From an uncultured Candidatus Saccharibacteria bacterium (GTDB lineage: Bacteria > Patescibacteriota > Minisyncoccia > Phycocordibacterales > VMEP01), in NCBI GenBank assembly GCA_964579635.1, contig CAZOFV010000005.1, forward strand, positions 1 through 62,163: a stretch of 62,163 nucleotides of DNA. Reading direction: 5' to 3'. The notes under the pieces were generated by a model that had not been told where the DNA came from, did not search any database, and saw only the letters and a program-made list of their open reading frames with translations. Shown here one piece after another: positions 1 through 62,163 of the stretch (within the stretch, counting starts at the first letter, position 1; every line of letters starts with the position of its first letter). Made by a program: the position numbers and the translations under genes.

Positions 1-2
1 TT

Positions 3-863
3 TCAATAGGTATTTTTTCATCGTGGGGGGTAAAGGTAATAGATGTTAAAAAGCAACCAGCTTCTTTGCTTATGGCAAATTCCAATAATCAAAAGTCAAA
101 CTTTGAAAATATTTTCATAGAAGCTCAGGCGGTTTATGTTTGGGATATAAAAAACGATAAAGTTATTTTTGAAAAAAATTCTACCTTTCAGTTACCCTTA
201 GCTTCTTTAAATAAGATTATGACTGCGATAGTGGCACTTGAGGGGGAAAAAGAACATATCACTATCTTATCTTCAGATATTCTTTCTTATGGAGATTCCG
301 GATTAAAAACAAATGAGGTTTTTGAAAAAGAAGAAATTGTTAAGTTTATGCTGACATCTTCTTCTAATGATGCAGCTTCAGCTATTGCCTCAAATTATAA
401 TCAAACATTGCAGGATAAAAATTTTGTTTCTTTGATGAACAATAAGGCCTTTCAGCTTGAGCTTAATCAGACTTATTACTTAAATGAATCAGGCTTAGAT
501 TTAACAAAAGGAGTAAGTGGTGGATATGGTTCCGCTAAAGATATTGCTAAACTTCTTTATTACGGTGTTAAAAATTATCCTGAAGTTTTTTCAGCGACAA
601 CCCAGAAAACAAATAAAATATATTCAAACAAGAAAACACACCTAACACAAAATACAAATCAAATAGTTGAAAGTATTCCCGGAATTTTGGCTTCAAAAAC
701 AGGATTTACTGATATGGCTCAGGGTAACCTAGGAGTGATCTTTAATGCTGGGTTAAATAGACCTATTGCCGTCATAGTCTTAGGGTCAACCCAAAACGGC
801 CGCTTTGATGATATTCAAAAATTAATTTCAGCCACAATAAAAACAACTAGCGAGGAGATTTAG
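3..863 (+). CDS. D-alanyl-D-alanine carboxypeptidase (peptidase S11, PBP5-like), 5'-partial
   Basis: SxxK (ASLNK), SSN and KTG motifs; the frame is open to the window start, so the true start is upstream. Confidence 0.85.
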   Translation, partial: SIGIFSSWGVKVIDVKKQPASLLMANSNNQKSNFENIFIEAQAVYVWDIKNDKVIFEKNSTFQLPLASLNKIMTAIVALEGEKEHITILSSDILSYGDSGLKTNEVFEKEEIVKFMLTSSSNDAASAIASNYNQTLQDKNFVSLMNNKAFQLELNQTYYLNESGLDLTKGVSGGYGSAKDIAKLLYYGVKNYPEVFSATTQKTNKIYSNKKTHLTQNTNQIVESIPGILASKTGFTDMAQGNLGVIFNAGLNRPIAVIVLGSTQNGRFDDIQKLISATIKTTSEEI

Positions 864-911
864 TTCTTTTGTGGCGAAGAGATAATTTCTGTTATAATAA
901 AGCCTATAAAT

Positions 912-1967
912 ATGGTCTTAGACGTACTCAAAGTTTTTTTGCCAGCATCAGCCGCTTTTCTAATCGGCATTGGAATTACACCAATTCTTACTCACTATCT
1001 TTATAAGCACGAACTTTGGAAGAAAAAAGCACGAACAGAAGGTCTTGGTGGGGGAGGAACACCGATATTTAATAAACTCCATAAAGAAAAAGAAGTTGGT
1101 ACACCACGCATGGGGGGTATAGTCATTTGGGCTAGTGTTTTAATAACGACAGTTGGTTTTTCTTTGATTTATTTATTTTTTCCGGAAACGTTGACTGAAA
1201 AAATGAGTTTTTTGAGCCGTAACCAGACATGGCTTCCACTTTTCACACTAATTGCCGGTTCGCTGGTTGGTTTAATCGATGATATTTTAGTCATTAAAGG
1301 AACAGGTGGATACATAGCGGGAGGTCTGCCCTTAACAGTGCGTATACTTGTTGTTTTGTTGCTTGGATTTATTGGAGGTTGGTGGTTTTTCGATAAACTG
1401 GAAGCAACCAGTATCTTGATCCCCTTTATTGGTAATTTTGAATTGGGCTACTTTTTTATACCGTTTTTCATGATAGTAATGCTGGCCATTTTTTCCGGTG
1501 GAGTCATTGATGGTATAGATGGGTTATCTGGAGGGATCATGGCGGCAATTTTTTCTGCCTACTCGATATTAGCCTTTTTCCAAAATCAAATTGACCTTGC
1601 AGCATTTTGTGCGGCTGTTGTCGGAAGTTTACTAGCTTTTCTTTGGTTTAATATTCCACCGGCAAGATTCTATATGACAGAAACCGGAATGCTTGGGCTC
1701 ACGACATCGCTTACTGTTGTTGCCTTTTTAACAAACGGCGTGGCTGTTTTGCCTATAATTGCACTACCTCTTTTTGTTGCGTCGCTATCTGTAATCATTC
1801 AAATTCTTTCAAAAAAATTCCGCAACGGTAAAAAGGTATTTCTTGTTGCTCCGATACATCACCATTTTGAAGCACTCGGTTGGCCTTCTTATAAGGTTAC
1901 TATGCGTTTTTGGATAATATCAGTCGTTTGCGCCTTAATCGGGGTGGTCGTCGCCCTTCTTGGATGA
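912..1967 (+). CDS. mraY: Phospho-N-acetylmuramoyl-pentapeptide transferase
   Basis: TPRMGG, DD pair, DGIDGL and APIHHHFE motifs; multi-TM; precedes ftsW-murG. Confidence 0.95.
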   Translation: MVLDVLKVFLPASAAFLIGIGITPILTHYLYKHELWKKKARTEGLGGGGTPIFNKLHKEKEVGTPRMGGIVIWASVLITTVGFSLIYLFFPETLTEKMSFLSRNQTWLPLFTLIAGSLVGLIDDILVIKGTGGYIAGGLPLTVRILVVLLLGFIGGWWFFDKLEATSILIPFIGNFELGYFFIPFFMIVMLAIFSGGVIDGIDGLSGGIMAAIFSAYSILAFFQNQIDLAAFCAAVVGSLLAFLWFNIPPARFYMTETGMLGLTTSLTVVAFLTNGVAVLPIIALPLFVASLSVIIQILSKKFRNGKKVFLVAPIHHHFEALGWPSYKVTMRFWIISVVCALIGVVVALLG

Positions 1968-3063
1968 CATGCGTGGCGCCTCTTTTGATAAAATTTTTAT
2001 TGGGATAGTTTTAACCCTATTAGTTACAGGGATTTTTTCATTCTGGTCTGCATCTTTAGGTATTCTTGCAAAAAGCGAAGCCATTTTTTTTAACATGATT
2101 TCTAGTCAATTTTTACTAGGAGTTTGTGGCGGGCTTGTTGCGTTCACTATTTTCTCATTAACTCCTTATAAAAAATGGAAGAAATATACTTTTCCAATAT
2201 TAATTTTTTCTGTAATTGCGGCTGGGTTGGTTTTTGTGAGCGGAATTGGCTTTGAGCATGGTGGAGCAAAAAGATGGATACACGTTCTGGGGTTCTCTTT
2301 TCAACCTTCTGAATTTTTAAAATTCGGGATAATTTTATACGCCGCTGCTTGGTATGCATTAGCAAAAAATCGTACGGAAAACTGGAAGTACGGATTGCTT
2401 CCTTTTTTGCTATTTATTGGATTAGCTGGAGCTCTAATACTAACTGAACCAGATACGGGTACATTTTTGGTTTTATCTGCTGGCGTTTTTGCGATATATT
2501 TTTCAGCTGGAGCAACACCAAGACATATATTTTTTCTGGTAATAATCGCACTGGTCTCATTTGCTGTGTTGGTTTCAGTACGACCATATCTTAAAGATCG
2601 AATAATGACTTTTATTAATCCCGCAAGTGATCCACTTGGTTCTTCTTATCAAATTCAACAATCATTGGTTGCGATAGGTTCCGGAGGTCTTGTTGGCAGA
2701 GGTTATGGACAAAGTGTTCAAAAATTTAATTTTCTTCCAGAGCCGGTAGGGGATTCAATTTTTGCTGTTTGGAGTGAAGAATTCGGTTTTGTTGGGAGTG
2801 TTTTCATTGTTTTACTTTTTCTCGCTTTTGCGATGAGGGGTTTACGTATCGCTAATAAATCAAACGATAATTTCGGTAAATTTTTAGCAACTGGTTTTGT
2901 TGTTATGATTTCTGTTGAATCATTTTTAAATATCGCCGCCTTAACGGGAGTTGTCCCACTAACTGGTGTTCCGCTGATCTTCGTGAGTCAAGGCGGAACA
3001 TCACTTTTGTTTGCCTTAGCTGAGGTTGGTATTGTTGCTAATATATCTCGTTTTTCCTCATAA
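1960..3063 (+). CDS. ftsW: SEDS family peptidoglycan glycosyltransferase FtsW
   Basis: GAKRWI, QPSEFLK, EPDTGT, GVPLIFVSQGGTS motifs; between mraY and murG. Confidence 0.9.
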   Translation: MDDMRGASFDKIFIGIVLTLLVTGIFSFWSASLGILAKSEAIFFNMISSQFLLGVCGGLVAFTIFSLTPYKKWKKYTFPILIFSVIAAGLVFVSGIGFEHGGAKRWIHVLGFSFQPSEFLKFGIILYAAAWYALAKNRTENWKYGLLPFLLFIGLAGALILTEPDTGTFLVLSAGVFAIYFSAGATPRHIFFLVIIALVSFAVLVSVRPYLKDRIMTFINPASDPLGSSYQIQQSLVAIGSGGLVGRGYGQSVQKFNFLPEPVGDSIFAVWSEEFGFVGSVFIVLLFLAFAMRGLRIANKSNDNFGKFLATGFVVMISVESFLNIAALTGVVPLTGVPLIFVSQGGTSLLFALAEVGIVANISRFSS

Positions 3064-3159
3064 AACGCTTAATTTAACCATGGTTTCTTGCTATAATAGC
3101 CAAAGAAAGGGCCGTTTATTTGATTATTAGGGGTTAAAATAAAGAAGATCAAAAGTTAG

Positions 3160-4290
3160 ATGAAAATTTTATTTACAGGCGGAGGAAGTGGCGGTCATTT
3201 TTATCCTATTATTGCTATTGCTCAAAAGGTTAACGAGTTGATACAAAAAGAAAAAATCTTGGATGCCAAGTTGTATTTTATGTCTGATAGTCCATACAAC
3301 AAGGCTGTTCTTTATGAAAATGAATTACTATTCGTTTTTGCAAGCGCTGGTAAAGTCCGACGCTATTTTTCCTTACTTAATATTATCGATATTTTCAAAA
3401 CAGTAGCTGGTGTTGTTAAAGCATTTTTAAGTATGTACTTAATTTATCCAGATGTTGTGGTCGGGAAAGGTGGATATTCAAGTTTCCCTGCATTGATGGC
3501 TGCAAAGCTACTAAAAATTCCAGTTGTGATTCATGAATCGGACTCATATCCAGGAAGAACAAATATGTGGGCTGGAAAATTTGCTGAACGCATTGCTGTG
3601 TCGTACGAGGAAGCTGGGAAATATTTTCCAGCAGACAAGGTCGCTTTTACTGGACAACCAGTAAGAAAAGAAATCTTGATGCCACTACAAAGCGGTGCTT
3701 ATGAGTACTTAAAACTTTCACCAGATCTTCCAACAATTTTTATATTAGGTGGTTCTTCTGGCGCAAAAATAATAAACGAAACAATAATCGACATCCTTCC
3801 AGAACTTTTAGAAAAGTATCAAGTTATACATCAGGTTGGTGGAGAAAAGATGAAAGAGACCGAAGCGTTGGTTTCTGTTGTGTTGGGGGAAAATAATCCA
3901 CTTAGAGAAAGGTATCGAATGTTTGGATATTTAAACGCTCTTGCTTTACGTATGGCCGCTGGAACATCTCCGCTTATAGTCTCTCGTGGCGGTTCAACTA
4001 TTTTTGAAATTGCTGCCTGGGGTTTACCTTCGATAATAATTCCGATTAAAGATTCCAATGGAGATCATCAGCGAAAAAATGCTTTTAATTATGGTCGTTC
4101 CGGTGCTGGAGTTGTGATAGAAGAAATTAACTTAAGCCCACACCTACTACTCGCTGAGATTAATGGACTTATGGGAGATAAAGAGCGTAAAGAAAAAATG
4201 TCGAAAAACGCAAAAGATTTTTACAAAGCTGATGCAGCCGAAAAAATAGCAAGAGAGGTTTTAAAAATCGCCTTGCGTCACGAAGAATAA
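3160..4290 (+). CDS. murG: UDP-GlcNAc:lipid I N-acetylglucosamine transferase
   Basis: GGGSGGHFYP, GKGGYSS, HESD, GGSSGA, HQRKNA. Confidence 0.95.
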   Translation: MKILFTGGGSGGHFYPIIAIAQKVNELIQKEKILDAKLYFMSDSPYNKAVLYENELLFVFASAGKVRRYFSLLNIIDIFKTVAGVVKAFLSMYLIYPDVVVGKGGYSSFPALMAAKLLKIPVVIHESDSYPGRTNMWAGKFAERIAVSYEEAGKYFPADKVAFTGQPVRKEILMPLQSGAYEYLKLSPDLPTIFILGGSSGAKIINETIIDILPELLEKYQVIHQVGGEKMKETEALVSVVLGENNPLRERYRMFGYLNALALRMAAGTSPLIVSRGGSTIFEIAAWGLPSIIIPIKDSNGDHQRKNAFNYGRSGAGVVIEEINLSPHLLLAEINGLMGDKERKEKMSKNAKDFYKADAAEKIAREVLKIALRHEE

Positions 4291-4297
4291 AATAATA

Positions 4298-5644
4298 ATG
4301 AATTCACCAGTAAAACAGGTTAGGGTAAGAATTGCGCCGTCTCCAACGGGCTCTTTGCATATCGGTACAGCAAGGACAGCACTTTTTAACTACATTTTCG
4401 CGAAACAACATTCAGGTGTTTTTATTATTCGAATTGAGGATACCGACAAAGAAAGATCAAAAAAAGAATTTGAAGATAATATATTAGATGGGTTATCTTG
4501 GCTTAAGATTAAGCCAGATGAGTTTTATCGACAATCTGAAAGAACAGAAATATATAAAAAATATATAGAAAAACTAATTGCTGATGGTTCTGCTTATATT
4601 TCCAAAGAGGAGGCTGGTGAAGGAAAAAGAAGTGAAGTTATTCGTTTTAAAAATAAAAATAAAACCATAACTTTTAATGATCTGATACGCGGTCCTATAA
4701 CTTTTGAAACAAAAGAGCTTGGTGATTTTGTGATTGCGAAAGATACCGAAACGCCACTTTATCATCTAGCTGTCACAGTAGATGATTATGAGATGAAAAT
4801 TTCCCATGTTATTAGAGGGGAAGATCATATATCAAATACTTCAAGACAAATAATGCTACTTGAAGCGATCGGTGCAGAAATACCAACATATGCTCATTTA
4901 CCCTTAATTTTGGCTCCTGATAAGTCAAAATTATCAAAAAGGCATGGAGCAACAGCTGTAACAGAATATAAAGAAAAAGGTTTTTTACCAGAAGCTATAG
5001 TTAATTTTTTAGCAATACTTGGATGGTCTCCACAAAGTAGGGGAGAGGACGTAGATGTTTTAAACTTTGAGGAAATAGTTGAAAAATTTGAACTTGAAAA
5101 AGTCAGTAAAAGTGGGGCTGTTTTTGATATAAAAAAATTAGAATGGTTAAACAAACAATATATTAAAAAAATTCCACAAGAAGATTTAAAAAAAATTATT
5201 AAAGAAAAAGTTTTAACAAATGGCGCAACTATCTCTGAAGAAGAAAGATTAGATAGATCAATCCCTCTTATTGTTGAAAAAATATCAACATTAAATGAAG
5301 CTCATGTTATATGGAACGAAGAATTAGCTTTTCTTGAAAAAACGCCAGAATATAATGTTGAAAAACTTATTTGGAAAGAAGAAACGGCAGATAGCACAAG
5401 GGAAAAACTTTCCAAGGTATTAGAGATTATTAGGATGATTAATAGCGATGATTTTTCTGCAGAAAGAATAAAGGAATTAATTTTTCCGTTTGCCGATTCT
5501 GTTGGGCGAGGTGGTGTTTTGTGGCCAATGAGATTTTCTTTAACGGGACAGGAAAAATCACCAGATCCGTTTATGAGTGCCTATATTTTAGGAAAAGAAG
5601 AAACAATTTTACGTATTTCTAAGGCGATTGAACTTTTAAACTAA
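4298..5644 (+). CDS. gltX: Glutamate--tRNA ligase (short form, Zn-binding segment absent)
   Basis: RIAPSPTGSLHIGTAR, RIEDTD, IRGEDH, KLSKR. Confidence 0.95.
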   Translation: MNSPVKQVRVRIAPSPTGSLHIGTARTALFNYIFAKQHSGVFIIRIEDTDKERSKKEFEDNILDGLSWLKIKPDEFYRQSERTEIYKKYIEKLIADGSAYISKEEAGEGKRSEVIRFKNKNKTITFNDLIRGPITFETKELGDFVIAKDTETPLYHLAVTVDDYEMKISHVIRGEDHISNTSRQIMLLEAIGAEIPTYAHLPLILAPDKSKLSKRHGATAVTEYKEKGFLPEAIVNFLAILGWSPQSRGEDVDVLNFEEIVEKFELEKVSKSGAVFDIKKLEWLNKQYIKKIPQEDLKKIIKEKVLTNGATISEEERLDRSIPLIVEKISTLNEAHVIWNEELAFLEKTPEYNVEKLIWKEETADSTREKLSKVLEIIRMINSDDFSAERIKELIFPFADSVGRGGVLWPMRFSLTGQEKSPDPFMSAYILGKEETILRISKAIELLN

Positions 5645-5647
5645 TTA

Positions 5648-6979
5648 ATGGAAATATTTTTTAAAAAATTAACGACAGTAATCATCTTAAGCTTCTTTTA
5701 TGTGTTTTTAATTAACATAACGATTAGTCCTGTCTATGCGCAAACAGAAACGACAGAAGCACCAATAGCCACCGAAAAATCAGCCTATCAAATAGAGATT
5801 GATAAACGCAACGCGGAAATAGCGCAGCTAGAGAATGAAATAAAACAATATCAAGGACAGATTGAGATAACCGCAAAAGAAGCAGCTAGTTTAAAAAGTT
5901 TAATTAAACAATTAGATTTAGCTCGAGCAAAACTTGGAACTGATATCAAAGTTACTGAAAAGAAAATTTCTGTAACAAACACAACAATAAGTAGCTTGGG
6001 AGCTCAAATAGAGGACAAAAATACCAAAGTTTCCAATAGTTTAAGTACGATCGCAAAAAACATACGGACTGTTGCTGAAATTGAAGGGGAGTCGACAATA
6101 GAGATACTGCTTTCTAAATCAAATTTTTCTGAAGCTTGGATGGCTATAGATCAAACAGCACAATTTGAAAAAGCGGTAATAGAACATATTGAAGAATTAA
6201 GAGAAGTTAAACAAGGGCTTATTAAAGATAAACTAGCAACAGAAACAGCAAAAAAGAATCTAGTTAATTTAAAAAGTAATCTTGGTGACCAGAAGACTTT
6301 AGTTGAACAAAACAAGAGTGAAAAAAATAGAGTCTTAAAAGAGACAAATAATAAAGAAACAACTTATAAAAAATTGTTGGCCGAGCGTTTAGAAAAAAAA
6401 GAACAGTTAGAAACTGAAATTTTAGATTTTGAATCTAAGTTGAAAGAAGCCGTTGATGTCTCAAAACTCCCTTCTGTTGGTAAGGGGATATTAAGTTGGC
6501 CCGTAGCAATCGTCAGAATTACCCAATATTTTGGTAAAACATCTTTTGCTACTAAAAATCCGCAAGTTTATAACGGTATGGGCCACAACGGTATTGATTT
6601 TGGTATACCAACCGGAACACAAGTAAAATCTGCTGGTTCTGGTGTTGTTTATGGAACAGGAGATACTGATACTGCGTGCTACGGAGTTTCTTATGGTAAA
6701 TGGGTTCTTGTAAAACACGATAATGGTCTTGCTACTTTATATGCTCACTTATCTTTAATAAAAGTTTCAGCGGGGGATAATGTTCAAACAGGAGACGTTA
6801 TAGGGCTTAGTGGAAATACTGGGTACTCAACCGGTCCACACCTACACTTTACAGTTTATGCCGCTGATTCTGTCCATATATCAGGGCCAACTGAATATAA
6901 AAGTAGGGTCTGTAAAACTTACCTAAGAATGCCGCTTGCTCCAAGGGCTGGATATCTTAATCCCTTGTCTTATTTATAA
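5648..6979 (+). CDS. Secreted coiled-coil M23 peptidase (murein hydrolase/EnvC-like)
   Basis: Signal peptide, long coiled coil, HNGID, YAHL and STGPHLH M23 motifs. Confidence 0.85.
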   Translation: MEIFFKKLTTVIILSFFYVFLINITISPVYAQTETTEAPIATEKSAYQIEIDKRNAEIAQLENEIKQYQGQIEITAKEAASLKSLIKQLDLARAKLGTDIKVTEKKISVTNTTISSLGAQIEDKNTKVSNSLSTIAKNIRTVAEIEGESTIEILLSKSNFSEAWMAIDQTAQFEKAVIEHIEELREVKQGLIKDKLATETAKKNLVNLKSNLGDQKTLVEQNKSEKNRVLKETNNKETTYKKLLAERLEKKEQLETEILDFESKLKEAVDVSKLPSVGKGILSWPVAIVRITQYFGKTSFATKNPQVYNGMGHNGIDFGIPTGTQVKSAGSGVVYGTGDTDTACYGVSYGKWVLVKHDNGLATLYAHLSLIKVSAGDNVQTGDVIGLSGNTGYSTGPHLHFTVYAADSVHISGPTEYKSRVCKTYLRMPLAPRAGYLNPLSYL

Positions 6980-7014
6980 AAACTAATCATAATTTACAAG
7001 AAGATTAAAATATT

Positions 7015-7350
7015 ATGAATATAAAAAATAACGGTGGATTTTTAAAGTTAATTGTAATCATAGCAATCGGGATATTAATCTTAAGCGCTTTAAATATAAA
7101 TTTGCGCGATATAGTAAATTCGCCAGCATTCAAAAATAATATTACTTATGTATCAGATATCGCCAAGAACGTTTGGGATAATTACTTAAAAACTCCAGTT
7201 ACGTTGTTTTGGAATACGGTATTCAAAAATGTGATTATAGTGCCGTTTGCCCAAAATATGCACCAAATGATCAGTGGACAGGGAACATCGACCTTTTTCA
7301 GTCTAGTGCCACAATTTAGTATTCCGACGGCGACTACTACGGGCAACTAA
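7015..7350 (+). CDS. Small membrane-anchored hypothetical protein with prepilin-like N-terminus
   Basis: KNNGG-F followed by a hydrophobic helix; 111 aa downstream of the M23 gene. Confidence 0.65.
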   Translation: MNIKNNGGFLKLIVIIAIGILILSALNINLRDIVNSPAFKNNITYVSDIAKNVWDNYLKTPVTLFWNTVFKNVIIVPFAQNMHQMISGQGTSTFFSLVPQFSIPTATTTGN

Positions 7351-7779
7351 AAATTAATCTATTAAAAATTATTTTTTAGAAACAAATCTAGGGGATTATA
7401 TAGAATATTTAAGTTTATTTATTAATTGAGTGAATACAAAATATTTACTTACGGTTATATGGTTTAAGTAGGTTTGTTTAAGAGAAGGGCTCAACACAGC
7501 TTTCTGAGCCCACATGTCGTAAAAGGTATATTGTGCGACATCTATATAATCTAGCGCAAGCACTCCCCTTAAGAGTCTTAACCGCAAAGAATTAAAGACT
7601 GGAAACCATTTATTATTTATCTTTATATTATATCCCTGTGAACAAAAGATTTTATCTTTTTAAAATTTATAAGTTATTACTTAACTATTTAATTGCTCGG
7701 TATTTTTTTATGTCTTATTTGATAGACTAACCGCGCTATCCCCTTTTTGTGTCCATAGGACCTAATAGGTCGATTTGAT

Positions 7780-8856
7780 CTACTTTAGGCCCTCAACTGT
7801 AGGTGCTATAGTATTTGAGTTCATTACAGTAAATGTAATTCGTCCGATAAGTGTCCCGGAGGTAGTTTCTATAGAACATCTCCAAAGACCAGCTCTTAAA
7901 CTTGATTTTTTACTATAACCACGATAGCCTTCTTCGCGACCTCCTTCCATTGGGAAATTAATCACAGATGATAGCTTCCATTTTGATTCTATATTGTCGT
8001 AATATTCCCACTTATGGTTTATGTCAGTCGATAATTTTACTGGCGCAAATACAGAACTAAAACAGTACGTTGATTCGTTTAATTGTTTATTGAAAACTTT
8101 ACTTGTGTCATTAAAGAAATCAAACCATCTAGGTTCTTCGTATAAAACTCTATAGCTTCCCTTATTTGTTTTCTCAACAAGATGGTATACCCCAACCTCT
8201 TGAAGAGATAAAGGCACTGGCGGAATAATATTTAAAAAATATAAAATATTAAAAGAAACAAAAATTGTAAGTATTGAGAAAAATATTTTCTTTATTTTAG
8301 TAATAATTTCTTTGTTTGTAATAAAAATAATTCCTCCGAAAATTACAATTAAAACTAAGCTTGCTACTCCACTAATAACAAAAATAGTGTCTCCTATCTC
8401 TCCTAAAATCATTGGTATTACAAACGTTAGATAAAGTAAAGATAAAAAATACCAAACAGAAATATGAAAGTTTATTCGTGAGTATCGATCGCGAACAAAT
8501 TCATTTCCAATAACAAAGGCACCCAATATCAATAAAAAGAGTGAACTTCCTTCAAATGTACCGCTTTTCCCATATAGAAAAAGGAAACTACCGGCAATAT
8601 TACCAAAAGCAAACTGTATCATTGCAAGAAACATGATTGGTGTCACCTCCCCTTTCTTTTTATATAAAGATAAAAGCAGAATGCCAAAAGCAGATAGTAT
8701 TAAATAAAAAATAAGAACAAGATTTCCAAATAGTTGATCTGGTCGAGAAAATGTTAATGAATCCCAAATGAATCCTGAAAGTATCGAAACTACCCCAACA
8801 TAACGTTCGTATTTTTTGGCGTAGATGGTTAAAGTTGGTATTGGGCTTGGAAGCAT
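7780..8856 (-). CDS. Multi-TM protein with C-terminal DUF2914-like domain
   Basis: About 7 TM helices, then GGREEGYRGYSKK and GLWRCSIET, recalled as DUF2914-like. Confidence 0.65.
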   Translation of the reverse strand: MLPSPIPTLTIYAKKYERYVGVVSILSGFIWDSLTFSRPDQLFGNLVLIFYLILSAFGILLLSLYKKKGEVTPIMFLAMIQFAFGNIAGSFLFLYGKSGTFEGSSLFLLILGAFVIGNEFVRDRYSRINFHISVWYFLSLLYLTFVIPMILGEIGDTIFVISGVASLVLIVIFGGIIFITNKEIITKIKKIFFSILTIFVSFNILYFLNIIPPVPLSLQEVGVYHLVEKTNKGSYRVLYEEPRWFDFFNDTSKVFNKQLNESTYCFSSVFAPVKLSTDINHKWEYYDNIESKWKLSSVINFPMEGGREEGYRGYSKKSSLRAGLWRCSIETTSGTLIGRITFTVMNSNTIAPTVEGLK

Positions 8857-8885
8857 TTAATTATATTTTATTTTGGTAAGTTGGT

Positions 8886-9035
8886 TTATTGCCGACGTAG
8901 AGCGAGTGAAATGAGAAAGCAATCTTTCTCATTTCCGAGCCGAGGAGAGCAATATAAGGGATAAAATAACGCGCGGCTTGTCGCGCCAAAGCGTGAGCGA
9001 AGCGAACACGCTTTGGGTGCAGGGCTTGCCCTGCA
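8886..9035. repeat. Cluster of REP-like palindromes
   Basis: GAAATGAGAAAG/CTTTCTCATTTC; CCAAAGCGTG-AGCGAAGCGAA-CACGCTTTGG; TGCAGGGC-TT-GCCCTGCA. Confidence 0.7.
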
Positions 9036-9047
9036 GTATAATACCTT

Positions 9048-9998
9048 TTATTTTATTCGGCACCTTGTTTTTAATTCATTAATATCAGCCAAAGACAACG
9101 TTTGGTTTTTGCTAATATTTAGCTTGTACATGATTGCCAGCTTGTCCTCAACGTGTGGCAGACTAAGCGCGTGCCCTAATTCATGCGCCAAAACTCTTAT
9201 TAGTTTATTGCGACTATTAAATTCATAGATATCAATTTCTTCTTTACCCATCCCATCGTTTCTATAAACACCTTCTTCAAATTCTTCTCCTAAAGAACTA
9301 CCGATGTCGTTATATTTTCTAACATCTATATTTAATTCATTAGCAATACTATTAATAACAACAACGAGTGATCTTATATTAGATACGTATTCATTAACAA
9401 TATTTTTTAAGTTTTCTAGTTCTTTTATTTCCGTTTCGATTATTACCCGTTCTGCTTGTAGCTTCTCATAATCTTTCTTTGGTGCGCCACCTTTTGAGTT
9501 CCAGAAGGTCACCTGTGCGTCATACGCCTCTACTCTTTTATTAAAAAGACTAAGGCGATTGTCGTAATTTAATTTTGCTTCTTTGTACAGTGCGTTTAAT
9601 TCCGTATATTTGGCATTTAACTCGTCGTAGGTAGCTTTATTCTCATCAACAGACATACCTAAACTTTTTAGTTTGCTGGTTGCTTCTTGGCGGTAATCAT
9701 AAATAAGATTTATTTTTAACCTTCCGTCTGAAGGAACATAAAGAAAAAGGTCTTTATTGATTTCTTTTTCCCACATATTTTCTGATTCTTTAAGTGCACT
9801 CAAAAAATCGTCTTTTGACACCCCGAAGCGTTGATCAAACGAACCAAGTGAGTATGTGATTGGAGCTCCACACGGATCATAAATAGACTGTACATTTCTT
9901 AAAATTACACCAAAACGTCCCTCTATTTTTTCCCTAAAAGAGAAAAACAAAAAACCTATCAATAAAATTATTAAAGTAAATTTAAATAATTTATTCAT
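9048..9998 (-). CDS. Matrixin (M10-like) zinc metalloprotease with coiled-coil insertion
   Basis: HELGHALSLPH (HExxHxxGxxH-like) and Met-turn AIMY; N-terminal TM. Confidence 0.8.
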   Translation of the reverse strand: MNKLFKFTLIILLIGFLFFSFREKIEGRFGVILRNVQSIYDPCGAPITYSLGSFDQRFGVSKDDFLSALKESENMWEKEINKDLFLYVPSDGRLKINLIYDYRQEATSKLKSLGMSVDENKATYDELNAKYTELNALYKEAKLNYDNRLSLFNKRVEAYDAQVTFWNSKGGAPKKDYEKLQAERVIIETEIKELENLKNIVNEYVSNIRSLVVVINSIANELNIDVRKYNDIGSSLGEEFEEGVYRNDGMGKEEIDIYEFNSRNKLIRVLAHELGHALSLPHVEDKLAIMYKLNISKNQTLSLADINELKTRCRIK

Positions 9999-11229
9999 AT
10001 CTTAACGCTTCAATCGGGCTTTTTGCTGCCGCTTTCTTTGCAGGATAAATACCGAAAATCAAACCAACTGTCGCAGAGACAGCTATACCTAAGAATGCCG
10101 CCGACCATGGGAACGTGAAAGTCCAAGCCATTCCATAAAAAGTGCTGATGATAAAAGCTATCAAAAATGAAAGTAAGGAACCGAGTGCTATGCCGACTAA
10201 ACCGCCTATGCCGGTAAGTATTGTTGCCTCAAGTAAAAATTGAGTAAGAATATTCTTTTTTGTCGCACCAAGCGCTTTTCGTAAACCAATTTCTCTCGTT
10301 CTTTCTGTAACAGAGACGAGCATGATATTCATAATTCCAATACCACCAACAACAAGTGAGATTGCAGCCACTAACGCCAAAAAAAGTGTCAGGGTGTTTA
10401 GTATCGTCCCAACTGTTTTTAGAGCATCAGCCTGTGTTTCTATTCCAAAATCATCTTTACTAGGGTCTGTGATATTGTGCGCGTCACGCAATGTTGTTTT
10501 TATGTCTTCTACGGTTTTTTCTATGTTGGCTTCACTGTCTGCACGAACGACAATCCTATTGAAATGTTTTATTCCGAAGATATAACTCTGTGCAGTGGTA
10601 TACGGCAACATGGCGATTTCATCAAAGTTAAACAATGACGAACTACCCTTTTCTGGAAGTAATCCAATCACCAAAAAATTCCTACCCTTAATTTTTATGC
10701 GTTCACCTAAGAGACTTTGGTTTGGAGAAAGTTCTTTCGCCGCCTTTGCTCCCAAGACAACAACATCAGCATAACCACGCACATCGTCGTCGTTTAGATT
10801 TCTGCCTTCAGAAGGAAAGGCGTCGTAAATTTCAGCCATCATCTCTGTTCCACCAAAAATATTTAAAGCATACGTCTCCCCTTCGTAAGAAGCAGTTTCG
10901 CTACCAAAAACAATTGGCATAATTCCATCTTGGTGCGGTAAATTCTCTCTTCGAGAAAGAAGATCTAAATCTCTTTGCTTTAAAGAAGCGCTTAATGTCG
11001 CAATTACATCGGTCGGCCCTTTTGGTGTTCTACCGGGAATAATACCGATGGTTTTCGCCCCAATACCCTGTATTTGGCCTAAAATAAGGTTTTCAGCCCC
11101 CTGCCCTAGCGAAACAACCATTATTATCGCAGTAACCCCAATAACGATTCCTAGGATGGTAAGCCCAGACCTTGTCTTGTTTGTCTTGAGTCCACCGATA
11201 GCAATTTTGATACTGTGTTTTAATGACAT
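9991..11229 (-). CDS. ABC transporter permease, MacB/FtsX family
   Basis: RSGLTILGIVIGV; GGIGIMNIMLVSVTERTREIGLRKALGA. Confidence 0.92.
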   Translation of the reverse strand: MSLKHSIKIAIGGLKTNKTRSGLTILGIVIGVTAIIMVVSLGQGAENLILGQIQGIGAKTIGIIPGRTPKGPTDVIATLSASLKQRDLDLLSRRENLPHQDGIMPIVFGSETASYEGETYALNIFGGTEMMAEIYDAFPSEGRNLNDDDVRGYADVVVLGAKAAKELSPNQSLLGERIKIKGRNFLVIGLLPEKGSSSLFNFDEIAMLPYTTAQSYIFGIKHFNRIVVRADSEANIEKTVEDIKTTLRDAHNITDPSKDDFGIETQADALKTVGTILNTLTLFLALVAAISLVVGGIGIMNIMLVSVTERTREIGLRKALGATKKNILTQFLLEATILTGIGGLVGIALGSLLSFLIAFIISTFYGMAWTFTFPWSAAFLGIAVSATVGLIFGIYPAKKAAAKSPIEALRYE

Positions 11230-11230
11230 G

Positions 11231-11947
11231 TTATTTTATAAACGCCTTTCCGGTGCGTCGCTCCTTAACCTTTTCATCGCTTTCTATAACACCATCACGA
11301 AGCCTAACTATCCTTTCTGCGTATTCAGCTGTATATGTTTCGTGGGTAATAAGGATAATGGTGTGACCCTTATCACGATTTAATTTTTGTATTATATCCA
11401 TAACAAGTTCGCCAGATTTTGAATCAAGATTACCTGTTGGTTCGTCGGCAAAAATAACCGGTGGTTTGTTCACCAGAGCGCGAGCAATAGCGACTCTTTG
11501 TTTTTCTCCTCCAGATAATTGGGCTGGCTCAAAATCTATTCTGTGCGTTAACCCAACTGATTCAATCGCTTCTTTTGCCATCTCGTCCCAAAGATTTTCA
11601 TCAACGCCTGAGTAAGTAAGTGGTAACTTCACATTTTCTAATACAGTAGTGCGTGGTAGAAGATTGAAAGATTGAAAAATAAATCCCAATTTTTTATTTC
11701 TAACATAAGCTATTTCTTCTTCGTTATAATCTTCAAAATTTTTACCATCAAATATGTATTCCCCTCCAGTAGATTTATCTAAGAAACCAAGAATATGAAG
11801 CAGTGTTGATTTACCAGAACCAGATGGTCCCATGATAGCGATAAACTGACCTTCCGGTATTTCAAAGGAAATTTTTTTTAAAACATGAGTCGCGACTTCT
11901 TCGTCGTGATATGTTTTCTCTAAATTTTTAACCGCCATTATCGCCAT
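11231..11947 (-). CDS. ABC transporter ATP-binding protein (MacB/LolD-like)
   Basis: [33 protein letters not shown]. Confidence 0.95.
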
Positions 11948-11982
11948 TTTATTTAAAGTATTTAACCTTATTTTGTAAACTA

Positions 11983-13515
11983 CTATTTTGTTCTAACCAT
12001 ATCCCCTTCTTTCAAGCCTGAGAGTATTTCAACATCACCGTTTGAGCCCCTGATTCCTGTCGTAATAACAACCTCGCTAGTATTTTCTCCGTCAAAAAGA
12101 GAAACTGTTTTTACTTTATCTTTCGTGGTGATTGTACGGCCAGGAATAAATAAAACATTTTCTTTTCTTTCCCCGACTACGTCTGTGTTCGCGGTCATTC
12201 CAGATTTAATGCGTGGGTCGTTTTTGTCAAAATTGAGTGTTGTCTTATAGGTTGCAACTCCATCTATCATGGTTTCCGCTGGGTCTATTTTTGACACCGT
12301 TGCTGTAAAAATAACATCGCTACCGTAAGCATCTAGCGTGATTTCTGCTTTATTGCCGGTTTTTATTTTTGCGATATCAGATTCTGGCACATTTGCTTCA
12401 ATTTCATATTTAGAATCAGATATAACCGACATTAAAATAACCGATGGTGAAGCGATTTCTCCTATTTTAGAGTTTTGCTTTACAACAACACCGCTTATTG
12501 GAGAATAGACGACCGATTTTGCCAATTGCGATTGAAGGTTAGAGACATTTGCTTTAGATCCATCAAGCACCGCTTCTTGGGCTAAGATTTTTTCAGGCAC
12601 ACTCCCCGCTTGTTTTAACGCTAGTTTTGACTTGCTACTAATTAAACCTTCTGTAGCTGTTGTTAGCGAAGAGAGTGCAGATGTTACGTTTGTTCTACCT
12701 GTTGCAATAGCTGATTTATAACCATCAATAGTTGTTTGGGTGAGAGTCGAACTAACAGAAAGCCCGTTTACAGCAAACGCGATTTTATCAAGATAATTTT
12801 GTACTGAGATAAGATTTTTCTTTGCTTCATTTGAATACACAACAACGTCTGAAGATACAGAAATTTTAGAAACTGAAGAGTTCCAAGCAACTAACATCTC
12901 TTCCATAGCTAATCTACCTGCTTCAATATCACTTTTTAGTTGATTATCAGAAAGAACAAAATTTATCTGTGGATTTGCGCTCTTCGGGTTACTCATAAAC
13001 TGATCAACCTTATTTCGAATAGCATCATCAGCGTATACATAACTACTCTTAATATCATTAATAACATCACTAGTTGCGCTATCAACATCCACTTGAGATA
13101 CGTAGATATCTTCTGCACGAGTCCCACTTTTGAGTTCGTCTAATTTTGCCTGCTCTGCTTTTACTGTCGCCATTGCTCCATCAAGCTGAGCTAAGATATC
13201 AGCAGTGCTAATTGAGGCAAGCGCCTCACCAGCATAAACATGGTCTCCAACATTTCGATAAACAGCAACAATCTTCCCAATTTTTTCAAAAGACAAATCA
13301 ACTGTTTGTGCCGGCTTAACTTTTCCGGTGACAGAAACAACTTGAGAAACAGTCCCACGAGTAACTGTCATATAATCTACTTCAGGAGTTTTTGTAAAAC
13401 TTTGATAAGCGTAAAAACCGGTTATTACAACAACCAGAGATACAAATCCCGAAAGCCACGGTTTCTTAACACAAAAAGCTTTAATTGTTTCTAGGTATCG
13501 CAATAAAAAGGACAT
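11983..13515 (-). CDS. Membrane fusion/adaptor protein (MacA/HlyD-like)
   Basis: N-terminal TM, lipoyl halves (SPISGVV), long helical hairpin, IKSGMTA. Confidence 0.85.
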   Translation of the reverse strand: MSFLLRYLETIKAFCVKKPWLSGFVSLVVVITGFYAYQSFTKTPEVDYMTVTRGTVSQVVSVTGKVKPAQTVDLSFEKIGKIVAVYRNVGDHVYAGEALASISTADILAQLDGAMATVKAEQAKLDELKSGTRAEDIYVSQVDVDSATSDVINDIKSSYVYADDAIRNKVDQFMSNPKSANPQINFVLSDNQLKSDIEAGRLAMEEMLVAWNSSVSKISVSSDVVVYSNEAKKNLISVQNYLDKIAFAVNGLSVSSTLTQTTIDGYKSAIATGRTNVTSALSSLTTATEGLISSKSKLALKQAGSVPEKILAQEAVLDGSKANVSNLQSQLAKSVVYSPISGVVVKQNSKIGEIASPSVILMSVISDSKYEIEANVPESDIAKIKTGNKAEITLDAYGSDVIFTATVSKIDPAETMIDGVATYKTTLNFDKNDPRIKSGMTANTDVVGERKENVLFIPGRTITTKDKVKTVSLFDGENTSEVVITTGIRGSNGDVEILSGLKEGDMVRTK

Positions 13516-13766
13516 AAAAAAATATTAGATTAAAAATCCCGCTGAATAATGGTGTTATTATAACATATTTTTATTACTCATATAAAAAATTTTGTTCTTA
13601 AAAACGCTGCAAAATTGATGTTTTTTGAATAAATATCTTTAAAGAGTAAACTAGGTGTTTTAATCACCACGTTTTAGAATAAACAGACGGTCGTCTTGTA
13701 ATAAACCGTGGTGTTATACTTAAACAAAAAAAACATTAGAGGCATCATTACTTTTTCTTTAAATAG

Positions 13767-14954
13767 ATGAAAACTTCATATTCAGCATTAGACACATTCA
13801 AGGTTTGCCCTTTGAAATATAAATATCAGGTTATTGAAAGGCGCCCTGCCCCAAAAAGAATAGAAGCAATTTTTGGAACTTTGATTCACAGCGCCTTGAA
13901 ATATATGTTCGAGCGCAATCCACTCTACCCAACCTTAGACGAAGTAATTAATTTTTTTACCATAAAATTTAATGAAAAAGCTGAAGGGGTTTTGTTTAAT
14001 GACCCAAAAACAAAAGAAGCTGAGGAAAAGATGTATTTTGAAGAAGGTGTTCGAATGTTGCGAAATTTTTATAAAAAAAATCAACCTTGGAATTTTAATG
14101 CACTTGAATTAGAAACGAGATTTTCTTTAGATTTGGTTGATGAGAAAACAAATCGCACCCATACCTTTTCTGGAATAATTGATCGTGTTGACAAAAATGA
14201 AGAAGATGGGTCATATGAAATAATCGACTATAAAACAGCAAAAAAAATGCCAGCGGAATCAACACTTGAAGAAAACTTACAATTAAATTTATATCATTTA
14301 GCACTAACTAAGCGCTGGCCCTCAATAACTTCTGGAAAAATTAAACTATCTTTATATTTTTTAAAACATAATGAAAAAATATCACTTACCCCAAACGAAG
14401 AAGTCATAAAAAAAGCACGCGAAGCATTACTTTCTACTATCCGTGAGGTTGAAGAAAAAACAGAAAAAGATGATTTTGAGCCAATGCCAGGACCACTATG
14501 TGATTATTGTGGATTTCGCCCTATTTGTCCGATGTGGTCACATGAATATAAGGTAGAAAAAAACGAACCCGATGAAAAAGAGGTCGCTTCCGCAATTGAA
14601 GAATTTTTTGCACTAAAAGAAAGTGAAGACAAAAATAAGGATCGTTTGGGAGAGTTGAGAGAAACAATCATTAGCTATATGGATAAAGAAAAGGTTGAGC
14701 GGGTTTTTGGTGGTCCCGGCTTTATTACTCGGACAAACCAAGAGCGTGTGTCTTACGACTTAGAAAAAATAAGACCACAATTAGAAGCTAGTGGACGTTG
14801 GCAAAAATTATTAGTTCCAGACTCAAAGAAACTTGAGGAGATAATGGATGAGCTTACAGATGAAGAAGCTTCTGCTGTAAAAGAAGCAAAAATCACTAAA
14901 AAATTCGCAACATTAAAATCAACAAGAAAAAAGGGAGAACCTGAGGAACTATAA
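13767..14954 (+). CDS. PD-(D/E)XK nuclease, RecB/Cas4-like, with C-terminal extension
   Basis: CPLKY, GIIDRVD, IIDYKT, QLxxY, CDYC...C (four Cys). Confidence 0.85.
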   Translation: MKTSYSALDTFKVCPLKYKYQVIERRPAPKRIEAIFGTLIHSALKYMFERNPLYPTLDEVINFFTIKFNEKAEGVLFNDPKTKEAEEKMYFEEGVRMLRNFYKKNQPWNFNALELETRFSLDLVDEKTNRTHTFSGIIDRVDKNEEDGSYEIIDYKTAKKMPAESTLEENLQLNLYHLALTKRWPSITSGKIKLSLYFLKHNEKISLTPNEEVIKKAREALLSTIREVEEKTEKDDFEPMPGPLCDYCGFRPICPMWSHEYKVEKNEPDEKEVASAIEEFFALKESEDKNKDRLGELRETIISYMDKEKVERVFGGPGFITRTNQERVSYDLEKIRPQLEASGRWQKLLVPDSKKLEEIMDELTDEEASAVKEAKITKKFATLKSTRKKGEPEEL

Positions 14955-14983
14955 AATAGATTCTTTTAGATAATCTAGTAGCA

Positions 14984-15367
14984 CTAAGGAGTAAGTCCTG
15001 GGCAATTAGCGGCCGGTGTATATCCTGCCTGTTTAGCTTCTTCTTCAGAAGTGAATGTTATTTTATTTTTAGGACTAATAGTCCCCGCCCCCGAACACCA
15101 CTCTAAAAAATATTTTTCTCCGTTTCTAGAAGCAACGTAATTTTTTTCTTGAGAAGTAGTTTTGGTGGAGCTTGGTTTTTTCGAGATCACTCCGCTTTCT
15201 GTTACTGTAACTGGAAACCTAGTTTCTTCTGTCTTTGAAAGACGACCAAGACCGAAAGAGGCAAAAGCAACCAAGATTATAACTGCGGAAATAAAGAAAT
15301 CCCGTTCCCCTATAAAACGAGCCAAATCCTTGATTTTTAGCAATAAATAATCTATAATCCGCATCAA
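14984..15367 (-). CDS. Membrane-anchored protein with degenerate Ada-type metal-binding domain
   Basis: One TM, then YVASRNGEKY...C...FTSEEEAKQAGYTPAANC. Confidence 0.7.
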   Translation of the reverse strand: MMRIIDYLLLKIKDLARFIGERDFFISAVIILVAFASFGLGRLSKTEETRFPVTVTESGVISKKPSSTKTTSQEKNYVASRNGEKYFLEWCSGAGTISPKNKITFTSEEEAKQAGYTPAANCPGLTP

Positions 15368-15423
15368 CGTAATCTTATCATAAGACCTTACGGGAAAAGG
15401 CTTTTTTTAACTTTTAAAACAAT

Positions 15424-15696
15424 ATGGCAACACGAAAAGCTGCGGGTACAGCTAAAAACCTGAGAGATTCAAACGCAAAGTACTTGGGTACTAAGCTTCA
15501 TGATGGCGAAACGGCAAAATCCGGGTCTATTATCGTACGTCAGCGTGGAACAAAGATAATGTCTGGAAAAAACACTGGAGTTGGGACAGACCACACCATC
15601 TTCGCCCTAAAAGAAGGTAAAGTGAAATTTACTACAAAAAGAAAAGTTGGCTTCAATGGAAAAACAACAGTTAAGAAAGTAGTAAGCGTTATCTAA
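15424..15696 (+). CDS. rpmA: 50S ribosomal protein L27
   Basis: RDSNAKYLGTK, IIVRQRGT, DHTIFAL. Confidence 0.97.
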   Translation: MATRKAAGTAKNLRDSNAKYLGTKLHDGETAKSGSIIVRQRGTKIMSGKNTGVGTDHTIFALKEGKVKFTTKRKVGFNGKTTVKKVVSVI

Positions 15697-15711
15697 CAAA
15701 ATACGAATTTA

Positions 15712-15749
15712 AATAAAAAAGAGCGATTTATAAATCGCTCTTTTTTATT
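15712..15749. terminator. Bidirectional intrinsic terminator (perfect 38-bp palindrome)
   Basis: AATAAAAAAGAGCGATTTA|TAAATCGCTCTTTTTTATT between convergent rpmA and rplI. Confidence 0.85.
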
Positions 15750-15768
15750 GACACTATTTTACTAAAGA

Positions 15769-16215
15769 CTATTCAATACCTTCTACTTTTAAAGTAATTT
15801 TTGCCTTCTTGTCTTTTATTGCAATCTCTATAGGAAATTCTCCAACTTCTCTAATTGGTTCTTCAAGCAAAATCATTTCAGGTTTAACTAAAAGCCTAGT
15901 TGCCTCAAGAAGAGCTTTGGAAACCTCATCTCTGTGAATACCGGCAAATAAATGGCCTTTTTCGTTGGCTTTTTCTTTCATGGTCAAAGTAACACCGTTT
16001 ATGTCATGAAAATTTTTTTCCAAAAGGTCCTCTTGTATTTCTTTTTCGGCTAATGTTGCTTTTTTCATCAACTCAAGACGAGCTAACGACTTATCCGTCA
16101 CAACCTCAACTAATTTTCTAGGAAAGAGGAAATTCTTGGCAAAACCATCAGAAACCTCCTTTACCTCGTATTTTTTCCCTTGTCTTGGCACGTCGTGTAA
16201 AAATATGACTTTCAT
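15769..16215 (-). CDS. rplI: 50S ribosomal protein L9
   Basis: MKVIFLHDV...G...EVSDGFAKNFLFP; GHLFAGI. Confidence 0.95.
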   Translation of the reverse strand: MKVIFLHDVPRQGKKYEVKEVSDGFAKNFLFPRKLVEVVTDKSLARLELMKKATLAEKEIQEDLLEKNFHDINGVTLTMKEKANEKGHLFAGIHRDEVSKALLEATRLLVKPEMILLEEPIREVGEFPIEIAIKDKKAKITLKVEGIE

Positions 16216-16242
16216 GTAATTTGATTTAGTTAGAGCGCCAGT

Positions 16243-17463
16243 CTAGCTTTTTTTCAAAAGAATTTCAACTGCCTTCTCAAGCTGGGTATCTATTCCGTCT
16301 TTCAAATCTTTTTCAGAGCTAGTTGCAACAAATTCCGGCGTAATCCCACCCTCAGAAATAGATACACCATTTGGAGTGAGCCACCTTGCGATAGTGACTT
16401 TAAGAGAGGTGTCCTCGGTTATTTTAACCAATTCTTGAACAGAGCCTTTTCCGAAACTACGCTCCCCTACGACAATCGCCTTACCGTGCTCTGAGAGGGC
16501 TCCGGTTAAGATTTCTGAAGCTGAAGCTGAGCCACGATTTATTAAAATAACCATTTTTAACTTATCGCTAAAAATATCGTATCCTCTACTTCTATAAACC
16601 TCTTCTTTTTGTTTCTTACCAAAATCTTCGCGAACAATAACCTTGCCGGCTGGCAAAAACCAGCTAGCCATATCAACAGAAGCTTCAAGGTAGCCACCAG
16701 GATTACCCCTTAAGTCTAAAATCAACTTATCACTACCGGAAGTTATGAACTCGCGTAATGCTTTAGTGAAAAGAGCTGGTGAGTTTTCTGAAAAGCTATA
16801 AAGGCTGATAACAAAAATTCCATCCTTTCTTAAATTAGTTTTTATTGTCGGAATATTTATCGTGTCTCTTACAACAGATATTTCTGTTGGTTTAGCATCG
16901 CCATTACGAAAAATGGATAACTTAACAGAAGTTCCTTTTTCACCGCGAATAAGTTTAACAGCGGCATCAACTGTCATTTCTGAAGTTGGCTTATCATCTA
17001 TTTTAAAAATTTTATCTCCCGCCCTGATTCCCGCACGTTCAGCTGGAGAGTCTTTTAGTGGAGAAACAACAGTTATCACCTCGTCGCGTAAACCAATTTC
17101 CATACCAACGCCACCAAACTCACCTTTTATGTCTTCAGCAAAAGCTTTTGATTCAACTGGCGGGAAGAAAACTGTATATGGATCGCCAAAAGATTCAGTG
17201 AGACCAGCAATAGCTCCGTAAACTTTTTCTTGGTCAGTTGGCATTTTATTTTTTGAAACAAATTTTTCATCCAAAACAGACCAGGCCTTCCAAAAAGAAT
17301 CAAAGTCGGTCTCAACACCTGGTGGCAGGTTAGTATTTGCTAAAGAAATTTCTTTAGTATCAGAAGAAGATTGTTTACCAAAATAAAAACCAGAGCCAAA
17401 AACAACGGCGAACACTACGCCAAACAAAACAGCGTAAAAATATTTTCGATAGTGTAAGAACAT
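16243..17463 (-). CDS. Carboxyl-terminal processing protease (S41, CtpA-like) with PDZ domain
   Basis: DLRGNPGG, SASASEI, FGKGSVQ; N-terminal TM. Confidence 0.92.
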   Translation of the reverse strand: MFLHYRKYFYAVLFGVVFAVVFGSGFYFGKQSSSDTKEISLANTNLPPGVETDFDSFWKAWSVLDEKFVSKNKMPTDQEKVYGAIAGLTESFGDPYTVFFPPVESKAFAEDIKGEFGGVGMEIGLRDEVITVVSPLKDSPAERAGIRAGDKIFKIDDKPTSEMTVDAAVKLIRGEKGTSVKLSIFRNGDAKPTEISVVRDTINIPTIKTNLRKDGIFVISLYSFSENSPALFTKALREFITSGSDKLILDLRGNPGGYLEASVDMASWFLPAGKVIVREDFGKKQKEEVYRSRGYDIFSDKLKMVILINRGSASASEILTGALSEHGKAIVVGERSFGKGSVQELVKITEDTSLKVTIARWLTPNGVSISEGGITPEFVATSSEKDLKDGIDTQLEKAVEILLKKS

Positions 17464-17494
17464 TTGTGGATTATCTCATATGAAGAGATGTTGG

Positions 17495-17535
17495 GTCAAT
17501 TAGAAATTGACTTTTATTATACACATGTGAAGATA
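17495..17535. promoter_or_regulatory. Back-to-back -35 elements (GTCAATT-AGA-AATTGAC) for divergent ctpA-like and ORFan promoters
   Basis: TTGACT at 17507-17512 (+) and TTGACC on (-); -10 matches imperfect. Confidence 0.5.
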
Positions 17536-17599
17536 TGTAGGTCGGTAGAGTTTTACCGATGGTACACAACGACACGTCAACAATCAAAAGGAGAACGCC

Positions 17600-17761
17600 A
17601 TGAAGAAGCTGAAACCCGGCATCATCAGTGCCGGCGCCAAATCGAAGAGCAAGGCCTTTGCGCGCCCCTGTCGTCCCCGACCCAACGCCCGCGCGTTCGC
17701 CGAGAATGAAAAGGACCATCCGCAGGATGCCCTCGCAATCGGCGCCGGTAGCAGCAACTGA
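17600..17761 (+). CDS. 53-aa ORFan absent from the ORF track (MKKLKPGIISAGAKSKSKAFARPCRPRPNARAFAENEKDHPQDALAIGAGSSN)
   Basis: AAAGGAGA 5 nt before ATG; 40 of 53 codons end in G/C; TGA-TAG stops, then a terminator. Confidence 0.65.
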   Translation: MKKLKPGIISAGAKSKSKAFARPCRPRPNARAFAENEKDHPQDALAIGAGSSN

Positions 17762-17786
17762 TAGCGATTCGCCGGAGTACCACCCC

Positions 17787-17821
17787 CCCCACCAATCTGA
17801 CGAAAGGTGGGGTAATTTTTT
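17787..17821 (+). terminator. Intrinsic terminator
   Basis: CCCCACC/GGTGGGG stem followed by a T tract. Confidence 0.65.
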
Positions 17822-17914
17822 CCCAAATTTTAAGCTCTATTTTTTCCTAAAAATCTAAAACTTTTTGTTTAAAAAAATACAGATAAAATAATCTTTTTGT
17901 ATTAAAACACTCCT

Positions 17915-18005
17915 AAAATACCTTCAAAAAACATTGCGCAGTGCGACCGGCACGAGCATAGTAAATTTTTAGCAAAAAATTATACGTGTTTTTTGAAGGT
18001 ATTTT
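17915..18005. repeat. Palindromic MITE/REP-like element, copy A
   Basis: Terminal arms AAAATACCTTCAAAAA/TTTTTGAAGGTATTTT; near reverse complement of 44118-44207. Confidence 0.8.
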
Positions 18006-18093
18006 AAAAAAAGAAAAATATGTGCTTCTAAAGGTAAAAACAAAAAACAATATTATAGTATTGAAAGAAAACTTGTTATATAATATCTCCAAC

Positions 18094-19008
18094 ATGCAAA
18101 ACGTATACAAGCACAATAATGTAACTTGGGTTGATTTAGAATCGCCAACAAAAGAAGAAATAAGAAATGTAATTAATGAATACAGAGTGCACCCATTAAT
18201 TGCAGAGGAATTACTCATCCCAACACTTAGACCAAAAGTTGATTTATACGATGATTGTATATATCTAATCCTCCACTTCCCCTCAGTTATTCACGCGCAC
18301 TCAAAACACACCTCAGCTGAAATAGATTTTGTTATTGGTAAAAACTACATTATTACTGCTCACTATGAGTCCATGGATTCAATTCATCAGTTTTCAAAGA
18401 TTTTTGAAGTAAATTCAATATTAGACAAAAGCAATATGGGTGAACATAGTGGTTATTTATTGTTTTACCTACTTCGAGAACTATATAAAAACTTAATGGA
18501 ACAATTGTTCGATATAGACAAGAATTTAAAAAATATTGAGGATAGAATTTTCCGTGGTGAAGAACATGAAATGGTTCGAACAATTTCTCATATGAATAGA
18601 AAGCTTCTCACCTTTAAACAAGCAATTCAGTATCATCAAGGAGTTCTTGAATCATTTGAAACAGCCGGGCGTCATTTCTTTGGGGATAGTTTTAATTACC
18701 ATTTAAGATCGATGCTCTCGGAATACCACAAGGTCTCAAGCACTCTTGAAGGCCATCGCGACACGGTTAATGAGCTTAGAAACACAAACGACTCTCTTCT
18801 TTCGAGTAAAACAAACGCTGTAATGAAAACTCTAACCGTTATGGCTTTTATTATCCTACCCATGACTTTTATTGGACAACTATTTGGAGTCAGTATCAAA
18901 GAAATACCACTACAAGACTCACCTAATGGATTTTGGATTATTACTTCAATCATGACCTTTGTTGGGATTTCTGGTTTTGCTATTTTTAAATACAAAAAAT
19001 GGCTATAA
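18094..19008 (+). CDS. corA: CorA-family divalent cation transporter
   Basis: TWVDL, HPL, two C-terminal TMs; GMN replaced by GVS; start moved to ATG 18094 because the track start lies inside repeat A. Confidence 0.85.
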   Translation: MQNVYKHNNVTWVDLESPTKEEIRNVINEYRVHPLIAEELLIPTLRPKVDLYDDCIYLILHFPSVIHAHSKHTSAEIDFVIGKNYIITAHYESMDSIHQFSKIFEVNSILDKSNMGEHSGYLLFYLLRELYKNLMEQLFDIDKNLKNIEDRIFRGEEHEMVRTISHMNRKLLTFKQAIQYHQGVLESFETAGRHFFGDSFNYHLRSMLSEYHKVSSTLEGHRDTVNELRNTNDSLLSSKTNAVMKTLTVMAFIILPMTFIGQLFGVSIKEIPLQDSPNGFWIITSIMTFVGISGFAIFKYKKWL

Positions 19009-20399
19009 GAATCTACAACACCTTAACGAGGGACAAAACATTTTTTGAACCAATCCATCAAGGGGCGGTTTCCATGTATCACTGTGGCCCAACAGTGTAC
19101 GACTATGCACACATAGGAAATATGCGAGCCTATGTTTTTGCTGATATTTTAAGAAGAACGTTTGAGCAAAATGGTTTTTTGGTAAAACAAATCATAAATA
19201 TTACCGATGTCGGACACCCATCTTCAGACGAAGATGATGGCGAAGACAAGATTGAAACTGCTTCAATTAGAGAACACAAAACTGCGGAGGAAATTGCTAA
19301 ATTTTATACAGATGTTTTTTTTAAAGATCTTGAAAAACTAAACATAAATACAAAAAATACAATCTTCCCAAGAGCATCAGAACACATTGCGGAGCAAATA
19401 GAATTAGTGCGTATTCTTGAAGAAAAAGGTTTTGCTTATAAAACGAGTAAGGGAATGTATTTTGACACTGCAAAATTTCCAAGCTACGGTAAACTCGCGC
19501 TTCTTGATATAAAAAACTTACGTGAGGGGGCAAGAGTTGAAATCAATCCAGAAAAAAGAAATCCTACTGATTTTTCTCTTTGGAAATTCTCCCCTACCCC
19601 TGGTGTTCGCCAGCAAGAATGGGAATCACCTTGGGGTATTGGTTTTCCTGGTTGGCATATTGAATGTTCTGCTATGTCTATGAAATATCTCGGAAACCAT
19701 TTTGATATACACACAGGCGGAGTTGATCATATTTCAGTGCACCACACAAACGAAATCGCTCAATCTGAAGCAGCCACTGGTGAACCACTTGCAAACTACT
19801 GGATTCATTCAGCATTCTTAACTGTCGACGGGCAAAAGATGGCAAAATCTTTGGGCAACTTTACAACCATCAGTGATATCGAAAATAGTGAAATCTCCCC
19901 TCTCGCTTTTCGTTATTTTTTATTGGGAGCAAGCTATCGCATGCCACTCAACTTCACATGGTCGGCACTTTCTGGGGCAGAAAAAACACTACAAGGAATA
20001 TATCGTGAGGCATCATTACTAAAAGAAGGTGGTGTGTTAGACGAAGAATATCTTGGAACGTTTAAGGATGTTTTAAACAATGATTTCAATACCCCCCAAG
20101 CTTTGGCACTTATATTCGATCTTTTCCGCTCGCCACTTTCTTCTGAAACAAAGCTCGCAACATTACTCGAGTTTGATAAAGTGCTTGGTCTTAATATCGA
20201 AAAAGGGCGAAATGCTTTTATGACAAAAGATGTAAAAGAAGAGGATGTTCCAATCCCTGTTAAAAATTTAGTAGATGAACGTGAGATAGCAAGAGGAAAA
20301 CAAGACTTCGAAAGGGCTGATTTAATACGCGCAGAAATCGCTAAAATGGGTTATTTGGTTGATGATCTACCGGAAGGGCCAAAGGTTACAAAACGCTAA
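18999..20399 (+). CDS. cysS: Cysteine--tRNA ligase
   Basis: CGPTVY, HIGN, GWHIECSAM, KMAKS. Confidence 0.97.
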   Translation: MAIRIYNTLTRDKTFFEPIHQGAVSMYHCGPTVYDYAHIGNMRAYVFADILRRTFEQNGFLVKQIINITDVGHPSSDEDDGEDKIETASIREHKTAEEIAKFYTDVFFKDLEKLNINTKNTIFPRASEHIAEQIELVRILEEKGFAYKTSKGMYFDTAKFPSYGKLALLDIKNLREGARVEINPEKRNPTDFSLWKFSPTPGVRQQEWESPWGIGFPGWHIECSAMSMKYLGNHFDIHTGGVDHISVHHTNEIAQSEAATGEPLANYWIHSAFLTVDGQKMAKSLGNFTTISDIENSEISPLAFRYFLLGASYRMPLNFTWSALSGAEKTLQGIYREASLLKEGGVLDEEYLGTFKDVLNNDFNTPQALALIFDLFRSPLSSETKLATLLEFDKVLGLNIEKGRNAFMTKDVKEEDVPIPVKNLVDEREIARGKQDFERADLIRAEIAKMGYLVDDLPEGPKVTKR

Positions 20400-20454
20400 T
20401 TTTCCCCAAATTTAAGGGCTTTTCTTGTCCCATCTTACACACAGGTTAACCACA
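20400..20454 (+). promoter_or_regulatory. Three one-mismatch DnaA-box-like motifs upstream of dnaB
   Basis: TTTTCCCCA (20400), TTACACACA (20435), TTAACCACA (20446) versus TTWTNCACA. Confidence 0.4.
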
Positions 20455-20502
20455 AACCCAGTTTTCGGGCAGATTGCGACATTGTGTTAAGATAAGACAA
20501 CT

Positions 20503-21873
20503 ATGGCACAACCAAAAGGAAGTTCAGTCCGCGTTCCACCACAAAATATCGATTCTGAAAAAGCCCTTCTTGGGGCAATTATGGTGCGCTCTGATGCGAT
20601 AAATGAAATCGTTGACTCAATTGAACCAGATTCTTTTTATGCCGAAAAGCATCGCATAATCTACAACGCAATTCGTGAACTCTTTGCAAAGAATGAACCG
20701 ATAGACGTTATTACCGTTTCCTCCCGCCTAAGTGATAAAAATGATCTTGAGCGTATCGGAGGTCGTGCATATCTTATAGAACTTATAAACACCGTCCCCT
20801 CAACATCAAACATACTTCATTATGCAAACCTTGTAGACAAAACGAGCATCTTGCGAAGGCTCATTGACGCCGCTGATCATATCTCCGATTTGGGTTTTAC
20901 TGAATCAAAAGAATTAGATCAGGTTTTAGATGAAGCCGAGAAAAAAATATTCGGTATTACAAATTCTCCAAAAGTTCATAAGTTCGTAAATCTAAAAGAT
21001 ACCTTAACCGAAGCTTGGGAAAGGCTCGATCATCTGCATAAATCAGGCGATGAAATTCGCGGTGTTCCAACCGGATTTCCTGATCTTGATTTAAAGACCG
21101 CTGGTTTTCAAAAATCAGATTTAATTATTCTTGCCGCTCGCCCATCAATGGGTAAAACCGCTCTTGCTCTTGATATTGCGCGTATGGCCGCCACCAAACA
21201 TAACGTTCCAATTGGAATCTTTTCTCTTGAAATGAGTGCTCATCAATTAACCGATCGTATGCTTGCCGCAGAGTCACGTGTTGATTCTTGGAAACTACGT
21301 ACTGGTAAAATTACCGCTGATGAAGATTTTTCAAAACTACGCGACGCAATGAGTGTTCTTTCTAAGGCCCCAATTTATATTGATGACCAAGCCGGTAATT
21401 CAATTCTTAAAATGCGTTCTGTCGCGCGAAGACTAAAAAGTGAACACGGTCTCGGTATGATTATTGTTGATTACCTCCAGCTTATGACCACGTCGAAAAA
21501 CTACGACTCTATGGTGAACCAAGTGACGGAAATATCCCGTTCCCTAAAGAGCCTTGCTCGCGAGCTTGATATCCCGGTTTTGGCCCTCTCACAGCTATCT
21601 CGTGCCGTAGAATCACGCGGTGGACGCCCTCGCCTATCCGACCTCCGTGATTCAGGTTCTATTGAACAGGATGCGGATTTGGTTATGTTTATTCACCGTG
21701 AAGATAAGTACAAAGATGATTCTGAGCGACCAAACATCGCCGAAATTCTTATTGAAAAGCACAGAAACGGACCAACAGGTAAAATCGAATTATATTTCGA
21801 CGACAAGAAAACAACCTTCCTTCCAGTTGATAAAGGAGACTACGCAACACTTGATAAAGATAATGATTTTTAA
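20503..21873 (+). CDS. dnaB: Replicative DNA helicase
   Basis: PPQNIDSE, AARPSMGKT, IIVDYLQL, LSDLRDSGSIEQDAD, KHRNGP. Confidence 0.97.
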   Translation: MAQPKGSSVRVPPQNIDSEKALLGAIMVRSDAINEIVDSIEPDSFYAEKHRIIYNAIRELFAKNEPIDVITVSSRLSDKNDLERIGGRAYLIELINTVPSTSNILHYANLVDKTSILRRLIDAADHISDLGFTESKELDQVLDEAEKKIFGITNSPKVHKFVNLKDTLTEAWERLDHLHKSGDEIRGVPTGFPDLDLKTAGFQKSDLIILAARPSMGKTALALDIARMAATKHNVPIGIFSLEMSAHQLTDRMLAAESRVDSWKLRTGKITADEDFSKLRDAMSVLSKAPIYIDDQAGNSILKMRSVARRLKSEHGLGMIIVDYLQLMTTSKNYDSMVNQVTEISRSLKSLARELDIPVLALSQLSRAVESRGGRPRLSDLRDSGSIEQDADLVMFIHREDKYKDDSERPNIAEILIEKHRNGPTGKIELYFDDKKTTFLPVDKGDYATLDKDNDF

Positions 21874-21879
21874 CTACCT

Positions 21880-22494
21880 ATGGATTCACGAGATAAATTA
21901 GAACGCCTTTTCGCGATGTTTCCAGGAATCGGACCACGCCAAGCTAAACGGTTTGTTTATTTTTTATTAACCAGAAATTCAAGTTTTACTTCTGAGCTTG
22001 CCATCGCCCTCGGAGATCTTAAAAAAAATATTTCTCAATGTAATTCTTGTTACAGATTTTTTCCAAACGATAATAATACAGCCTGCCAAGTTTGCCGAAG
22101 TGCAAACACCGACCAAAAAACAATTCTTATTGTTGAAAAAGATGTCGATTTTGAAAATGTTCACAAAAGTGGATTTTATAATGGTCGCTTTTTTGTTCTT
22201 GGTGGATTATTGCCAATACTTGAAGAAGAGCCGGCAAAAAAAATACGCGCTCGTGAATTAGTCGCTGAAGTTCTTCGCCAAGCAGAAACTGGAAACCTAA
22301 AAGAAATAATTATTGCGCTTTCTTTAAACGGAGAAGGTGAAAATACTTACCAATATGTTAAAGGGATTCTCCAGCCAATAACTCAAAAATACTCTATTGG
22401 GTTAAGCACCCTCGGTCGCGGACTCTCCACTGGTTCCGAAATTGAATACTCCGACGGCGAAACCTTGAAGTACGCAATTGAAAATAGGAAATAA
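21880..22494 (+). CDS. recR: Recombination mediator RecR
   Basis: PGIGPRQA HhH motif, C4 zinc finger, Toprim IVEK. Confidence 0.93.
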   Translation: MDSRDKLERLFAMFPGIGPRQAKRFVYFLLTRNSSFTSELAIALGDLKKNISQCNSCYRFFPNDNNTACQVCRSANTDQKTILIVEKDVDFENVHKSGFYNGRFFVLGGLLPILEEEPAKKIRARELVAEVLRQAETGNLKEIIIALSLNGEGENTYQYVKGILQPITQKYSIGLSTLGRGLSTGSEIEYSDGETLKYAIENRK

Positions 22495-22520
22495 AAAATC
22501 ACCCGTTTGGGTGATTTTTT
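22493..22520. terminator. Bidirectional terminator recR/rplU
   Basis: AAAAAATCACC-CGTTTG-GGTGATTTTTT. Confidence 0.8.
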
Positions 22521-22884
22521 ATTTTATCTTCTCAATAGTGACCTTAAAGAAAGGTTGTCTGTGTCCTCTAATCTTTAAATATCGGCTCTTTGCCTTGTAC
22601 TTCATTACCTCAACCTTCTTTGCTTTTCCAATCTTGGTCAAAGCTCCTGTAACCTTTGCTCCATCGATATAAGGAGTTCCGATAGTGGTATTCTTTCCAT
22701 CATCAACCAATAAAACCTTGTCGAAAACGACAGCGTCGCCTTCCTTGTGATCCCCAAGAATCTTTTCGACAGTAACAACATCACCAACCGCAACACGATA
22801 TTGCTTTCCACCGGTCTTTATAACGGCAAATTCTGTTGATTCTGCCTTCTTTGCTGGGGTTTTCTTACTGACTACCATAGACAC
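22519..22884 (-). CDS. rplU: 50S ribosomal protein L21
   Basis: FAVIKTGGKQYRV, GHRQPF. Confidence 0.96.
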   Translation of the reverse strand: MSMVVSKKTPAKKAESTEFAVIKTGGKQYRVAVGDVVTVEKILGDHKEGDAVVFDKVLLVDDGKNTTIGTPYIDGAKVTGALTKIGKAKKVEVMKYKAKSRYLKIRGHRQPFFKVTIEKIK

Positions 22885-22942
22885 ACTATTTTACATAAAG
22901 GACGCCGAAACGCAAGCTGGTAGCACTTAGAGTGCTTAATTT

Positions 22943-22971
22943 TTGACAAATTTATCTTTGCGTGCTATTTT
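22943..22971 (+). promoter_or_regulatory. Sigma70-type promoter
   Basis: TTGACA, 17-nt spacer, extended TGcTATTTT. Confidence 0.65.
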
Positions 22972-22977
22972 TGGTTG

Positions 22978-23077
22978 GTATCAGCTCCTTCGGAAGCAGA
23001 GAACCGAAGGCCTTCACCTCCCAACGCTGGTACACTTTGCCCCCGCCCTCCTCCCCTTTGGGCGCGGGGCTTTTTTT
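22978..23077 (+). ncRNA. Putative ~100-nt small RNA
   Basis: Bounded by promoter and GC stem + T7 terminator; no start codon; GTATCAGC/GCTGGTAC and CCTTCGG/CCGAAGG stems. Confidence 0.6.
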
Positions 23078-23224
23078 ATTATTTTGTCTAATGTAATCAG
23101 TAGGAACAAGATAATAATCCCGTACCAAAAACCCTCTATTTTGAAGGAAAAGTTAAGATAACCACTTAATTAAAAGTTTTGTTTTTTGGTATCGGGATCA
23201 GGATATTATTCTCTTTTATTTTGT

Positions 23225-24283
23225 CTACTCGTCGTCTTTTTCTGGACCTTCAAGCAAAGAAACTTCGAACCCTGGGCTTGTGCCGGCAATTCTTAAAACA
23301 TCCTTATCAACCTTCTTCAATTCTTTACTTGAAGTGTTGTAGTGATTAACCGCGGTCTGAAGCGTATTACCTAAGCTTCCGTGAGACTTTTCATATGCTT
23401 TTAAGTGTTTGCCTAACTCCTCAACTCTTTTAACAATATCTTTTGCTGTTTCTTCAATCTGCATAGCTTTAAGTCCCTGAAGAACTGTTTGTAGGTATGC
23501 GAGGAATGATGTCGGCGAAACAATAATGACGCGATACTTCCCTGCCGCGCGTTGTATTAAATTCTCTTCATTTTCCTTAACTGCGCCGACTTTGTTCACA
23601 AGCAAATCATAATAAATCGCTTCGTGTGGAATAAACATAAAAGCAAAATCCATCGTGCCTTCGTTTGGGCGAATATATTTTGCTGTTTCTGTAATACGTA
23701 GTTTTAAATCATTTTCAAAAACCTTCGCGAGCCGTTCGCGTTCCGCCGGATTTCTTTCCTCAACAATACGATTATAGTTCTCAAGTGAAAACTTAGAATC
23801 AACAGGGATTATTTTATCTTTCACAAAAACCGCAGCATCAACAATCTCTCCGTCAGAAAAAGCATACTGCATTTGATAGCTCCCTGGTGGCATGACGTTC
23901 TTAAGCAGTGTTTCAAGATAATATTCACCCAAAATTCCACGTTGTTTTGGGTTCTTTAAAATATCCTGTAAAGATTGAAGTTGATCGGTAACAGAAATAA
24001 CCTGCTTGTTTGTCTCATCAAGGCGGGTTAATTTCTCTGTTATATCGCGAATTAAGCTCTGTGATTCGCCAAACTGATGCCGAACGGCAGCCTGCATTTC
24101 TTTATTCGACTCCCCCAGCTTGTCGTCCATTGTTCTTGCAAGGGTCGCAAGTTGATTCTGAATTAAAAGAAGACTGTCTGTTTCAACGGATGGTTTTTGA
24201 GATTGCCCGCGCAAAATAATCCAAACAATAAAAGCTCCGATAACAACCCCAATTACTAAAAATAAAATAGTACCTGACTCCAT
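23225..24283 (-). CDS. rmuC: DNA recombination protein RmuC
   Basis: N-terminal TM, coiled coil, KQRGILGE, PVDSKF, DFAFMFIP, IVSPT. Confidence 0.92.
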   Translation of the reverse strand: MESGTILFLVIGVVIGAFIVWIILRGQSQKPSVETDSLLLIQNQLATLARTMDDKLGESNKEMQAAVRHQFGESQSLIRDITEKLTRLDETNKQVISVTDQLQSLQDILKNPKQRGILGEYYLETLLKNVMPPGSYQMQYAFSDGEIVDAAVFVKDKIIPVDSKFSLENYNRIVEERNPAERERLAKVFENDLKLRITETAKYIRPNEGTMDFAFMFIPHEAIYYDLLVNKVGAVKENEENLIQRAAGKYRVIIVSPTSFLAYLQTVLQGLKAMQIEETAKDIVKRVEELGKHLKAYEKSHGSLGNTLQTAVNHYNTSSKELKKVDKDVLRIAGTSPGFEVSLLEGPEKDDE

Positions 24284-24293
24284 AAAAGATATT

Positions 24294-25079
24294 TTACCAC
24301 AACGACGCTGTCCCCACGCTCTTTTTCTTTGGCATCACTTCTGTCACAGCTTCACGATATAAGCAGTAGTCACAGCCCTCACTTTCCTTTGGTGGCTCAT
24401 CCAGTAGTAAGCATTTTTTAGCGCCAATAAGCGCTTCTTCTATCCAATCATCTGAACCTTTATATGGAATAACCTTCACGTCAAATTCAAGCTTGGCGTC
24501 AAAAGCTTCTTTGTCTGAAATACCGTTGCAATAAACGAAATATCCAGTGTTTGAGACGATATGGTCGTTCTGACGAAGAAGCCATTGATACACCTCCATT
24601 TGGCGCTTATATCCATCTTGCCACTCCGCATCTAAAGACACTTCCCCTTCTTTACTTGTCGCCTTGTAATCAACAACCATAATTTCACCAGATGGCGCTT
24701 CCCAGATATCGTCCACCGCGCCAGTCACAATAAAGTTTGTTTTCTTATGTAAAAAACGCACACCGACAAAGTTGTTTCGCCAATCTTCAAGATTGTCGTG
24801 CTTAAACGGCACAGCGTCAATTTTATACTTCGCCATCAAAGGATGGGCCGAGGCTTTCGCGCGATAAATATCAAATTCTTTTTTAAGAAGTTTGTCGACA
24901 GCTGAGTTTAGAGAAAAAGGAAACCCCGGTGGCCTGCCTACACCTAGCCTTCGGTCCAAATAAAAACATCTTGGGCATTCCAAGAATAAATCTATCTTTG
25001 AACGGGAAAGTGCAAACGGTTCTGTGCTCTCTGGGCTAAATTTATTTTTTGTTCGGCGGGGATTGTAATACTGTGACAT
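24294..25079 (-). CDS. PD-(D/E)XK nuclease, Cas4-like standalone
   Basis: LSRSK...CPRC, GAVDD, VVDYKAT, QMEVY, CDYC. Confidence 0.85.
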   Translation of the reverse strand: MSQYYNPRRTKNKFSPESTEPFALSRSKIDLFLECPRCFYLDRRLGVGRPPGFPFSLNSAVDKLLKKEFDIYRAKASAHPLMAKYKIDAVPFKHDNLEDWRNNFVGVRFLHKKTNFIVTGAVDDIWEAPSGEIMVVDYKATSKEGEVSLDAEWQDGYKRQMEVYQWLLRQNDHIVSNTGYFVYCNGISDKEAFDAKLEFDVKVIPYKGSDDWIEEALIGAKKCLLLDEPPKESEGCDYCLYREAVTEVMPKKKSVGTASLW

Positions 25080-25132
25080 TTTTGTGGTTTTATAATTTCC
25101 ACTATTGTATACTTAATTTCACATATATAAAA

Positions 25133-25591
25133 ATGACACTTTACGAACAACTCAAAGAAGAACTAAAGACCGCCATGAAGGCTCACGACGAGACCGCCCT
25201 AAACACTGTTCGCGGAATACTTTCCGCCTGCACAAACGAGCTCGTCGCAACAAAGCGCTCACCTCAAGAAATCTTATGTGATGAAGATATTATTGCTGTT
25301 ATAAAACGCGCCGTTAAACAAAGAAAGGATTCAGTTGAACAATATATGAAAGGAAATCGTTCTGATCTTGCACAAGTTGAAATGGCAGAAATCTCCCTTC
25401 TTGAAAAATACCTCCCACCGACAATGGGACGTGATGACATAGCTCGTGTTGTTAAATCAAAAATTCAAGACCTCGGCGGAATTGTTGATAAATCTAAAAA
25501 AGGAATGCTTATGGGTATGGTTATGAATGAACTAAAAGGTGTAGCAGATGGCAATGATGTTAAAGATGTTATTGATGAACTTTTGGTTTAA
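25133..25591 (+). CDS. GatB/YqeY domain protein
   Basis: LKTAMKA, VKQRKDSVEQY, E..LLEKYLP, ADG..V; start moved to ATG 25133. Confidence 0.9.
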   Translation: MTLYEQLKEELKTAMKAHDETALNTVRGILSACTNELVATKRSPQEILCDEDIIAVIKRAVKQRKDSVEQYMKGNRSDLAQVEMAEISLLEKYLPPTMGRDDIARVVKSKIQDLGGIVDKSKKGMLMGMVMNELKGVADGNDVKDVIDELLV

Positions 25592-25716
25592 CTTTAGTTT
25601 TTTCAGCATTTTCCTTGGTACCCGTATATGTCCTTAAATACATACATTGCGCGATGCTGTGTTTTTCTTTCTTTAGACACCAAGTTTTTATCTTTAAAAA
25701 CAAAAAAAGAGAGACA

Positions 25717-25744
25717 TTGACAAATCCTTGTTTTCTGTTATGAT
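25717..25744 (+). promoter_or_regulatory. Sigma70-type promoter of ORFan 25774
   Basis: TTGACA, 16 nt, TGtTATGAT. Confidence 0.65.
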
Positions 25745-25773
25745 ATAAAAAGGTCCATTAAAGGAGATTTGTC

Positions 25774-26010
25774 ATGACGACAGATGCTTTTCATCGGAAA
25801 GTTTCAGGAGAGGTCTTCGAAAAAATGACGTCAGCGAGGCTGACTTCGTTTAACGAAAGTGATTTTTACAAAGCCCTCTACCCTATTCTGAAGAAGGAAA
25901 ATGCTTTCGACGGAAGAACGTATCACGGGCGGAAAATCAGACCGCTCGTCGAGAAGATGTTCGTCGAGTTTCAACAGGAACAAGAACCAAGTAATTTCGT
26001 TCTGACCTGA
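25774..26010 (+). CDS. 78-aa ORFan
   Basis: AAAGGAGA 6 nt before ATG; own promoter and terminator. Confidence 0.75.
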   Translation: MTTDAFHRKVSGEVFEKMTSARLTSFNESDFYKALYPILKKENAFDGRTYHGRKIRPLVEKMFVEFQQEQEPSNFVLT

Positions 26011-26029
26011 AGCACGTGAATCACCATCA

Positions 26030-26060
26030 GGGCGCCCCAGTACGGGGCGCTTATTTTTTT
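26030..26060 (+). terminator. Intrinsic terminator
   Basis: GGGCGCCCC-AGTAC-GGGGCGCTT, then T7. Confidence 0.8.
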
Positions 26061-26079
26061 GCCTAATTTTTATATACAC

Positions 26080-26107
26080 AAAAACAAGGCCACCCGATAA
26101 GGGTGGC
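26080..26107 (-). terminator. Intrinsic terminator
   Basis: GCCACCC-TTATC-GGGTGGC, then T-rich tract on (-). Confidence 0.75.
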
Positions 26108-26135
26108 GAATGGAACGGCGCTGTTCATGTAGGTT

Positions 26136-26288
26136 TTACCAACTCTCGAAGGAGTCGGTTTCAACCGCAGCGGATACTTGCTGCGAATCGAAATCAGATT
26201 GAGCCAGCGTATCTTCCCCGAGAAGGTCGGCGATAAATTCCTCGACTGACAGGGTAAAGCGGTTCCAGAGATTGCTCAAAAACTTCAT
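26136..26288 (-). CDS. 50-aa acidic ORFan absent from the ORF track (MKFLSNLWNRFTLSVEEFIADLLGEDTLAQSDFDSQQVSAAVETDSFESW)
   Basis: GGAGG before ATG, GC-rich codons, downstream terminator. Confidence 0.7.
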   Translation of the reverse strand: MKFLSNLWNRFTLSVEEFIADLLGEDTLAQSDFDSQQVSAAVETDSFESW

Positions 26289-26709
26289 GGCTATTTCCTC
26301 CGTTTTTGTTGTACAGGGTTGCTTTATTTACAGTACCACATGAATTGAGGAATGGGAAGGGGGAGAAATACAATTATAATTAAATCTAGGTTGTTTGACT
26401 TTTAAATAACTCCGACGGATAATATTATTTATCCCCGCTAATTGCGAGGTTTATAAAAATAAGTTGTAAGCAATTATGGCAAACTTTTTGTATTCCCCGT
26501 GTTCTTTGGAGGAGAAGTTGGTGTAATTAAGTACAAACGATTCTTGGTGTTTACCAATCATCTTTGAGCTGTGCTAACGGGGTGTAAATGCTTGGCTAGG
26601 GCTAAGTAGTTCAGAAGTTATAGAATGATGTTATCAGACATTTTTGCCTAACGAGTTTCTAGTTTGAGAAATTTAGAAGGCAATGCAACTTTCTAAAGTA
26701 AAGCTAGCT

Positions 26710-26749
26710 GAACGGGCGTGGGAAGGCTGATACCTAACTACGCCCGTTC
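26710..26749. other. GC hairpin with structured 20-nt loop
   Basis: GAACGGGCGT/ACGCCCGTTC, inner AGG-CTGATA-CCT. Confidence 0.6.
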
Positions 26750-26818
26750 CTAATTATTTTAATTCTATAAACAACTAAGCCAACGTCTTAGAAACTAGTG
26801 AAAACAAATGCCACTGCT

Positions 26819-27097
26819 TTAGATATTTTTCTTCATCCAATCGCCAACATTAGTGGGAATATTATATGTTGCCCAATTAGTGTTAGTCGTATCAAGGACA
26901 ACCAGTTTATCATTAGTATCAAGAAAAACTTTCATATCGGCTCTTACTTCACTAACTGATTTATCTGTTTTAATAAACCAAACTGATTTTAATGGTTTTG
27001 CCCAATATGTATAAGATTTTATATGTTCAATTAAACGAGTATAGTCCTCACGTGTTTCTGGCCCTAATAAATCGTAGGAAATTATATATGTTTTCAT
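26819..27097 (-). CDS. Cas2/VapD-like ferredoxin-fold small protein (SinR-family-like)
   Basis: YIISYDL N-terminal motif; WAKPLKSVW; LDTNDKLVV. Confidence 0.65.
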   Translation of the reverse strand: MKTYIISYDLLGPETREDYTRLIEHIKSYTYWAKPLKSVWFIKTDKSVSEVRADMKVFLDTNDKLVVLDTTNTNWATYNIPTNVGDWMKKNI

Positions 27098-27099
27098 AA

Positions 27100-27381
27100 C
27101 TAATCTTCTTTATTTGATGCTTTGAAATAATAACCAATTATGAAACCAAGTGGTCCAGACAAAATACCAGAAACAGCCAAAAGCATATCTTTATAATCAC
27201 TTATTACAAAATTTTTATAAGTAGCTATGCCGAGAACAAAAGCAATTATAGATAGATAACCTATAACGTAGAAGAGGGCTATGTAACTTCGAGTCCCTTC
27301 TCTTTTTTCAGCTCGCCTAATTCCAGAAAGCCCAACCTCGTCGGGAAAAGCATCGATTTGCTGCGTAAAATTTTTTTTCAT
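27100..27381 (-). CDS. Small two-TM membrane protein
   Basis: Two hydrophobic helices ending GFIIGYYF; 2-nt gaps to both neighbours. Confidence 0.7.
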   Translation of the reverse strand: MKKNFTQQIDAFPDEVGLSGIRRAEKREGTRSYIALFYVIGYLSIIAFVLGIATYKNFVISDYKDMLLAVSGILSGPLGFIIGYYFKASNKED

Positions 27382-27383
27382 AA

Positions 27384-27626
27384 TTAAAGTTCTTTAACAT
27401 CAATAAAGACCTTTTTACCTTCTTTGTCTTCAATACAAAGTTTTCCATCACCATAATCTCTTGCGACTTCTATAACTTTCATCCCCTTAATTAAAACTTC
27501 GCCAAGTTTATCTTCTGGTACAGACAAATACACACCTAATTCTCTTAGTTTTTTTAAAGCCCCATTGCCAAAACTAACATCGAATCTATCTGGCTGTAAA
27601 TTATTGTTTGTTAAAGATTCTTCCAT
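27384..27626 (-). CDS. Putative ribbon-helix-helix (CopG-like) DNA-binding protein
   Basis: Alternating beta strand RFDVSF, then two helices and a short beta tail. Confidence 0.5.
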   Translation of the reverse strand: MEESLTNNNLQPDRFDVSFGNGALKKLRELGVYLSVPEDKLGEVLIKGMKVIEVARDYGDGKLCIEDKEGKKVFIDVKEL

Positions 27627-27837
27627 ATCAGTATTTCTATTAGTATTTCTTGTTATAACAAATTTATAAATTGAAGCTTAAGTTTAACAGTATTATAGTT
27701 CAAATCCAAGAATTTCTAATTTTTAAGATTTTCTGGATTATATTAATATTTTAATTTCATCACTAAGGCGCCAGCTTATATATGACACATTATATAATGA
27801 TTTCCTGTTACTCCAAAGAGAATCAAAATACGCTTCG

Positions 27838-27890
27838 GTCACGAGTTACTAAGCATTTTGGCACCATTGGCGCCAAAATACAAAGTACTC
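27838..27890. repeat. 53-bp palindromic direct repeat, copy 1
   Basis: 51/53 identical to 28497-28549. Confidence 0.9.
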
Positions 27891-27952
27891 ATGAATATAC
27901 AAACTAAGTTGTATATTCCCGCATTCATAGAAATATGAGGAATTTCCTGATA

Positions 27953-28447
27953 TTACTCTTTTTCTTTGGCGTCTAGTGTCCACACACTTTTATAGGTCTT
28001 GTAAGTCCACACTGTAATGCGATCACCTTTTAAGCTACCGCCAAACTCCGATATCCATTTGTTTCCAAACTCATCAACCAAATAAAGTTTTATATCAAAT
28101 TTATTATTCTCAATATTATTAATATTGGGGGTTTCTATCCAATAATAAGCAGAGTCTCCAGTTCCAGTGGCCAAAAGTCTTGCTCGCTCAAAATAACGGT
28201 TATTCCCTGGTATTTCAAAACCATAGAGATATAGGTTAACCTTACCAACATTTAGCAGTTTTAATATATTTTCATCAGCTGGAACAACTGCGACACCTAC
28301 ATAATCTTGCAGAAGTCTTAGCCTTTCGTTTATTTGATTTGTTTTAACCCCGATAAACAGTGCTCCCAAAAACGTTGCGACAAGAATAACTACCTGCAAA
28401 CAACCCAATACAACCTGCCATATTTCAAATAAATTCATATTTTTCAT
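27953..28447 (-). CDS. Hypothetical protein: N-terminal TM plus beta-rich domain
   Basis: 164-aa ORF between the two repeats; TATAAT abuts the first ATG, so the start may be 28438. Confidence 0.75.
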   Translation of the reverse strand: MKNMNLFEIWQVVLGCLQVVILVATFLGALFIGVKTNQINERLRLLQDYVGVAVVPADENILKLLNVGKVNLYLYGFEIPGNNRYFERARLLATGTGDSAYYWIETPNINNIENNKFDIKLYLVDEFGNKWISEFGGSLKGDRITVWTYKTYKSVWTLDAKEKE

Positions 28448-28496
28448 TATAATTATTTAGTGATTATCGTGATAGTTATTTAAAGGTGATTCATCT

Positions 28497-28549
28497 GTCA
28501 CGAGTTACTAAGTATTTTGGCACCATTGGTGCCAAAATACAAAGTACTC
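28497..28549. repeat. 53-bp palindromic direct repeat, copy 2
   Basis: GTATTTTGGCACC-ATT-GGTGCCAAAATAC core. Confidence 0.9.
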
Positions 28550-28728
28550 GCAAGTTACGCCATATTGAAGGCTACGCCTACATAATTTATGTGGTCCACA
28601 ATAATTCATTTTCCGTCGAAAATGAATTTTCCAGACCCGGACTCAGCCATTTTTTCTGCTGAAAAAATACGCTTCCGTCTTCATAAATTAGTAAGTAAGC
28701 AAAGAAGTTTCCTTACTTACTTAATTTA

Positions 28729-28800
28729 TGACCCTACAGGGAATCGAACCCTGCTTCCAGCCTTGAGAAGGCTGTGTCCTAACCGATAGACGATAGGGCC
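28729..28800 (-). tRNA. tRNA-Glu(CTC), CCA not encoded
   Basis: GGCCCTA/TAGGGTC acceptor, CAGCC-TTCTCAA-GGCTG anticodon arm, GGTTCGATTCC T arm. Confidence 0.95.
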
Positions 28801-28916
28801 TTGTTTATTTTTATCTAAATACTAATTCCACCCATTGTTTACTCGCCATGCGAGTAAGCCAAACTAAACACACATAGCTTATATTTTTTCCCCCTTTCTA
28901 TCAAGTTTAAAATAAT

Positions 28917-28938
28917 AAAGCCCGCGAATGCGGGCTTT
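28917..28938 (-). terminator. Intrinsic terminator AAAGCCCGCGAATGCGGGCTTT
   Basis: Identical to 29226-29247. Confidence 0.8.
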
Positions 28939-28949
28939 ATGGCTCGGTA

Positions 28950-29144
28950 TCAACCGAGGGAACAGATCTTCTCTACAACGGCCCAAAGATCTTTGATCAT
29001 TCCCCAAGCATCTCCGTAAAACAAATAGGACATCAACAGAACCTGGGTTACGACAAGAAAAACCAACAAGGCTTTGAGACGTTTGCCGGTTCTCCTGCTT
29101 TCAGCCCACATGGCTTCTGTTTCAGGACATGTCTGTGTTTTCAT
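28950..29144 (-). CDS. 64-aa single-TM ORFan (paralog of 29264-29467)
   Basis: Own promoter TTGACT-17-TAAAGT (29203-29175) and terminator. Confidence 0.75.
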   Translation of the reverse strand: MKTQTCPETEAMWAESRRTGKRLKALLVFLVVTQVLLMSYLFYGDAWGMIKDLWAVVEKICSLG

Positions 29145-29225
29145 TTTTTCCCCAATAAAATGTTTACTCCTGTAACTTTACAACATTAAGTTATGTTAGT
29201 CAATATTTTCTTAGTTAAAAATAAC

Positions 29226-29247
29226 AAAGCCCGCGAATGCGGGCTTT
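29226..29247 (-). terminator. Intrinsic terminator AAAGCCCGCGAATGCGGGCTTT
   Basis: Identical to 28917-28938. Confidence 0.8.
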
Positions 29248-29263
29248 CGTTTTGACTAAGTGG

Positions 29264-29467
29264 TCAACGGAGGAAAATTATTTCCCAGATGTCGTTGTAA
29301 GTTGAGACGATCTTTACGACGATTTCGAATACACCTCCGTAAACCAAAAAAACCCCGAACAAAATCTGCGTAGCCACAATGGAACATAACGAAATCTTGA
29401 AATACTTCTCCTCTTCCTTGATTTTCGTTCTCAGGGTTTCCGTGTTTGAATATACACCCTCTTCCAT
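29264..29467 (-). CDS. 67-aa single-TM ORFan (paralog of 28950-29144)
   Basis: Own promoter TTGACG-17-TAGAGT (29565-29537); shared VxTQxLxxxxLxYG. Confidence 0.75.
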   Translation of the reverse strand: MEEGVYSNTETLRTKIKEEEKYFKISLCSIVATQILFGVFLVYGGVFEIVVKIVSTYNDIWEIIFLR

Positions 29468-29568
29468 AATTTTCTCCCCAAAATACCTACGTCACTTGGG
29501 CTAATTTCGAACAACTAAAACTTGTTTGCTTACACAACTCTACAACACTAAATATTACACGTCAACTT

Positions 29569-30879
29569 CTATCTAGACTTCCATTCCTCTTCTTGCCTAA
29601 CAAGAAGTTCTTTAGCTTTTTCTGGATTTGCCATCACTTCAAGAACAGCGCGCTCCATTCTCATTCCTTGTGAACCTTTAATTAACGCTATGTCCCCTTC
29701 TTTTATTTTTTGTTCCAAAAATTTACCAGCTTCTTTAGAATCCTCAAATTGAAAAATTTTCTTTTCTGATAATCCGGCGATGAGCGCGCCTTCGGCGATG
29801 TGTCTTGCGCGAATTCCAACGGTAATGACCATATCACAAATCTTTCCTGCAATTTCACCCATTCGACGATGCTCCGTGCTTGCGTGTTTACCGAGCTCAA
29901 GCATGTCTCCCAAAACTGCAATCTTCTTCCCTTTCCCTTCTAATTTGGAAAGTGTTTCAAGCGCAGACTCCATCGCAATTGGCGATGCGTTGTACGTATC
30001 ATCAACAATAATGCTTCCCTTCACTCCTTTAATTAGTCTTAATCGCCCCGGAGCCATTTCGTATGTGTGAAGCGCTTCTGCTGCGCGAACCATGTTCAAT
30101 TCACAAGCATCGGCAACAGCAAGAGCAGAAAGCGCCGCGTAAATATGATTCATCCCAAAACCACCAGAGAGATGTACTGGAATACTTGATCCTTTTGAAT
30201 CAACGCGAAATGTTATACCAAGTGGATATCCATCATTTTCATCTTTTTTGTATTCGATATTTTCATATGAAGCGATGAGTGTCGCATCTTTACTAAAACC
30301 ATAACTCTCTGTTCGTGCTTTTATTTTTTCTTTAAGAGACATCACGTCCTCGTCATCTGCGTTCAAAATAATCGTTCCGTTTTTTGACACAGCGTGCGCA
30401 AGCTCCCCTTTTTCGGCCTTAACAGCTTCAGGCGATTCAAAAAACTCAACGTGTGCTGGAACCTTACTCAAGCGAGTAATTATTGCTATATCTGGTTTAA
30501 TCCAAGAAGCTGTTTTTTTAATATCTCCCGGGCGGTCGGCACCAACCTCAAGAACAAGCCATTCTGGATATGGTTTTCTTTGAATCAAAAGAGAAATACC
30601 GTCTAAAAAATTCTTAATCCACATAAGTGGATTACTCCAAGCGTTTGGGCAACCAATCACAGTAAGAGGGATTCCAATTTCACCATTAAAACTCTTCTCA
30701 CTTTTTCTAGTTTTGTAAAAATGAGACAAAACTGCATAAACCGCATCTTTAGAAGAAGTCTTCCCAACAGTGCCGGTAATCGCCACAATTCGTGGCTTAT
30801 ATTTTTTTAAAATAAGACGCGCTTCTAATGTTAGAACCGCAATTATTGTTTTCTTTAAAGTTGTTTTTAAAAACTGCAT
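29569..30879 (-). CDS. murF: UDP-MurNAc-tripeptide--D-Ala-D-Ala ligase
   Basis: ITGTVGKTS, FNGEIG, DDTYNASP, LGDMLELG, IKGSQG. Confidence 0.92.
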   Translation of the reverse strand: MQFLKTTLKKTIIAVLTLEARLILKKYKPRIVAITGTVGKTSSKDAVYAVLSHFYKTRKSEKSFNGEIGIPLTVIGCPNAWSNPLMWIKNFLDGISLLIQRKPYPEWLVLEVGADRPGDIKKTASWIKPDIAIITRLSKVPAHVEFFESPEAVKAEKGELAHAVSKNGTIILNADDEDVMSLKEKIKARTESYGFSKDATLIASYENIEYKKDENDGYPLGITFRVDSKGSSIPVHLSGGFGMNHIYAALSALAVADACELNMVRAAEALHTYEMAPGRLRLIKGVKGSIIVDDTYNASPIAMESALETLSKLEGKGKKIAVLGDMLELGKHASTEHRRMGEIAGKICDMVITVGIRARHIAEGALIAGLSEKKIFQFEDSKEAGKFLEQKIKEGDIALIKGSQGMRMERAVLEVMANPEKAKELLVRQEEEWKSR

Positions 30880-30900
30880 TTAATTCTGTTGTATTACCTT

Positions 30901-32619
30901 CTATCTGTCGGGCGGAACCTCATAATAACTTATGAGGAATTTTGCCATGTCCATGAAGGGGTAGGTTAAAGTATGAGACGCATATCTTTCTCCTTTGGGA
31001 TATTTTGTATAAATAAAAATTAAAAACTTTGGATTATACGCTGGGAAATATCCAAAAAACGAATGGAGATACCTATCGTCATAGTAACCTTTGCCGTTTG
31101 GAAGTGCAATTTGCGCTGTCCCTGTTTTTGCCGCAATGCTGTATCGTTCCATTTTTACTGTTCCGCCCAAAAGCGCTTTATCAACAACTTTAACCAACAT
31201 TCTAGTTATCTCCTCGGATGTTTCCTTTTTTATTACTTGAGCGCCGAGGGGAGCTTCAATTTTTTTATTAAGTCCACCTTTATAAGCTATCTCTGAGACA
31301 AGATGTGGAGTGACTATATATCCACCATTCCCTAAAATCGCGAGTGCTCGAATCGTACTAATTGGGGTCATTGCAATTCCCTGCCCGAAAGAAGCGTTAG
31401 CAAACTCAATATCACGATTAGTGTTTAAGTTTGAAATAAGATTTCTGCCTTCGTTTGGCAAATCAATACCAGTCTTCTCCCCTAACCCGAATGATAGAAA
31501 ATATTTTTTGAATTCATCTTTACCCATTTTCTGCATTGCAAAAGCAACGCCGGTATTCAAAGATTCATCAAGCACATGTTGCATTGTCGTAACACCACGA
31601 CCTTTCTTGTCGTAGTTGTAAATTGTGTATCCATTGAAAGTAAGTGAACCAGTGTCGTTGTATGTCGTGTTTGCTTTAACCACCCCCTTATCAAGAGCCG
31701 CAGCCATTGTGAGCGCCTTAACGGTCGAGCCCATTTCGTAGACATTTTCAACTAACGGGTTTGAAAAAAGTGCGACATTTTCTACTGATTGAAAATTATT
31801 TAAATCAAAACCGGGAGTTACCTCAATTGCATAAATACTTCCATCTTGAGGATTCATAATTATTGCGCCAGTTTCCTCTGAAGAATATTTTTCGTTTATC
31901 CCTTGAACAGTTTTTTGAAGATAATTCTGTATTGATGGGTCTATTGTTAGTATCAAATCGCCTTCTTTATTTAAACTATCGCTTGATACTGTGTTCCTTA
32001 AGCTCGAAAAAACTTCCGCAAAGAAATTAACATATAGCCCATTTTTTCCTCTCTCTAAAACATTGTTATATTGTCTTTCTAACCCATATCTCCCAGCAAT
32101 GACGTCTTCTTTATAAGCTGTAAAACCAATTGTTTGCGCAGACATAGATCCAGCTGGATAAAATCTCCACTTTTCTTTATAAACCGAAACTCCGGGCAAT
32201 TTTAATGCGCTTATTTCATCAACACTCTCGCGTGGAACTCTGTGCGCAATTTCTTCGTATGGATCTTTTTCCCTTGATGATTTTTTAATAAAAACATCAT
32301 GTTCAAGTTCGGGAATATATTTCTTTAAGTTTAAATATAAATCTTCTTTATCTTTAATTTTTTGTGGATTTATAGCGACAATATATCCAGACTTCAATCC
32401 AGCTGCGGAGATAAGTCTGCCATCAGCTTCTTTAAAAAAAATGGAACCACGATCAAAAATCGAACCACGAGGAGTTGCGTATTGTCGGTCAGCCACCTCA
32501 CTATAATAAGAGCCGTTAACAACCTGTATAAAAAACAACTTAATAATTATTAAGCCGGCGCATGTCGCTAAAAATAGCGAAATCCACTTGATTCTATCTG
32601 TCTGATTAATATGAGCCAT
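30901..32619 (-). CDS. ftsI: Class B penicillin-binding protein (FtsI/PBP3-like)
   Basis: EMGSTVK, SLN, KTGTAQ; dcw context. Confidence 0.85.
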   Translation of the reverse strand: MAHINQTDRIKWISLFLATCAGLIIIKLFFIQVVNGSYYSEVADRQYATPRGSIFDRGSIFFKEADGRLISAAGLKSGYIVAINPQKIKDKEDLYLNLKKYIPELEHDVFIKKSSREKDPYEEIAHRVPRESVDEISALKLPGVSVYKEKWRFYPAGSMSAQTIGFTAYKEDVIAGRYGLERQYNNVLERGKNGLYVNFFAEVFSSLRNTVSSDSLNKEGDLILTIDPSIQNYLQKTVQGINEKYSSEETGAIIMNPQDGSIYAIEVTPGFDLNNFQSVENVALFSNPLVENVYEMGSTVKALTMAAALDKGVVKANTTYNDTGSLTFNGYTIYNYDKKGRGVTTMQHVLDESLNTGVAFAMQKMGKDEFKKYFLSFGLGEKTGIDLPNEGRNLISNLNTNRDIEFANASFGQGIAMTPISTIRALAILGNGGYIVTPHLVSEIAYKGGLNKKIEAPLGAQVIKKETSEEITRMLVKVVDKALLGGTVKMERYSIAAKTGTAQIALPNGKGYYDDRYLHSFFGYFPAYNPKFLIFIYTKYPKGERYASHTLTYPFMDMAKFLISYYEVPPDR

Positions 32620-32956
32620 CTCTCAAACTTAAACCCTTGGCAGTGTCGTTTTTAGACACAAAAACAGCGCCACCTGCCTCTTCATAACCCAAAGAACGAG
32701 CTAAATCAAGGGAAATCGAGTTTCCTGTAGCAAGATACTCAATTTCAAGCTCACTTAACGTTGATTTAACAACCCTCAATTCATTTTCTAGGTTTGCTCT
32801 TCCTGCTACGTTAAAAACCGTACTAGCAACAAAGTAAAAATATAGAGCCATTGAAAAGATGAGAAAACCAAATGCTATATGCATATATATTGAATCAACT
32901 TCGCCCCAAATTAATGCGGCACTCTTTGTATTTAATTTTGAAATGTTTTTTTTCAT
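32606..32956 (-). CDS. FtsL-like single-TM coiled-coil protein
   Basis: Between rsmH and ftsI; TM plus coiled coil. Confidence 0.6.
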   Translation of the reverse strand: MKKNISKLNTKSAALIWGEVDSIYMHIAFGFLIFSMALYFYFVASTVFNVAGRANLENELRVVKSTLSELEIEYLATGNSISLDLARSLGYEEAGGAVFVSKNDTAKGLSLRDGSY

Positions 32957-32962
32957 AAAGAA

Positions 32963-33907
32963 CTAATTTTTTTCTAAAATTCTCAATTTGGCACTACGAG
33001 CTCTGGGATTTTCTTTGGTTTCTTCTTCGCCTGCTATCAATGGTCTTTTTGTGATAATTTTTGCAAGACCATCTTTTGCTTTTTCTTGAAAATATCTTTT
33101 TACAATTCTGTCTTCAATACTATGAAATGAAATGATTGCCATTCGACCATGAGAACTAAGTGCGTCAAATGCTTTTGGTAAAGCTTCGGTAAGTGCCCCT
33201 GTCTCATCGTTTACCGCCATCCTAATTCCTTGAAAAGTGCGTGTTGCCGGATGAATCTTCTGCTTCTTTCTCGCAACATAAGGTATCGCTTCTTCAATAA
33301 TCTTTGATAATTGAGAAGTGGTTGTGATTGGTCCCAATTCCCTATTCTCAACAATTGCTTTGGCTATTCTTTTCGCAAATCTTTCTTCGCCATACGAAGA
33401 GATGATGAGGGTGAGTGTTTCTTCGCTCCAAGTGTTCACCACTTCAAGCGCCGTGACCTCATCTTCTTTTGGTTCTTCAGCGAAAGTCATTACCAACGGT
33501 TCTTCTTGTTTGAAAGTGAACCCTCTCCCGGAAATTTCTATTTGCGGAGAACTCAACCCAAGATCAAATAGTGCTGAATCGATTTTTTCTACACCGGCTT
33601 CTTTTAGTACAGAGTCGAGGTTTCTAAAGTTTGTATTAAAAAATTTTATCTCGCCCTTAAAACCAAAATTAGAAAGTGTATCTTTTGCTCTCGTGATGGC
33701 TGCACTATCAGCATCAATGCCGATAATTATGCCCTTATGTCCAATACGAGTGGCAATCTCTTTGGTGTGACCACCGACGCCAAGTGTGGCATCAAGTGCG
33801 ACCTCACCTTCTTTTAAATTGAGACCTTCTATTGCTTCTTGTAAAAGAACTGATACGTGCTTAGCTTCATTAGGTGAAATGCTTTTTGTATTTATTTTTT
33901 TTTGCAT
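32963..33907 (-). CDS. rsmH: 16S rRNA m4C1402 methyltransferase
   Basis: HVSVLL, DATLGVGGH, DLGLSS, HPATRTFQ, NPRARSAKLR. Confidence 0.96.
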   Translation of the reverse strand: MQKKINTKSISPNEAKHVSVLLQEAIEGLNLKEGEVALDATLGVGGHTKEIATRIGHKGIIIGIDADSAAITRAKDTLSNFGFKGEIKFFNTNFRNLDSVLKEAGVEKIDSALFDLGLSSPQIEISGRGFTFKQEEPLVMTFAEEPKEDEVTALEVVNTWSEETLTLIISSYGEERFAKRIAKAIVENRELGPITTTSQLSKIIEEAIPYVARKKQKIHPATRTFQGIRMAVNDETGALTEALPKAFDALSSHGRMAIISFHSIEDRIVKRYFQEKAKDGLAKIITKRPLIAGEEETKENPRARSAKLRILEKN

Positions 33908-33936
33908 TTTTTACCTAATCAACCTAATCGTCTAAT

Positions 33937-34371
33937 TTATATCGCCCCTACCTCACCCAACTTCTCTGCTAACAAATCTGCCTGCTTGCCGATATTTGCC
34001 TTATACTCGCCCCAAAGTTTTTCGTTCCAAATCTCGATGCGTCCGTAAACGCCCGCGATGACGATTTTGCTTTTGAGCTCGGCAAAATCTTTCAATGAGT
34101 CTGGTATCAAAACTCGACCCAATGAATCAACCTCTGCTTCATATGCACCTGAGAGCATAAAACGAGAAAAGCCACGCATATCGCCTCGACCTAGAGGAAG
34201 CTCGGAAAGTTTCTCCGCGAGTTTTTCCCACTGAGGCATGGTGTAAACGAAAAGACATTTATCAAGCCCGTTCGTTATTACCACTTTCTTTCCCACTTCT
34301 CTTCTGAACTTAGCGGGCAAAGAAACTCTTTTTTTATCGTCCAACGTGTGGACATATTCTCCTATAAGCAT
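33937..34371 (-). CDS. mraZ: Transcriptional regulator MraZ
   Basis: LDDKKRVSLP, DSLGRVLIP, RIEIW. Confidence 0.96.
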   Translation of the reverse strand: MLIGEYVHTLDDKKRVSLPAKFRREVGKKVVITNGLDKCLFVYTMPQWEKLAEKLSELPLGRGDMRGFSRFMLSGAYEAEVDSLGRVLIPDSLKDFAELKSKIVIAGVYGRIEIWNEKLWGEYKANIGKQADLLAEKLGEVGAI

Positions 34372-34456
34372 GACTTTAATTTCGTACCCATCGCTTTTAT
34401 TAAATGGCTAAAAACAAAAGCGGTGTATGGGATAAAACAGATTATCTAAAGATTTT

Positions 34457-34500
34457 CCACTTCATCCCACTGCATACCATTATACCCCACTAGACACCAT
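34457..34500 (-). promoter_or_regulatory. Five MraZ-box-like RTGG repeats at 10-bp period overlapping a TATAAT
   Basis: (-) ATGGtgtcta GTGGggtata ATGGtatgca GTGGgatgaa GTGG. Confidence 0.8.
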
Positions 34501-34512
34501 TTCATAGCAAAG

Positions 34513-34521
34513 TTATCCACA
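34513..34521 (+). promoter_or_regulatory. Perfect DnaA box TTATCCACA
   Basis: Exact consensus next to the mraZ promoter. Confidence 0.55.
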
Positions 34522-34600
34522 AAATCTTGTGTTTACAGCACCAGAAAACAACACTAAATAAAAGGCAATAGTGGTGTTATTTTAGGGCTAAACATAGCCA

Positions 34601-34644
34601 TAAAAATAACCACTTGAGAGCAAAAACTCTAAGTGGTTATTTTT
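34601..34644. terminator. Terminator downstream of lysS
   Basis: AAAAATAACCACTT...AAGTGGTTATTTTT. Confidence 0.7.
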
Positions 34645-34662
34645 GTTTTTCTATCTAATTCG

Positions 34663-36141
34663 TTATTCTCTTGGTCTCATTGTTGGGAACAAAATAACTT
34701 CTTTAATATTTTTAGTGTTAGTCAAAATCATTACCAATCTATCAATACCAATACCAACACCGGCAGCTGGTGGCATCCCGTATTCCATTGATTCAAGGTA
34801 ACCCTCGTCTGAAGGAGAAACTTCCCCTTCTCCGGCACGTTTCTTTTTATCCTGCTCAACATATCTTTCGCGCTGATCGCTTGGGTCATTGAGTTCTGAA
34901 AAGGCGTTAACAACTTCAAAACCGCCAACAACAAGTTGGAATCTATCAATAAAATTCTGATCATCTTCTTTTCTTTTTGCAAAAGGAGAAAACTCTACAG
35001 GGTAATCAACAATAAAAGTTGGTTGGATAAGTTTTGGTCGACAAGTTTTCTTATAGATATTATCTATAATTTTTTCTTTCGCATCGTGTGGCGCAACGTC
35101 GATACCAAGCTGCTTTGCTTTTACAACAAGTTCTTCTTTAGTTACCTTTATTAAATCTGGGATGAGCGCATATCTTTTTAATAAGTCAGTATAAGAAATA
35201 ACGCTAAATGGTTTTCCAAAATCAATTACCTCTTCCCCGTGTGGGACCTGACCTTTCTTGGCTACCTTTTTAGCCACACGCCTCACAAGCGCTTCCACAA
35301 ACTTCATAGCTTTCTTCGCATCACTATATGCTTCATAAAACTCAAGCATCGTAAACTCTGGATTATGAGTCACATCTATTCCTTCATTCCTAAAGTTTCG
35401 TCCGAGCTCAAAGACCTTTCTGAATCCTCCAACCAAAAGCTGTTTCAAATATAACTCTGGCGCAATACGTAAAAACAAATCTATATCAAGAGCGTTGTGA
35501 TGAGTTAAAAACGGTAGCGCAGTCGCTCCACCTGCTAGTGGTTGCAGAAGCGGAGTTTCAACTTCCAAAAAACCGTTTTCAGTGAGGGTAACGCGTATTT
35601 CATTTATTACGGCAGAGCGAACCAAAAATCTGTCGCGAACTTCTGTCGACATTAATGTGTCGAGATATCGCCTACGAAATCTTTCTTCTACATCTTGTAG
35701 TCCATGCCATTTATCTGGCAATGGGCGCAAACTCTTTGAAAGCATTCTCCAATTTGTGACAAGAATCGTCTTTTCTTTTCGTTTGGTGACAAACAGTTTT
35801 CCAGAAACTTCAATGAAATCTCCGATGTCGATAGCATCTTTAAAAAGTTCGAATGCAGCGTCCTCAATTTCCCCCTTTTTAAGAAGCCCTTGGAATAACC
35901 CCGTGCCGTCGTTTAAATCAAAAAATACGAGTGCCCCTTGCCCACGCAAAGACATAACTCGCCCAACAAGAGAAAGTGGTTTTTTGCGTTTAGATAGTTT
36001 TGCAAATTGAGCTACCGCTTCAAATAATGTTGCATCGGAATTTGAAACAATTGGATAAGGTGCCACCCCCATCGTTTTTAGGATAGAAAGTTTTCTGAGG
36101 CGTTCGTTTCTAATTTCTTCAAGTGAAGCCATAATTGGCAA
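34663..36141 (-). CDS. lysS: Lysine--tRNA ligase (class II)
   Basis: OB fold, RFRRRYLD, LRIAPELYLK, FRNEG, PPAAGVGIGIDRL. Confidence 0.97.
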   Translation of the reverse strand: MPIMASLEEIRNERLRKLSILKTMGVAPYPIVSNSDATLFEAVAQFAKLSKRKKPLSLVGRVMSLRGQGALVFFDLNDGTGLFQGLLKKGEIEDAAFELFKDAIDIGDFIEVSGKLFVTKRKEKTILVTNWRMLSKSLRPLPDKWHGLQDVEERFRRRYLDTLMSTEVRDRFLVRSAVINEIRVTLTENGFLEVETPLLQPLAGGATALPFLTHHNALDIDLFLRIAPELYLKQLLVGGFRKVFELGRNFRNEGIDVTHNPEFTMLEFYEAYSDAKKAMKFVEALVRRVAKKVAKKGQVPHGEEVIDFGKPFSVISYTDLLKRYALIPDLIKVTKEELVVKAKQLGIDVAPHDAKEKIIDNIYKKTCRPKLIQPTFIVDYPVEFSPFAKRKEDDQNFIDRFQLVVGGFEVVNAFSELNDPSDQRERYVEQDKKKRAGEGEVSPSDEGYLESMEYGMPPAAGVGIGIDRLVMILTNTKNIKEVILFPTMRPRE

Positions 36142-36185
36142 ATTATACAGTTTTTATAAAAAAAGTGAAAATCATAACCTTTTTT

Positions 36186-36250
36186 AAAATACCTTCAAAA
36201 AAATACGTATAATTTTCAGTTGAAAATTATACGTATTTTTTTTAATCGTA
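36186..36250. repeat. Palindromic element copy C (symmetrised)
   Basis: Perfect 22-bp arms around GT (36197-36242); left end AAAATACCTTCAAAAA shared with copy A. Confidence 0.75.
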
Positions 36251-36266
36251 CTTAAAAAAGAAGAGT

Positions 36267-36725
36267 TTATTCAATATCAACAATCTCGTATTCTGTAGAA
36301 CCAGATGGAGTTTTAAACTTAACAACTTCTCCTTTTTTCTTTCCAAATAGAGCAACACCAAGTGGTGACATGTTTGAGATTTTTCCCTGCGACATATCCG
36401 CCTCTTCTGAGCCAACAACTTCGTATTTCTGGGTAGTAGAACTTCCGGATTTTTTAACAACAACAGTAGAACCAACCTCAACCATATTACTGTGGTGTTT
36501 TTCAATAACAACGGCTGATTTTAATATCTCTTCTATTTGAGCTATTCTCTCTTCTGTTTTTGCTTGATCTTCACGAGCTTGAAGATATTCAGCATTTTCT
36601 GAAAGGTCACCTAAAGACTTCGCGTACTCCAATTGTTCCGCAATTTCTTTACGTCGAGTCCCCTTCAAGAAGGCAACTTCTTTTCCTAATTCGTCAATTT
36701 TTTGTTTACTTAATTGATATTCCAT
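36267..36725 (-). CDS. greA: Transcription elongation factor GreA
   Basis: GDLSENAEY, ISNMSPLG..L. Confidence 0.96.
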   Translation of the reverse strand: MEYQLSKQKIDELGKEVAFLKGTRRKEIAEQLEYAKSLGDLSENAEYLQAREDQAKTEERIAQIEEILKSAVVIEKHHSNMVEVGSTVVVKKSGSSTTQKYEVVGSEEADMSQGKISNMSPLGVALFGKKKGEVVKFKTPSGSTEYEIVDIE

Positions 36726-36837
36726 AATTTTGTGTGGCGACTATTGTAGCGAAATAAAGACCCAAAAGCAACAGACAGTAAGTTAGAGAATAAACGGGCG
36801 TATTTAGCAAAATTAACCCTTTATTTTATTAGTCAGA

Positions 36838-38532
36838 CTAATCGCCTAAATTAAGATATTCCGGCGTATTTACCACCATCCATTCAAGAACTTGGCGCAT
36901 TACATAAAGACCACCAACGGTGTTGTTATGGGGTCCTTTTTCCATGACCACCACAAAAGCATAACGTGGTTTTTCGTATGGAAAAAATCCCATAATCCAA
37001 GCATTAACAAATTCTTTCCTTGCTCCGAGTTCTGCTGTCCCTGTCTTTGCTCCAACAGAAACACCACTAATCTGGAGACCTTTTGCTGTTCCATCATCAA
37101 CCGCCATCTTCATCCCCTCTCGAATAATTTTAAAATTCTCTGCTGAAATTGGAATTGTGGTTGATGGTAAATTTTCTTCCCCCATTTTTATATGAGGAAT
37201 ATAAAGTGTTCCGCCGTTTGCGACAGCAGCCGTTGCTCGTGCAAGCTGAAGCGGAGAAACCTGTGTTCCATACTGCCCAATTGAGGTGTGGTACGTGTCA
37301 CCCAAAAGCCATTTACCATCTGCGAAATTTTTTGCTTTCCATTCTGGGCTTGGGATAGTGCCTGAAACTTCTGTTGCAAAATCAATACCAATTTTCTCAC
37401 CAAAACCAAACATCCTCATTATTTTTTCAATCTCTTTAATTCCTAGGCCTTTCTGATCTGCGTAACCGCCACCAATCGCGTAAAAATAAACGTCACTAGA
37501 AACAGCTAGTGCGCGTCTAACATCGGTCCAGCCATTTACTCTCCAATCCCTAAAAATAGATGGCTTGTCTGGAAAATATGGGTTTGGAATAGAAATTAAA
37601 CCAGAGGAGTATATTTGTTTATTCGGATCTATTATTTTATTTTCAAGTGCCCCTGCCGCAAGAAAAGGTTTTACTGTTGAACCGGGCGTATATAAACCAG
37701 AAGTCACACGATTTAAAAACGGTTTATTTTTATTTAAAAGAAGCGCATTTATTATTTTTGATTGATCCCCATTTGAAAGAACCTGTGAGCTATATTCTGG
37801 ATAACTTGAAAGCGCTAATATTTCTCCGTTATTAACATCAATGATTACACCAGCCCCACCCGTAAAACCAACTTGTTTTGAAAGGGCTTCCATTGTTTCG
37901 TAAAGCTTAGAAGAAACACGCGAGTCTATAGAAAGCACGACATTATCGCCATCAACCGGTGGCCTTTGGGAAATTTCCGATTTTAATTCACCCATCACAT
38001 CTGCCTCGACTAGACGCACACCATTTTCACCGCGCAATATCTCATCAAACTCTTTTTCAGCGCCTTCCTTTCCTGTTACTTCTGTTTGCCAAAAATTACC
38101 GCTGGAATCAACCTTCGGGTGGCTCACATAACCAAGAAGATGCGCTATCCCTAAAGCCTCAGAATAACTTCTCTTCGGGAAATTATCCTTTTCGTTGATT
38201 GTATTCCATGCCAACTCTTTTTTGTTTCTGTCGTAGATAACTCCGCGAACTGAAAAAATTGGGATGTGTTTGAGGTGATTACGCTCACTTATCCTCACGT
38301 ACTCTTCACCCATAGCAACTTGGAACCACCAAACACGACCAATAAAAATCGCAGCAATAAGAGCAAAAAAACTACCTATCATAAAAATACTTGTTCGAGA
38401 AATTGGTCTCTCTATGCGCCCTTCCATGTGGTTGGTATCAAACCCAGGCATATTCGCCGAATCAAGAAAAACTTCGTCTAAATCGAAATCTTTTGAAGAT
38501 ATTGGTTTTATTTTATGGCGCCTATATATCAT
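36838..38532 (-). CDS. mrdA: Penicillin-binding protein 2
   Basis: PGSTVK, SSDVYFY, KTGTAE; downstream of mreBCD. Confidence 0.88.
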   Translation of the reverse strand: MIYRRHKIKPISSKDFDLDEVFLDSANMPGFDTNHMEGRIERPISRTSIFMIGSFFALIAAIFIGRVWWFQVAMGEEYVRISERNHLKHIPIFSVRGVIYDRNKKELAWNTINEKDNFPKRSYSEALGIAHLLGYVSHPKVDSSGNFWQTEVTGKEGAEKEFDEILRGENGVRLVEADVMGELKSEISQRPPVDGDNVVLSIDSRVSSKLYETMEALSKQVGFTGGAGVIIDVNNGEILALSSYPEYSSQVLSNGDQSKIINALLLNKNKPFLNRVTSGLYTPGSTVKPFLAAGALENKIIDPNKQIYSSGLISIPNPYFPDKPSIFRDWRVNGWTDVRRALAVSSDVYFYAIGGGYADQKGLGIKEIEKIMRMFGFGEKIGIDFATEVSGTIPSPEWKAKNFADGKWLLGDTYHTSIGQYGTQVSPLQLARATAAVANGGTLYIPHIKMGEENLPSTTIPISAENFKIIREGMKMAVDDGTAKGLQISGVSVGAKTGTAELGARKEFVNAWIMGFFPYEKPRYAFVVVMEKGPHNNTVGGLYVMRQVLEWMVVNTPEYLNLGD

Positions 38533-38542
38533 TTTTTATAAA

Positions 38543-38833
38543 TTAATAGAAAGACAAGTAGCGTTTAAGTTTAGAAATAGAATAATAAAAAATTACCGCA
38601 AAGAGTGTTGAGACCAATGGAAAATTATAGAATTTAATCTCGGGGATACCGTACAACAAGTCTATCAACAAAAGTGCAAAAATTCCTTCATAAAAATTTT
38701 CAAACAAAAAAAGCATAATGATATATAAAATAAAACTAAGCCACCATGGAGCAAAAAACACCGAAGACAAAATCACAAAAAACCCAAATATTCTTAATCC
38801 AATAGTAAGAGATAAAGGGTTTTCATTTTTCAT
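38543..38833 (-). CDS. MreD-like membrane protein
   Basis: Hydrophobic 96 aa between mreC and mrdA. Confidence 0.55.
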   Translation of the reverse strand: MKNENPLSLTIGLRIFGFFVILSSVFFAPWWLSFILYIIMLFLFENFYEGIFALLLIDLLYGIPEIKFYNFPLVSTLFAVIFYYSISKLKRYLSFY

Positions 38834-38834
38834 G

Positions 38835-39626
38835 TTAATTATTCAAAACCTCAACAAGCTTTAACTCTTGCATATTAAACGGTGTCGTAAGAAGAATTGT
38901 TTCAAACGGGTCTCGTGGGTCATTGACGACAGCTCCAACAATAGCAATCAAAAAAGGATTAAGACCAAGAGAAATAACTTGTGCCCCAATTGGAACATCT
39001 ACATCACGAGGAAGAGTTGCTTCAAAATTGCCGTTACCCATCCCACGCAAAGAAACATTTATACTCCCTCCCACGATTAAGCCTTCTGTTATTTTCCCAG
39101 GAGAAGAGAATAATTCAACCTTTGATGTCATATCTCCTGCATAAGCAACCTCGCCTATAACTGTCCCGCCATAGGTTAAAACACGATCTCCATTTTCAAC
39201 CCCATTTTCAATACCAACATCAAGAACAATCGTGTCATATGGAGAACGATTCGGCTTAGCTATTATCGCAGCGAGTATTGAACTTTTTTCTGTCTTTCTT
39301 CCTAAAATTTCTTTGAGTTCTGTATTTTCCTGAATAAGTCTATCTCTTTCCAAAGCAAGGGCCTCAAAACTAACATGCTCTGCTTTCAATCGCCCGTTTT
39401 CTTCTGAAAGAGAGCGTTTTGAATGTAACGCCGACCAAAAAGAAGCGAAGAAATTGCCAAAATTATCCTTACTCTCAGAGACAAGGGCTAAAGAGTTTTG
39501 TGTACTGTTTCCAAGGCGTGCAATAAAATCCCTCTCGTAAATACCAACGATCACAACAAGGACTAGCACAAATAATAAAATTGTACTCTTTAAAAAACTT
39601 TTCTTTTTATCTCGGTGGTAAATCAT
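38835..39626 (-). CDS. mreC: Rod shape-determining protein MreC
   Basis: TM, coiled coil, IVLDVG..NGV..G; start moved to ATG 39626. Confidence 0.88.
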   Translation of the reverse strand: MIYHRDKKKSFLKSTILLFVLVLVVIVGIYERDFIARLGNSTQNSLALVSESKDNFGNFFASFWSALHSKRSLSEENGRLKAEHVSFEALALERDRLIQENTELKEILGRKTEKSSILAAIIAKPNRSPYDTIVLDVGIENGVENGDRVLTYGGTVIGEVAYAGDMTSKVELFSSPGKITEGLIVGGSINVSLRGMGNGNFEATLPRDVDVPIGAQVISLGLNPFLIAIVGAVVNDPRDPFETILLTTPFNMQELKLVEVLNN

Positions 39627-40662
39627 CTTGGTTTTCAATAAGGATATCACGGTGATTTTCGATATCTTCCAAAATAATACCTGTTCCACGAGCTACCGCT
39701 GAAAGCGGGTCTTCTGCTATATAAACTGGAATTTTTAAAACATTATTAAGATATGGAGCAAGCCCTTGAATGAGTGCGCCACCACCAACCAAAACAATAC
39801 CGCGATTCATTATGTCTGATGTTATTTCAGGCGGTGTTCGCTCAAGCACCTCCTTAACTGAATCCAAAAGATTTCCAATTGATGCTGAAATTGCCTCTCT
39901 TATATCTGCGTCAGTAACAATAACTTCTCGAGGCAATCCTGTTATTAAATCACGTCCTTTTATGGAAGTTTCAATAGAACTACCGACATCAAAAACAGAA
40001 CCAATCGCAATCTTCACACCTTCGGCTGTTTTTTCTCCAATTAAAATTTTAAATTCATCTCGAAGATAAGAAATAATATCTTCGTTTAATCTGTCGCCGG
40101 CTATTTTTAAATTCTTTGAAGCAACAATTCCACCAAGAGAAATAACCGCTATGTCGGTTGTACCACCACCAATATCTATAACCATTGAACCAACAGGGTC
40201 TTTTATCGGCATACGAATCCCAATGGCTGCAGCCATAGGCTCTTCAACAATATGTACTTCACGAGCGCCAGCGTTCTTTGTAGCGTCATAAACCGCACGA
40301 ATTTCAACGTTTGTAATTCCAGACGGCACGCCAACAACAACACGTGGACGAATTGGTTTTTTGGCAATACGGTCGGCTTTATTAATGAGGTAAGCAATCA
40401 TTTCTTCTGTTACCTCAAAATCAGAAATAACGCCATCAACAAGTGGTCTAATCGCCTTAATATGACCTGGTGTGCGTCCGAGCATTTGTTTCGCCTCAGC
40501 CCCAACAGCTACCACCTGCCCTGTTTTTTGGTTAACAGCAACAACCGATGGCTCGTTGATAACAATCCCATGTCCTTTTAAGTAGACAAGTGTATTCGCT
40601 GTTCCAAGATCGATACCAATATCGTTTGAAAAAACTGAGTATATTTTATCGAATGGTTTCAT
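39607..40662 (-). CDS. mreB: Rod shape-determining protein MreB
   Basis: IGIDLGTAN, DIGGGTT, GGGALI. Confidence 0.95.
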   Translation of the reverse strand: MKPFDKIYSVFSNDIGIDLGTANTLVYLKGHGIVINEPSVVAVNQKTGQVVAVGAEAKQMLGRTPGHIKAIRPLVDGVISDFEVTEEMIAYLINKADRIAKKPIRPRVVVGVPSGITNVEIRAVYDATKNAGAREVHIVEEPMAAAIGIRMPIKDPVGSMVIDIGGGTTDIAVISLGGIVASKNLKIAGDRLNEDIISYLRDEFKILIGEKTAEGVKIAIGSVFDVGSSIETSIKGRDLITGLPREVIVTDADIREAISASIGNLLDSVKEVLERTPPEITSDIMNRGIVLVGGGALIQGLAPYLNNVLKIPVYIAEDPLSAVARGTGIILEDIENHRDILIENQDDLPPR

Positions 40663-41916
40663 TTATTTATTTGGGGTAAATTCAGTCATTAATTCATCAA
40701 CCGAAACAATTCTTGATTCTTTCTCTGTGCGTTTCTTTATTTCAACACCACCTGCCTTCAAACTTTTATCCGACACAAGCACGCGATACGGGATACCTAT
40801 TAAGTCTGCGTCAGCAAACTTTTCTCCCGCAGTTTTATCGGTACGGTCGTCGTGTAAAGTCTCAACCCCAGCCTTGTTTAGTATTTCATAAACCTCACTC
40901 GCCTTCTTTGAAACCTCTTTGTCATCGCTACTAAGTTCTAAGAGATGAACCTTAAACGGCGCTATTTCTTCTGGCCAAACCATTCCGCGTTCATCGGAGA
41001 GAATTTCAACAACTGTTCCCATCAATCTTCCGAGACCAATTCCATAACAACCCATAATCACATCTTTATCCTCCCCTGCTTCATCTTTGTATGTGAGATT
41101 AAATGGCTTAGAGTATTTTGTTTTGAGTTCAAAAATATTTCCAACTTCAATTGCTTTTTCTTTTCTTAAGTCATCAGCACCACATTCCGGACATGTGCTT
41201 TGGTCGGAAATAATCTCTTCGTTCACCGCTATGCGACATTTATCACAAATATGAATTGTATCTTCTCCGGCCCCTGAAACAGCCTGGAATTCATGAGAAT
41301 ATTTAGAGAAACTTCCACCTGAAGCAAAGGTTAAATATGTATTTATCCCAATGCCTGCACGCTTAAAAATATTTGCGTAGGCAGTTTTCATCACCTCATA
41401 ATATTTTTTTAAATCCTCTTCGTCTGTATGAAAAGAATACAAATCTTTCATAATAAATTCTCTTCCGCGTAAAATACCTGACTTAGCACGAAGCTCCATT
41501 CTAAATTTATTTTGAATTTGATAAATATAAACAGGAAGATCTCGATATGAAGAAATAAATTTCTTTGCGAGCGGAACAACCACCTCCTCATGTGTAGGAC
41601 CAAGCGCGTTTTCACGACCAGAAGTGTCAGACACTTTATAAAGATCATCCATTGTTTCCCAGCGACCAGTTGTCTCCCAATTTTCTTTTGGGTGAAGTGA
41701 CGGCATCAAAATCTCAACACCTTCCGCCTTGTTCATTTCCTCGCGGATTATATTTTCAATCTTTTTTAAGACACGTAAACCAAGTGGTAAATAGGTATAA
41801 ACACCAGCTTGTAATTTATCGACAAAACCGGCTCTAATAAGGAACTCTGCATTTTTAGACACCTCATCAGCTGGCGCCTCTTTGCGTGTTTTTGTAAAGA
41901 GTTTTGATTGCAACAT
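40663..41916 (-). CDS. proS: Proline--tRNA ligase (short form, no editing insertion)
   Basis: GPTHEE, RGREFIMKD, GCYGIG. Confidence 0.93.
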   Translation of the reverse strand: MLQSKLFTKTRKEAPADEVSKNAEFLIRAGFVDKLQAGVYTYLPLGLRVLKKIENIIREEMNKAEGVEILMPSLHPKENWETTGRWETMDDLYKVSDTSGRENALGPTHEEVVVPLAKKFISSYRDLPVYIYQIQNKFRMELRAKSGILRGREFIMKDLYSFHTDEEDLKKYYEVMKTAYANIFKRAGIGINTYLTFASGGSFSKYSHEFQAVSGAGEDTIHICDKCRIAVNEEIISDQSTCPECGADDLRKEKAIEVGNIFELKTKYSKPFNLTYKDEAGEDKDVIMGCYGIGLGRLMGTVVEILSDERGMVWPEEIAPFKVHLLELSSDDKEVSKKASEVYEILNKAGVETLHDDRTDKTAGEKFADADLIGIPYRVLVSDKSLKAGGVEIKKRTEKESRIVSVDELMTEFTPNK

Positions 41917-41955
41917 AGTGCTATCTTACACTATTTTTTTAAGAAAAAGAAAAAA

Positions 41956-41984
41956 TTGACAAAACCGAATAAATGGTGTACTCT
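41956..41984 (+). promoter_or_regulatory. Sigma70-type promoter of ORFan 42042
   Basis: TTGACA-17-TACTCT. Confidence 0.7.
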
Positions 41985-42041
41985 AAGCAAAGAATTTGTA
42001 GTATTAAATTTTCAACATAAACCCAGTAAAGGAGAACCGAA

Positions 42042-42299
42042 ATGAAAAAATTTGGTATTATCGCGTTTTTGCTGATGATGGCGGTTACCGCTTTTGCAGC
42101 AAACACCGGCATCGACCTCCCCGGCGTCTCGGAAAACGAGCGTCTAACCAAAGCAGTAATTTTCGCCGGCATTGCCGCCTTCTGGGTGGGGGCGCTATGG
42201 GCGCACGTTCTGACCTCCCACGCAACGGAAGAGAAGTACAGTCGCGCGTTCATCCGCGATAACGACGAGTTGCCACGAGATTCAACCGAAGCCACGTGA
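42042..42299 (+). CDS. 85-aa ORFan with signal peptide and one TM
   Basis: AAAGGAGA RBS; MKK-hydrophobic-AFA signal; GC-rich codons. Confidence 0.8.
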   Translation: MKKFGIIAFLLMMAVTAFAANTGIDLPGVSENERLTKAVIFAGIAAFWVGALWAHVLTSHATEEKYSRAFIRDNDELPRDSTEAT

Positions 42300-42332
42300 A
42301 ATTTTCACGTGACCAAACGGCGACCCAAAACC

Positions 42333-42360
42333 AAAGCCGACCACTCTCGTGGCCGGCTTT
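42333..42360. terminator. Intrinsic terminator
   Basis: AAAGCCG-A-CCAC/GTGG-C-CGGCTTT. Confidence 0.7.
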
Positions 42361-42383
42361 CTTCATTTACCTATTTATTCATT

Positions 42384-43487
42384 TTATCCAAACAACCGTG
42401 CAATATCGTGATATGTCACGACGAGCATCAAAATAATCAAAATCGCAAAACCAATTAAATTAAATGTATTGGCGATAACTGGTTTTATTGGTGAGCCTTT
42501 TATACTTTCAATAATTACAAAAAGAAATCTTCCACCATCAAGCGCTGGAAATGGTAGTAAGTTTAAAACCGCAAGATTAACAGAAATCAAGGCGGTAAAA
42601 GAAAGCAGATAAGCAAAACCGAACTTGCTTGCCTCCCCCACCATCCCAACAATTCCAACAGGACCAGTGAGTGAAGATATTTCAGATTTTCCGTTAAACA
42701 TTCCGGAAAGCAAATCAACCAAAGAACTCACAGTAAGGTAAGAAAGTGAGCCGGTGGTTTTAAGACCTTGCCAGATTGCCTCAACTGGTGAAAGTTTTAT
42801 AACTCCAATTTCATCAATAACAACGCCAACGGCGTAACCAGCCCCAGGAATTGAAGCAGGGGTTATTAAAACATTCCTTGTCTCTCCGTTTCGAACATAG
42901 GCTATATCAATAGCATCCCCTTTGTGGTCTTGAACAAAGCTTCGAAAAAATTCTGGTTTTAATCCTTTTATATTTTCTGATTGCGAAGAAACAGACACAA
43001 TCTGATCTCCCGCTTCAATCCCCGCAATGCTAGCCGGTGAGCCGTTTGAAACATCAAGTACCACTAATTTTGTATCTCGCAAACCTTCCGCAAATATTGA
43101 TTGCGAAGAAGTTGGTAACCCAATCATATAACTAGCTGAAAAAAGAACCCACGCCAAAAGAGCGTTAAAAAATATTCCGGCAAGTAAGACACTGGCCTGA
43201 ACCCATTTTGGTTGCGCTCCAAAACCTCGAGAAAGATCTCCATTTTCTGCCTTTTTTTCTTCTTCTGTTTCTGCTGGATTCTCGCCAAAAATTTTAACAA
43301 AACCACCAAATGGCAATAAATTTAAACTATATTGAGTCTCTCCTCTTTTCCAAGAAAAAACCTTTGGAGGAAAACCAATAGCAAATTCATCAACACGAAT
43401 TTTTGCCCATTTTGCTGTTATAAAATGTCCAAACTCATGAACTAAGATGAGAACAAATAAAATTATTAGAAAAAGAAGGATAGACAT
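42384..43487 (-). CDS. rseP: RIP metalloprotease RseP (M50) with PDZ domain
   Basis: HEFGH, NLLPFGGFV, NLLPFPALDGG. Confidence 0.93.
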   Translation of the reverse strand: MSILLFLIILFVLILVHEFGHFITAKWAKIRVDEFAIGFPPKVFSWKRGETQYSLNLLPFGGFVKIFGENPAETEEEKKAENGDLSRGFGAQPKWVQASVLLAGIFFNALLAWVLFSASYMIGLPTSSQSIFAEGLRDTKLVVLDVSNGSPASIAGIEAGDQIVSVSSQSENIKGLKPEFFRSFVQDHKGDAIDIAYVRNGETRNVLITPASIPGAGYAVGVVIDEIGVIKLSPVEAIWQGLKTTGSLSYLTVSSLVDLLSGMFNGKSEISSLTGPVGIVGMVGEASKFGFAYLLSFTALISVNLAVLNLLPFPALDGGRFLFVIIESIKGSPIKPVIANTFNLIGFAILIILMLVVTYHDIARLFG

Positions 43488-43490
43488 GTA

Positions 43491-44042
43491 TTAATTCAAA
43501 ATATCTTTTTCTTTTCTTTCTGTAAATTCTAATAAACGAGAATTTGCTTCATCAACTAATTTTTGAAGTTCATCTTTATATCTAAATTTTTCATCTTCTG
43601 TGATCAAACCATCTTTCTCTTGCGCCTGAATATCAGCCCAAACTTTTTCTCTTTCTGTTCTCACAGAAATACGGGCTTCTTCTAATTTGCTTTTTGATAA
43701 TTTAACAAGCATTTCTCGACGCTCCGAAGAAAGTTGAGGAAACGACACACGAAGTCCTTCGTCGTCTGTTGAAACAGAAAGACCTAAATTTGCAGAAGCA
43801 ATCGCACGCTCAACTTCCTTCACATGGGTTTTGTCCCAAGGAGAAATACGAAGTGTGCGAGGATCTTCGACAGATACGGTCGCCACATGTTCAATAGGCG
43901 TTCTTGCTCCATATGCTTCAACCAAAACACCGTCCAAAATTGCGGGGTTGGCGCGTCCAGTATGAAGAGATGCAAACTCGTGAAGTAACCACTCATCTAC
44001 TTTCTTTAATTCATCTTTAAATTGCTGAAAACTGTATGCCAT
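43491..44042 (-). CDS. frr: Ribosome recycling factor
   Basis: TGRANPAILD, ISPWD, FPQLSSERR. Confidence 0.95.
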   Translation of the reverse strand: MAYSFQQFKDELKKVDEWLLHEFASLHTGRANPAILDGVLVEAYGARTPIEHVATVSVEDPRTLRISPWDKTHVKEVERAIASANLGLSVSTDDEGLRVSFPQLSSERREMLVKLSKSKLEEARISVRTEREKVWADIQAQEKDGLITEDEKFRYKDELQKLVDEANSRLLEFTERKEKDILN

Positions 44043-44117
44043 GTTGAGCTGTAGTATAAGGTATTTTTAAGAAAGTAAAAAGGTTTCTTTTTTTGTTTTT
44101 GTTTTCAAATATTTTTT

Positions 44118-44207
44118 AAAATACCATTAAAAAACACGTATAATTTTCTGCTGAAAATTTACTATGCTCGTGCCGCCGCACTACGCAATGTTTTTTAATG
44201 GTATTTT
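44118..44207. repeat. Palindromic element copy B
   Basis: Arms AAAATACCATTAAAAAACA/TGTTTTTTAATGGTATTTT; AATTTT-CTGCTG-AAAATT inner hairpin. Confidence 0.8.
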
Positions 44208-44240
44208 GTGGTGTTTAAACTAAAAAAATAAAATACTTAA

Positions 44241-44939
44241 CTAAACCGTAATCGCTAAATATTCAACAATCATTTTTATTGAAGGTGAACGGTCGTTTAA
44301 ATAACCACGTAATTTTATTATTGTTTCAAGAGTAGCCACTTCTTCTTTTGATATCACTCTTTCGTTTATTTTTCTACCAAGGGCAACTTGGAGATTATCT
44401 ATAAAAACAACAGTCTTCTCGCGATCTTTATCAGTGATAAGTTTTTTTATAAATGGCATTTGTAAACGCGAAGTTGGTTCGCTTTTCAAAAACTTTTCGA
44501 CAATCTCCCCCATCTCGGTATCTTCATAAAAATCATTTTTATTTTTTGAAACAATAACCATTCTTGAACGTAAAGTTGGAAGAATAGTTCTCGCATCCTT
44601 AATAACAACAAAAAAATGAGTCATCTCTGTTGGTTCTTCAAAAACCTTAAGTAGTGAATTCTGCGCCTCTCTTGTAAAGGCTCCTGCTGAAACCACGAAT
44701 ATTTTACGTTCACCTCCAAATGTTTTTTCTGATTGCTTACGCTTCAATTCCCTACTCTCATCGATACCAAGCGTCTCATAATGAGCAATGAAAAAATCCG
44801 GATTACCCAAACTAACAATTCCAAAACTATTTTCGATTTCCAGAATAAGTTCAGATAAAGCGCTTTCCTCTTCGCCCTCAATTAGATAAGCGTGGTGTAT
44901 GTTCCCTGTTTTCTTAAATTCTTGAAATATAGATTTCAT
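44241..44939 (-). CDS. DNA polymerase III delta-prime-like protein (reduced)
   Basis: HHAYLI, AQNSLLKVFEEP, ILPTLRSR; Walker A and Zn finger absent. Confidence 0.8.
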   Translation of the reverse strand: MKSIFQEFKKTGNIHHAYLIEGEEESALSELILEIENSFGIVSLGNPDFFIAHYETLGIDESRELKRKQSEKTFGGERKIFVVSAGAFTREAQNSLLKVFEEPTEMTHFFVVIKDARTILPTLRSRMVIVSKNKNDFYEDTEMGEIVEKFLKSEPTSRLQMPFIKKLITDKDREKTVVFIDNLQVALGRKINERVISKEEVATLETIIKLRGYLNDRSPSIKMIVEYLAITV

Positions 44940-44962
44940 ATTTATATAAATAGCTTTTTATC

Positions 44963-45036
44963 TTTTAAAAACGCGCATATTCGCCTGCTGGCGAATTGCT
45001 ATGCTCGTGCCGCCGCACTGCGCAATGTTTTTAAAA
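44963..45036. repeat. Palindromic element copy D
   Basis: CTATGCTCGTGCCGCCGCACT core as in copy B; ATTCGC-CTGCTG-GCGAAT inner hairpin. Confidence 0.75.
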
Positions 45037-45070
45037 AATAAAAAGCGGAAAAAAGAAAATTCTTTTTAAA

Positions 45071-46084
45071 TCATCGCTTCGCGATTATCGATTTTTTGTA
45101 AACATCCAAATGCTCAAGTGCGATACCTGTTCCTTTTGCCACGCAATACAAAGGGTCTTCGGCCATCATCGCCTTAACTCCGGTGCGACGAAAAACGAGT
45201 TCTGGAAAGTTGCGAAGCATAGAAGTTCCTCCGGTCATAATAATACCGTTGTCTATAATGTCCGCTGAAAGTTCTGGCGGTGTGTCTTGAAGAACATCTT
45301 TAATCGCCTTCACCATCTGCCTTAATTCTTTATCAATTGCCTTAACAATTTCGTTGGTAGAAATTTGAGCAGTACGTGGCAACCCAGCGATAAAATCTCG
45401 TCCCTTTATTGTCATGGTTAATTCTTCGTCCATCGGTGTTGCTGAACCAATTTGAATCTTTATATCTTCTGCGGTCTTATCTCCAATCGCCAAATTAAAT
45501 GTCTTTTTTATGTAATCAGTTATAGCAGAATCAATACGATTCCCTGCGCATTTAACAGAGTTTGAAGCAACAATTCCGCCAAGAGAAATAACTGCAACGT
45601 CTGTTGTGCCACCACCAATGTCAACAATCATATGACCCCTTGGTTCATGAATAGGAATTCCTGCACCAATGGCGGCAAGGATCGGCTCCTTAACAACGTA
45701 GGCATTTTTTGCCCCAGCCTTAATCGCTGCCTCAACAACCGCACGGCGTTCTGTTGATGTCACCCCTGCTGGAACAGAGACCATCACCTCTGGTTTAAAA
45801 ATACTAAAACGCCCCATTGCTTTGCCGATATAATAACGAAGCATTGCTTCGGTCACACGATAATCAGCGATAACACCATCTCTCATTGGACGATAAGCAA
45901 TAATACTGTCTGGTGTTTTACCAATCATTTCTTTTGCTTCAATACCAACAGCTAAAATTTTATTTTCCTGTTCCGAGACAGCAACAACTGATGGTTCATT
46001 CAAAACAATCCCTTTACCAGGAAGATACACAAGAGTGTTTGCTGTCCCTAAATCTATTCCTAATTTTTTTGTAAAAAATGACAT
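45071..46084 (-). CDS. mreB: Second MreB/Mbl-family actin homolog
   Basis: LGIDLGTAN, DIGGGTT, TGGTSML. Confidence 0.9.
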   Translation of the reverse strand: MSFFTKKLGIDLGTANTLVYLPGKGIVLNEPSVVAVSEQENKILAVGIEAKEMIGKTPDSIIAYRPMRDGVIADYRVTEAMLRYYIGKAMGRFSIFKPEVMVSVPAGVTSTERRAVVEAAIKAGAKNAYVVKEPILAAIGAGIPIHEPRGHMIVDIGGGTTDVAVISLGGIVASNSVKCAGNRIDSAITDYIKKTFNLAIGDKTAEDIKIQIGSATPMDEELTMTIKGRDFIAGLPRTAQISTNEIVKAIDKELRQMVKAIKDVLQDTPPELSADIIDNGIIMTGGTSMLRNFPELVFRRTGVKAMMAEDPLYCVAKGTGIALEHLDVYKKSIIAKR

Positions 46085-46092
46085 TTTTATGT

Positions 46093-47418
46093 TTAAGCAA
46101 TATCTGTATCGGCTACATAAGCTCTCTCAATAGAAACACCGATTGCTCTTAGGCGTTCTTCTACCTTCTCATACCCTCTATCAATGTTATAGACATTATG
46201 GATAACAGAATCCCCTTTAGCAACAATACCCGCAATAACAAAGGCAAGACCAGCTCGAAGATCAGGACTTTCAAGTTCTTTTGAGTTGAGTTTTGTTGGC
46301 CCTGATATTTTTACGCGATGTGGGTCAAACATTGTAATTTCAGCCCCCATGCGATTAAGCCATTCAACATAATTAAGTCGGCCTTCAAAGATTGTTTCAA
46401 AAACCAAACTATCCCCTTTTGTCTGTGTTAAATAAACAACCATTGGTGCCTGCAAATCTGTAGGAAATCCTGGATACTCATGGGTTTTTATATCAACGGC
46501 GTTTAATGTGATTTTCTTTTTAGGATCAATCTTTACTGATATTGTATTTTTCCCAACCTTAACAGGCACGCCGGAATATTGAAGTGATTCAATCAAAGAC
46601 TCCAAGTGTTTTGGTTCGCAATTTGTGATTGTGACATCTTTAGCCAAAAGAGCTGCGATGACCAAAAAGCTACCAGCTTCAATTCTGTCTGGGGTTGTAA
46701 CATAAGCCTTGCCTTTGCTTTTCAACATTGAAGTCCCTGTGATAGTGATTGTTGGTGTGCCAGCTCCTCGTATTTTTGCACCACAACTATTCAAAAATTC
46801 TGCCAAAGCTTCAATCTCCGGCTCAAGTGCGGCATTTTTAATAACTGTTTCTCCCTCCGCTAAAACTCCAGCCATCATGAAAGTCTCTGTCCCCGTAACA
46901 CTCTGATTTCTGAAAAATAATTCAGCCCCGCGAAGTTTTCCACCTTTTGCCGAAATAACATAATGAGCTTTTCCTTTATCTCCAGAGACAGCTACCGTCG
47001 CACCCATTTTTTTAAACCCTTCCAAAAATAAATCTATCGGACGAGCGCCTATAACACATCCACCTGGGTGAGGAAAATGCACTGTTCCAAAACGAGCAAG
47101 GAGAGGCCCGGTTAAAACTATCGAGGCACGAAGTCGTTTTGCGATTTCAACAGACATTTTTCCGTCATACATTTCTTCTGTAGAAATTTCTAAAACACCT
47201 TTCCCTTTATATTCTATGATTGCCCCTAAATCTACCAACAAATCACCCATTCTATTCACATCCTCAATTTCTGGGACATTTTTCATTACGAGCTTATCTC
47301 CAAAAAGAATAGCAGCAGCCATTGCTTTTAAGGCTGCATTTTTTGCGCCCTTAACAGCAATTTCTCCTTTCAATTTTCTCGCCCCAGCCAAACCTTTAAT
47401 TAGAAAAACTTCTTTCAT
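46093..47418 (-). CDS. murA: UDP-N-acetylglucosamine 1-carboxyvinyltransferase
   Basis: GAKNAAL, PGGCVIGARPID (catalytic Cys), GFPTDLQ, DLRAG. Confidence 0.96.
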   Translation of the reverse strand: MKEVFLIKGLAGARKLKGEIAVKGAKNAALKAMAAAILFGDKLVMKNVPEIEDVNRMGDLLVDLGAIIEYKGKGVLEISTEEMYDGKMSVEIAKRLRASIVLTGPLLARFGTVHFPHPGGCVIGARPIDLFLEGFKKMGATVAVSGDKGKAHYVISAKGGKLRGAELFFRNQSVTGTETFMMAGVLAEGETVIKNAALEPEIEALAEFLNSCGAKIRGAGTPTITITGTSMLKSKGKAYVTTPDRIEAGSFLVIAALLAKDVTITNCEPKHLESLIESLQYSGVPVKVGKNTISVKIDPKKKITLNAVDIKTHEYPGFPTDLQAPMVVYLTQTKGDSLVFETIFEGRLNYVEWLNRMGAEITMFDPHRVKISGPTKLNSKELESPDLRAGLAFVIAGIVAKGDSVIHNVYNIDRGYEKVEERLRAIGVSIERAYVADTDIA

Positions 47419-47501
47419 GGCACCATCTTACTTTGTTTTTGTTTGGTTAACAAATCGGGCATTAAAAACGATTTTTGGTGGTTTTTGATATACTAAAAAA
47501 T

Positions 47502-49418
47502 ATGCAGATTAACCTCGTGACCGTTATGCCTATAGGTAAAAGTGTTTTCAAAGAACACTTATCTTATTTTTCAATGGAAAACCTACCCCTAGGTTCGGTG
47601 GTAAATGTTCCACTTCGAGGAAGAAGTATTCCTGCACTCGTTGTTTCGATTGAAAGCGCGGAGGATAGTAAAGCAAAAATTAAAGCTGCTTCTTTTGCTA
47701 TTAAAAAAATAGAAAATGGTAAACCACGACAACTTTTCTCTTCAGCTTTTATTAGTGCTGTAGATGAAGCTTCTTTGTATTTTGCGGCGCCGGCTGGAGC
47801 AATTATCGAAATATTTTCACCGAGGGCTGTTATTGAAGAGAGCGCCACCGCGTCGGAAATAATATCTGTTCCAAAAAAAGAACGAGCATCCACTCCCGAA
47901 CAGTTTGTTTTCCAGTCTGATGAAGAAGAACGCCTTGTTGCCTATCGTAGTTTATTTCGCGAAGAGTTTGCTCGTGGCTCTTCTCTTTTTTTATGCCTAC
48001 CAACGATAGAAGACGTGGAAAGATATACTGCACTACTCGCTAAGGGAATTGAAAATTATGTTGTCACCTTACACAGCGAGTTATCAAAAAAAGAAACTAT
48101 CGCTCGTTGGCAAAGGATTGCGTCAGAAACACATCCAATTTTAATTATCGGAACAAGCACTTTTCTATCGGTACCAAGAAACGATATATCTACTTTTATT
48201 ATAGAAAAAGAATCCAGTGGCGCGTACAGAAGAATCGGCCGACCACACGTTGATGCTCGCGCCTTTACAGAATTTTTAGCAAAAAAAAGTGGAGCTCGTC
48301 TTATTTTTGGAGACACAATACTTCGTACAGAAACTCTTTATCGCCACGATGAACACGAGTTTCCCGAGTGGCGCCCAGTAAAATTGAGGCTTCGTGCGCA
48401 AGCAGAAACAATAATCGTTGATATGAAAAAAGAGGCTGAAAAAGCTTCTGTAAAAAAGGTATATCCGATTATAAGCGAACGGTTGGTTTCTGAAATAAAC
48501 GAAACAATAAAGCGTAACGGGAATATTTTTGTTTTCGCTGGACGTCGCGGACTCGCCCCTGTCACGGTATGTGAGGATTGCGGAGAAACGCTAATGTGTA
48601 GCCATTGCACAAGCCCAATGGTTTTACACGAGGAGGGGTTGATTCGTTTTTATCTCTGTCATCAGTGTGGAAAAAAAATTATTTTAGGAAAACAAACAGA
48701 AGACCTTTGTCGCGCATGTGGAAGCTGGCGAATGAAACCACTTGGGATTGGAAGCGGGCGTATTGAAAGTGAGCTTGAAAAAAAATTCCCAAGATTAAAC
48801 ATAGTAAGACTTGATAGCGACGTCGCCAAAACTAGAAAATCTATTGCTAAGGCAATTAAAGAATTTTACGGCTCAAAAGCAACATTACTTATCGGAACCG
48901 AACTTGCTTTGCCGTATCTCACGGAAGAAATTGACTGTGTTGCTGTTGTTGGTATTGATTCGTTGTTTACCATTCCCGACTTCCGTATTGAAGAAAAAAT
49001 ATTTCAAACGCTTTCTTATTTAAAAACCAGAGCAAGAAGATTACTCCTAATTCAAACGAGAGATGTGGATCGCGCGCTTTTAACTGATGTTTCAAAGGGT
49101 GATTTGATTGGTTTTTACCGCAGAGAACTTGAAGAACGTAAGAAATTTGGATACCCACCATTTGCCAAACTTCTCAAAATTACATACCGCGGAAAAAAAG
49201 AAGATGCTGTCCGCGAAATGAATCGTCTACACAACTATCTTCGAGTTGATACCTTTCCTATCTTCCCCGCCTTCATTCAAGAAGTTAAAAAAGAATATCG
49301 TTTACATGGTTTACTTTCCTTTGAACCTAAACAATGGCCACGACTTCCACTTATAGAAAGATTAAAAGCCCTCCCGCCACAATTTGACATAGAGGTTGAC
49401 CCTGAAACAATTTTGTAA
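47502..49418 (+). CDS. priA: Primosomal protein N' (PriA) with degenerate helicase motifs
   Basis: Eight-Cys zinc region and C-terminal PPF domain kept; Walker A and DExH lost; ATG 47502 preferred. Confidence 0.85.
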   Translation: MQINLVTVMPIGKSVFKEHLSYFSMENLPLGSVVNVPLRGRSIPALVVSIESAEDSKAKIKAASFAIKKIENGKPRQLFSSAFISAVDEASLYFAAPAGAIIEIFSPRAVIEESATASEIISVPKKERASTPEQFVFQSDEEERLVAYRSLFREEFARGSSLFLCLPTIEDVERYTALLAKGIENYVVTLHSELSKKETIARWQRIASETHPILIIGTSTFLSVPRNDISTFIIEKESSGAYRRIGRPHVDARAFTEFLAKKSGARLIFGDTILRTETLYRHDEHEFPEWRPVKLRLRAQAETIIVDMKKEAEKASVKKVYPIISERLVSEINETIKRNGNIFVFAGRRGLAPVTVCEDCGETLMCSHCTSPMVLHEEGLIRFYLCHQCGKKIILGKQTEDLCRACGSWRMKPLGIGSGRIESELEKKFPRLNIVRLDSDVAKTRKSIAKAIKEFYGSKATLLIGTELALPYLTEEIDCVAVVGIDSLFTIPDFRIEEKIFQTLSYLKTRARRLLLIQTRDVDRALLTDVSKGDLIGFYRRELEERKKFGYPPFAKLLKITYRGKKEDAVREMNRLHNYLRVDTFPIFPAFIQEVKKEYRLHGLLSFEPKQWPRLPLIERLKALPPQFDIEVDPETIL

Positions 49419-49473
49419 AAACTGTATTAAAGATATCTGTCGCCTTTTCCAAAATCATACGTATAATTAAAAG

Positions 49474-50028
49474 ATGTCTAAAAAGATAGTCCAAAACGGC
49501 GAACCAGTCTTAAGGGCTTTAGCTAAAGAAGTTCCAACCGCCGAAATTGATTCAAAAAAAATAAAGAAAGTAATATCCGACATGAAGATAGCACTTTCCA
49601 AAGAGCCTGATGGTGTTGCTATCGCGGCACCTCAAATCGGAGAATCTCTCCGTATTTTTGTTGTAGCTGGAAGAGTTTATGCGCTCAAAAAAGAAGAGGA
49701 TGTAGAAAAAATTATGGACCAAAGGCTCTACCCAGACAAAACATATATAAACCCACAAATAATAAAGCGCTCAAAGAAAGAAAAGGAGCTTCTAGAAGGA
49801 TGTCTTTCTGTTCGCCATATATACGGAAAAATAAAACGTAGTGAAAAGATAACTGTTAAAGCCCAAGATGAAACAGGGAAAATCTTCACCCAAATAGGAA
49901 GCGGGCTTCTTGCAGAAATATTTCAGCATGAAACTGATCACTTGGACGGAATTTTGTTTATAGATAACGCGAGAGACTTAAAAGAACTCCACCGAGAAGA
50001 CGAAGATAATTATGAAGACAACGAATAA
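49474..50028 (+). CDS. def: Peptide deformylase
   Basis: GVAIAAPQIG, EGCLS, QHETDHLDG. Confidence 0.96.
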   Translation: MSKKIVQNGEPVLRALAKEVPTAEIDSKKIKKVISDMKIALSKEPDGVAIAAPQIGESLRIFVVAGRVYALKKEEDVEKIMDQRLYPDKTYINPQIIKRSKKEKELLEGCLSVRHIYGKIKRSEKITVKAQDETGKIFTQIGSGLLAEIFQHETDHLDGILFIDNARDLKELHREDEDNYEDNE

Positions 50029-50884
50029 TACTCCTTTTGTTTTTTTTGGAACACCGCAGTTTGCGGTATTTGTTTTAGAAGAACTTCTTCGTTCAGGAAT
50101 AAAGCCGGCACTTATAGTCACCGCGCCAGATAAGCCACAAGGTCGCGGTCTTCTTTTAACTCCCCCTCCGATAAAAGTTTGGGCAAAAGAAAACGGAATC
50201 CCTTTCATTCAACCGGTAAAACTTGATAATGCTTTTATTGCAGAATTAAAATCTAATTCTTGTGAACTGTTCGTCGTTGCCGCCTATGGAAAAATAATTC
50301 CTAAAGAAATTTTAAAGATTCCATCACATGGAACACTTAATGTTCATCCTTCTCTTTTACCAAAATACAGAGGAGCCTCCCCTATCCAGTCACAAATAAT
50401 GAACGATGAAAAAGAAATTGGCGTCACAATTATGCTTGTTGACGAAGAGATGGATCACGGCCCAATCATCGCACAACAAAAATTAAATATCGAAAAAATG
50501 CCGAGCGCTCCAAAACTCTTAGAGATGCTTGCGCGCAGTGGAGGAAAATTACTTTCTGAGGTTATTCCAAACTGGATTACAAAAGAAATCGAGCCAAAAG
50601 ATCAAAAACACGATGAAGCAACTTTTACTAAAAAAATTACAAAAGAAGATGGGTTAGTTAGTTTACAAAACGACGATACATACAAAAACTATTTAAAATA
50701 TTTGGCCCTAGACCCATGGCCGGGAACTTATTTTTTTGCGTTAAGGCATGGAAAAAGAATAAGAGTTGCAATCAAAAAAGCGGAATTTATTGATAATAGA
50801 TTTGAAATAAAAGAGGTTTTACCTGAAGGTGGTAAAACAATGCCTTATGGCGATTTCCTACGTGGCGGTGCTGTGCTAGAATAA
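50012..50884 (+). CDS. fmt: Methionyl-tRNA formyltransferase
   Basis: FFGTPQFA, NVHPSLLPKYRGASP, MDHGP. Confidence 0.95.
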   Translation: MKTTNNTPFVFFGTPQFAVFVLEELLRSGIKPALIVTAPDKPQGRGLLLTPPPIKVWAKENGIPFIQPVKLDNAFIAELKSNSCELFVVAAYGKIIPKEILKIPSHGTLNVHPSLLPKYRGASPIQSQIMNDEKEIGVTIMLVDEEMDHGPIIAQQKLNIEKMPSAPKLLEMLARSGGKLLSEVIPNWITKEIEPKDQKHDEATFTKKITKEDGLVSLQNDDTYKNYLKYLALDPWPGTYFFALRHGKRIRVAIKKAEFIDNRFEIKEVLPEGGKTMPYGDFLRGGAVLE

Positions 50885-50924
50885 AAAAAGCAGTTCCCTT
50901 CAACAAAATAGCAGGAGAGAAAAA

Positions 50925-51491
50925 ATGAAAGCAACCAGGGCAAACGCCCAAGTAGCACAGGAATCAACCGAGAAACTCCGTCCAGTTTCCCCGCTCGTGC
51001 AACGGGAGCTTCCCCCGACGATAGAAGTAAACGTCAGGGTACCCAAAGAAGGCTTGATTAACGAACGGATCCTCATCGTTGGGACGTATATCACCCCGCG
51101 AATTGATGACCAGGGCGGACAACACGGCGGAGACGACATTCTCGTCATGGTAAACAGCGCACGTGGCAGGATTGACGAGGAAATCGAAATTTCCGGGAAA
51201 GTTCGGATTCACACGGTGAACGGGCGTAACGGAACAATGCCCGATGAATTCATCGGGGTCCAGATTATCGGCTTCCTGAGCACTATCGGGAAAGGCTTTG
51301 CGACGAACAACGAGCAACTTCCGATTCCCGAAAATATCCCGATTCTCGAGCTCATCGAAACCATCCACGAAATGGAGAATATCGTTGTCGACGAAAGGCA
51401 ACAACGACTGCTCTCTGCCCTTGCGCAAAGCGACATCGGCAAGGCCCGGCTCGACATTCGGAAGTATTTCCGTCCGTTGCCCCCGGCCTGA
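50925..51491 (+). CDS. 188-aa ORFan
   Basis: AGGAGA RBS, GC-rich codons, terminator follows. Confidence 0.8.
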   Translation: MKATRANAQVAQESTEKLRPVSPLVQRELPPTIEVNVRVPKEGLINERILIVGTYITPRIDDQGGQHGGDDILVMVNSARGRIDEEIEISGKVRIHTVNGRNGTMPDEFIGVQIIGFLSTIGKGFATNNEQLPIPENIPILELIETIHEMENIVVDERQQRLLSALAQSDIGKARLDIRKYFRPLPPA

Positions 51492-51516
51492 AAATTTCTC
51501 AACCCTGCTTAATGCA

Positions 51517-51541
51517 AAAGCCCGCACTCGTTGCGGGCTTT
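51517..51541. terminator. Intrinsic terminator AAAGCCCGC/GCGGGCTTT
   Basis: Same 9-bp arms as 28917 and 29226. Confidence 0.8.
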
Positions 51542-51561
51542 CAACATCCTACTTTCTACTA

Positions 51562-52236
51562 CTATTTAATTTCTATAGATTCAATAACAACAGGAGAAAC
51601 CGGCCTGTCACTTGCTTCGGTTTGCACGCCCTCAATCTTCATCGCTGTTTCAATACCAGAAACAACGTGACCAAAAACTGTATAGCTTGGTGGCAATGGT
51701 GCTTCCGGTTGCGCGGTCACAATAAAAAACTGACTCCCGTTTGTATTTGGCCCAGCATTTGCCATTGCAAGTGTCCCTGTTGGATACTTCTCCTCTCCAG
51801 ATAATTCATCATTAAACTTATACCCAGGACCACCTGTTCCCCATTGGCTCTTAAGAGAGTCGTCTTTTGAAAATGGGTCCCCGGCCTGAATCATAAAACC
51901 CTTAATAACGCGATGAAACTTTATTCCGTCATAAAATTTCTCCGAAGCTAATTTTGCAAAGTTTGCCACGGTGTTAGGAGCTTTATTATCAAACTCAATA
52001 ACAATAGAGCCGTAATTTGTTTTTATTGTTGCTTGTGTTGCTTTTGTATTATCCATCGTATTTTGTGTTGAATTATTATTAACTAAATTTTGTTCACCTA
52101 CCGCAGTGTTGTTTCCCGTGGTTGATGTTTTTTCACCTTTTACTGTAGTTTTTATAGCACCGAAATAAACAGCGGTAGCAATTCCTACTATTAACACCAA
52201 AAATCCAAACCACACGGCAAGTGTTTCTTTATTCAT
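51562..52236 (-). CDS. Membrane-anchored cyclophilin-type peptidyl-prolyl isomerase
   Basis: FHRVIKGFMIQAGDP, LAMANAGPNTNGSQFFI. Confidence 0.93.
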   Translation of the reverse strand: MNKETLAVWFGFLVLIVGIATAVYFGAIKTTVKGEKTSTTGNNTAVGEQNLVNNNSTQNTMDNTKATQATIKTNYGSIVIEFDNKAPNTVANFAKLASEKFYDGIKFHRVIKGFMIQAGDPFSKDDSLKSQWGTGGPGYKFNDELSGEEKYPTGTLAMANAGPNTNGSQFFIVTAQPEAPLPPSYTVFGHVVSGIETAMKIEGVQTEASDRPVSPVVIESIEIK

Positions 52237-52247
52237 ATTTTAAATTA

Positions 52248-52646
52248 CTATTTTCTAAATCTTCTAATTTTACCAAATTGCTCACCAACACCTTTCATTA
52301 TGTTTTTTACCATGGCCTCCCCTCGTCTTAAAAACTTTCTTCTTTTACTTCTGTGAGAATTTACCTCACGAATAATTTCATCCTTCACTTCATCGATAGC
52401 AGAATATAAATCTGAACTTTCAGACATGGCGTAAAAATCGCCCCCCGAAACATGTAAATTTATTTCCGCAAAAAATATATCTCCTTGCTGGTGGTGTTTT
52501 GTCTTAACACCAACCTCAACTGAAACCACGGCGCTCTCATCATTTTTATCAACAATTTTTTCTAAACTAGAAAGTTTCTTCTCAACATACTCCGCGATAG
52601 CTGGTGTTAATTCTGTGTTCGTCGCCTTAATTGTGTTGATTTTCAT
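52248..52646 (-). CDS. hpf: Ribosome hibernation promoting factor (HPF/RaiA)
   Basis: ELTPAIAEYVEKKL, DLYSAIDEV. Confidence 0.88.
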   Translation of the reverse strand: MKINTIKATNTELTPAIAEYVEKKLSSLEKIVDKNDESAVVSVEVGVKTKHHQQGDIFFAEINLHVSGGDFYAMSESSDLYSAIDEVKDEIIREVNSHRSKRRKFLRRGEAMVKNIMKGVGEQFGKIRRFRK

Positions 52647-52721
52647 ATAATTAGAAAAATTAATTGTTAATAAATAAATGACCTCTATTAATATTATAGC
52701 AAAAAATATTACTACTAAAAG

Positions 52722-52943
52722 CTAGTAGTCCACCCTAAATATTTTACTGGGGCTATGATGCCCAGAAATAAGGCGTACCTTACCATAAGGCACCTTAAAA
52801 TGCTCAGCGACAAGCTCTAAAACACGCTTATTAGCCAAGTTCTGCTCTGCTTTCTCCTTAACCGAAACATTAAAGTGGTCCTCACTTTTTTTTACAAAAG
52901 ATTCTTTTTTGGCTCCTGGAACTACTTTAACTTTGCAGTACAT
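52722..52943 (-). CDS. DUF167 (YggU-like) protein
   Basis: VKVVPGAK, AN..VLEL.A..F, SG..S..K. Confidence 0.8.
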   Translation of the reverse strand: MYCKVKVVPGAKKESFVKKSEDHFNVSVKEKAEQNLANKRVLELVAEHFKVPYGKVRLISGHHSPSKIFRVDY

Positions 52944-52952
52944 CTATGTGTT

Positions 52953-53378
52953 TTAAAGCACTGAAAAAATTTCATCAACAACCTCTTTTATTTCCGACTC
53001 AGACATAACCCTCCTTTCGTTTCCATAATGGTCCAAGTCACCGATTCTAACTTCAGGAATAACATGACTATGTAGATGTGGAATTGATTTTGAAGTATTA
53101 TCTCCTTCTCGTTCTAATACAGACATATTTTTATATCCCAACTTTTTAAAAATCTTAAGCGCTTCTTCCTGTAAAAAATCCATATCTAGAACCTCTTTAT
53201 CTGTAAGCCCGAGAATAATCTCTTCGTGCCTAAATGGCACAATCAATAAATGGTGTTTATGATATGGTGCTAACGCATAAGTTAAGTAGGCAGTTTCTGT
53301 CTTTAAAAGATGTCTACTGTCTCCCCCGTCACAAAATGGACACTTGTCTAAATTTTTAAGAAAATCTTTATATAGCAT
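52953..53378 (-). CDS. HIT family protein
   Basis: CPFC, HLLIVP, PHLHSH histidine triad. Confidence 0.88.
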   Translation of the reverse strand: MLYKDFLKNLDKCPFCDGGDSRHLLKTETAYLTYALAPYHKHHLLIVPFRHEEIILGLTDKEVLDMDFLQEEALKIFKKLGYKNMSVLEREGDNTSKSIPHLHSHVIPEVRIGDLDHYGNERRVMSESEIKEVVDEIFSVL

Positions 53379-53483
53379 GAAATATAGTATATATCATGAT
53401 AAGTAACAGGTGAACTTTTCATTTTCTGTTTTTTTTGTTAGCATACTAGCCACATTCCGGAGTAGTTGAAATGCGAATAAATA

Positions 53484-53557
53484 AAGCATTTCAAAGGCGG
53501 AGGCTGACGAGCCGAGCCGGGGTCGCAGAATTTTTCAGCAGAAAAATATCTGTGACC
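53484..53557 (+). repeat. 74-bp repeat, identical to 53976-54049
   Basis: Exact duplicate; GGTCGCAGA-ATTTTT-CAGCAG-AAAAAT-A-TCTGTGACC hairpin. Confidence 0.9.
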
Positions 53558-53591
53558 TGCGGTCCCGCTGAGATACTCCTGATATGTATAT

Positions 53592-53666
53592 TCCGGAGTA
53601 GCTCAGCGGTAGAGCGGTCGCCTGTTAAGCGATTGGTCACAGGTTCGAATCCTGTCTCCGGAGCCA
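53592..53666 (+). tRNA. tRNA-Asn(GTT), CCA encoded
   Basis: TCCGGAG/CTCCGGA acceptor, GTCGC-CTGTTAA-GCGAT, GGTTCGAATCC. Confidence 0.96.
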
Positions 53667-53714
53667 GAAATAGTTAGCCCTGCTGCGAAAGCAATGGGGC
53701 TTTACTATTTCCTT

Positions 53715-54097
53715 CGGAGACAGGATTCGAAAGATTTTGCGGGCACCTGTTTAGCAAAACAGGTCGCAAAATCAGGGTCGAGAAATTTTTCTGCTCGACG
53801 GAGCGGAAAAATGTTCTTGACCGAACCTGTCTCCGGAGCTTGTAAAAACTTTAGACCCCCCTTATAGGGGGCTTTAGTTTTTTAAGCTCCGGAGAGCAAG
53901 CAACTAGATTTGCTTGCGTACAGGATTCGAAAGCCGGAGCGCGACGGCGCGAGGCGGGCTTAATTGCGATAAGTGAAGCATTTCAAAGGCGGAGGCTGAC
54001 GAGCCGAGCCGGGGTCGCAGAATTTTTCAGCAGAAAAATATCTGTGACCGCGCAAAATCTCAGTAGAGATTTATGCGTGACCAATCCTGTCTTCGGA
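53715..54097. repeat. Array of inverted and direct tRNA-Asn 3'-end copies with nested hairpins
   Basis: Inverted 53715-53731, direct 53826-53839, split inverted 53886-53931, direct 54083-54097. Confidence 0.85.
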
Positions 54098-54186
54098 ACT
54101 TCGAAAGTACTATCTTTACCCCCTTTTTTTCATAATAGATTTTATGAAAACTTTAAATATCACAATATATTTGAGATAATAAAACT

Positions 54187-54897
54187 ATGAATAACCAAAT
54201 TCCAAAAAGTGTTTCTTGTTTGGGTTTTTATTCCGCAACCCTGACGCCCATAGTAACTCTTGTTGCGTTTACAATCGCTTTTATGACTGAGCCACTATCT
54301 GGGCCTTGGTGCCAAAATTCCTGTTTTTCTTACCCGTTTTTAGATACGACATCCCGTTACCCGAGTGATTTTATTTGGATGTATCCGGCAACGTTTCTGT
54401 TATTGGTCTATCTTGTTTTGATGATGAGCATTCATCACAGCTCTTCTCCTGAAAAAAAGATATTTAGTCACCTAGGAATGCTTTTTGCCTTCAGCTCTGC
54501 CCTGATATTCGCTGTCGATTATTTTCTACAGTTATCGGTGATACAACCATCTCTCTTAAGGGGCGAAGTCGACGGTATCTCCCTTTTAAGCCAGTTTAAC
54601 CCCCATGGCATCTTTATCGCCATGGAAGAAATCTCCTTTATGCTTATGAGTCTTTCGTTTCTTTTCATGGCGCCGGTATTTTTCGGCGACAGGCTACAAA
54701 AAGCTATCCGATGGGTTTTCGCAACTTCCTTTATCTTAACAGCTCTTTCTTTTCTTTTTTTTATATTCAAGTTTGGAACAAACAGAGAGTATCTCTTTGA
54801 AGTTACTGCATTTTCGATCAATTGGCTGACCTTAATCGTGTCCGGTATCCTTTTAGGCTTTTTGTTTAGAAAAAGCATGAAGGCAAGCCGATCATAG
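54187..54897 (+). CDS. Multi-TM hypothetical protein
   Basis: 236 aa, about 6 hydrophobic segments. Confidence 0.75.
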   Translation: MNNQIPKSVSCLGFYSATLTPIVTLVAFTIAFMTEPLSGPWCQNSCFSYPFLDTTSRYPSDFIWMYPATFLLLVYLVLMMSIHHSSSPEKKIFSHLGMLFAFSSALIFAVDYFLQLSVIQPSLLRGEVDGISLLSQFNPHGIFIAMEEISFMLMSLSFLFMAPVFFGDRLQKAIRWVFATSFILTALSFLFFIFKFGTNREYLFEVTAFSINWLTLIVSGILLGFLFRKSMKASRS

Positions 54898-54975
54898 CTG
54901 GACGCTTAAATTTGCACTTTCTCCTGTTATTAGATATGTTCTGACGTTAAGACTTTATTTTGATATAATTTAACG

Positions 54976-55347
54976 ATGGAAATCACAATTTTTTTAGCAA
55001 AATTTTGGGGAAGCCTTTTTATGATTCTCGGCGTTATGTCTATTAGCGCAAGATTACTAGGTAGAATTATCGAGTACACAGAAGACAAGACTATTACCGT
55101 ATCTACGGGTTACATTACCTTTTTATTGGGCTTAGCCACCGTTGTTGCCCACAATGTTTGGGTCGCCGACTGGCGAGTAGCTATCACTATTTTAGGGTGG
55201 ATTACCTTATTTAAGGGGATCGAAAAAGTTTGCTTTCCTAGTCGTGTGAACAAAAAAGCTAAAATATTCAAAAGTGGTCAAGTGCTTTGGGGAGGCATTA
55301 TCTTCCTTATTGGTGCTTTCTTTTTCTGGATTGGTTACAACTACTAA
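54976..55347 (+). CDS. Small four-TM hypothetical protein
   Basis: Hydrophobic 123 aa; HNVW..DWR...TILGW motif. Confidence 0.75.
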   Translation: MEITIFLAKFWGSLFMILGVMSISARLLGRIIEYTEDKTITVSTGYITFLLGLATVVAHNVWVADWRVAITILGWITLFKGIEKVCFPSRVNKKAKIFKSGQVLWGGIIFLIGAFFFWIGYNY

Positions 55348-55451
55348 AGGTTTTGAGTATATTATCCACCCTCGGTCCTGTATAAATAATGTGTCTAAAC
55401 CTGTCTCCGAATAATTTTAAAAACAAAAAGAAAGAGTACAATTCACAACAT

Positions 55452-55793
55452 ATGGATATCTCAAGAAAAAAATTTATTATTCTCTTCGTCGTTTTTGGGT
55501 TTGCCTTTCTTTTTATTACTACTTCGCTTTTGGGGTCTACTGGCCTTCGAGGTTTCCCTAAACACCCAGATTCTTTCCTGAAGACGGCGTCACCAATAAT
55601 CTGGAAAAATAACGTTTCAAAAATTATATTACCTATAAAAGTATTTCTAATAGGTCCCTTATTGCTTTCTAATGATTTTTTGCGTGATGATCCGCCACCA
55701 CCATTTATTGGTATCTATCTCATTCTCTATTGGACGATTCTTGCCTCCGTTATTCATTATTTACTCAACAAAATAAAAAGTTTAATTAATTGA
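55452..55793 (+). CDS. Membrane hypothetical protein
   Basis: Hydrophobic segments; ATG 55452 preferred over the track start. Confidence 0.65.
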   Translation: MDISRKKFIILFVVFGFAFLFITTSLLGSTGLRGFPKHPDSFLKTASPIIWKNNVSKIILPIKVFLIGPLLLSNDFLRDDPPPPFIGIYLILYWTILASVIHYLLNKIKSLIN

Positions 55794-55805
55794 AAGCTGT
55801 TTAAT

Positions 55806-55961
55806 ATGAATAAATGGAAAATACTATACTCCTTTCTCGCAGTAGAATTTGGAATATTTATGTTTGTATATGGAGGATATGATGATAGCCCTGGCGCACA
55901 AGGACTCGGACTCTTAATGGTAATTAGCGGTGTTGTAAGCGCGATAAAAAATAAAGTTTAA
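55806..55961 (+). CDS. 51-aa two-TM protein absent from the ORF track (MNKWKILYSFLAVEFGIFMFVYGGYDDSPGAQGLGLLMVISGVVSAIKNKV)
   Basis: Hand translation; TM-GGYDDSPG-TM; ends before a terminator. Confidence 0.65.
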   Translation: MNKWKILYSFLAVEFGIFMFVYGGYDDSPGAQGLGLLMVISGVVSAIKNKV

Positions 55962-55979
55962 TTATTACTAGACAAAAAA

Positions 55980-56005
55980 ATAAACGCCGATTGCTAGGCG
56001 TTTAT
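55980..56005. terminator. Bidirectional terminator
   Basis: ATAAACGCC/GGCGTTTAT between convergent genes. Confidence 0.75.
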
Positions 56006-56039
56006 TAATTTAGCTAATTAATATACCTGCCATGAATGT

Positions 56040-56711
56040 TCAGAAAACAGGCGTCTTAACTTCATCAGAGTACATGTAGTTGAAGTTTCTGAGTGCCCTC
56101 GCGGTCATACTCCTTTCTTGAGAGCCAAGAAAATTCAAGACTTCATCGGCATGAAATTTTTCTCGGAGAATTTCTTGCCGTTCCACAAACCTCGGACAAA
56201 CAGACCTCAGTACGATAACGGCGCTGCCAAACGATTTCGACATCAGCTGAAAGGCCCGGCTAAACCAATCGTCCTTCCCATCCGAAGACTTGGCGAGCCC
56301 TTTATACAAACTGGTGCCAAGGTTGGCCACGTATTCAAGAGATCGTGGCTCGTGCCGATTAAGACTCCTCTCCGGGAAAAAAGCTACGTACTGCAAGCTC
56401 ATGTCAGCGACATCTTGAACACAAACTTGGTCAATTTTTGATATACCGAAAACATACTGGTAAAAATCAAAAGCTGACAACTGCTCGAAAAGTTCCGCCC
56501 GACCCATAAAACGGTTGAGCATTGTGGCGAGATAGTCCCTGACCATCTCGTCAACGGGTACCCTTGATTTTGTGCACGCTTCACTCAAAAGCAGATACCA
56601 CTGATGCTCTGGAGACTCTGCGCGCACAAACCCCATTTCGTTTAACGTCTGAAAACTAGCTTCTTTTTTTACATCTTCTGGCTTAGCGAGAACAACCATA
56701 TTATTATCCAT
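56040..56711 (-). CDS. 223-aa helical hypothetical protein in its own expression unit
   Basis: AAAGGAGA RBS, TTTACA-16-TACGAT promoter (56774-56747), GC-richer codons. Confidence 0.8.
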   Translation of the reverse strand: MDNNMVVLAKPEDVKKEASFQTLNEMGFVRAESPEHQWYLLLSEACTKSRVPVDEMVRDYLATMLNRFMGRAELFEQLSAFDFYQYVFGISKIDQVCVQDVADMSLQYVAFFPERSLNRHEPRSLEYVANLGTSLYKGLAKSSDGKDDWFSRAFQLMSKSFGSAVIVLRSVCPRFVERQEILREKFHADEVLNFLGSQERSMTARALRNFNYMYSDEVKTPVF

Positions 56712-56837
56712 GACACATTCTCCTTTTTTAATAGAGCTCCGTTTTCATCGTACACCTCAAGGGCCCGATGTAAAGACTCAAACGAAAACACAGCTATTTT
56801 AATTTTTATTATATTAAAACAATAAAGTAGTTATTTT

Positions 56838-57569
56838 CTAGGACCACTCCCCAACCCTTGTCCTCTTAATTGAGTAAGCCAAAGCCGGTGCTCCTAATTT
56901 TTCGCCTAAAGCATAAGCAAACTGCCTGACGTAAAAACCAGACGATACCTGTAGTTCCACCTCAAACAAATCAAATTCAATATTTTTATTTTCTAGTAAT
57001 AATTCCCATTTGTTTTTAATCTCATCTTGCCTAAAATCACCAGAAACTAAACCAATTGAAAATAATGTATTTTGAAGAACCTCTCCGCTTTTAATTTTTC
57101 TCTGAGAAATTACAGTAATTTTATTTAAGGAAACTTCGTGTTCAGGAATATCTACAGCCTCCCCCTTCCTACTCAATTCATGAAGTTGCACCCCTCCAAC
57201 CGTTTTTGAAGAAAATGCTGGATACTTTTGAGAAAACTTTCCAAGAAAAGTATTGGCCATTTCGTTAAATTTTTCCCCACCAACCAACCCTTCTTTAATT
57301 TCATTTACCAGCCCAAGTAAATCGTGTGTATCGGTTGATATACCAAATAATATCTCCGCAATATATGTTTTATCTAATCCCAAATATTTTTCTCTCTCCT
57401 TGTTTGCATCCCCAACAAGTACTAGCATCAACCCTTCTGCAAGCGGGTCAAGCCGTCCCGCATAAGATAATATTTCTTTTTCTAATTCTGGCCTTTCTTT
57501 TCTTAAACGAGAAAGTGACTGAAGAGGCGTCTCCCCTTTCTTTTTGTAGATGGTTAAAACTGAACCCAT
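56838..57569 (-). CDS. truB: TruB-like pseudouridine synthase (short, no PUA domain)
   Basis: KKKGETP, YAGRLDPLAEG, VSSGFYVR. Confidence 0.8.
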   Translation of the reverse strand: MGSVLTIYKKKGETPLQSLSRLRKERPELEKEILSYAGRLDPLAEGLMLVLVGDANKEREKYLGLDKTYIAEILFGISTDTHDLLGLVNEIKEGLVGGEKFNEMANTFLGKFSQKYPAFSSKTVGGVQLHELSRKGEAVDIPEHEVSLNKITVISQRKIKSGEVLQNTLFSIGLVSGDFRQDEIKNKWELLLENKNIEFDLFEVELQVSSGFYVRQFAYALGEKLGAPALAYSIKRTRVGEWS

Positions 57570-57570
57570 T

Positions 57571-57981
57571 TTATTTATGACACTTTATACACCTACAGCC
57601 GTGTTTTTTTATATAAGCATCAAAATACTCCTTATCATAGTCGTAGTTTAATTCTTCTCCTGCTTTGATGTTTTTCTTAGCCATAATAAATACACGAGCT
57701 TTCCATATTTCAGCCTCACAATTTGGTAAACAAGAATGATTTATATATCTAGCTTTATTAGTTTTTGCGCTACCATCAATCGTTTTCTTAGAATTTATTT
57801 CAAACAAATACTTTCCCCTACTACTAATTTGTTCTTCTTTAGAAATCTCCCGGCCAACATATTCAATAATACAAGACCCTTTCTTTATGGGAGTAAGAGT
57901 AAAAAGGCCAAGCCCTGTTTTCGAGCGCTTAACCACTAAATCATATTCACCTGGTTCAAATTTTCTTTTTCTCACAAGCAC
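57571..57981 (-). CDS. SET domain protein with post-SET Cys motif
   Basis: GLGLF, ARYINHSC.PN, GEELNYDY, CRCIKC. Confidence 0.9.
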   Translation of the reverse strand: MLVRKRKFEPGEYDLVVKRSKTGLGLFTLTPIKKGSCIIEYVGREISKEEQISSRGKYLFEINSKKTIDGSAKTNKARYINHSCLPNCEAEIWKARVFIMAKKNIKAGEELNYDYDKEYFDAYIKKHGCRCIKCHK

Positions 57982-58063
57982 ATATATTACACGTAGATTT
58001 AAAATTTCAAAATCTATATACCTAAATTACCCCCGTTAGTCGTGATAGAATATTATTGCTTTT

Positions 58064-58975
58064 ATGAAAGAATTTTTTGAGCGCCAAATATCGTTTAGTT
58101 TATTTAAAATTGTTCTTGCGATAATTATTACCATCTCCATATTTTCATACGGAGTTATTAAATACTATTCACTTAATAAAAATCTAACTCAAACAAAAGA
58201 ACAATTTGAAGCAACATCTCAAAGCCTGCAAGGAGATATCAGAAAACTAGAAACACATCTTGCTAGCACGACCAATGAAAATATCTTCCTTAACGATTTT
58301 TTAACAGTTCTTAAAACGCGAAATACTGATTATAAAAATGAAATAGAAGACATAAACCTAACAGTATCAAACCTTAAAAAACTCACTTCCACCGACCCAG
58401 AACTTTTACAAAAATACTCAAAAATATACTTTCTAAACGAAAACTATATCCCTGCAGAATTATCGCTCATAGACACATCGTTCTTATTCCGTAAAGAAAA
58501 ACCAGAGCAAATTCACAGCAAGGTTAAGCCGTTTCTTGAAATGTTAGTGCTCGCTGCCCGCGCTGATGGAATTGATATCAGTGTTGTTTCTGGATACCGA
58601 TCGTTCGGCACACAATCGGCTCTAAAATCACAGTACTCTGTTCTTTATGGAACAAATGGGGCAAGTCGGTTTTCTGCAGACCAAGGATACTCCGAACACC
58701 AACTCGGCTCAACAATAGACTTCACAACAAAAAAGAACGGCGTAATGTTCGTTGGTTTTGATAAATCACCGGCTTATTTGTGGCTCAACCAAAACGCACA
58801 CCGTTTTGGTTTTACTCTCTCCTACCCCGCAAACAATAAATATTATGTTTTTGAACCATGGCACTGGCGTTTTATCGGAGTTGAATTTGCAACCAAACTA
58901 CACGAAGAAAATAAATACTTCAACGACCAAGCAGAGCGTGACATAAAACCATATCTTATAAAACTCTTTGATTAA
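58064..58975 (+). CDS. Membrane-anchored M15B D,D-carboxypeptidase (VanY-like) with coiled coil
   Basis: SGYRS, SEHQLG..ID, EPWHWR. Confidence 0.88.
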   Translation: MKEFFERQISFSLFKIVLAIIITISIFSYGVIKYYSLNKNLTQTKEQFEATSQSLQGDIRKLETHLASTTNENIFLNDFLTVLKTRNTDYKNEIEDINLTVSNLKKLTSTDPELLQKYSKIYFLNENYIPAELSLIDTSFLFRKEKPEQIHSKVKPFLEMLVLAARADGIDISVVSGYRSFGTQSALKSQYSVLYGTNGASRFSADQGYSEHQLGSTIDFTTKKNGVMFVGFDKSPAYLWLNQNAHRFGFTLSYPANNKYYVFEPWHWRFIGVEFATKLHEENKYFNDQAERDIKPYLIKLFD

Positions 58976-58982
58976 ATAAAGT

Positions 58983-60410
58983 TTAAACTACCTGGAAGTT
59001 CTTAAACTGCCATGGGTCACTTTCATCAACATCTTGAGGAAAAAGAGGAAGTTCTTCGGCGCTACGTTTATATAAAGGAGTCCAATCGGTATATTCTCCA
59101 ACAACCTCACCCAAATAAGGGCGAGCGATTTCCAGTATTCTTTCATGGTCCATTTCATCAGCATCAACAACTCCCCTTCTTGGGTTTTCAAGAGTCCAAA
59201 TAAAACCAGCTAAAACAGAAGCTGTCACCTGTAGACTAGTGGCACTATTGTGTGGAATCAACTTGCGCGCCTGGTCTACAGAAAGTCTTGAGCCATACCA
59301 ATACGCATTCTTTTTATGCCCCATAACCAAAATACCGAGCTCATCAAGGCCATCAACAATCTCGTCGACAATAAGGCGGTGTTTTTTTTGAAGTTCACCA
59401 TTATCACCAGCAACTTCGTGTAAAGATAGGACTGCACCATCGCAAGGGTGATAAGCATAGTGAACAGTTGGTCTATAAACTGGATTACCACTAACTTCAT
59501 CAAAAACCGTAAAATAATCAGCCAGTGAAATCGATTCATTGTGAGTAATTGCAAAACCATGATATGGACCTTCAAGTGGAGTCCACGAACGAACGCGGGT
59601 TAAAAATCCCGGCTGTTCCAAATATATAGCACTCTTACAACCACGCTCGTGATTTTTCCCATTTTTAGGAAAATGTTTTTCGTGAGTCCCCCACCCAATT
59701 TCAGACGGCTGACTACCTTCACTATAAAAACCATCAATTGACCACGTATTCACAAATTCACCACGCTTTTTAGGAATAGCTGATATTTGAGTATCACGTT
59801 CAGCAACGTGCATTACCTTAATACCAAGATCTCTTGCAAGACTAGCCCATTCTTTTTTGTTTTTAGGAAAAGAAAACTTCACCCCTGTGTCTTTTGCGAT
59901 ATTAATAATGGCTTCTTTTGCCATATGAGAAATCAATCCTGGATTAGCTCCATGAGCAACAACGGCCGTCGGGGCATCGTCAGACGAACGTAAAGCACGA
60001 GCGCTTTCGCGTAGTGAATAATTTGTCCTTTCTGCCATTGGGAAATCTGGATCTGTATATGTCCCAGCCCATGGTTCAATACAAGTATCAAGATATAAAA
60101 TATCTTTTTCTTTACAATATTTAATTAAAGAAACAGAAGAAACGTCAACCGATAAATTTAAAATAAAATCTCCCTTTCCAACATATTTTGAAATTAAAGA
60201 TAAATAATTTTCTTTTGTGACTGGCTCTAAAATAAAATTAATTCCGTATTTTTCGGCCACTTCCATCCCCCTTTTGTCAGCAGTTATTATATTTATTTTT
60301 TTAGTGTCTATCTCAACATGACGAAGAATAAGAGGTAAAACTCCCTGGCCAATACTACCAAACCCTATTATTAATAGATTTCCGTTGAATACTAAGTGTT
60401 TTTTATCCAT
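58983..60410 (-). CDS. hss: Homospermidine synthase
   Basis: GFGSIGQG Rossmann, HGANPG, EFVNTWSIDGF..EG.QP.E.GWG. Confidence 0.9.
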   Translation of the reverse strand: MDKKHLVFNGNLLIIGFGSIGQGVLPLILRHVEIDTKKINIITADKRGMEVAEKYGINFILEPVTKENYLSLISKYVGKGDFILNLSVDVSSVSLIKYCKEKDILYLDTCIEPWAGTYTDPDFPMAERTNYSLRESARALRSSDDAPTAVVAHGANPGLISHMAKEAIINIAKDTGVKFSFPKNKKEWASLARDLGIKVMHVAERDTQISAIPKKRGEFVNTWSIDGFYSEGSQPSEIGWGTHEKHFPKNGKNHERGCKSAIYLEQPGFLTRVRSWTPLEGPYHGFAITHNESISLADYFTVFDEVSGNPVYRPTVHYAYHPCDGAVLSLHEVAGDNGELQKKHRLIVDEIVDGLDELGILVMGHKKNAYWYGSRLSVDQARKLIPHNSATSLQVTASVLAGFIWTLENPRRGVVDADEMDHERILEIARPYLGEVVGEYTDWTPLYKRSAEELPLFPQDVDESDPWQFKNFQVV

Positions 60411-60557
60411 TTCCCGCCTTAAACCAATCTATAAGAGAATAGTGGTCAAATTCAATAATAATTACTTTGTTCGAGAAAATATACCGTAAAATACCATGTG
60501 TGTCAAAAAAATAACGCTAGAGATATTTATTCTTATAGTATAATTAAAAAACTAATC

Positions 60558-60923
60558 ATGAATAAAAGTTTTATAAAAAGTTTTGAATTTGCAATAAACG
60601 GAATAAAAACTGCATGGAAAGAAGAGTCTAATTTTAAGATTGAAATCTTTCTCGGGGCCATAGTGATTGCTCTTGCTTTATCACTTCAAGTTAACCTTAC
60701 CCAATTTGCGATAATTTTTCTTATGATAATTATTGTTTTAACAGTAGAAATCTTAAACACAGCCTTTGAAGAATTATGCGACAAACTCCAACCAGAAAAC
60801 GACCCACATGTAGAAAAAATTAAAGATCTTGCGGCTGCCGCTGTTCTTATTTCATCTTTTGGTGCCGGAGCGGTGGGAATTTTTATTTTTGGACCATACT
60901 TATTAGAATTTTGTTTAAAATAA
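60558..60923 (+). CDS. dgkA: Diacylglycerol/undecaprenol kinase family
   Basis: EILNTAFEELCD, KIKDLAAAAV; start moved to ATG 60558. Confidence 0.88.
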   Translation: MNKSFIKSFEFAINGIKTAWKEESNFKIEIFLGAIVIALALSLQVNLTQFAIIFLMIIIVLTVEILNTAFEELCDKLQPENDPHVEKIKDLAAAAVLISSFGAGAVGIFIFGPYLLEFCLK

Positions 60924-61004
60924 CAAATCACTTCAATTTTCCTCACACAAGATGCGTAGGTGGTTAAAACTGTGCTGTTGTGATAGAAATACTGATAAAT
61001 ACAC

Positions 61005-61745
61005 ATGATTGTTAAAAAACCACGCAAAAAAGTCTTTAAAAAAAAGCTTCCTGGCAAAGCTGATCGCGCCGGGCTTATTCGTCTTAATAAGTATTTAAGA
61101 GATAAGGGCTATGCTTCCCGCAAAGAAGCGGACGTTCTTATTGAAAAAGGATTTATTTTAGTTAACGGCAAGCGCGCAGAAATTGGAATGCTTGTTGGAG
61201 AGAAAGACACCGTAACGTTAAAAGAAAACAAGGCAAAGAAAAAAACTTATCTTGCTTACAACAAACCACGTGGACTTGCCACCCAAGCACTCGGTGATTC
61301 CCCTTCTGTAATTAGCGAATGGCAGAAAAAGGGATTATTCCCAGTTGGCCGACTAGACAAAGAGTCTGAAGGTTTACTTCTTTTAACAGACGACGGAAGG
61401 ATCACAACTTCAATTCTTGGAAAAGATTCAAAAACTGAAAAAGAATACACGGTAAAAGTCCGCGAAAAGCTACGCCCTGGATTAATTGCTATCTTTGAGA
61501 AAGGAATGGATACGGAAACTTTTGGAAAACTACTACCAGCAAAAGCAAAAATTTTAAGCGACAATACAATATCTATATCAATACACGAAGGAAAAAGGCA
61601 TCAAATCAGAATAATGTTAAGCGAATTAAACTATACCGTTAATTCTCTAAAAAGAGTCCGTATCGGTAAAATTTCTCTAGGAAATTTAAAATCTGGTAGC
61701 ACGCGACCGCTTAACGAAAACGAAGTTGCTAGTTTGTTTAATTAA
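61005..61745 (+). CDS. S4-domain pseudouridine synthase (RluB/RluF/RsuA family)
   Basis: RLNKYL...SRKEAD, PVGRLDKESEGLLLLT, EGKRHQIR. Confidence 0.92.
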   Translation: MIVKKPRKKVFKKKLPGKADRAGLIRLNKYLRDKGYASRKEADVLIEKGFILVNGKRAEIGMLVGEKDTVTLKENKAKKKTYLAYNKPRGLATQALGDSPSVISEWQKKGLFPVGRLDKESEGLLLLTDDGRITTSILGKDSKTEKEYTVKVREKLRPGLIAIFEKGMDTETFGKLLPAKAKILSDNTISISIHEGKRHQIRIMLSELNYTVNSLKRVRIGKISLGNLKSGSTRPLNENEVASLFN

Positions 61746-61760
61746 AACATCTATAAAACA

Positions 61761-61790
61761 AAAACATCCGCCTAGTAGCGGATGTTTTTT
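61761..61790. terminator. Bidirectional terminator
   Basis: AAAAACATCCGC-CTAGTA-GCGGATGTTTTT. Confidence 0.8.
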
Positions 61791-61806
61791 GTAAAACAGA
61801 ATATTT

Positions 61807-62016
61807 TTATACGCCCATTCCATCAGAACTACAAGCTCTGCAATTACCCTTGTGGGTTACTACTTCATACACAGCTGCCAAACCAACTAAAATATAAACA
61901 ACCTGAGCGACTGTTTCGCCAAGCAGAGCAACTGCATTAAAACCAAAAGCCACAAGCAACCAGTTCAAACCCCCAGCGATGAGAAGAATGAACGAAACAA
62001 TGTGAAGCCATTTCAT
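61807..62016 (-). CDS. DUF378 family small membrane protein
   Basis: LLIAGGLNWLL, VYILVGLAAVY. Confidence 0.85.
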   Translation of the reverse strand: MKWLHIVSFILLIAGGLNWLLVAFGFNAVALLGETVAQVVYILVGLAAVYEVVTHKGNCRACSSDGMGV

Positions 62017-62163
62017 ATGTTTTTTAGTTTTTACTAAAATTTATAAATCGACGCTTACTAATATTGTAGTACTTGAGCAAAAGCACGCTAGTGAGTAATA
62101 CACAGGGGCGTATTAAGGTCAATACCTTGGAATCACTTCTGTAGCATTTGTATTGGCGTTTTG

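What the first reader, a model, noticed from the sequence alone, without database searches (positions are those of the whole stretch)
53667..54100. Nested tRNA-mimic palindromes: inverted tRNA end, hairpin cargo, direct tRNA end, twice
Seen: an exact 17-nt reverse complement of the T arm/acceptor (53715), cargo hairpins, then a direct 14-nt copy (53826). A second module has its inverted copy split by another hairpin and carries the identical 74-bp unit. Two cargo hairpins share a GGTCG...TGACC frame around ATTTTT/AAAAAT. Inference: a small element that repeatedly inserts into the T loop and regenerates tRNA-like acceptor/T stems, perhaps processed by RNase P/Z or serving as integration decoys. 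I know no named family for it.
Basis: partly seen in the sequence, partly recalled or inferred. Interest (0 to 1): 0.65.

Follow-up and report, generated by a model that had tools for sequence, protein, structure and literature searches.

The report
Structured mini-cassettes stacked around tRNA-Asn
The "nested palindromes" after tRNA-Asn are stacked copies of a small, gene-less, tightly folded cassette that sits at most tRNA genes of this ultra-small bacterium and its relatives, carries a mirror copy and a direct copy of the gene's own end, resembles the long-unexplained tRNA-linked repeats of E. coli, and moves by an unknown route.

Summary
tRNA-Asn(GUU) (53592-53666) is followed by three stacked modules and preceded by a fourth. 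Each module has a hairpin, a reverse-complement copy of the tRNA's own end, a conserved two-hairpin core and a direct copy of that end.

This is not a local oddity. A covariance model of the core finds 49 copies in the 652-kb genome. Of these, 32 lie beside a tRNA or tmRNA gene, always on the gene's strand. The core shows compensatory changes in 17 of 22 pairs and one invariant G.U pair.

Sister species give clean filled/empty pairs: a 136-nt insert with a 12-nt duplication at the 5' end of tRNA-Asn, and a 179-nt insert with an 18-nt duplication at the 3' end of tRNA-Ala. So these are insertions, gained and lost like mobile DNA, and not an assembly artefact.

No Rfam family matches. The closest thing in print is the E. 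coli tRNA-linked repeats (TLRs), which I show also carry an inverted copy of the tRNA end at the tyrT/tyrV locus.

My best reading (about 40%) is a cassette that integrates at T-loop position 56|57 through a folded single-strand attachment site. The enzyme is unknown.

The same family has been reported many times in this scan.

The parts
53454..53465 (+). B: 12-nt direct duplicate of the 2 leader nt plus tRNA-Asn nt 1-10 (ATTCCGGAGTAG); left edge of the 5' module
   Evidence: Exact repeat of 53590-53601. G002 has a single copy and no insert; G001 has both copies and the insert.
53466..53494 (+). Hairpin of the 5' module (TTGAAATGC...GCATTTCAA)
   Evidence: Fold. It is present without the core in G003.
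53495..53557 (+). Core copy 1: H1 (53495-53520, internal GA loop) plus H2 (53521-53557, GGTCG...TGACC with G.U)
   Evidence: R1 hit of 87 bits, E 1.4e-21; covariation.
53568..53579 (+). B': inverted copy (11/12) of tRNA-Asn nt 4-15; it reaches 5 nt beyond the duplicated B
   Evidence: Read from the sequence. It is a perfect 12/12 in G007.
53592..53666 (+). tRNA-Asn(GUU), CCA encoded
53667..53711 (+). hp0: hairpin linker; together with the tRNA 3' end and A'1 it forms one long palindrome
   Evidence: Fold of 53644-53731: -58.2 kcal/mol, z -10.95.
53712..53731 (+). A'1: reverse complement of tRNA nt 54-73 (19/20)
53734..53822 (+). Type-2 core: H1' 53734-53772 and H2' 53776-53822
   Evidence: Fold. 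The same type follows tRNA-Tyr, Leu(UAG), Arg(UCU) and Ser(GCU).
53823..53839 (+). A1: direct copy of the tRNA from T-loop nt 57 to C74 (one T missing); it closes helix P1 with A'1
53840..53885 (+). hp1: terminator-like hairpin linker of the next module
   Evidence: The only terminator-like site in the scan; fold z -7.96.
53886..53931 (+). A'2, split: acceptor part 53886-53895, conserved hairpin H0 53896-53917, T part 53920-53931
   Evidence: H0 (GCAAGC..GCTTGC-GT) recurs behind at least 10 other tRNA/tmRNA genes.
53933..54082 (+). Composite core: H1a 53933-53957, hairpin 53959-53986, core copy 2 53987-54049 (inside the 74-nt stretch 53976-54049 identical to 53484-53557), extra H2b 54050-54082
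   Evidence: R1 hits at 53931-53979, 53986-54049 and 54050-54078. 94% identical over 94 nt to the module behind tRNA-Phe. G001 has a simple core at this position.
54083..54099 (+). A2: third direct copy of the tRNA 3' end (15/17); it closes P1 with A'2
44137..44189 (-). Dispersed copy of the core with its own A/T-rich closing stem; not tRNA-linked
   Evidence: R1 hit of 36.7 bits; flanks.
17933..17986 (+). Second dispersed copy of the core in the window
   Evidence: R1 hit of 30.7 bits; flanks.

Best explanation
Shown. The region holds four copies of a family of gene-less, strongly folded cassettes of about 100-200 nt that are inserted at tRNA and tmRNA genes of Patescibacteria. Three copies are stacked 3' of tRNA-Asn and one is 5' of it. 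A cassette consists of:
- a variable linker, usually a terminator-like hairpin;
- an inverted copy (A') of the local gene end;
- a conserved core of two hairpins (H1 with a tandem G.A loop; H2 with GGUCG/UGACC, an invariant G.U and a bulged A);
- a direct copy (A) of the gene end, starting at T-loop position 56|57.

A' and A pair, so the core sits on a three-way junction whose closing stem carries the local tRNA's letters. Cassettes are present or absent between sister species with clean boundaries, and they accumulate in tandem or nested.

Inferred. I think they integrate by site-specific strand exchange at C56|G57 of the T loop. The substrate would be a folded single strand (A'-core-A), in the manner of integron attC sites or CTX-phi. 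The inserted copy of the 3' end keeps the tRNA intact, and the original end and trailer are pushed downstream. The enzyme acts in trans and is unidentified. The single Xer-type tyrosine recombinase of these genomes is the only ubiquitous candidate I found.

Cores at different loci stay alike through constraint and short gene-conversion tracts. One such tract is the 74-nt identity in this window.
For: - Genome-wide link to tRNA genes: 49 R1 hits, 32 of them within 600 nt 3' or 260 nt 5' of a tRNA/tmRNA gene, and all 32 on the gene's strand. About 1.4 would be expected by chance.
- Local letters: the gene's own tail is the best of 42 candidate tails in 9/22 (A) and 12/22 (A') immediate flanks, against about 0.5 expected. 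Using 420-nt downstream windows, 14 direct and 12 inverted own-tail copies are found.
- Closing stem: mean own-flank duplex energy is -15.5 kcal/mol, against -7.4 for mismatched partners.
- Single-strand constraint: 17 of 22 core pairs show compensatory changes, and the G.U pair is kept in 18/18 sequences.
- Filled/empty pairs: tRNA-Asn 5' module (G001 filled, G002 empty, 12-nt duplication). tRNA-Ala(UGC) 3' module (G003 empty, G001 filled, 179 nt including an 18-nt duplication that starts at G57, with the original trailer found behind the distal copy at 43/50 identity).
- Constant right junction ...GACC|GA(N)TCC, and tandem H2 units added at the same point.
- Linker hairpins are shared between different tRNA loci, so they belong to the cassette: Arg-GCG with Leu-UAA, and Leu-UAG with Tyr.
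- Conversion tract: 53976-54049 is identical to 53484-53557 but begins inside a hairpin arm that differs from the tRNA-Phe paralogue.
- Distribution: 57/61 relatives by BLAST and 18/301 genomes sampled across the phylum.
- One Xer-type recombinase is found in 57/61 relatives.
Against: - No enzyme is linked to the cassettes, and no circular or excised form was seen.
- Conservative recombination carries the stem letters along with the cassette. It therefore does not explain how similar cores come to bear each gene's own letters.
- It also does not explain the copy at a unique non-tRNA site, C3:70753-70926, which has the same X-X'-core-X layout with a 27-nt exact duplication.
- The inverted copies reach 2-5 nt beyond the duplicated segment (B' covers tRNA nt 4-15; the duplication covers nt 1-10).
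- The 5' modules have a different junction (after nt 10).
- Dispersed copies have their own closing stem and no upstream third copy.
- The core could be conserved because the RNA has a function rather than for recombination.
Confidence: 0.4

Rival explanations
1. The modules are functional RNAs co-transcribed with the tRNA. They would be tRNA-end mimics (acceptor/T minihelix plus core) that act as processing or punctuation signals for RNase P/Z, or they would be released as small RNAs, as reported for some E. coli TLRs (RrA/B/F). Their DNA-level turnover would be secondary.
For: - Always on the tRNA strand.
- Invariant G.U and compensatory changes point to a single-stranded functional form.
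- The 5' module lies between the G001/G002 promoter-like TTGCAC-17-TAGATT (my reading of the and 25 sequence; no scan was run on those loci) and the tRNA, so it would be transcribed as a leader.
- Cores of relatives occur in contigs of wastewater metatranscriptomes at word depths of about 20-300.
- E. coli TLRs are transcribed and processed (PMC8144298).
Against: - Present or absent between sister species at the same tRNA: G002's tRNA-Asn has no module and G003's tRNA-Ala has none. They are therefore dispensable.
- Number and type differ at one locus within a genus.
- A processing signal has no need to copy the local tRNA's letters.
- Copies occur far from tRNA genes.
- Metatranscriptome contigs have no direction and may contain DNA.
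Confidence: 0.25
2. Target-templated insertion. The mechanism itself writes the inverted and direct copies from the target, for example by fold-back or template-switch synthesis at a hairpin (a micro-scale DUP-TRP/INV-DUP) or by a nucleic-acid-guided route. Any gene end can then become the closing stem.
For: - The same X-X'-core-X layout occurs at a unique non-tRNA site, with the turn at a pre-existing short palindrome.
- Local letters sit between cassette-borne letters (hairpin, H0, core) in three separate segments.
- A' is the true complement of the 3' strand, not a copy of the 5' strands: at tRNA-Arg(CCU), whose T stem has G.U pairs, A' reads CAGG, not GTGGG.
- The E. coli TLR shows the same triple arrangement.
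Against: - A simple template-switch predicts that the trailer hairpin is duplicated behind the distal copy. It is not: the two hairpins are unrelated at tRNA-Ala and tRNA-Gly(CCC).
- Several precise switches would have to recur at dozens of loci.
- An earlier check in this scan reported that a guide reading failed (note e1-720555).
Confidence: 0.2
3. The modules are decayed remnants (CIME-like) of ordinary integrase-borne islands or prophages that integrated into the T loop, leaving attL/attR repeats.
For: - Direct repeats run from the T loop to the 3' end.
- Larger gene-bearing inserts are bounded by the same repeats at tRNA-Ala of G001 (1.9 kb, three ORFs) and at tRNA-Gly(UCC) of this genome.
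Against: - No integrase remnant is present in any module.
- The core is conserved and covaries rather than decaying.
- The inverted copy is unexplained.
- About 30 loci in a 652-kb genome would each need a separate island.
Confidence: 0.08
4. The modules are REP/REPIN-like hairpin repeats mobilised by the RAYT-like HUH (Y1) transposases encoded in these genomes.
For: - Two Y1/RAYT-like genes in this genome (C9:8066-8746 and C2:64141-64827), and 43/61 relatives have such genes.
- The strand-specific hairpins would suit a single-strand DNA enzyme.
Against: - Both genes are flanked by their own, unrelated hairpins.
- 16 of 18 Y1-negative relatives still hold the elements.
- There is no GTAG-type REP signature.
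Confidence: 0.05
5. The layout is an assembly artefact or chimera across repeats.
For: The 74-nt exact repeat breaks the unitig graph.
Against: - The 348-nt unitig 53609-53956 is identical in three runs.
- The same layout is found in G001 at 93% identity.
- The family is found in dozens of independent genomes.
Confidence: 0.01

Closest known systems
E. coli tRNA-linked repeats (TLRs; Egan & Landy 1978, Rudd 1999, as cited in Stenum et al. 2021, PMC8144298), e.g. the 178-bp units behind tyrT/tyrV (rttR)
   Same: - Units sit directly behind a tRNA (or 5S) gene on the same strand.
- They end in an 18-19-nt copy of that gene's 3' end.
- They occur in tandem, 1-5 per locus.
- Shown here for the tyrT/tyrV locus only: each unit also has a 22-nt inverted copy (86%) of the tRNA T arm/acceptor. 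Its direct copy is split in the T loop (TTCGA|ATCC) by a 66-nt GC-rich insert. The inverted and direct copies close a multi-branch fold.
   Different: - No detectable homology of the insert to the Patescibacteria core (R1 best 2.3 bits, E 3).
- The TLR keeps the 5' strand of the T stem.
- The split is at 58|59, not 56|57.
- TLRs are few and confined to enterobacteria.
- Their origin and function are themselves unexplained.
Genomic islands, prophages and CIMEs integrated in tRNA/tmRNA genes by tyrosine integrases (T-loop sublocation; Williams 2002, from my own knowledge)
   Same: - The direct repeat runs from the T loop to the 3' end.
- The gene is restored by the insert.
- tmRNA is also a target.
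- Inserts accumulate in tandem, and filled/empty polymorphism is seen.
   Different: - No integrase or any other gene.
- 100-200 nt only.
- An inverted copy and a conserved folded core are present.
- Dozens of different tRNAs are occupied in one tiny genome.
Integron cassettes (attC) and CTX-phi: integration through a folded single strand
   Same: - An imperfect palindrome is conserved in structure rather than sequence.
- Strand-specific features (G.U, a bulged base).
- The site would be re-formed across the junction of a circular cassette.
- Arrays build up at one entry point, and the cargo varies from nothing to genes.
   Different: - No IntI: the only tyrosine recombinase is Xer-like.
- The stem carries the target's letters over about 20 nt.
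- No circular form has been observed.
- Membership is not claimed.
MITEs and REP/REPIN-RAYT repeats
   Same: - Small, gene-less and multi-copy.
- Hairpin-forming.
- The dispersed copies have terminal inverted repeats of their own.
   Different: - The duplications are 12-27 nt.
- In the tRNA-linked copies the terminal repeats are target-derived.
- No parent element shares the ends.
- The RAYT-like genes have other hairpins.

Membership tests
E. coli-type tRNA-linked repeats (TLR) | Unit lies immediately 3' of a tRNA/rRNA gene, on the same strand | tested here: met
   32 of 49 core hits lie beside a tRNA/tmRNA gene, all on the same strand.
E. coli-type tRNA-linked repeats (TLR) | Unit ends with about 18-19 nt identical to the 3' end of the upstream gene | tested here: met
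   14-18-nt copies: 53823-53839 and 54083-54099; 18 nt at tRNA-Ala.
E. coli-type tRNA-linked repeats (TLR) | Sequence or structure homology to the E. coli units | tested here: not met
   R1 on the tyrT/tyrV locus: best E 3.1.
E. coli-type tRNA-linked repeats (TLR) | Transcribed with the tRNA and processed | tested here: inconclusive
   Only cores of relatives were found, in undirected metatranscriptome contigs.
tRNA-integrating islands (tyrosine integrase) | Insert bounded by direct repeats of the tRNA 3' part, with an empty site in relatives | tested here: met
   G003 empty versus G001 filled at tRNA-Ala.
tRNA-integrating islands (tyrosine integrase) | Element encodes its integrase | tested here: not met
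   The inserts are 100-200 nt of hairpins. The only tyrosine recombinase is a chromosomal Xer type.
Integron cassette / attC | IntI-type integrase and an attI platform | tested here: not met
   The best matches are XerD/XerA models; the integron-integrase models match only in part and below their cut-offs.
Integron cassette / attC | Single-strand fold conserved in structure, with strand-specific features | tested here: met
   17/22 covarying pairs and an invariant G.U.
Integron cassette / attC | Free circular cassette intermediates | not testable with these tools
   Only unitigs of the source runs are held. No informative joint was seen.
REP/REPIN with RAYT | Cognate Y1 transposase flanked by the same repeats | tested here: not met
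   The RAYT-like genes are flanked by unrelated hairpins. 16 of 18 Y1-negative relatives have the elements.
MITE | Terminal inverted repeats shared with an autonomous transposon; short TSD | tested here: not met
   The closing stems are target-derived or subfamily-specific. The duplications are 12-27 nt. No parent element was seen.
Any Rfam 15 family (ribozymes and tRNA-like RNAs included) | Covariance-model match | tested here: not met
   Only the tRNA itself matched, plus chance miRNA-type hits far below their gathering scores.

The most novel reading that the evidence does not exclude
The cassettes would be a class of protein-gene-free mobile element whose closing stem is written from the target at each insertion, giving one inverted and one direct copy of the gene end. 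That would be a mechanism unlike known transposition or integration. The E. coli TLRs, unexplained since 1978, would be a second, independent family made by the same process. tRNA-end-tailored cassettes would then be a general but unrecognised feature of bacterial genomes.
Probability: 0.2. Interest if true: 0.85.

Novelty: new variant of a known kind. Interest (0 to 1): 0.66.

Why it matters
A large share of the tRNA and tmRNA genes of many ultra-small (CPR/Patescibacteria) bacteria carry these cassettes. In genomes of about 0.65 Mb, 49 copies are a substantial investment or burden.

- They show a way of inserting DNA into essential single-copy genes without harming them.
- They appear to mark entry points where larger gene cargo also lands.
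- They share architecture with the E. coli tRNA-linked repeats, whose origin has been open for decades. That parallel now includes the inverted copy, and it gives two independent systems in which to test one mechanism.
- The conserved three-way junction is a defined substrate for finding the enzyme.
- For annotation, the modules explain many "tRNA fragments", pseudo-tRNAs and contig breaks in CPR assemblies.

Tried and rejected
- **Rfam, E up to 1, on the region and on two other loci.** No family matched.
- **Hammerhead-like reading of CTGACGAG.** The motif lies in the apical hairpin of H1, and no CM match was found.
- **Origin from mature tRNA fragments.** Rejected. Duplications include non-tRNA letters: 2 nt upstream of +1 at tRNA-Asn, and 5 nt of trailer with no CCA at tRNA-Thr(GGU).
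- **A' as a copy of the tRNA 5' strands.** Rejected at tRNA-Arg(CCU), where G.U pairs distinguish the two possibilities.
- **Simple fold-back duplication.** It predicts a duplicated trailer hairpin, which was not found.
- **RAYT-like transposases as the mover.** No adjacency and no co-occurrence.
- **Kilobase stretch behind tRNA-Arg(GCG) of G001 as cassette cargo.** It is ordinary genes on the other strand with no distal core, so it is uninformative.
- **ORFs of 57 and 68 aa over the region.** They run through the tRNA and hairpins and were not pursued.
- **C3 non-tRNA locus.** All three congeners are filled, so no empty site could be found.
- **MAFFT on the tRNA-Ala filled/empty pair.** It misaligned the duplication, so I redid the comparison by exact matching.
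- **Literature search for a CPR description.** Nothing found.

Full report
**What is there.**
ARAGORN and Rfam place tRNA-Asn(GUU) at 53592-53666 on the + strand.
- 53712-53731 is the reverse complement of tRNA positions 54-73 (19/20).
- 53823-53839 is a direct copy from T-loop position 57 onward.
- 53886-53895 plus 53920-53931 is a second inverted copy, split by a hairpin at 53896-53917.
- 54083-54099 is a third direct copy (15/17).
- 53484-53557 and 53976-54049 are identical over 74 nt.

It has a 12-nt duplicate of the 2 leader nt plus tRNA nt 1-10 (53454-53465), a hairpin, the core, and an 11/12 inverted copy of tRNA nt 4-15 (53568-53579).

Each module folds as predicted. The inverted and direct copies form a closing helix around two or more hairpins, with z-scores from -5.7 to -11 against dinucleotide shuffles.

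**Not an artefact.**
A 348-nt unitig covering 53609-53956 recurs without a difference in three runs of the probable source study. The graph breaks only at the 74-nt repeat. A congeneric genome, G001, has the same order of parts at 93% identity over about 510 nt.

**It is a genome-wide family.**
The window is contig 5 of a 652-kb, 38% G+C genome with 41 tRNA genes and a tmRNA gene. Notes of this scan assign it to Paceibacteria, in the Patescibacteria.

Printing the flanks of every tRNA gene shows the same layout behind most of them and behind the tmRNA gene. The order is: gene, hairpin, reverse complement of that gene's own T arm/acceptor strand, GAAAG, H1 (CCGGAG-hairpin-CGAGGCGG), H2 (GGTCG...TGACC), then G57 onward of that gene.

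I aligned 18 cores.
- RNAalifold gives two hairpins with 22 pairs.
- 17 pairs keep pairing through changes on both sides.
- One G.U pair is kept in 18/18 sequences. That pair would be a C.A mismatch on the other strand, so the gene-sense strand is the folded one, as RNA or as single-stranded DNA.

The covariance model R1 finds 49 hits in the genome.
- 32 lie within 600 nt 3' or 260 nt 5' of a tRNA/tmRNA gene, against about 1.4 expected by chance.
- All 32 are on the gene's strand.

The flanks carry local letters.
- The gene's own tail is the best of 42 candidates in 9/22 direct and 12/22 inverted immediate flanks, against about 0.5 expected.
- Own flanks pair far better than mismatched flanks: -15.5 versus -7.4 kcal/mol.

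The inverted copy is a true complement of the 3' strand. At tRNA-Arg(CCU), whose T stem has two G.U pairs, it reads CAGG, not the GTGGG of the 5' strand.

The duplications are copied from DNA or a precursor, not from mature tRNA. They include 2 nt upstream of +1 at tRNA-Asn, and 5 trailer nt with no CCA at tRNA-Thr(GGU).

**Other copies.**
The remaining 17 hits are mostly a dispersed subfamily of about 90 nt with its own A/T-rich closing stem. That stem is conserved with compensatory changes between copies. Two of these are in this window, at 44137-44189 (-) and 17933-17986 (+).

One copy at a non-tRNA site, C3:70753-70926, has the full X-X'-core-X layout with a 27-nt exact duplication of local sequence. 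All three congeners are filled there.

**They are insertions.**

*5' side of tRNA-Asn.*
- G001 and G002 share the same upstream flank.
- G002 has one copy of ATTCCGGAGTAG followed by the rest of the tRNA.
- G001 has the 12-mer, a 124-nt insert and the 12-mer again.
- G003 has the duplication and hairpin but no core.
- G007, in another genus, has the full module.

*3' side of tRNA-Ala(UGC).*
- In G003 the tRNA is followed at once by its trailer AATGATTCGCT...
- In G001 the tRNA is followed by 179 nt that end in GAGTCCTGTACGGTCCAC, which is G57 to the 3' end. The same trailer then follows at 43/50 identity.
- In this genome the same tRNA carries a different family member.

*tRNA-Asn across the genus.* G002's tRNA-Asn has no 3' module and G003's has a different set. 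G001 has a simple core where this window has a composite one. Turnover is therefore fast within a genus.

*Other points.*
- Linker hairpins are shared between different tRNA loci (Arg-GCG with Leu-UAA; Leu-UAG with Tyr), so they belong to the cassette.
- The right junction is always ...GACC|GA(N)TCC, that is C56|G57 of the T loop. Extra H2 units are added at this same point.
- Larger inserts with genes are bounded by the same repeats at tRNA-Ala of G001 and at tRNA-Gly(UCC) here.

**The 74-nt identity.**
The composite core of module 3 (H1a, hairpin, H1b, H2) matches the module behind tRNA-Phe at 94% over 94 nt. From 53976 on, however, it is identical to the unit in front of tRNA-Asn. That replaces the 3' arm of the hairpin, so the hairpin no longer pairs well. 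G001 lacks this arrangement. I read this as a recent short gene-conversion tract between two copies 492 nt apart. Such tracts would also help to keep cores alike.

**Distribution and expression.**
- 57 of 61 relatives (genus to order) match the region by BLAST.
- 18 of 301 genomes sampled across the phylum have R1 hits under strict filters, in several classes.
- Contigs of three wastewater metatranscriptomes contain cores of relatives. This is weak support for transcription, because such contigs have no direction and may include DNA.

**What it is not.**
- No Rfam family matches.
- The genome has two RAYT-like Y1 proteins, but they are flanked by their own unrelated hairpins. Sixteen of 18 relatives without such a gene still hold the elements.
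- The only tyrosine recombinase is a single Xer type, present in 57/61 relatives. It is a candidate by ubiquity only.

**Closest thing in print.**
A note of this scan pointed to the E. coli tRNA-linked repeats, and I tested the comparison. The paper describes 22 units in ten loci, each ending in 18-19 bp identical to the 3' end of the upstream tRNA or rRNA gene, with function unknown (PMC8144298).

In the tyrT/tyrV locus of K-12 I find that each 178-bp unit also has three further features:
- a 22-nt inverted copy (86%) of the tRNA T arm/acceptor;
- a direct copy split in the T loop (TTCGA|ATCC) by a 66-nt GC-rich insert;
- a fold closed by the inverted and direct copies.

R1 does not match it. 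So the architecture is shared but homology is not detectable. I checked one TLR locus only.

**How it most likely works.**
The shown part is this: a family of structured cassettes is inserted at tRNA gene ends with a 12-18-nt duplication, stacked, and gained and lost between species.

My inference (about 40%) is site-specific strand exchange at C56|G57 using the folded strand A'-core-A as the attachment site, as with integron attC or CTX-phi. In a circular cassette (A, linker, A', core) the same duplex would be a double-stranded copy of the gene end. Integration would then give exactly the observed order: gene with cassette-borne end, linker, A', core, original end, original trailer.

The main difficulty is the local letters. 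Conservative exchange carries them along, so a cassette could only live at the tRNA whose end it carries. The non-tRNA copy and the overhang of the inverted copies beyond the duplication fit a target-templated process better (about 20%). A co-transcribed functional RNA remains possible (about 25%).

**Verdict.**
This is a new, widespread variant of a known but unexplained kind (tRNA-linked repeats and tRNA-targeting integrative elements). The same family has already been reported many times in this scan.

Noticed in passing
window 28600-28728 (- strand, behind tRNA-Glu(CUC) at 28729-28800): The window's other tRNA is followed by degenerate H2-like hairpins with CAGCA and CGACGG loops. There is no clear inverted or direct copy of its end. 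This may be a decayed module.
   Followed up: partly
genome contigs C9:8066-8746 and C2:64141-64827 (outside the window): Two proteins of 226-228 aa with an HUH/Y1 domain related to REP-associated tyrosine transposases. Each gene is flanked on both sides by its own short hairpin (CATAGGGGTACCCCTATG; CTTGGAGGTTCAACCTCCAAG). Relatives hold up to 13 such genes.
   Followed up: partly
genome contig C3:70977-71099 (outside the window): A roughly 120-nt non-coding stretch next to the non-tRNA cassette is 99% identical in G001, 94% in G002 and G003, and 82% in another genus. It has no Rfam match. It may be an unannotated RNA gene. Upstream at about 70650-70760 lies a promoter-like site and a short terminated transcript.
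   Followed up: no
genome contig C1:7263-7338 (outside the window): ARAGORN calls a tRNA with anticodon UUA ('tRNA-Stop'). Its sequence is close to tRNA-Lys(CUU), so it may be tRNA-Lys(UUU) read one base out of register. It too is followed by a cassette.
   Followed up: no
G002:C9:7743-8152 and G003:C1:63345-63745 versus this genome's C7:12508-13100: tRNA-Glu(UUC) lies in the opposite orientation to its downstream flank in G002 and G003, compared with this genome and G001. This looks like an inversion at a tRNA locus rich in inverted copies.
   Followed up: no
L014 (E. coli K-12 NC_000913.3, 1286700-1287330): Each 178-bp tyrT/tyrV TLR unit carries an inverted 22-nt copy of the tRNA-Tyr T arm/acceptor and a T-loop-split direct copy. 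The paper I read (PMC8144298) mentions only the direct 18-19-bp repeat.
   Followed up: partly
L016 (G001:C7:492150-494520): At tRNA-Ala(UGC) of G001 a composite core is followed by three small ORFs (one secreted, one membrane, one tautomerase-like) and then a remnant of the tRNA end. So gene cargo lies within the same repeat-bounded array.
   Followed up: partly
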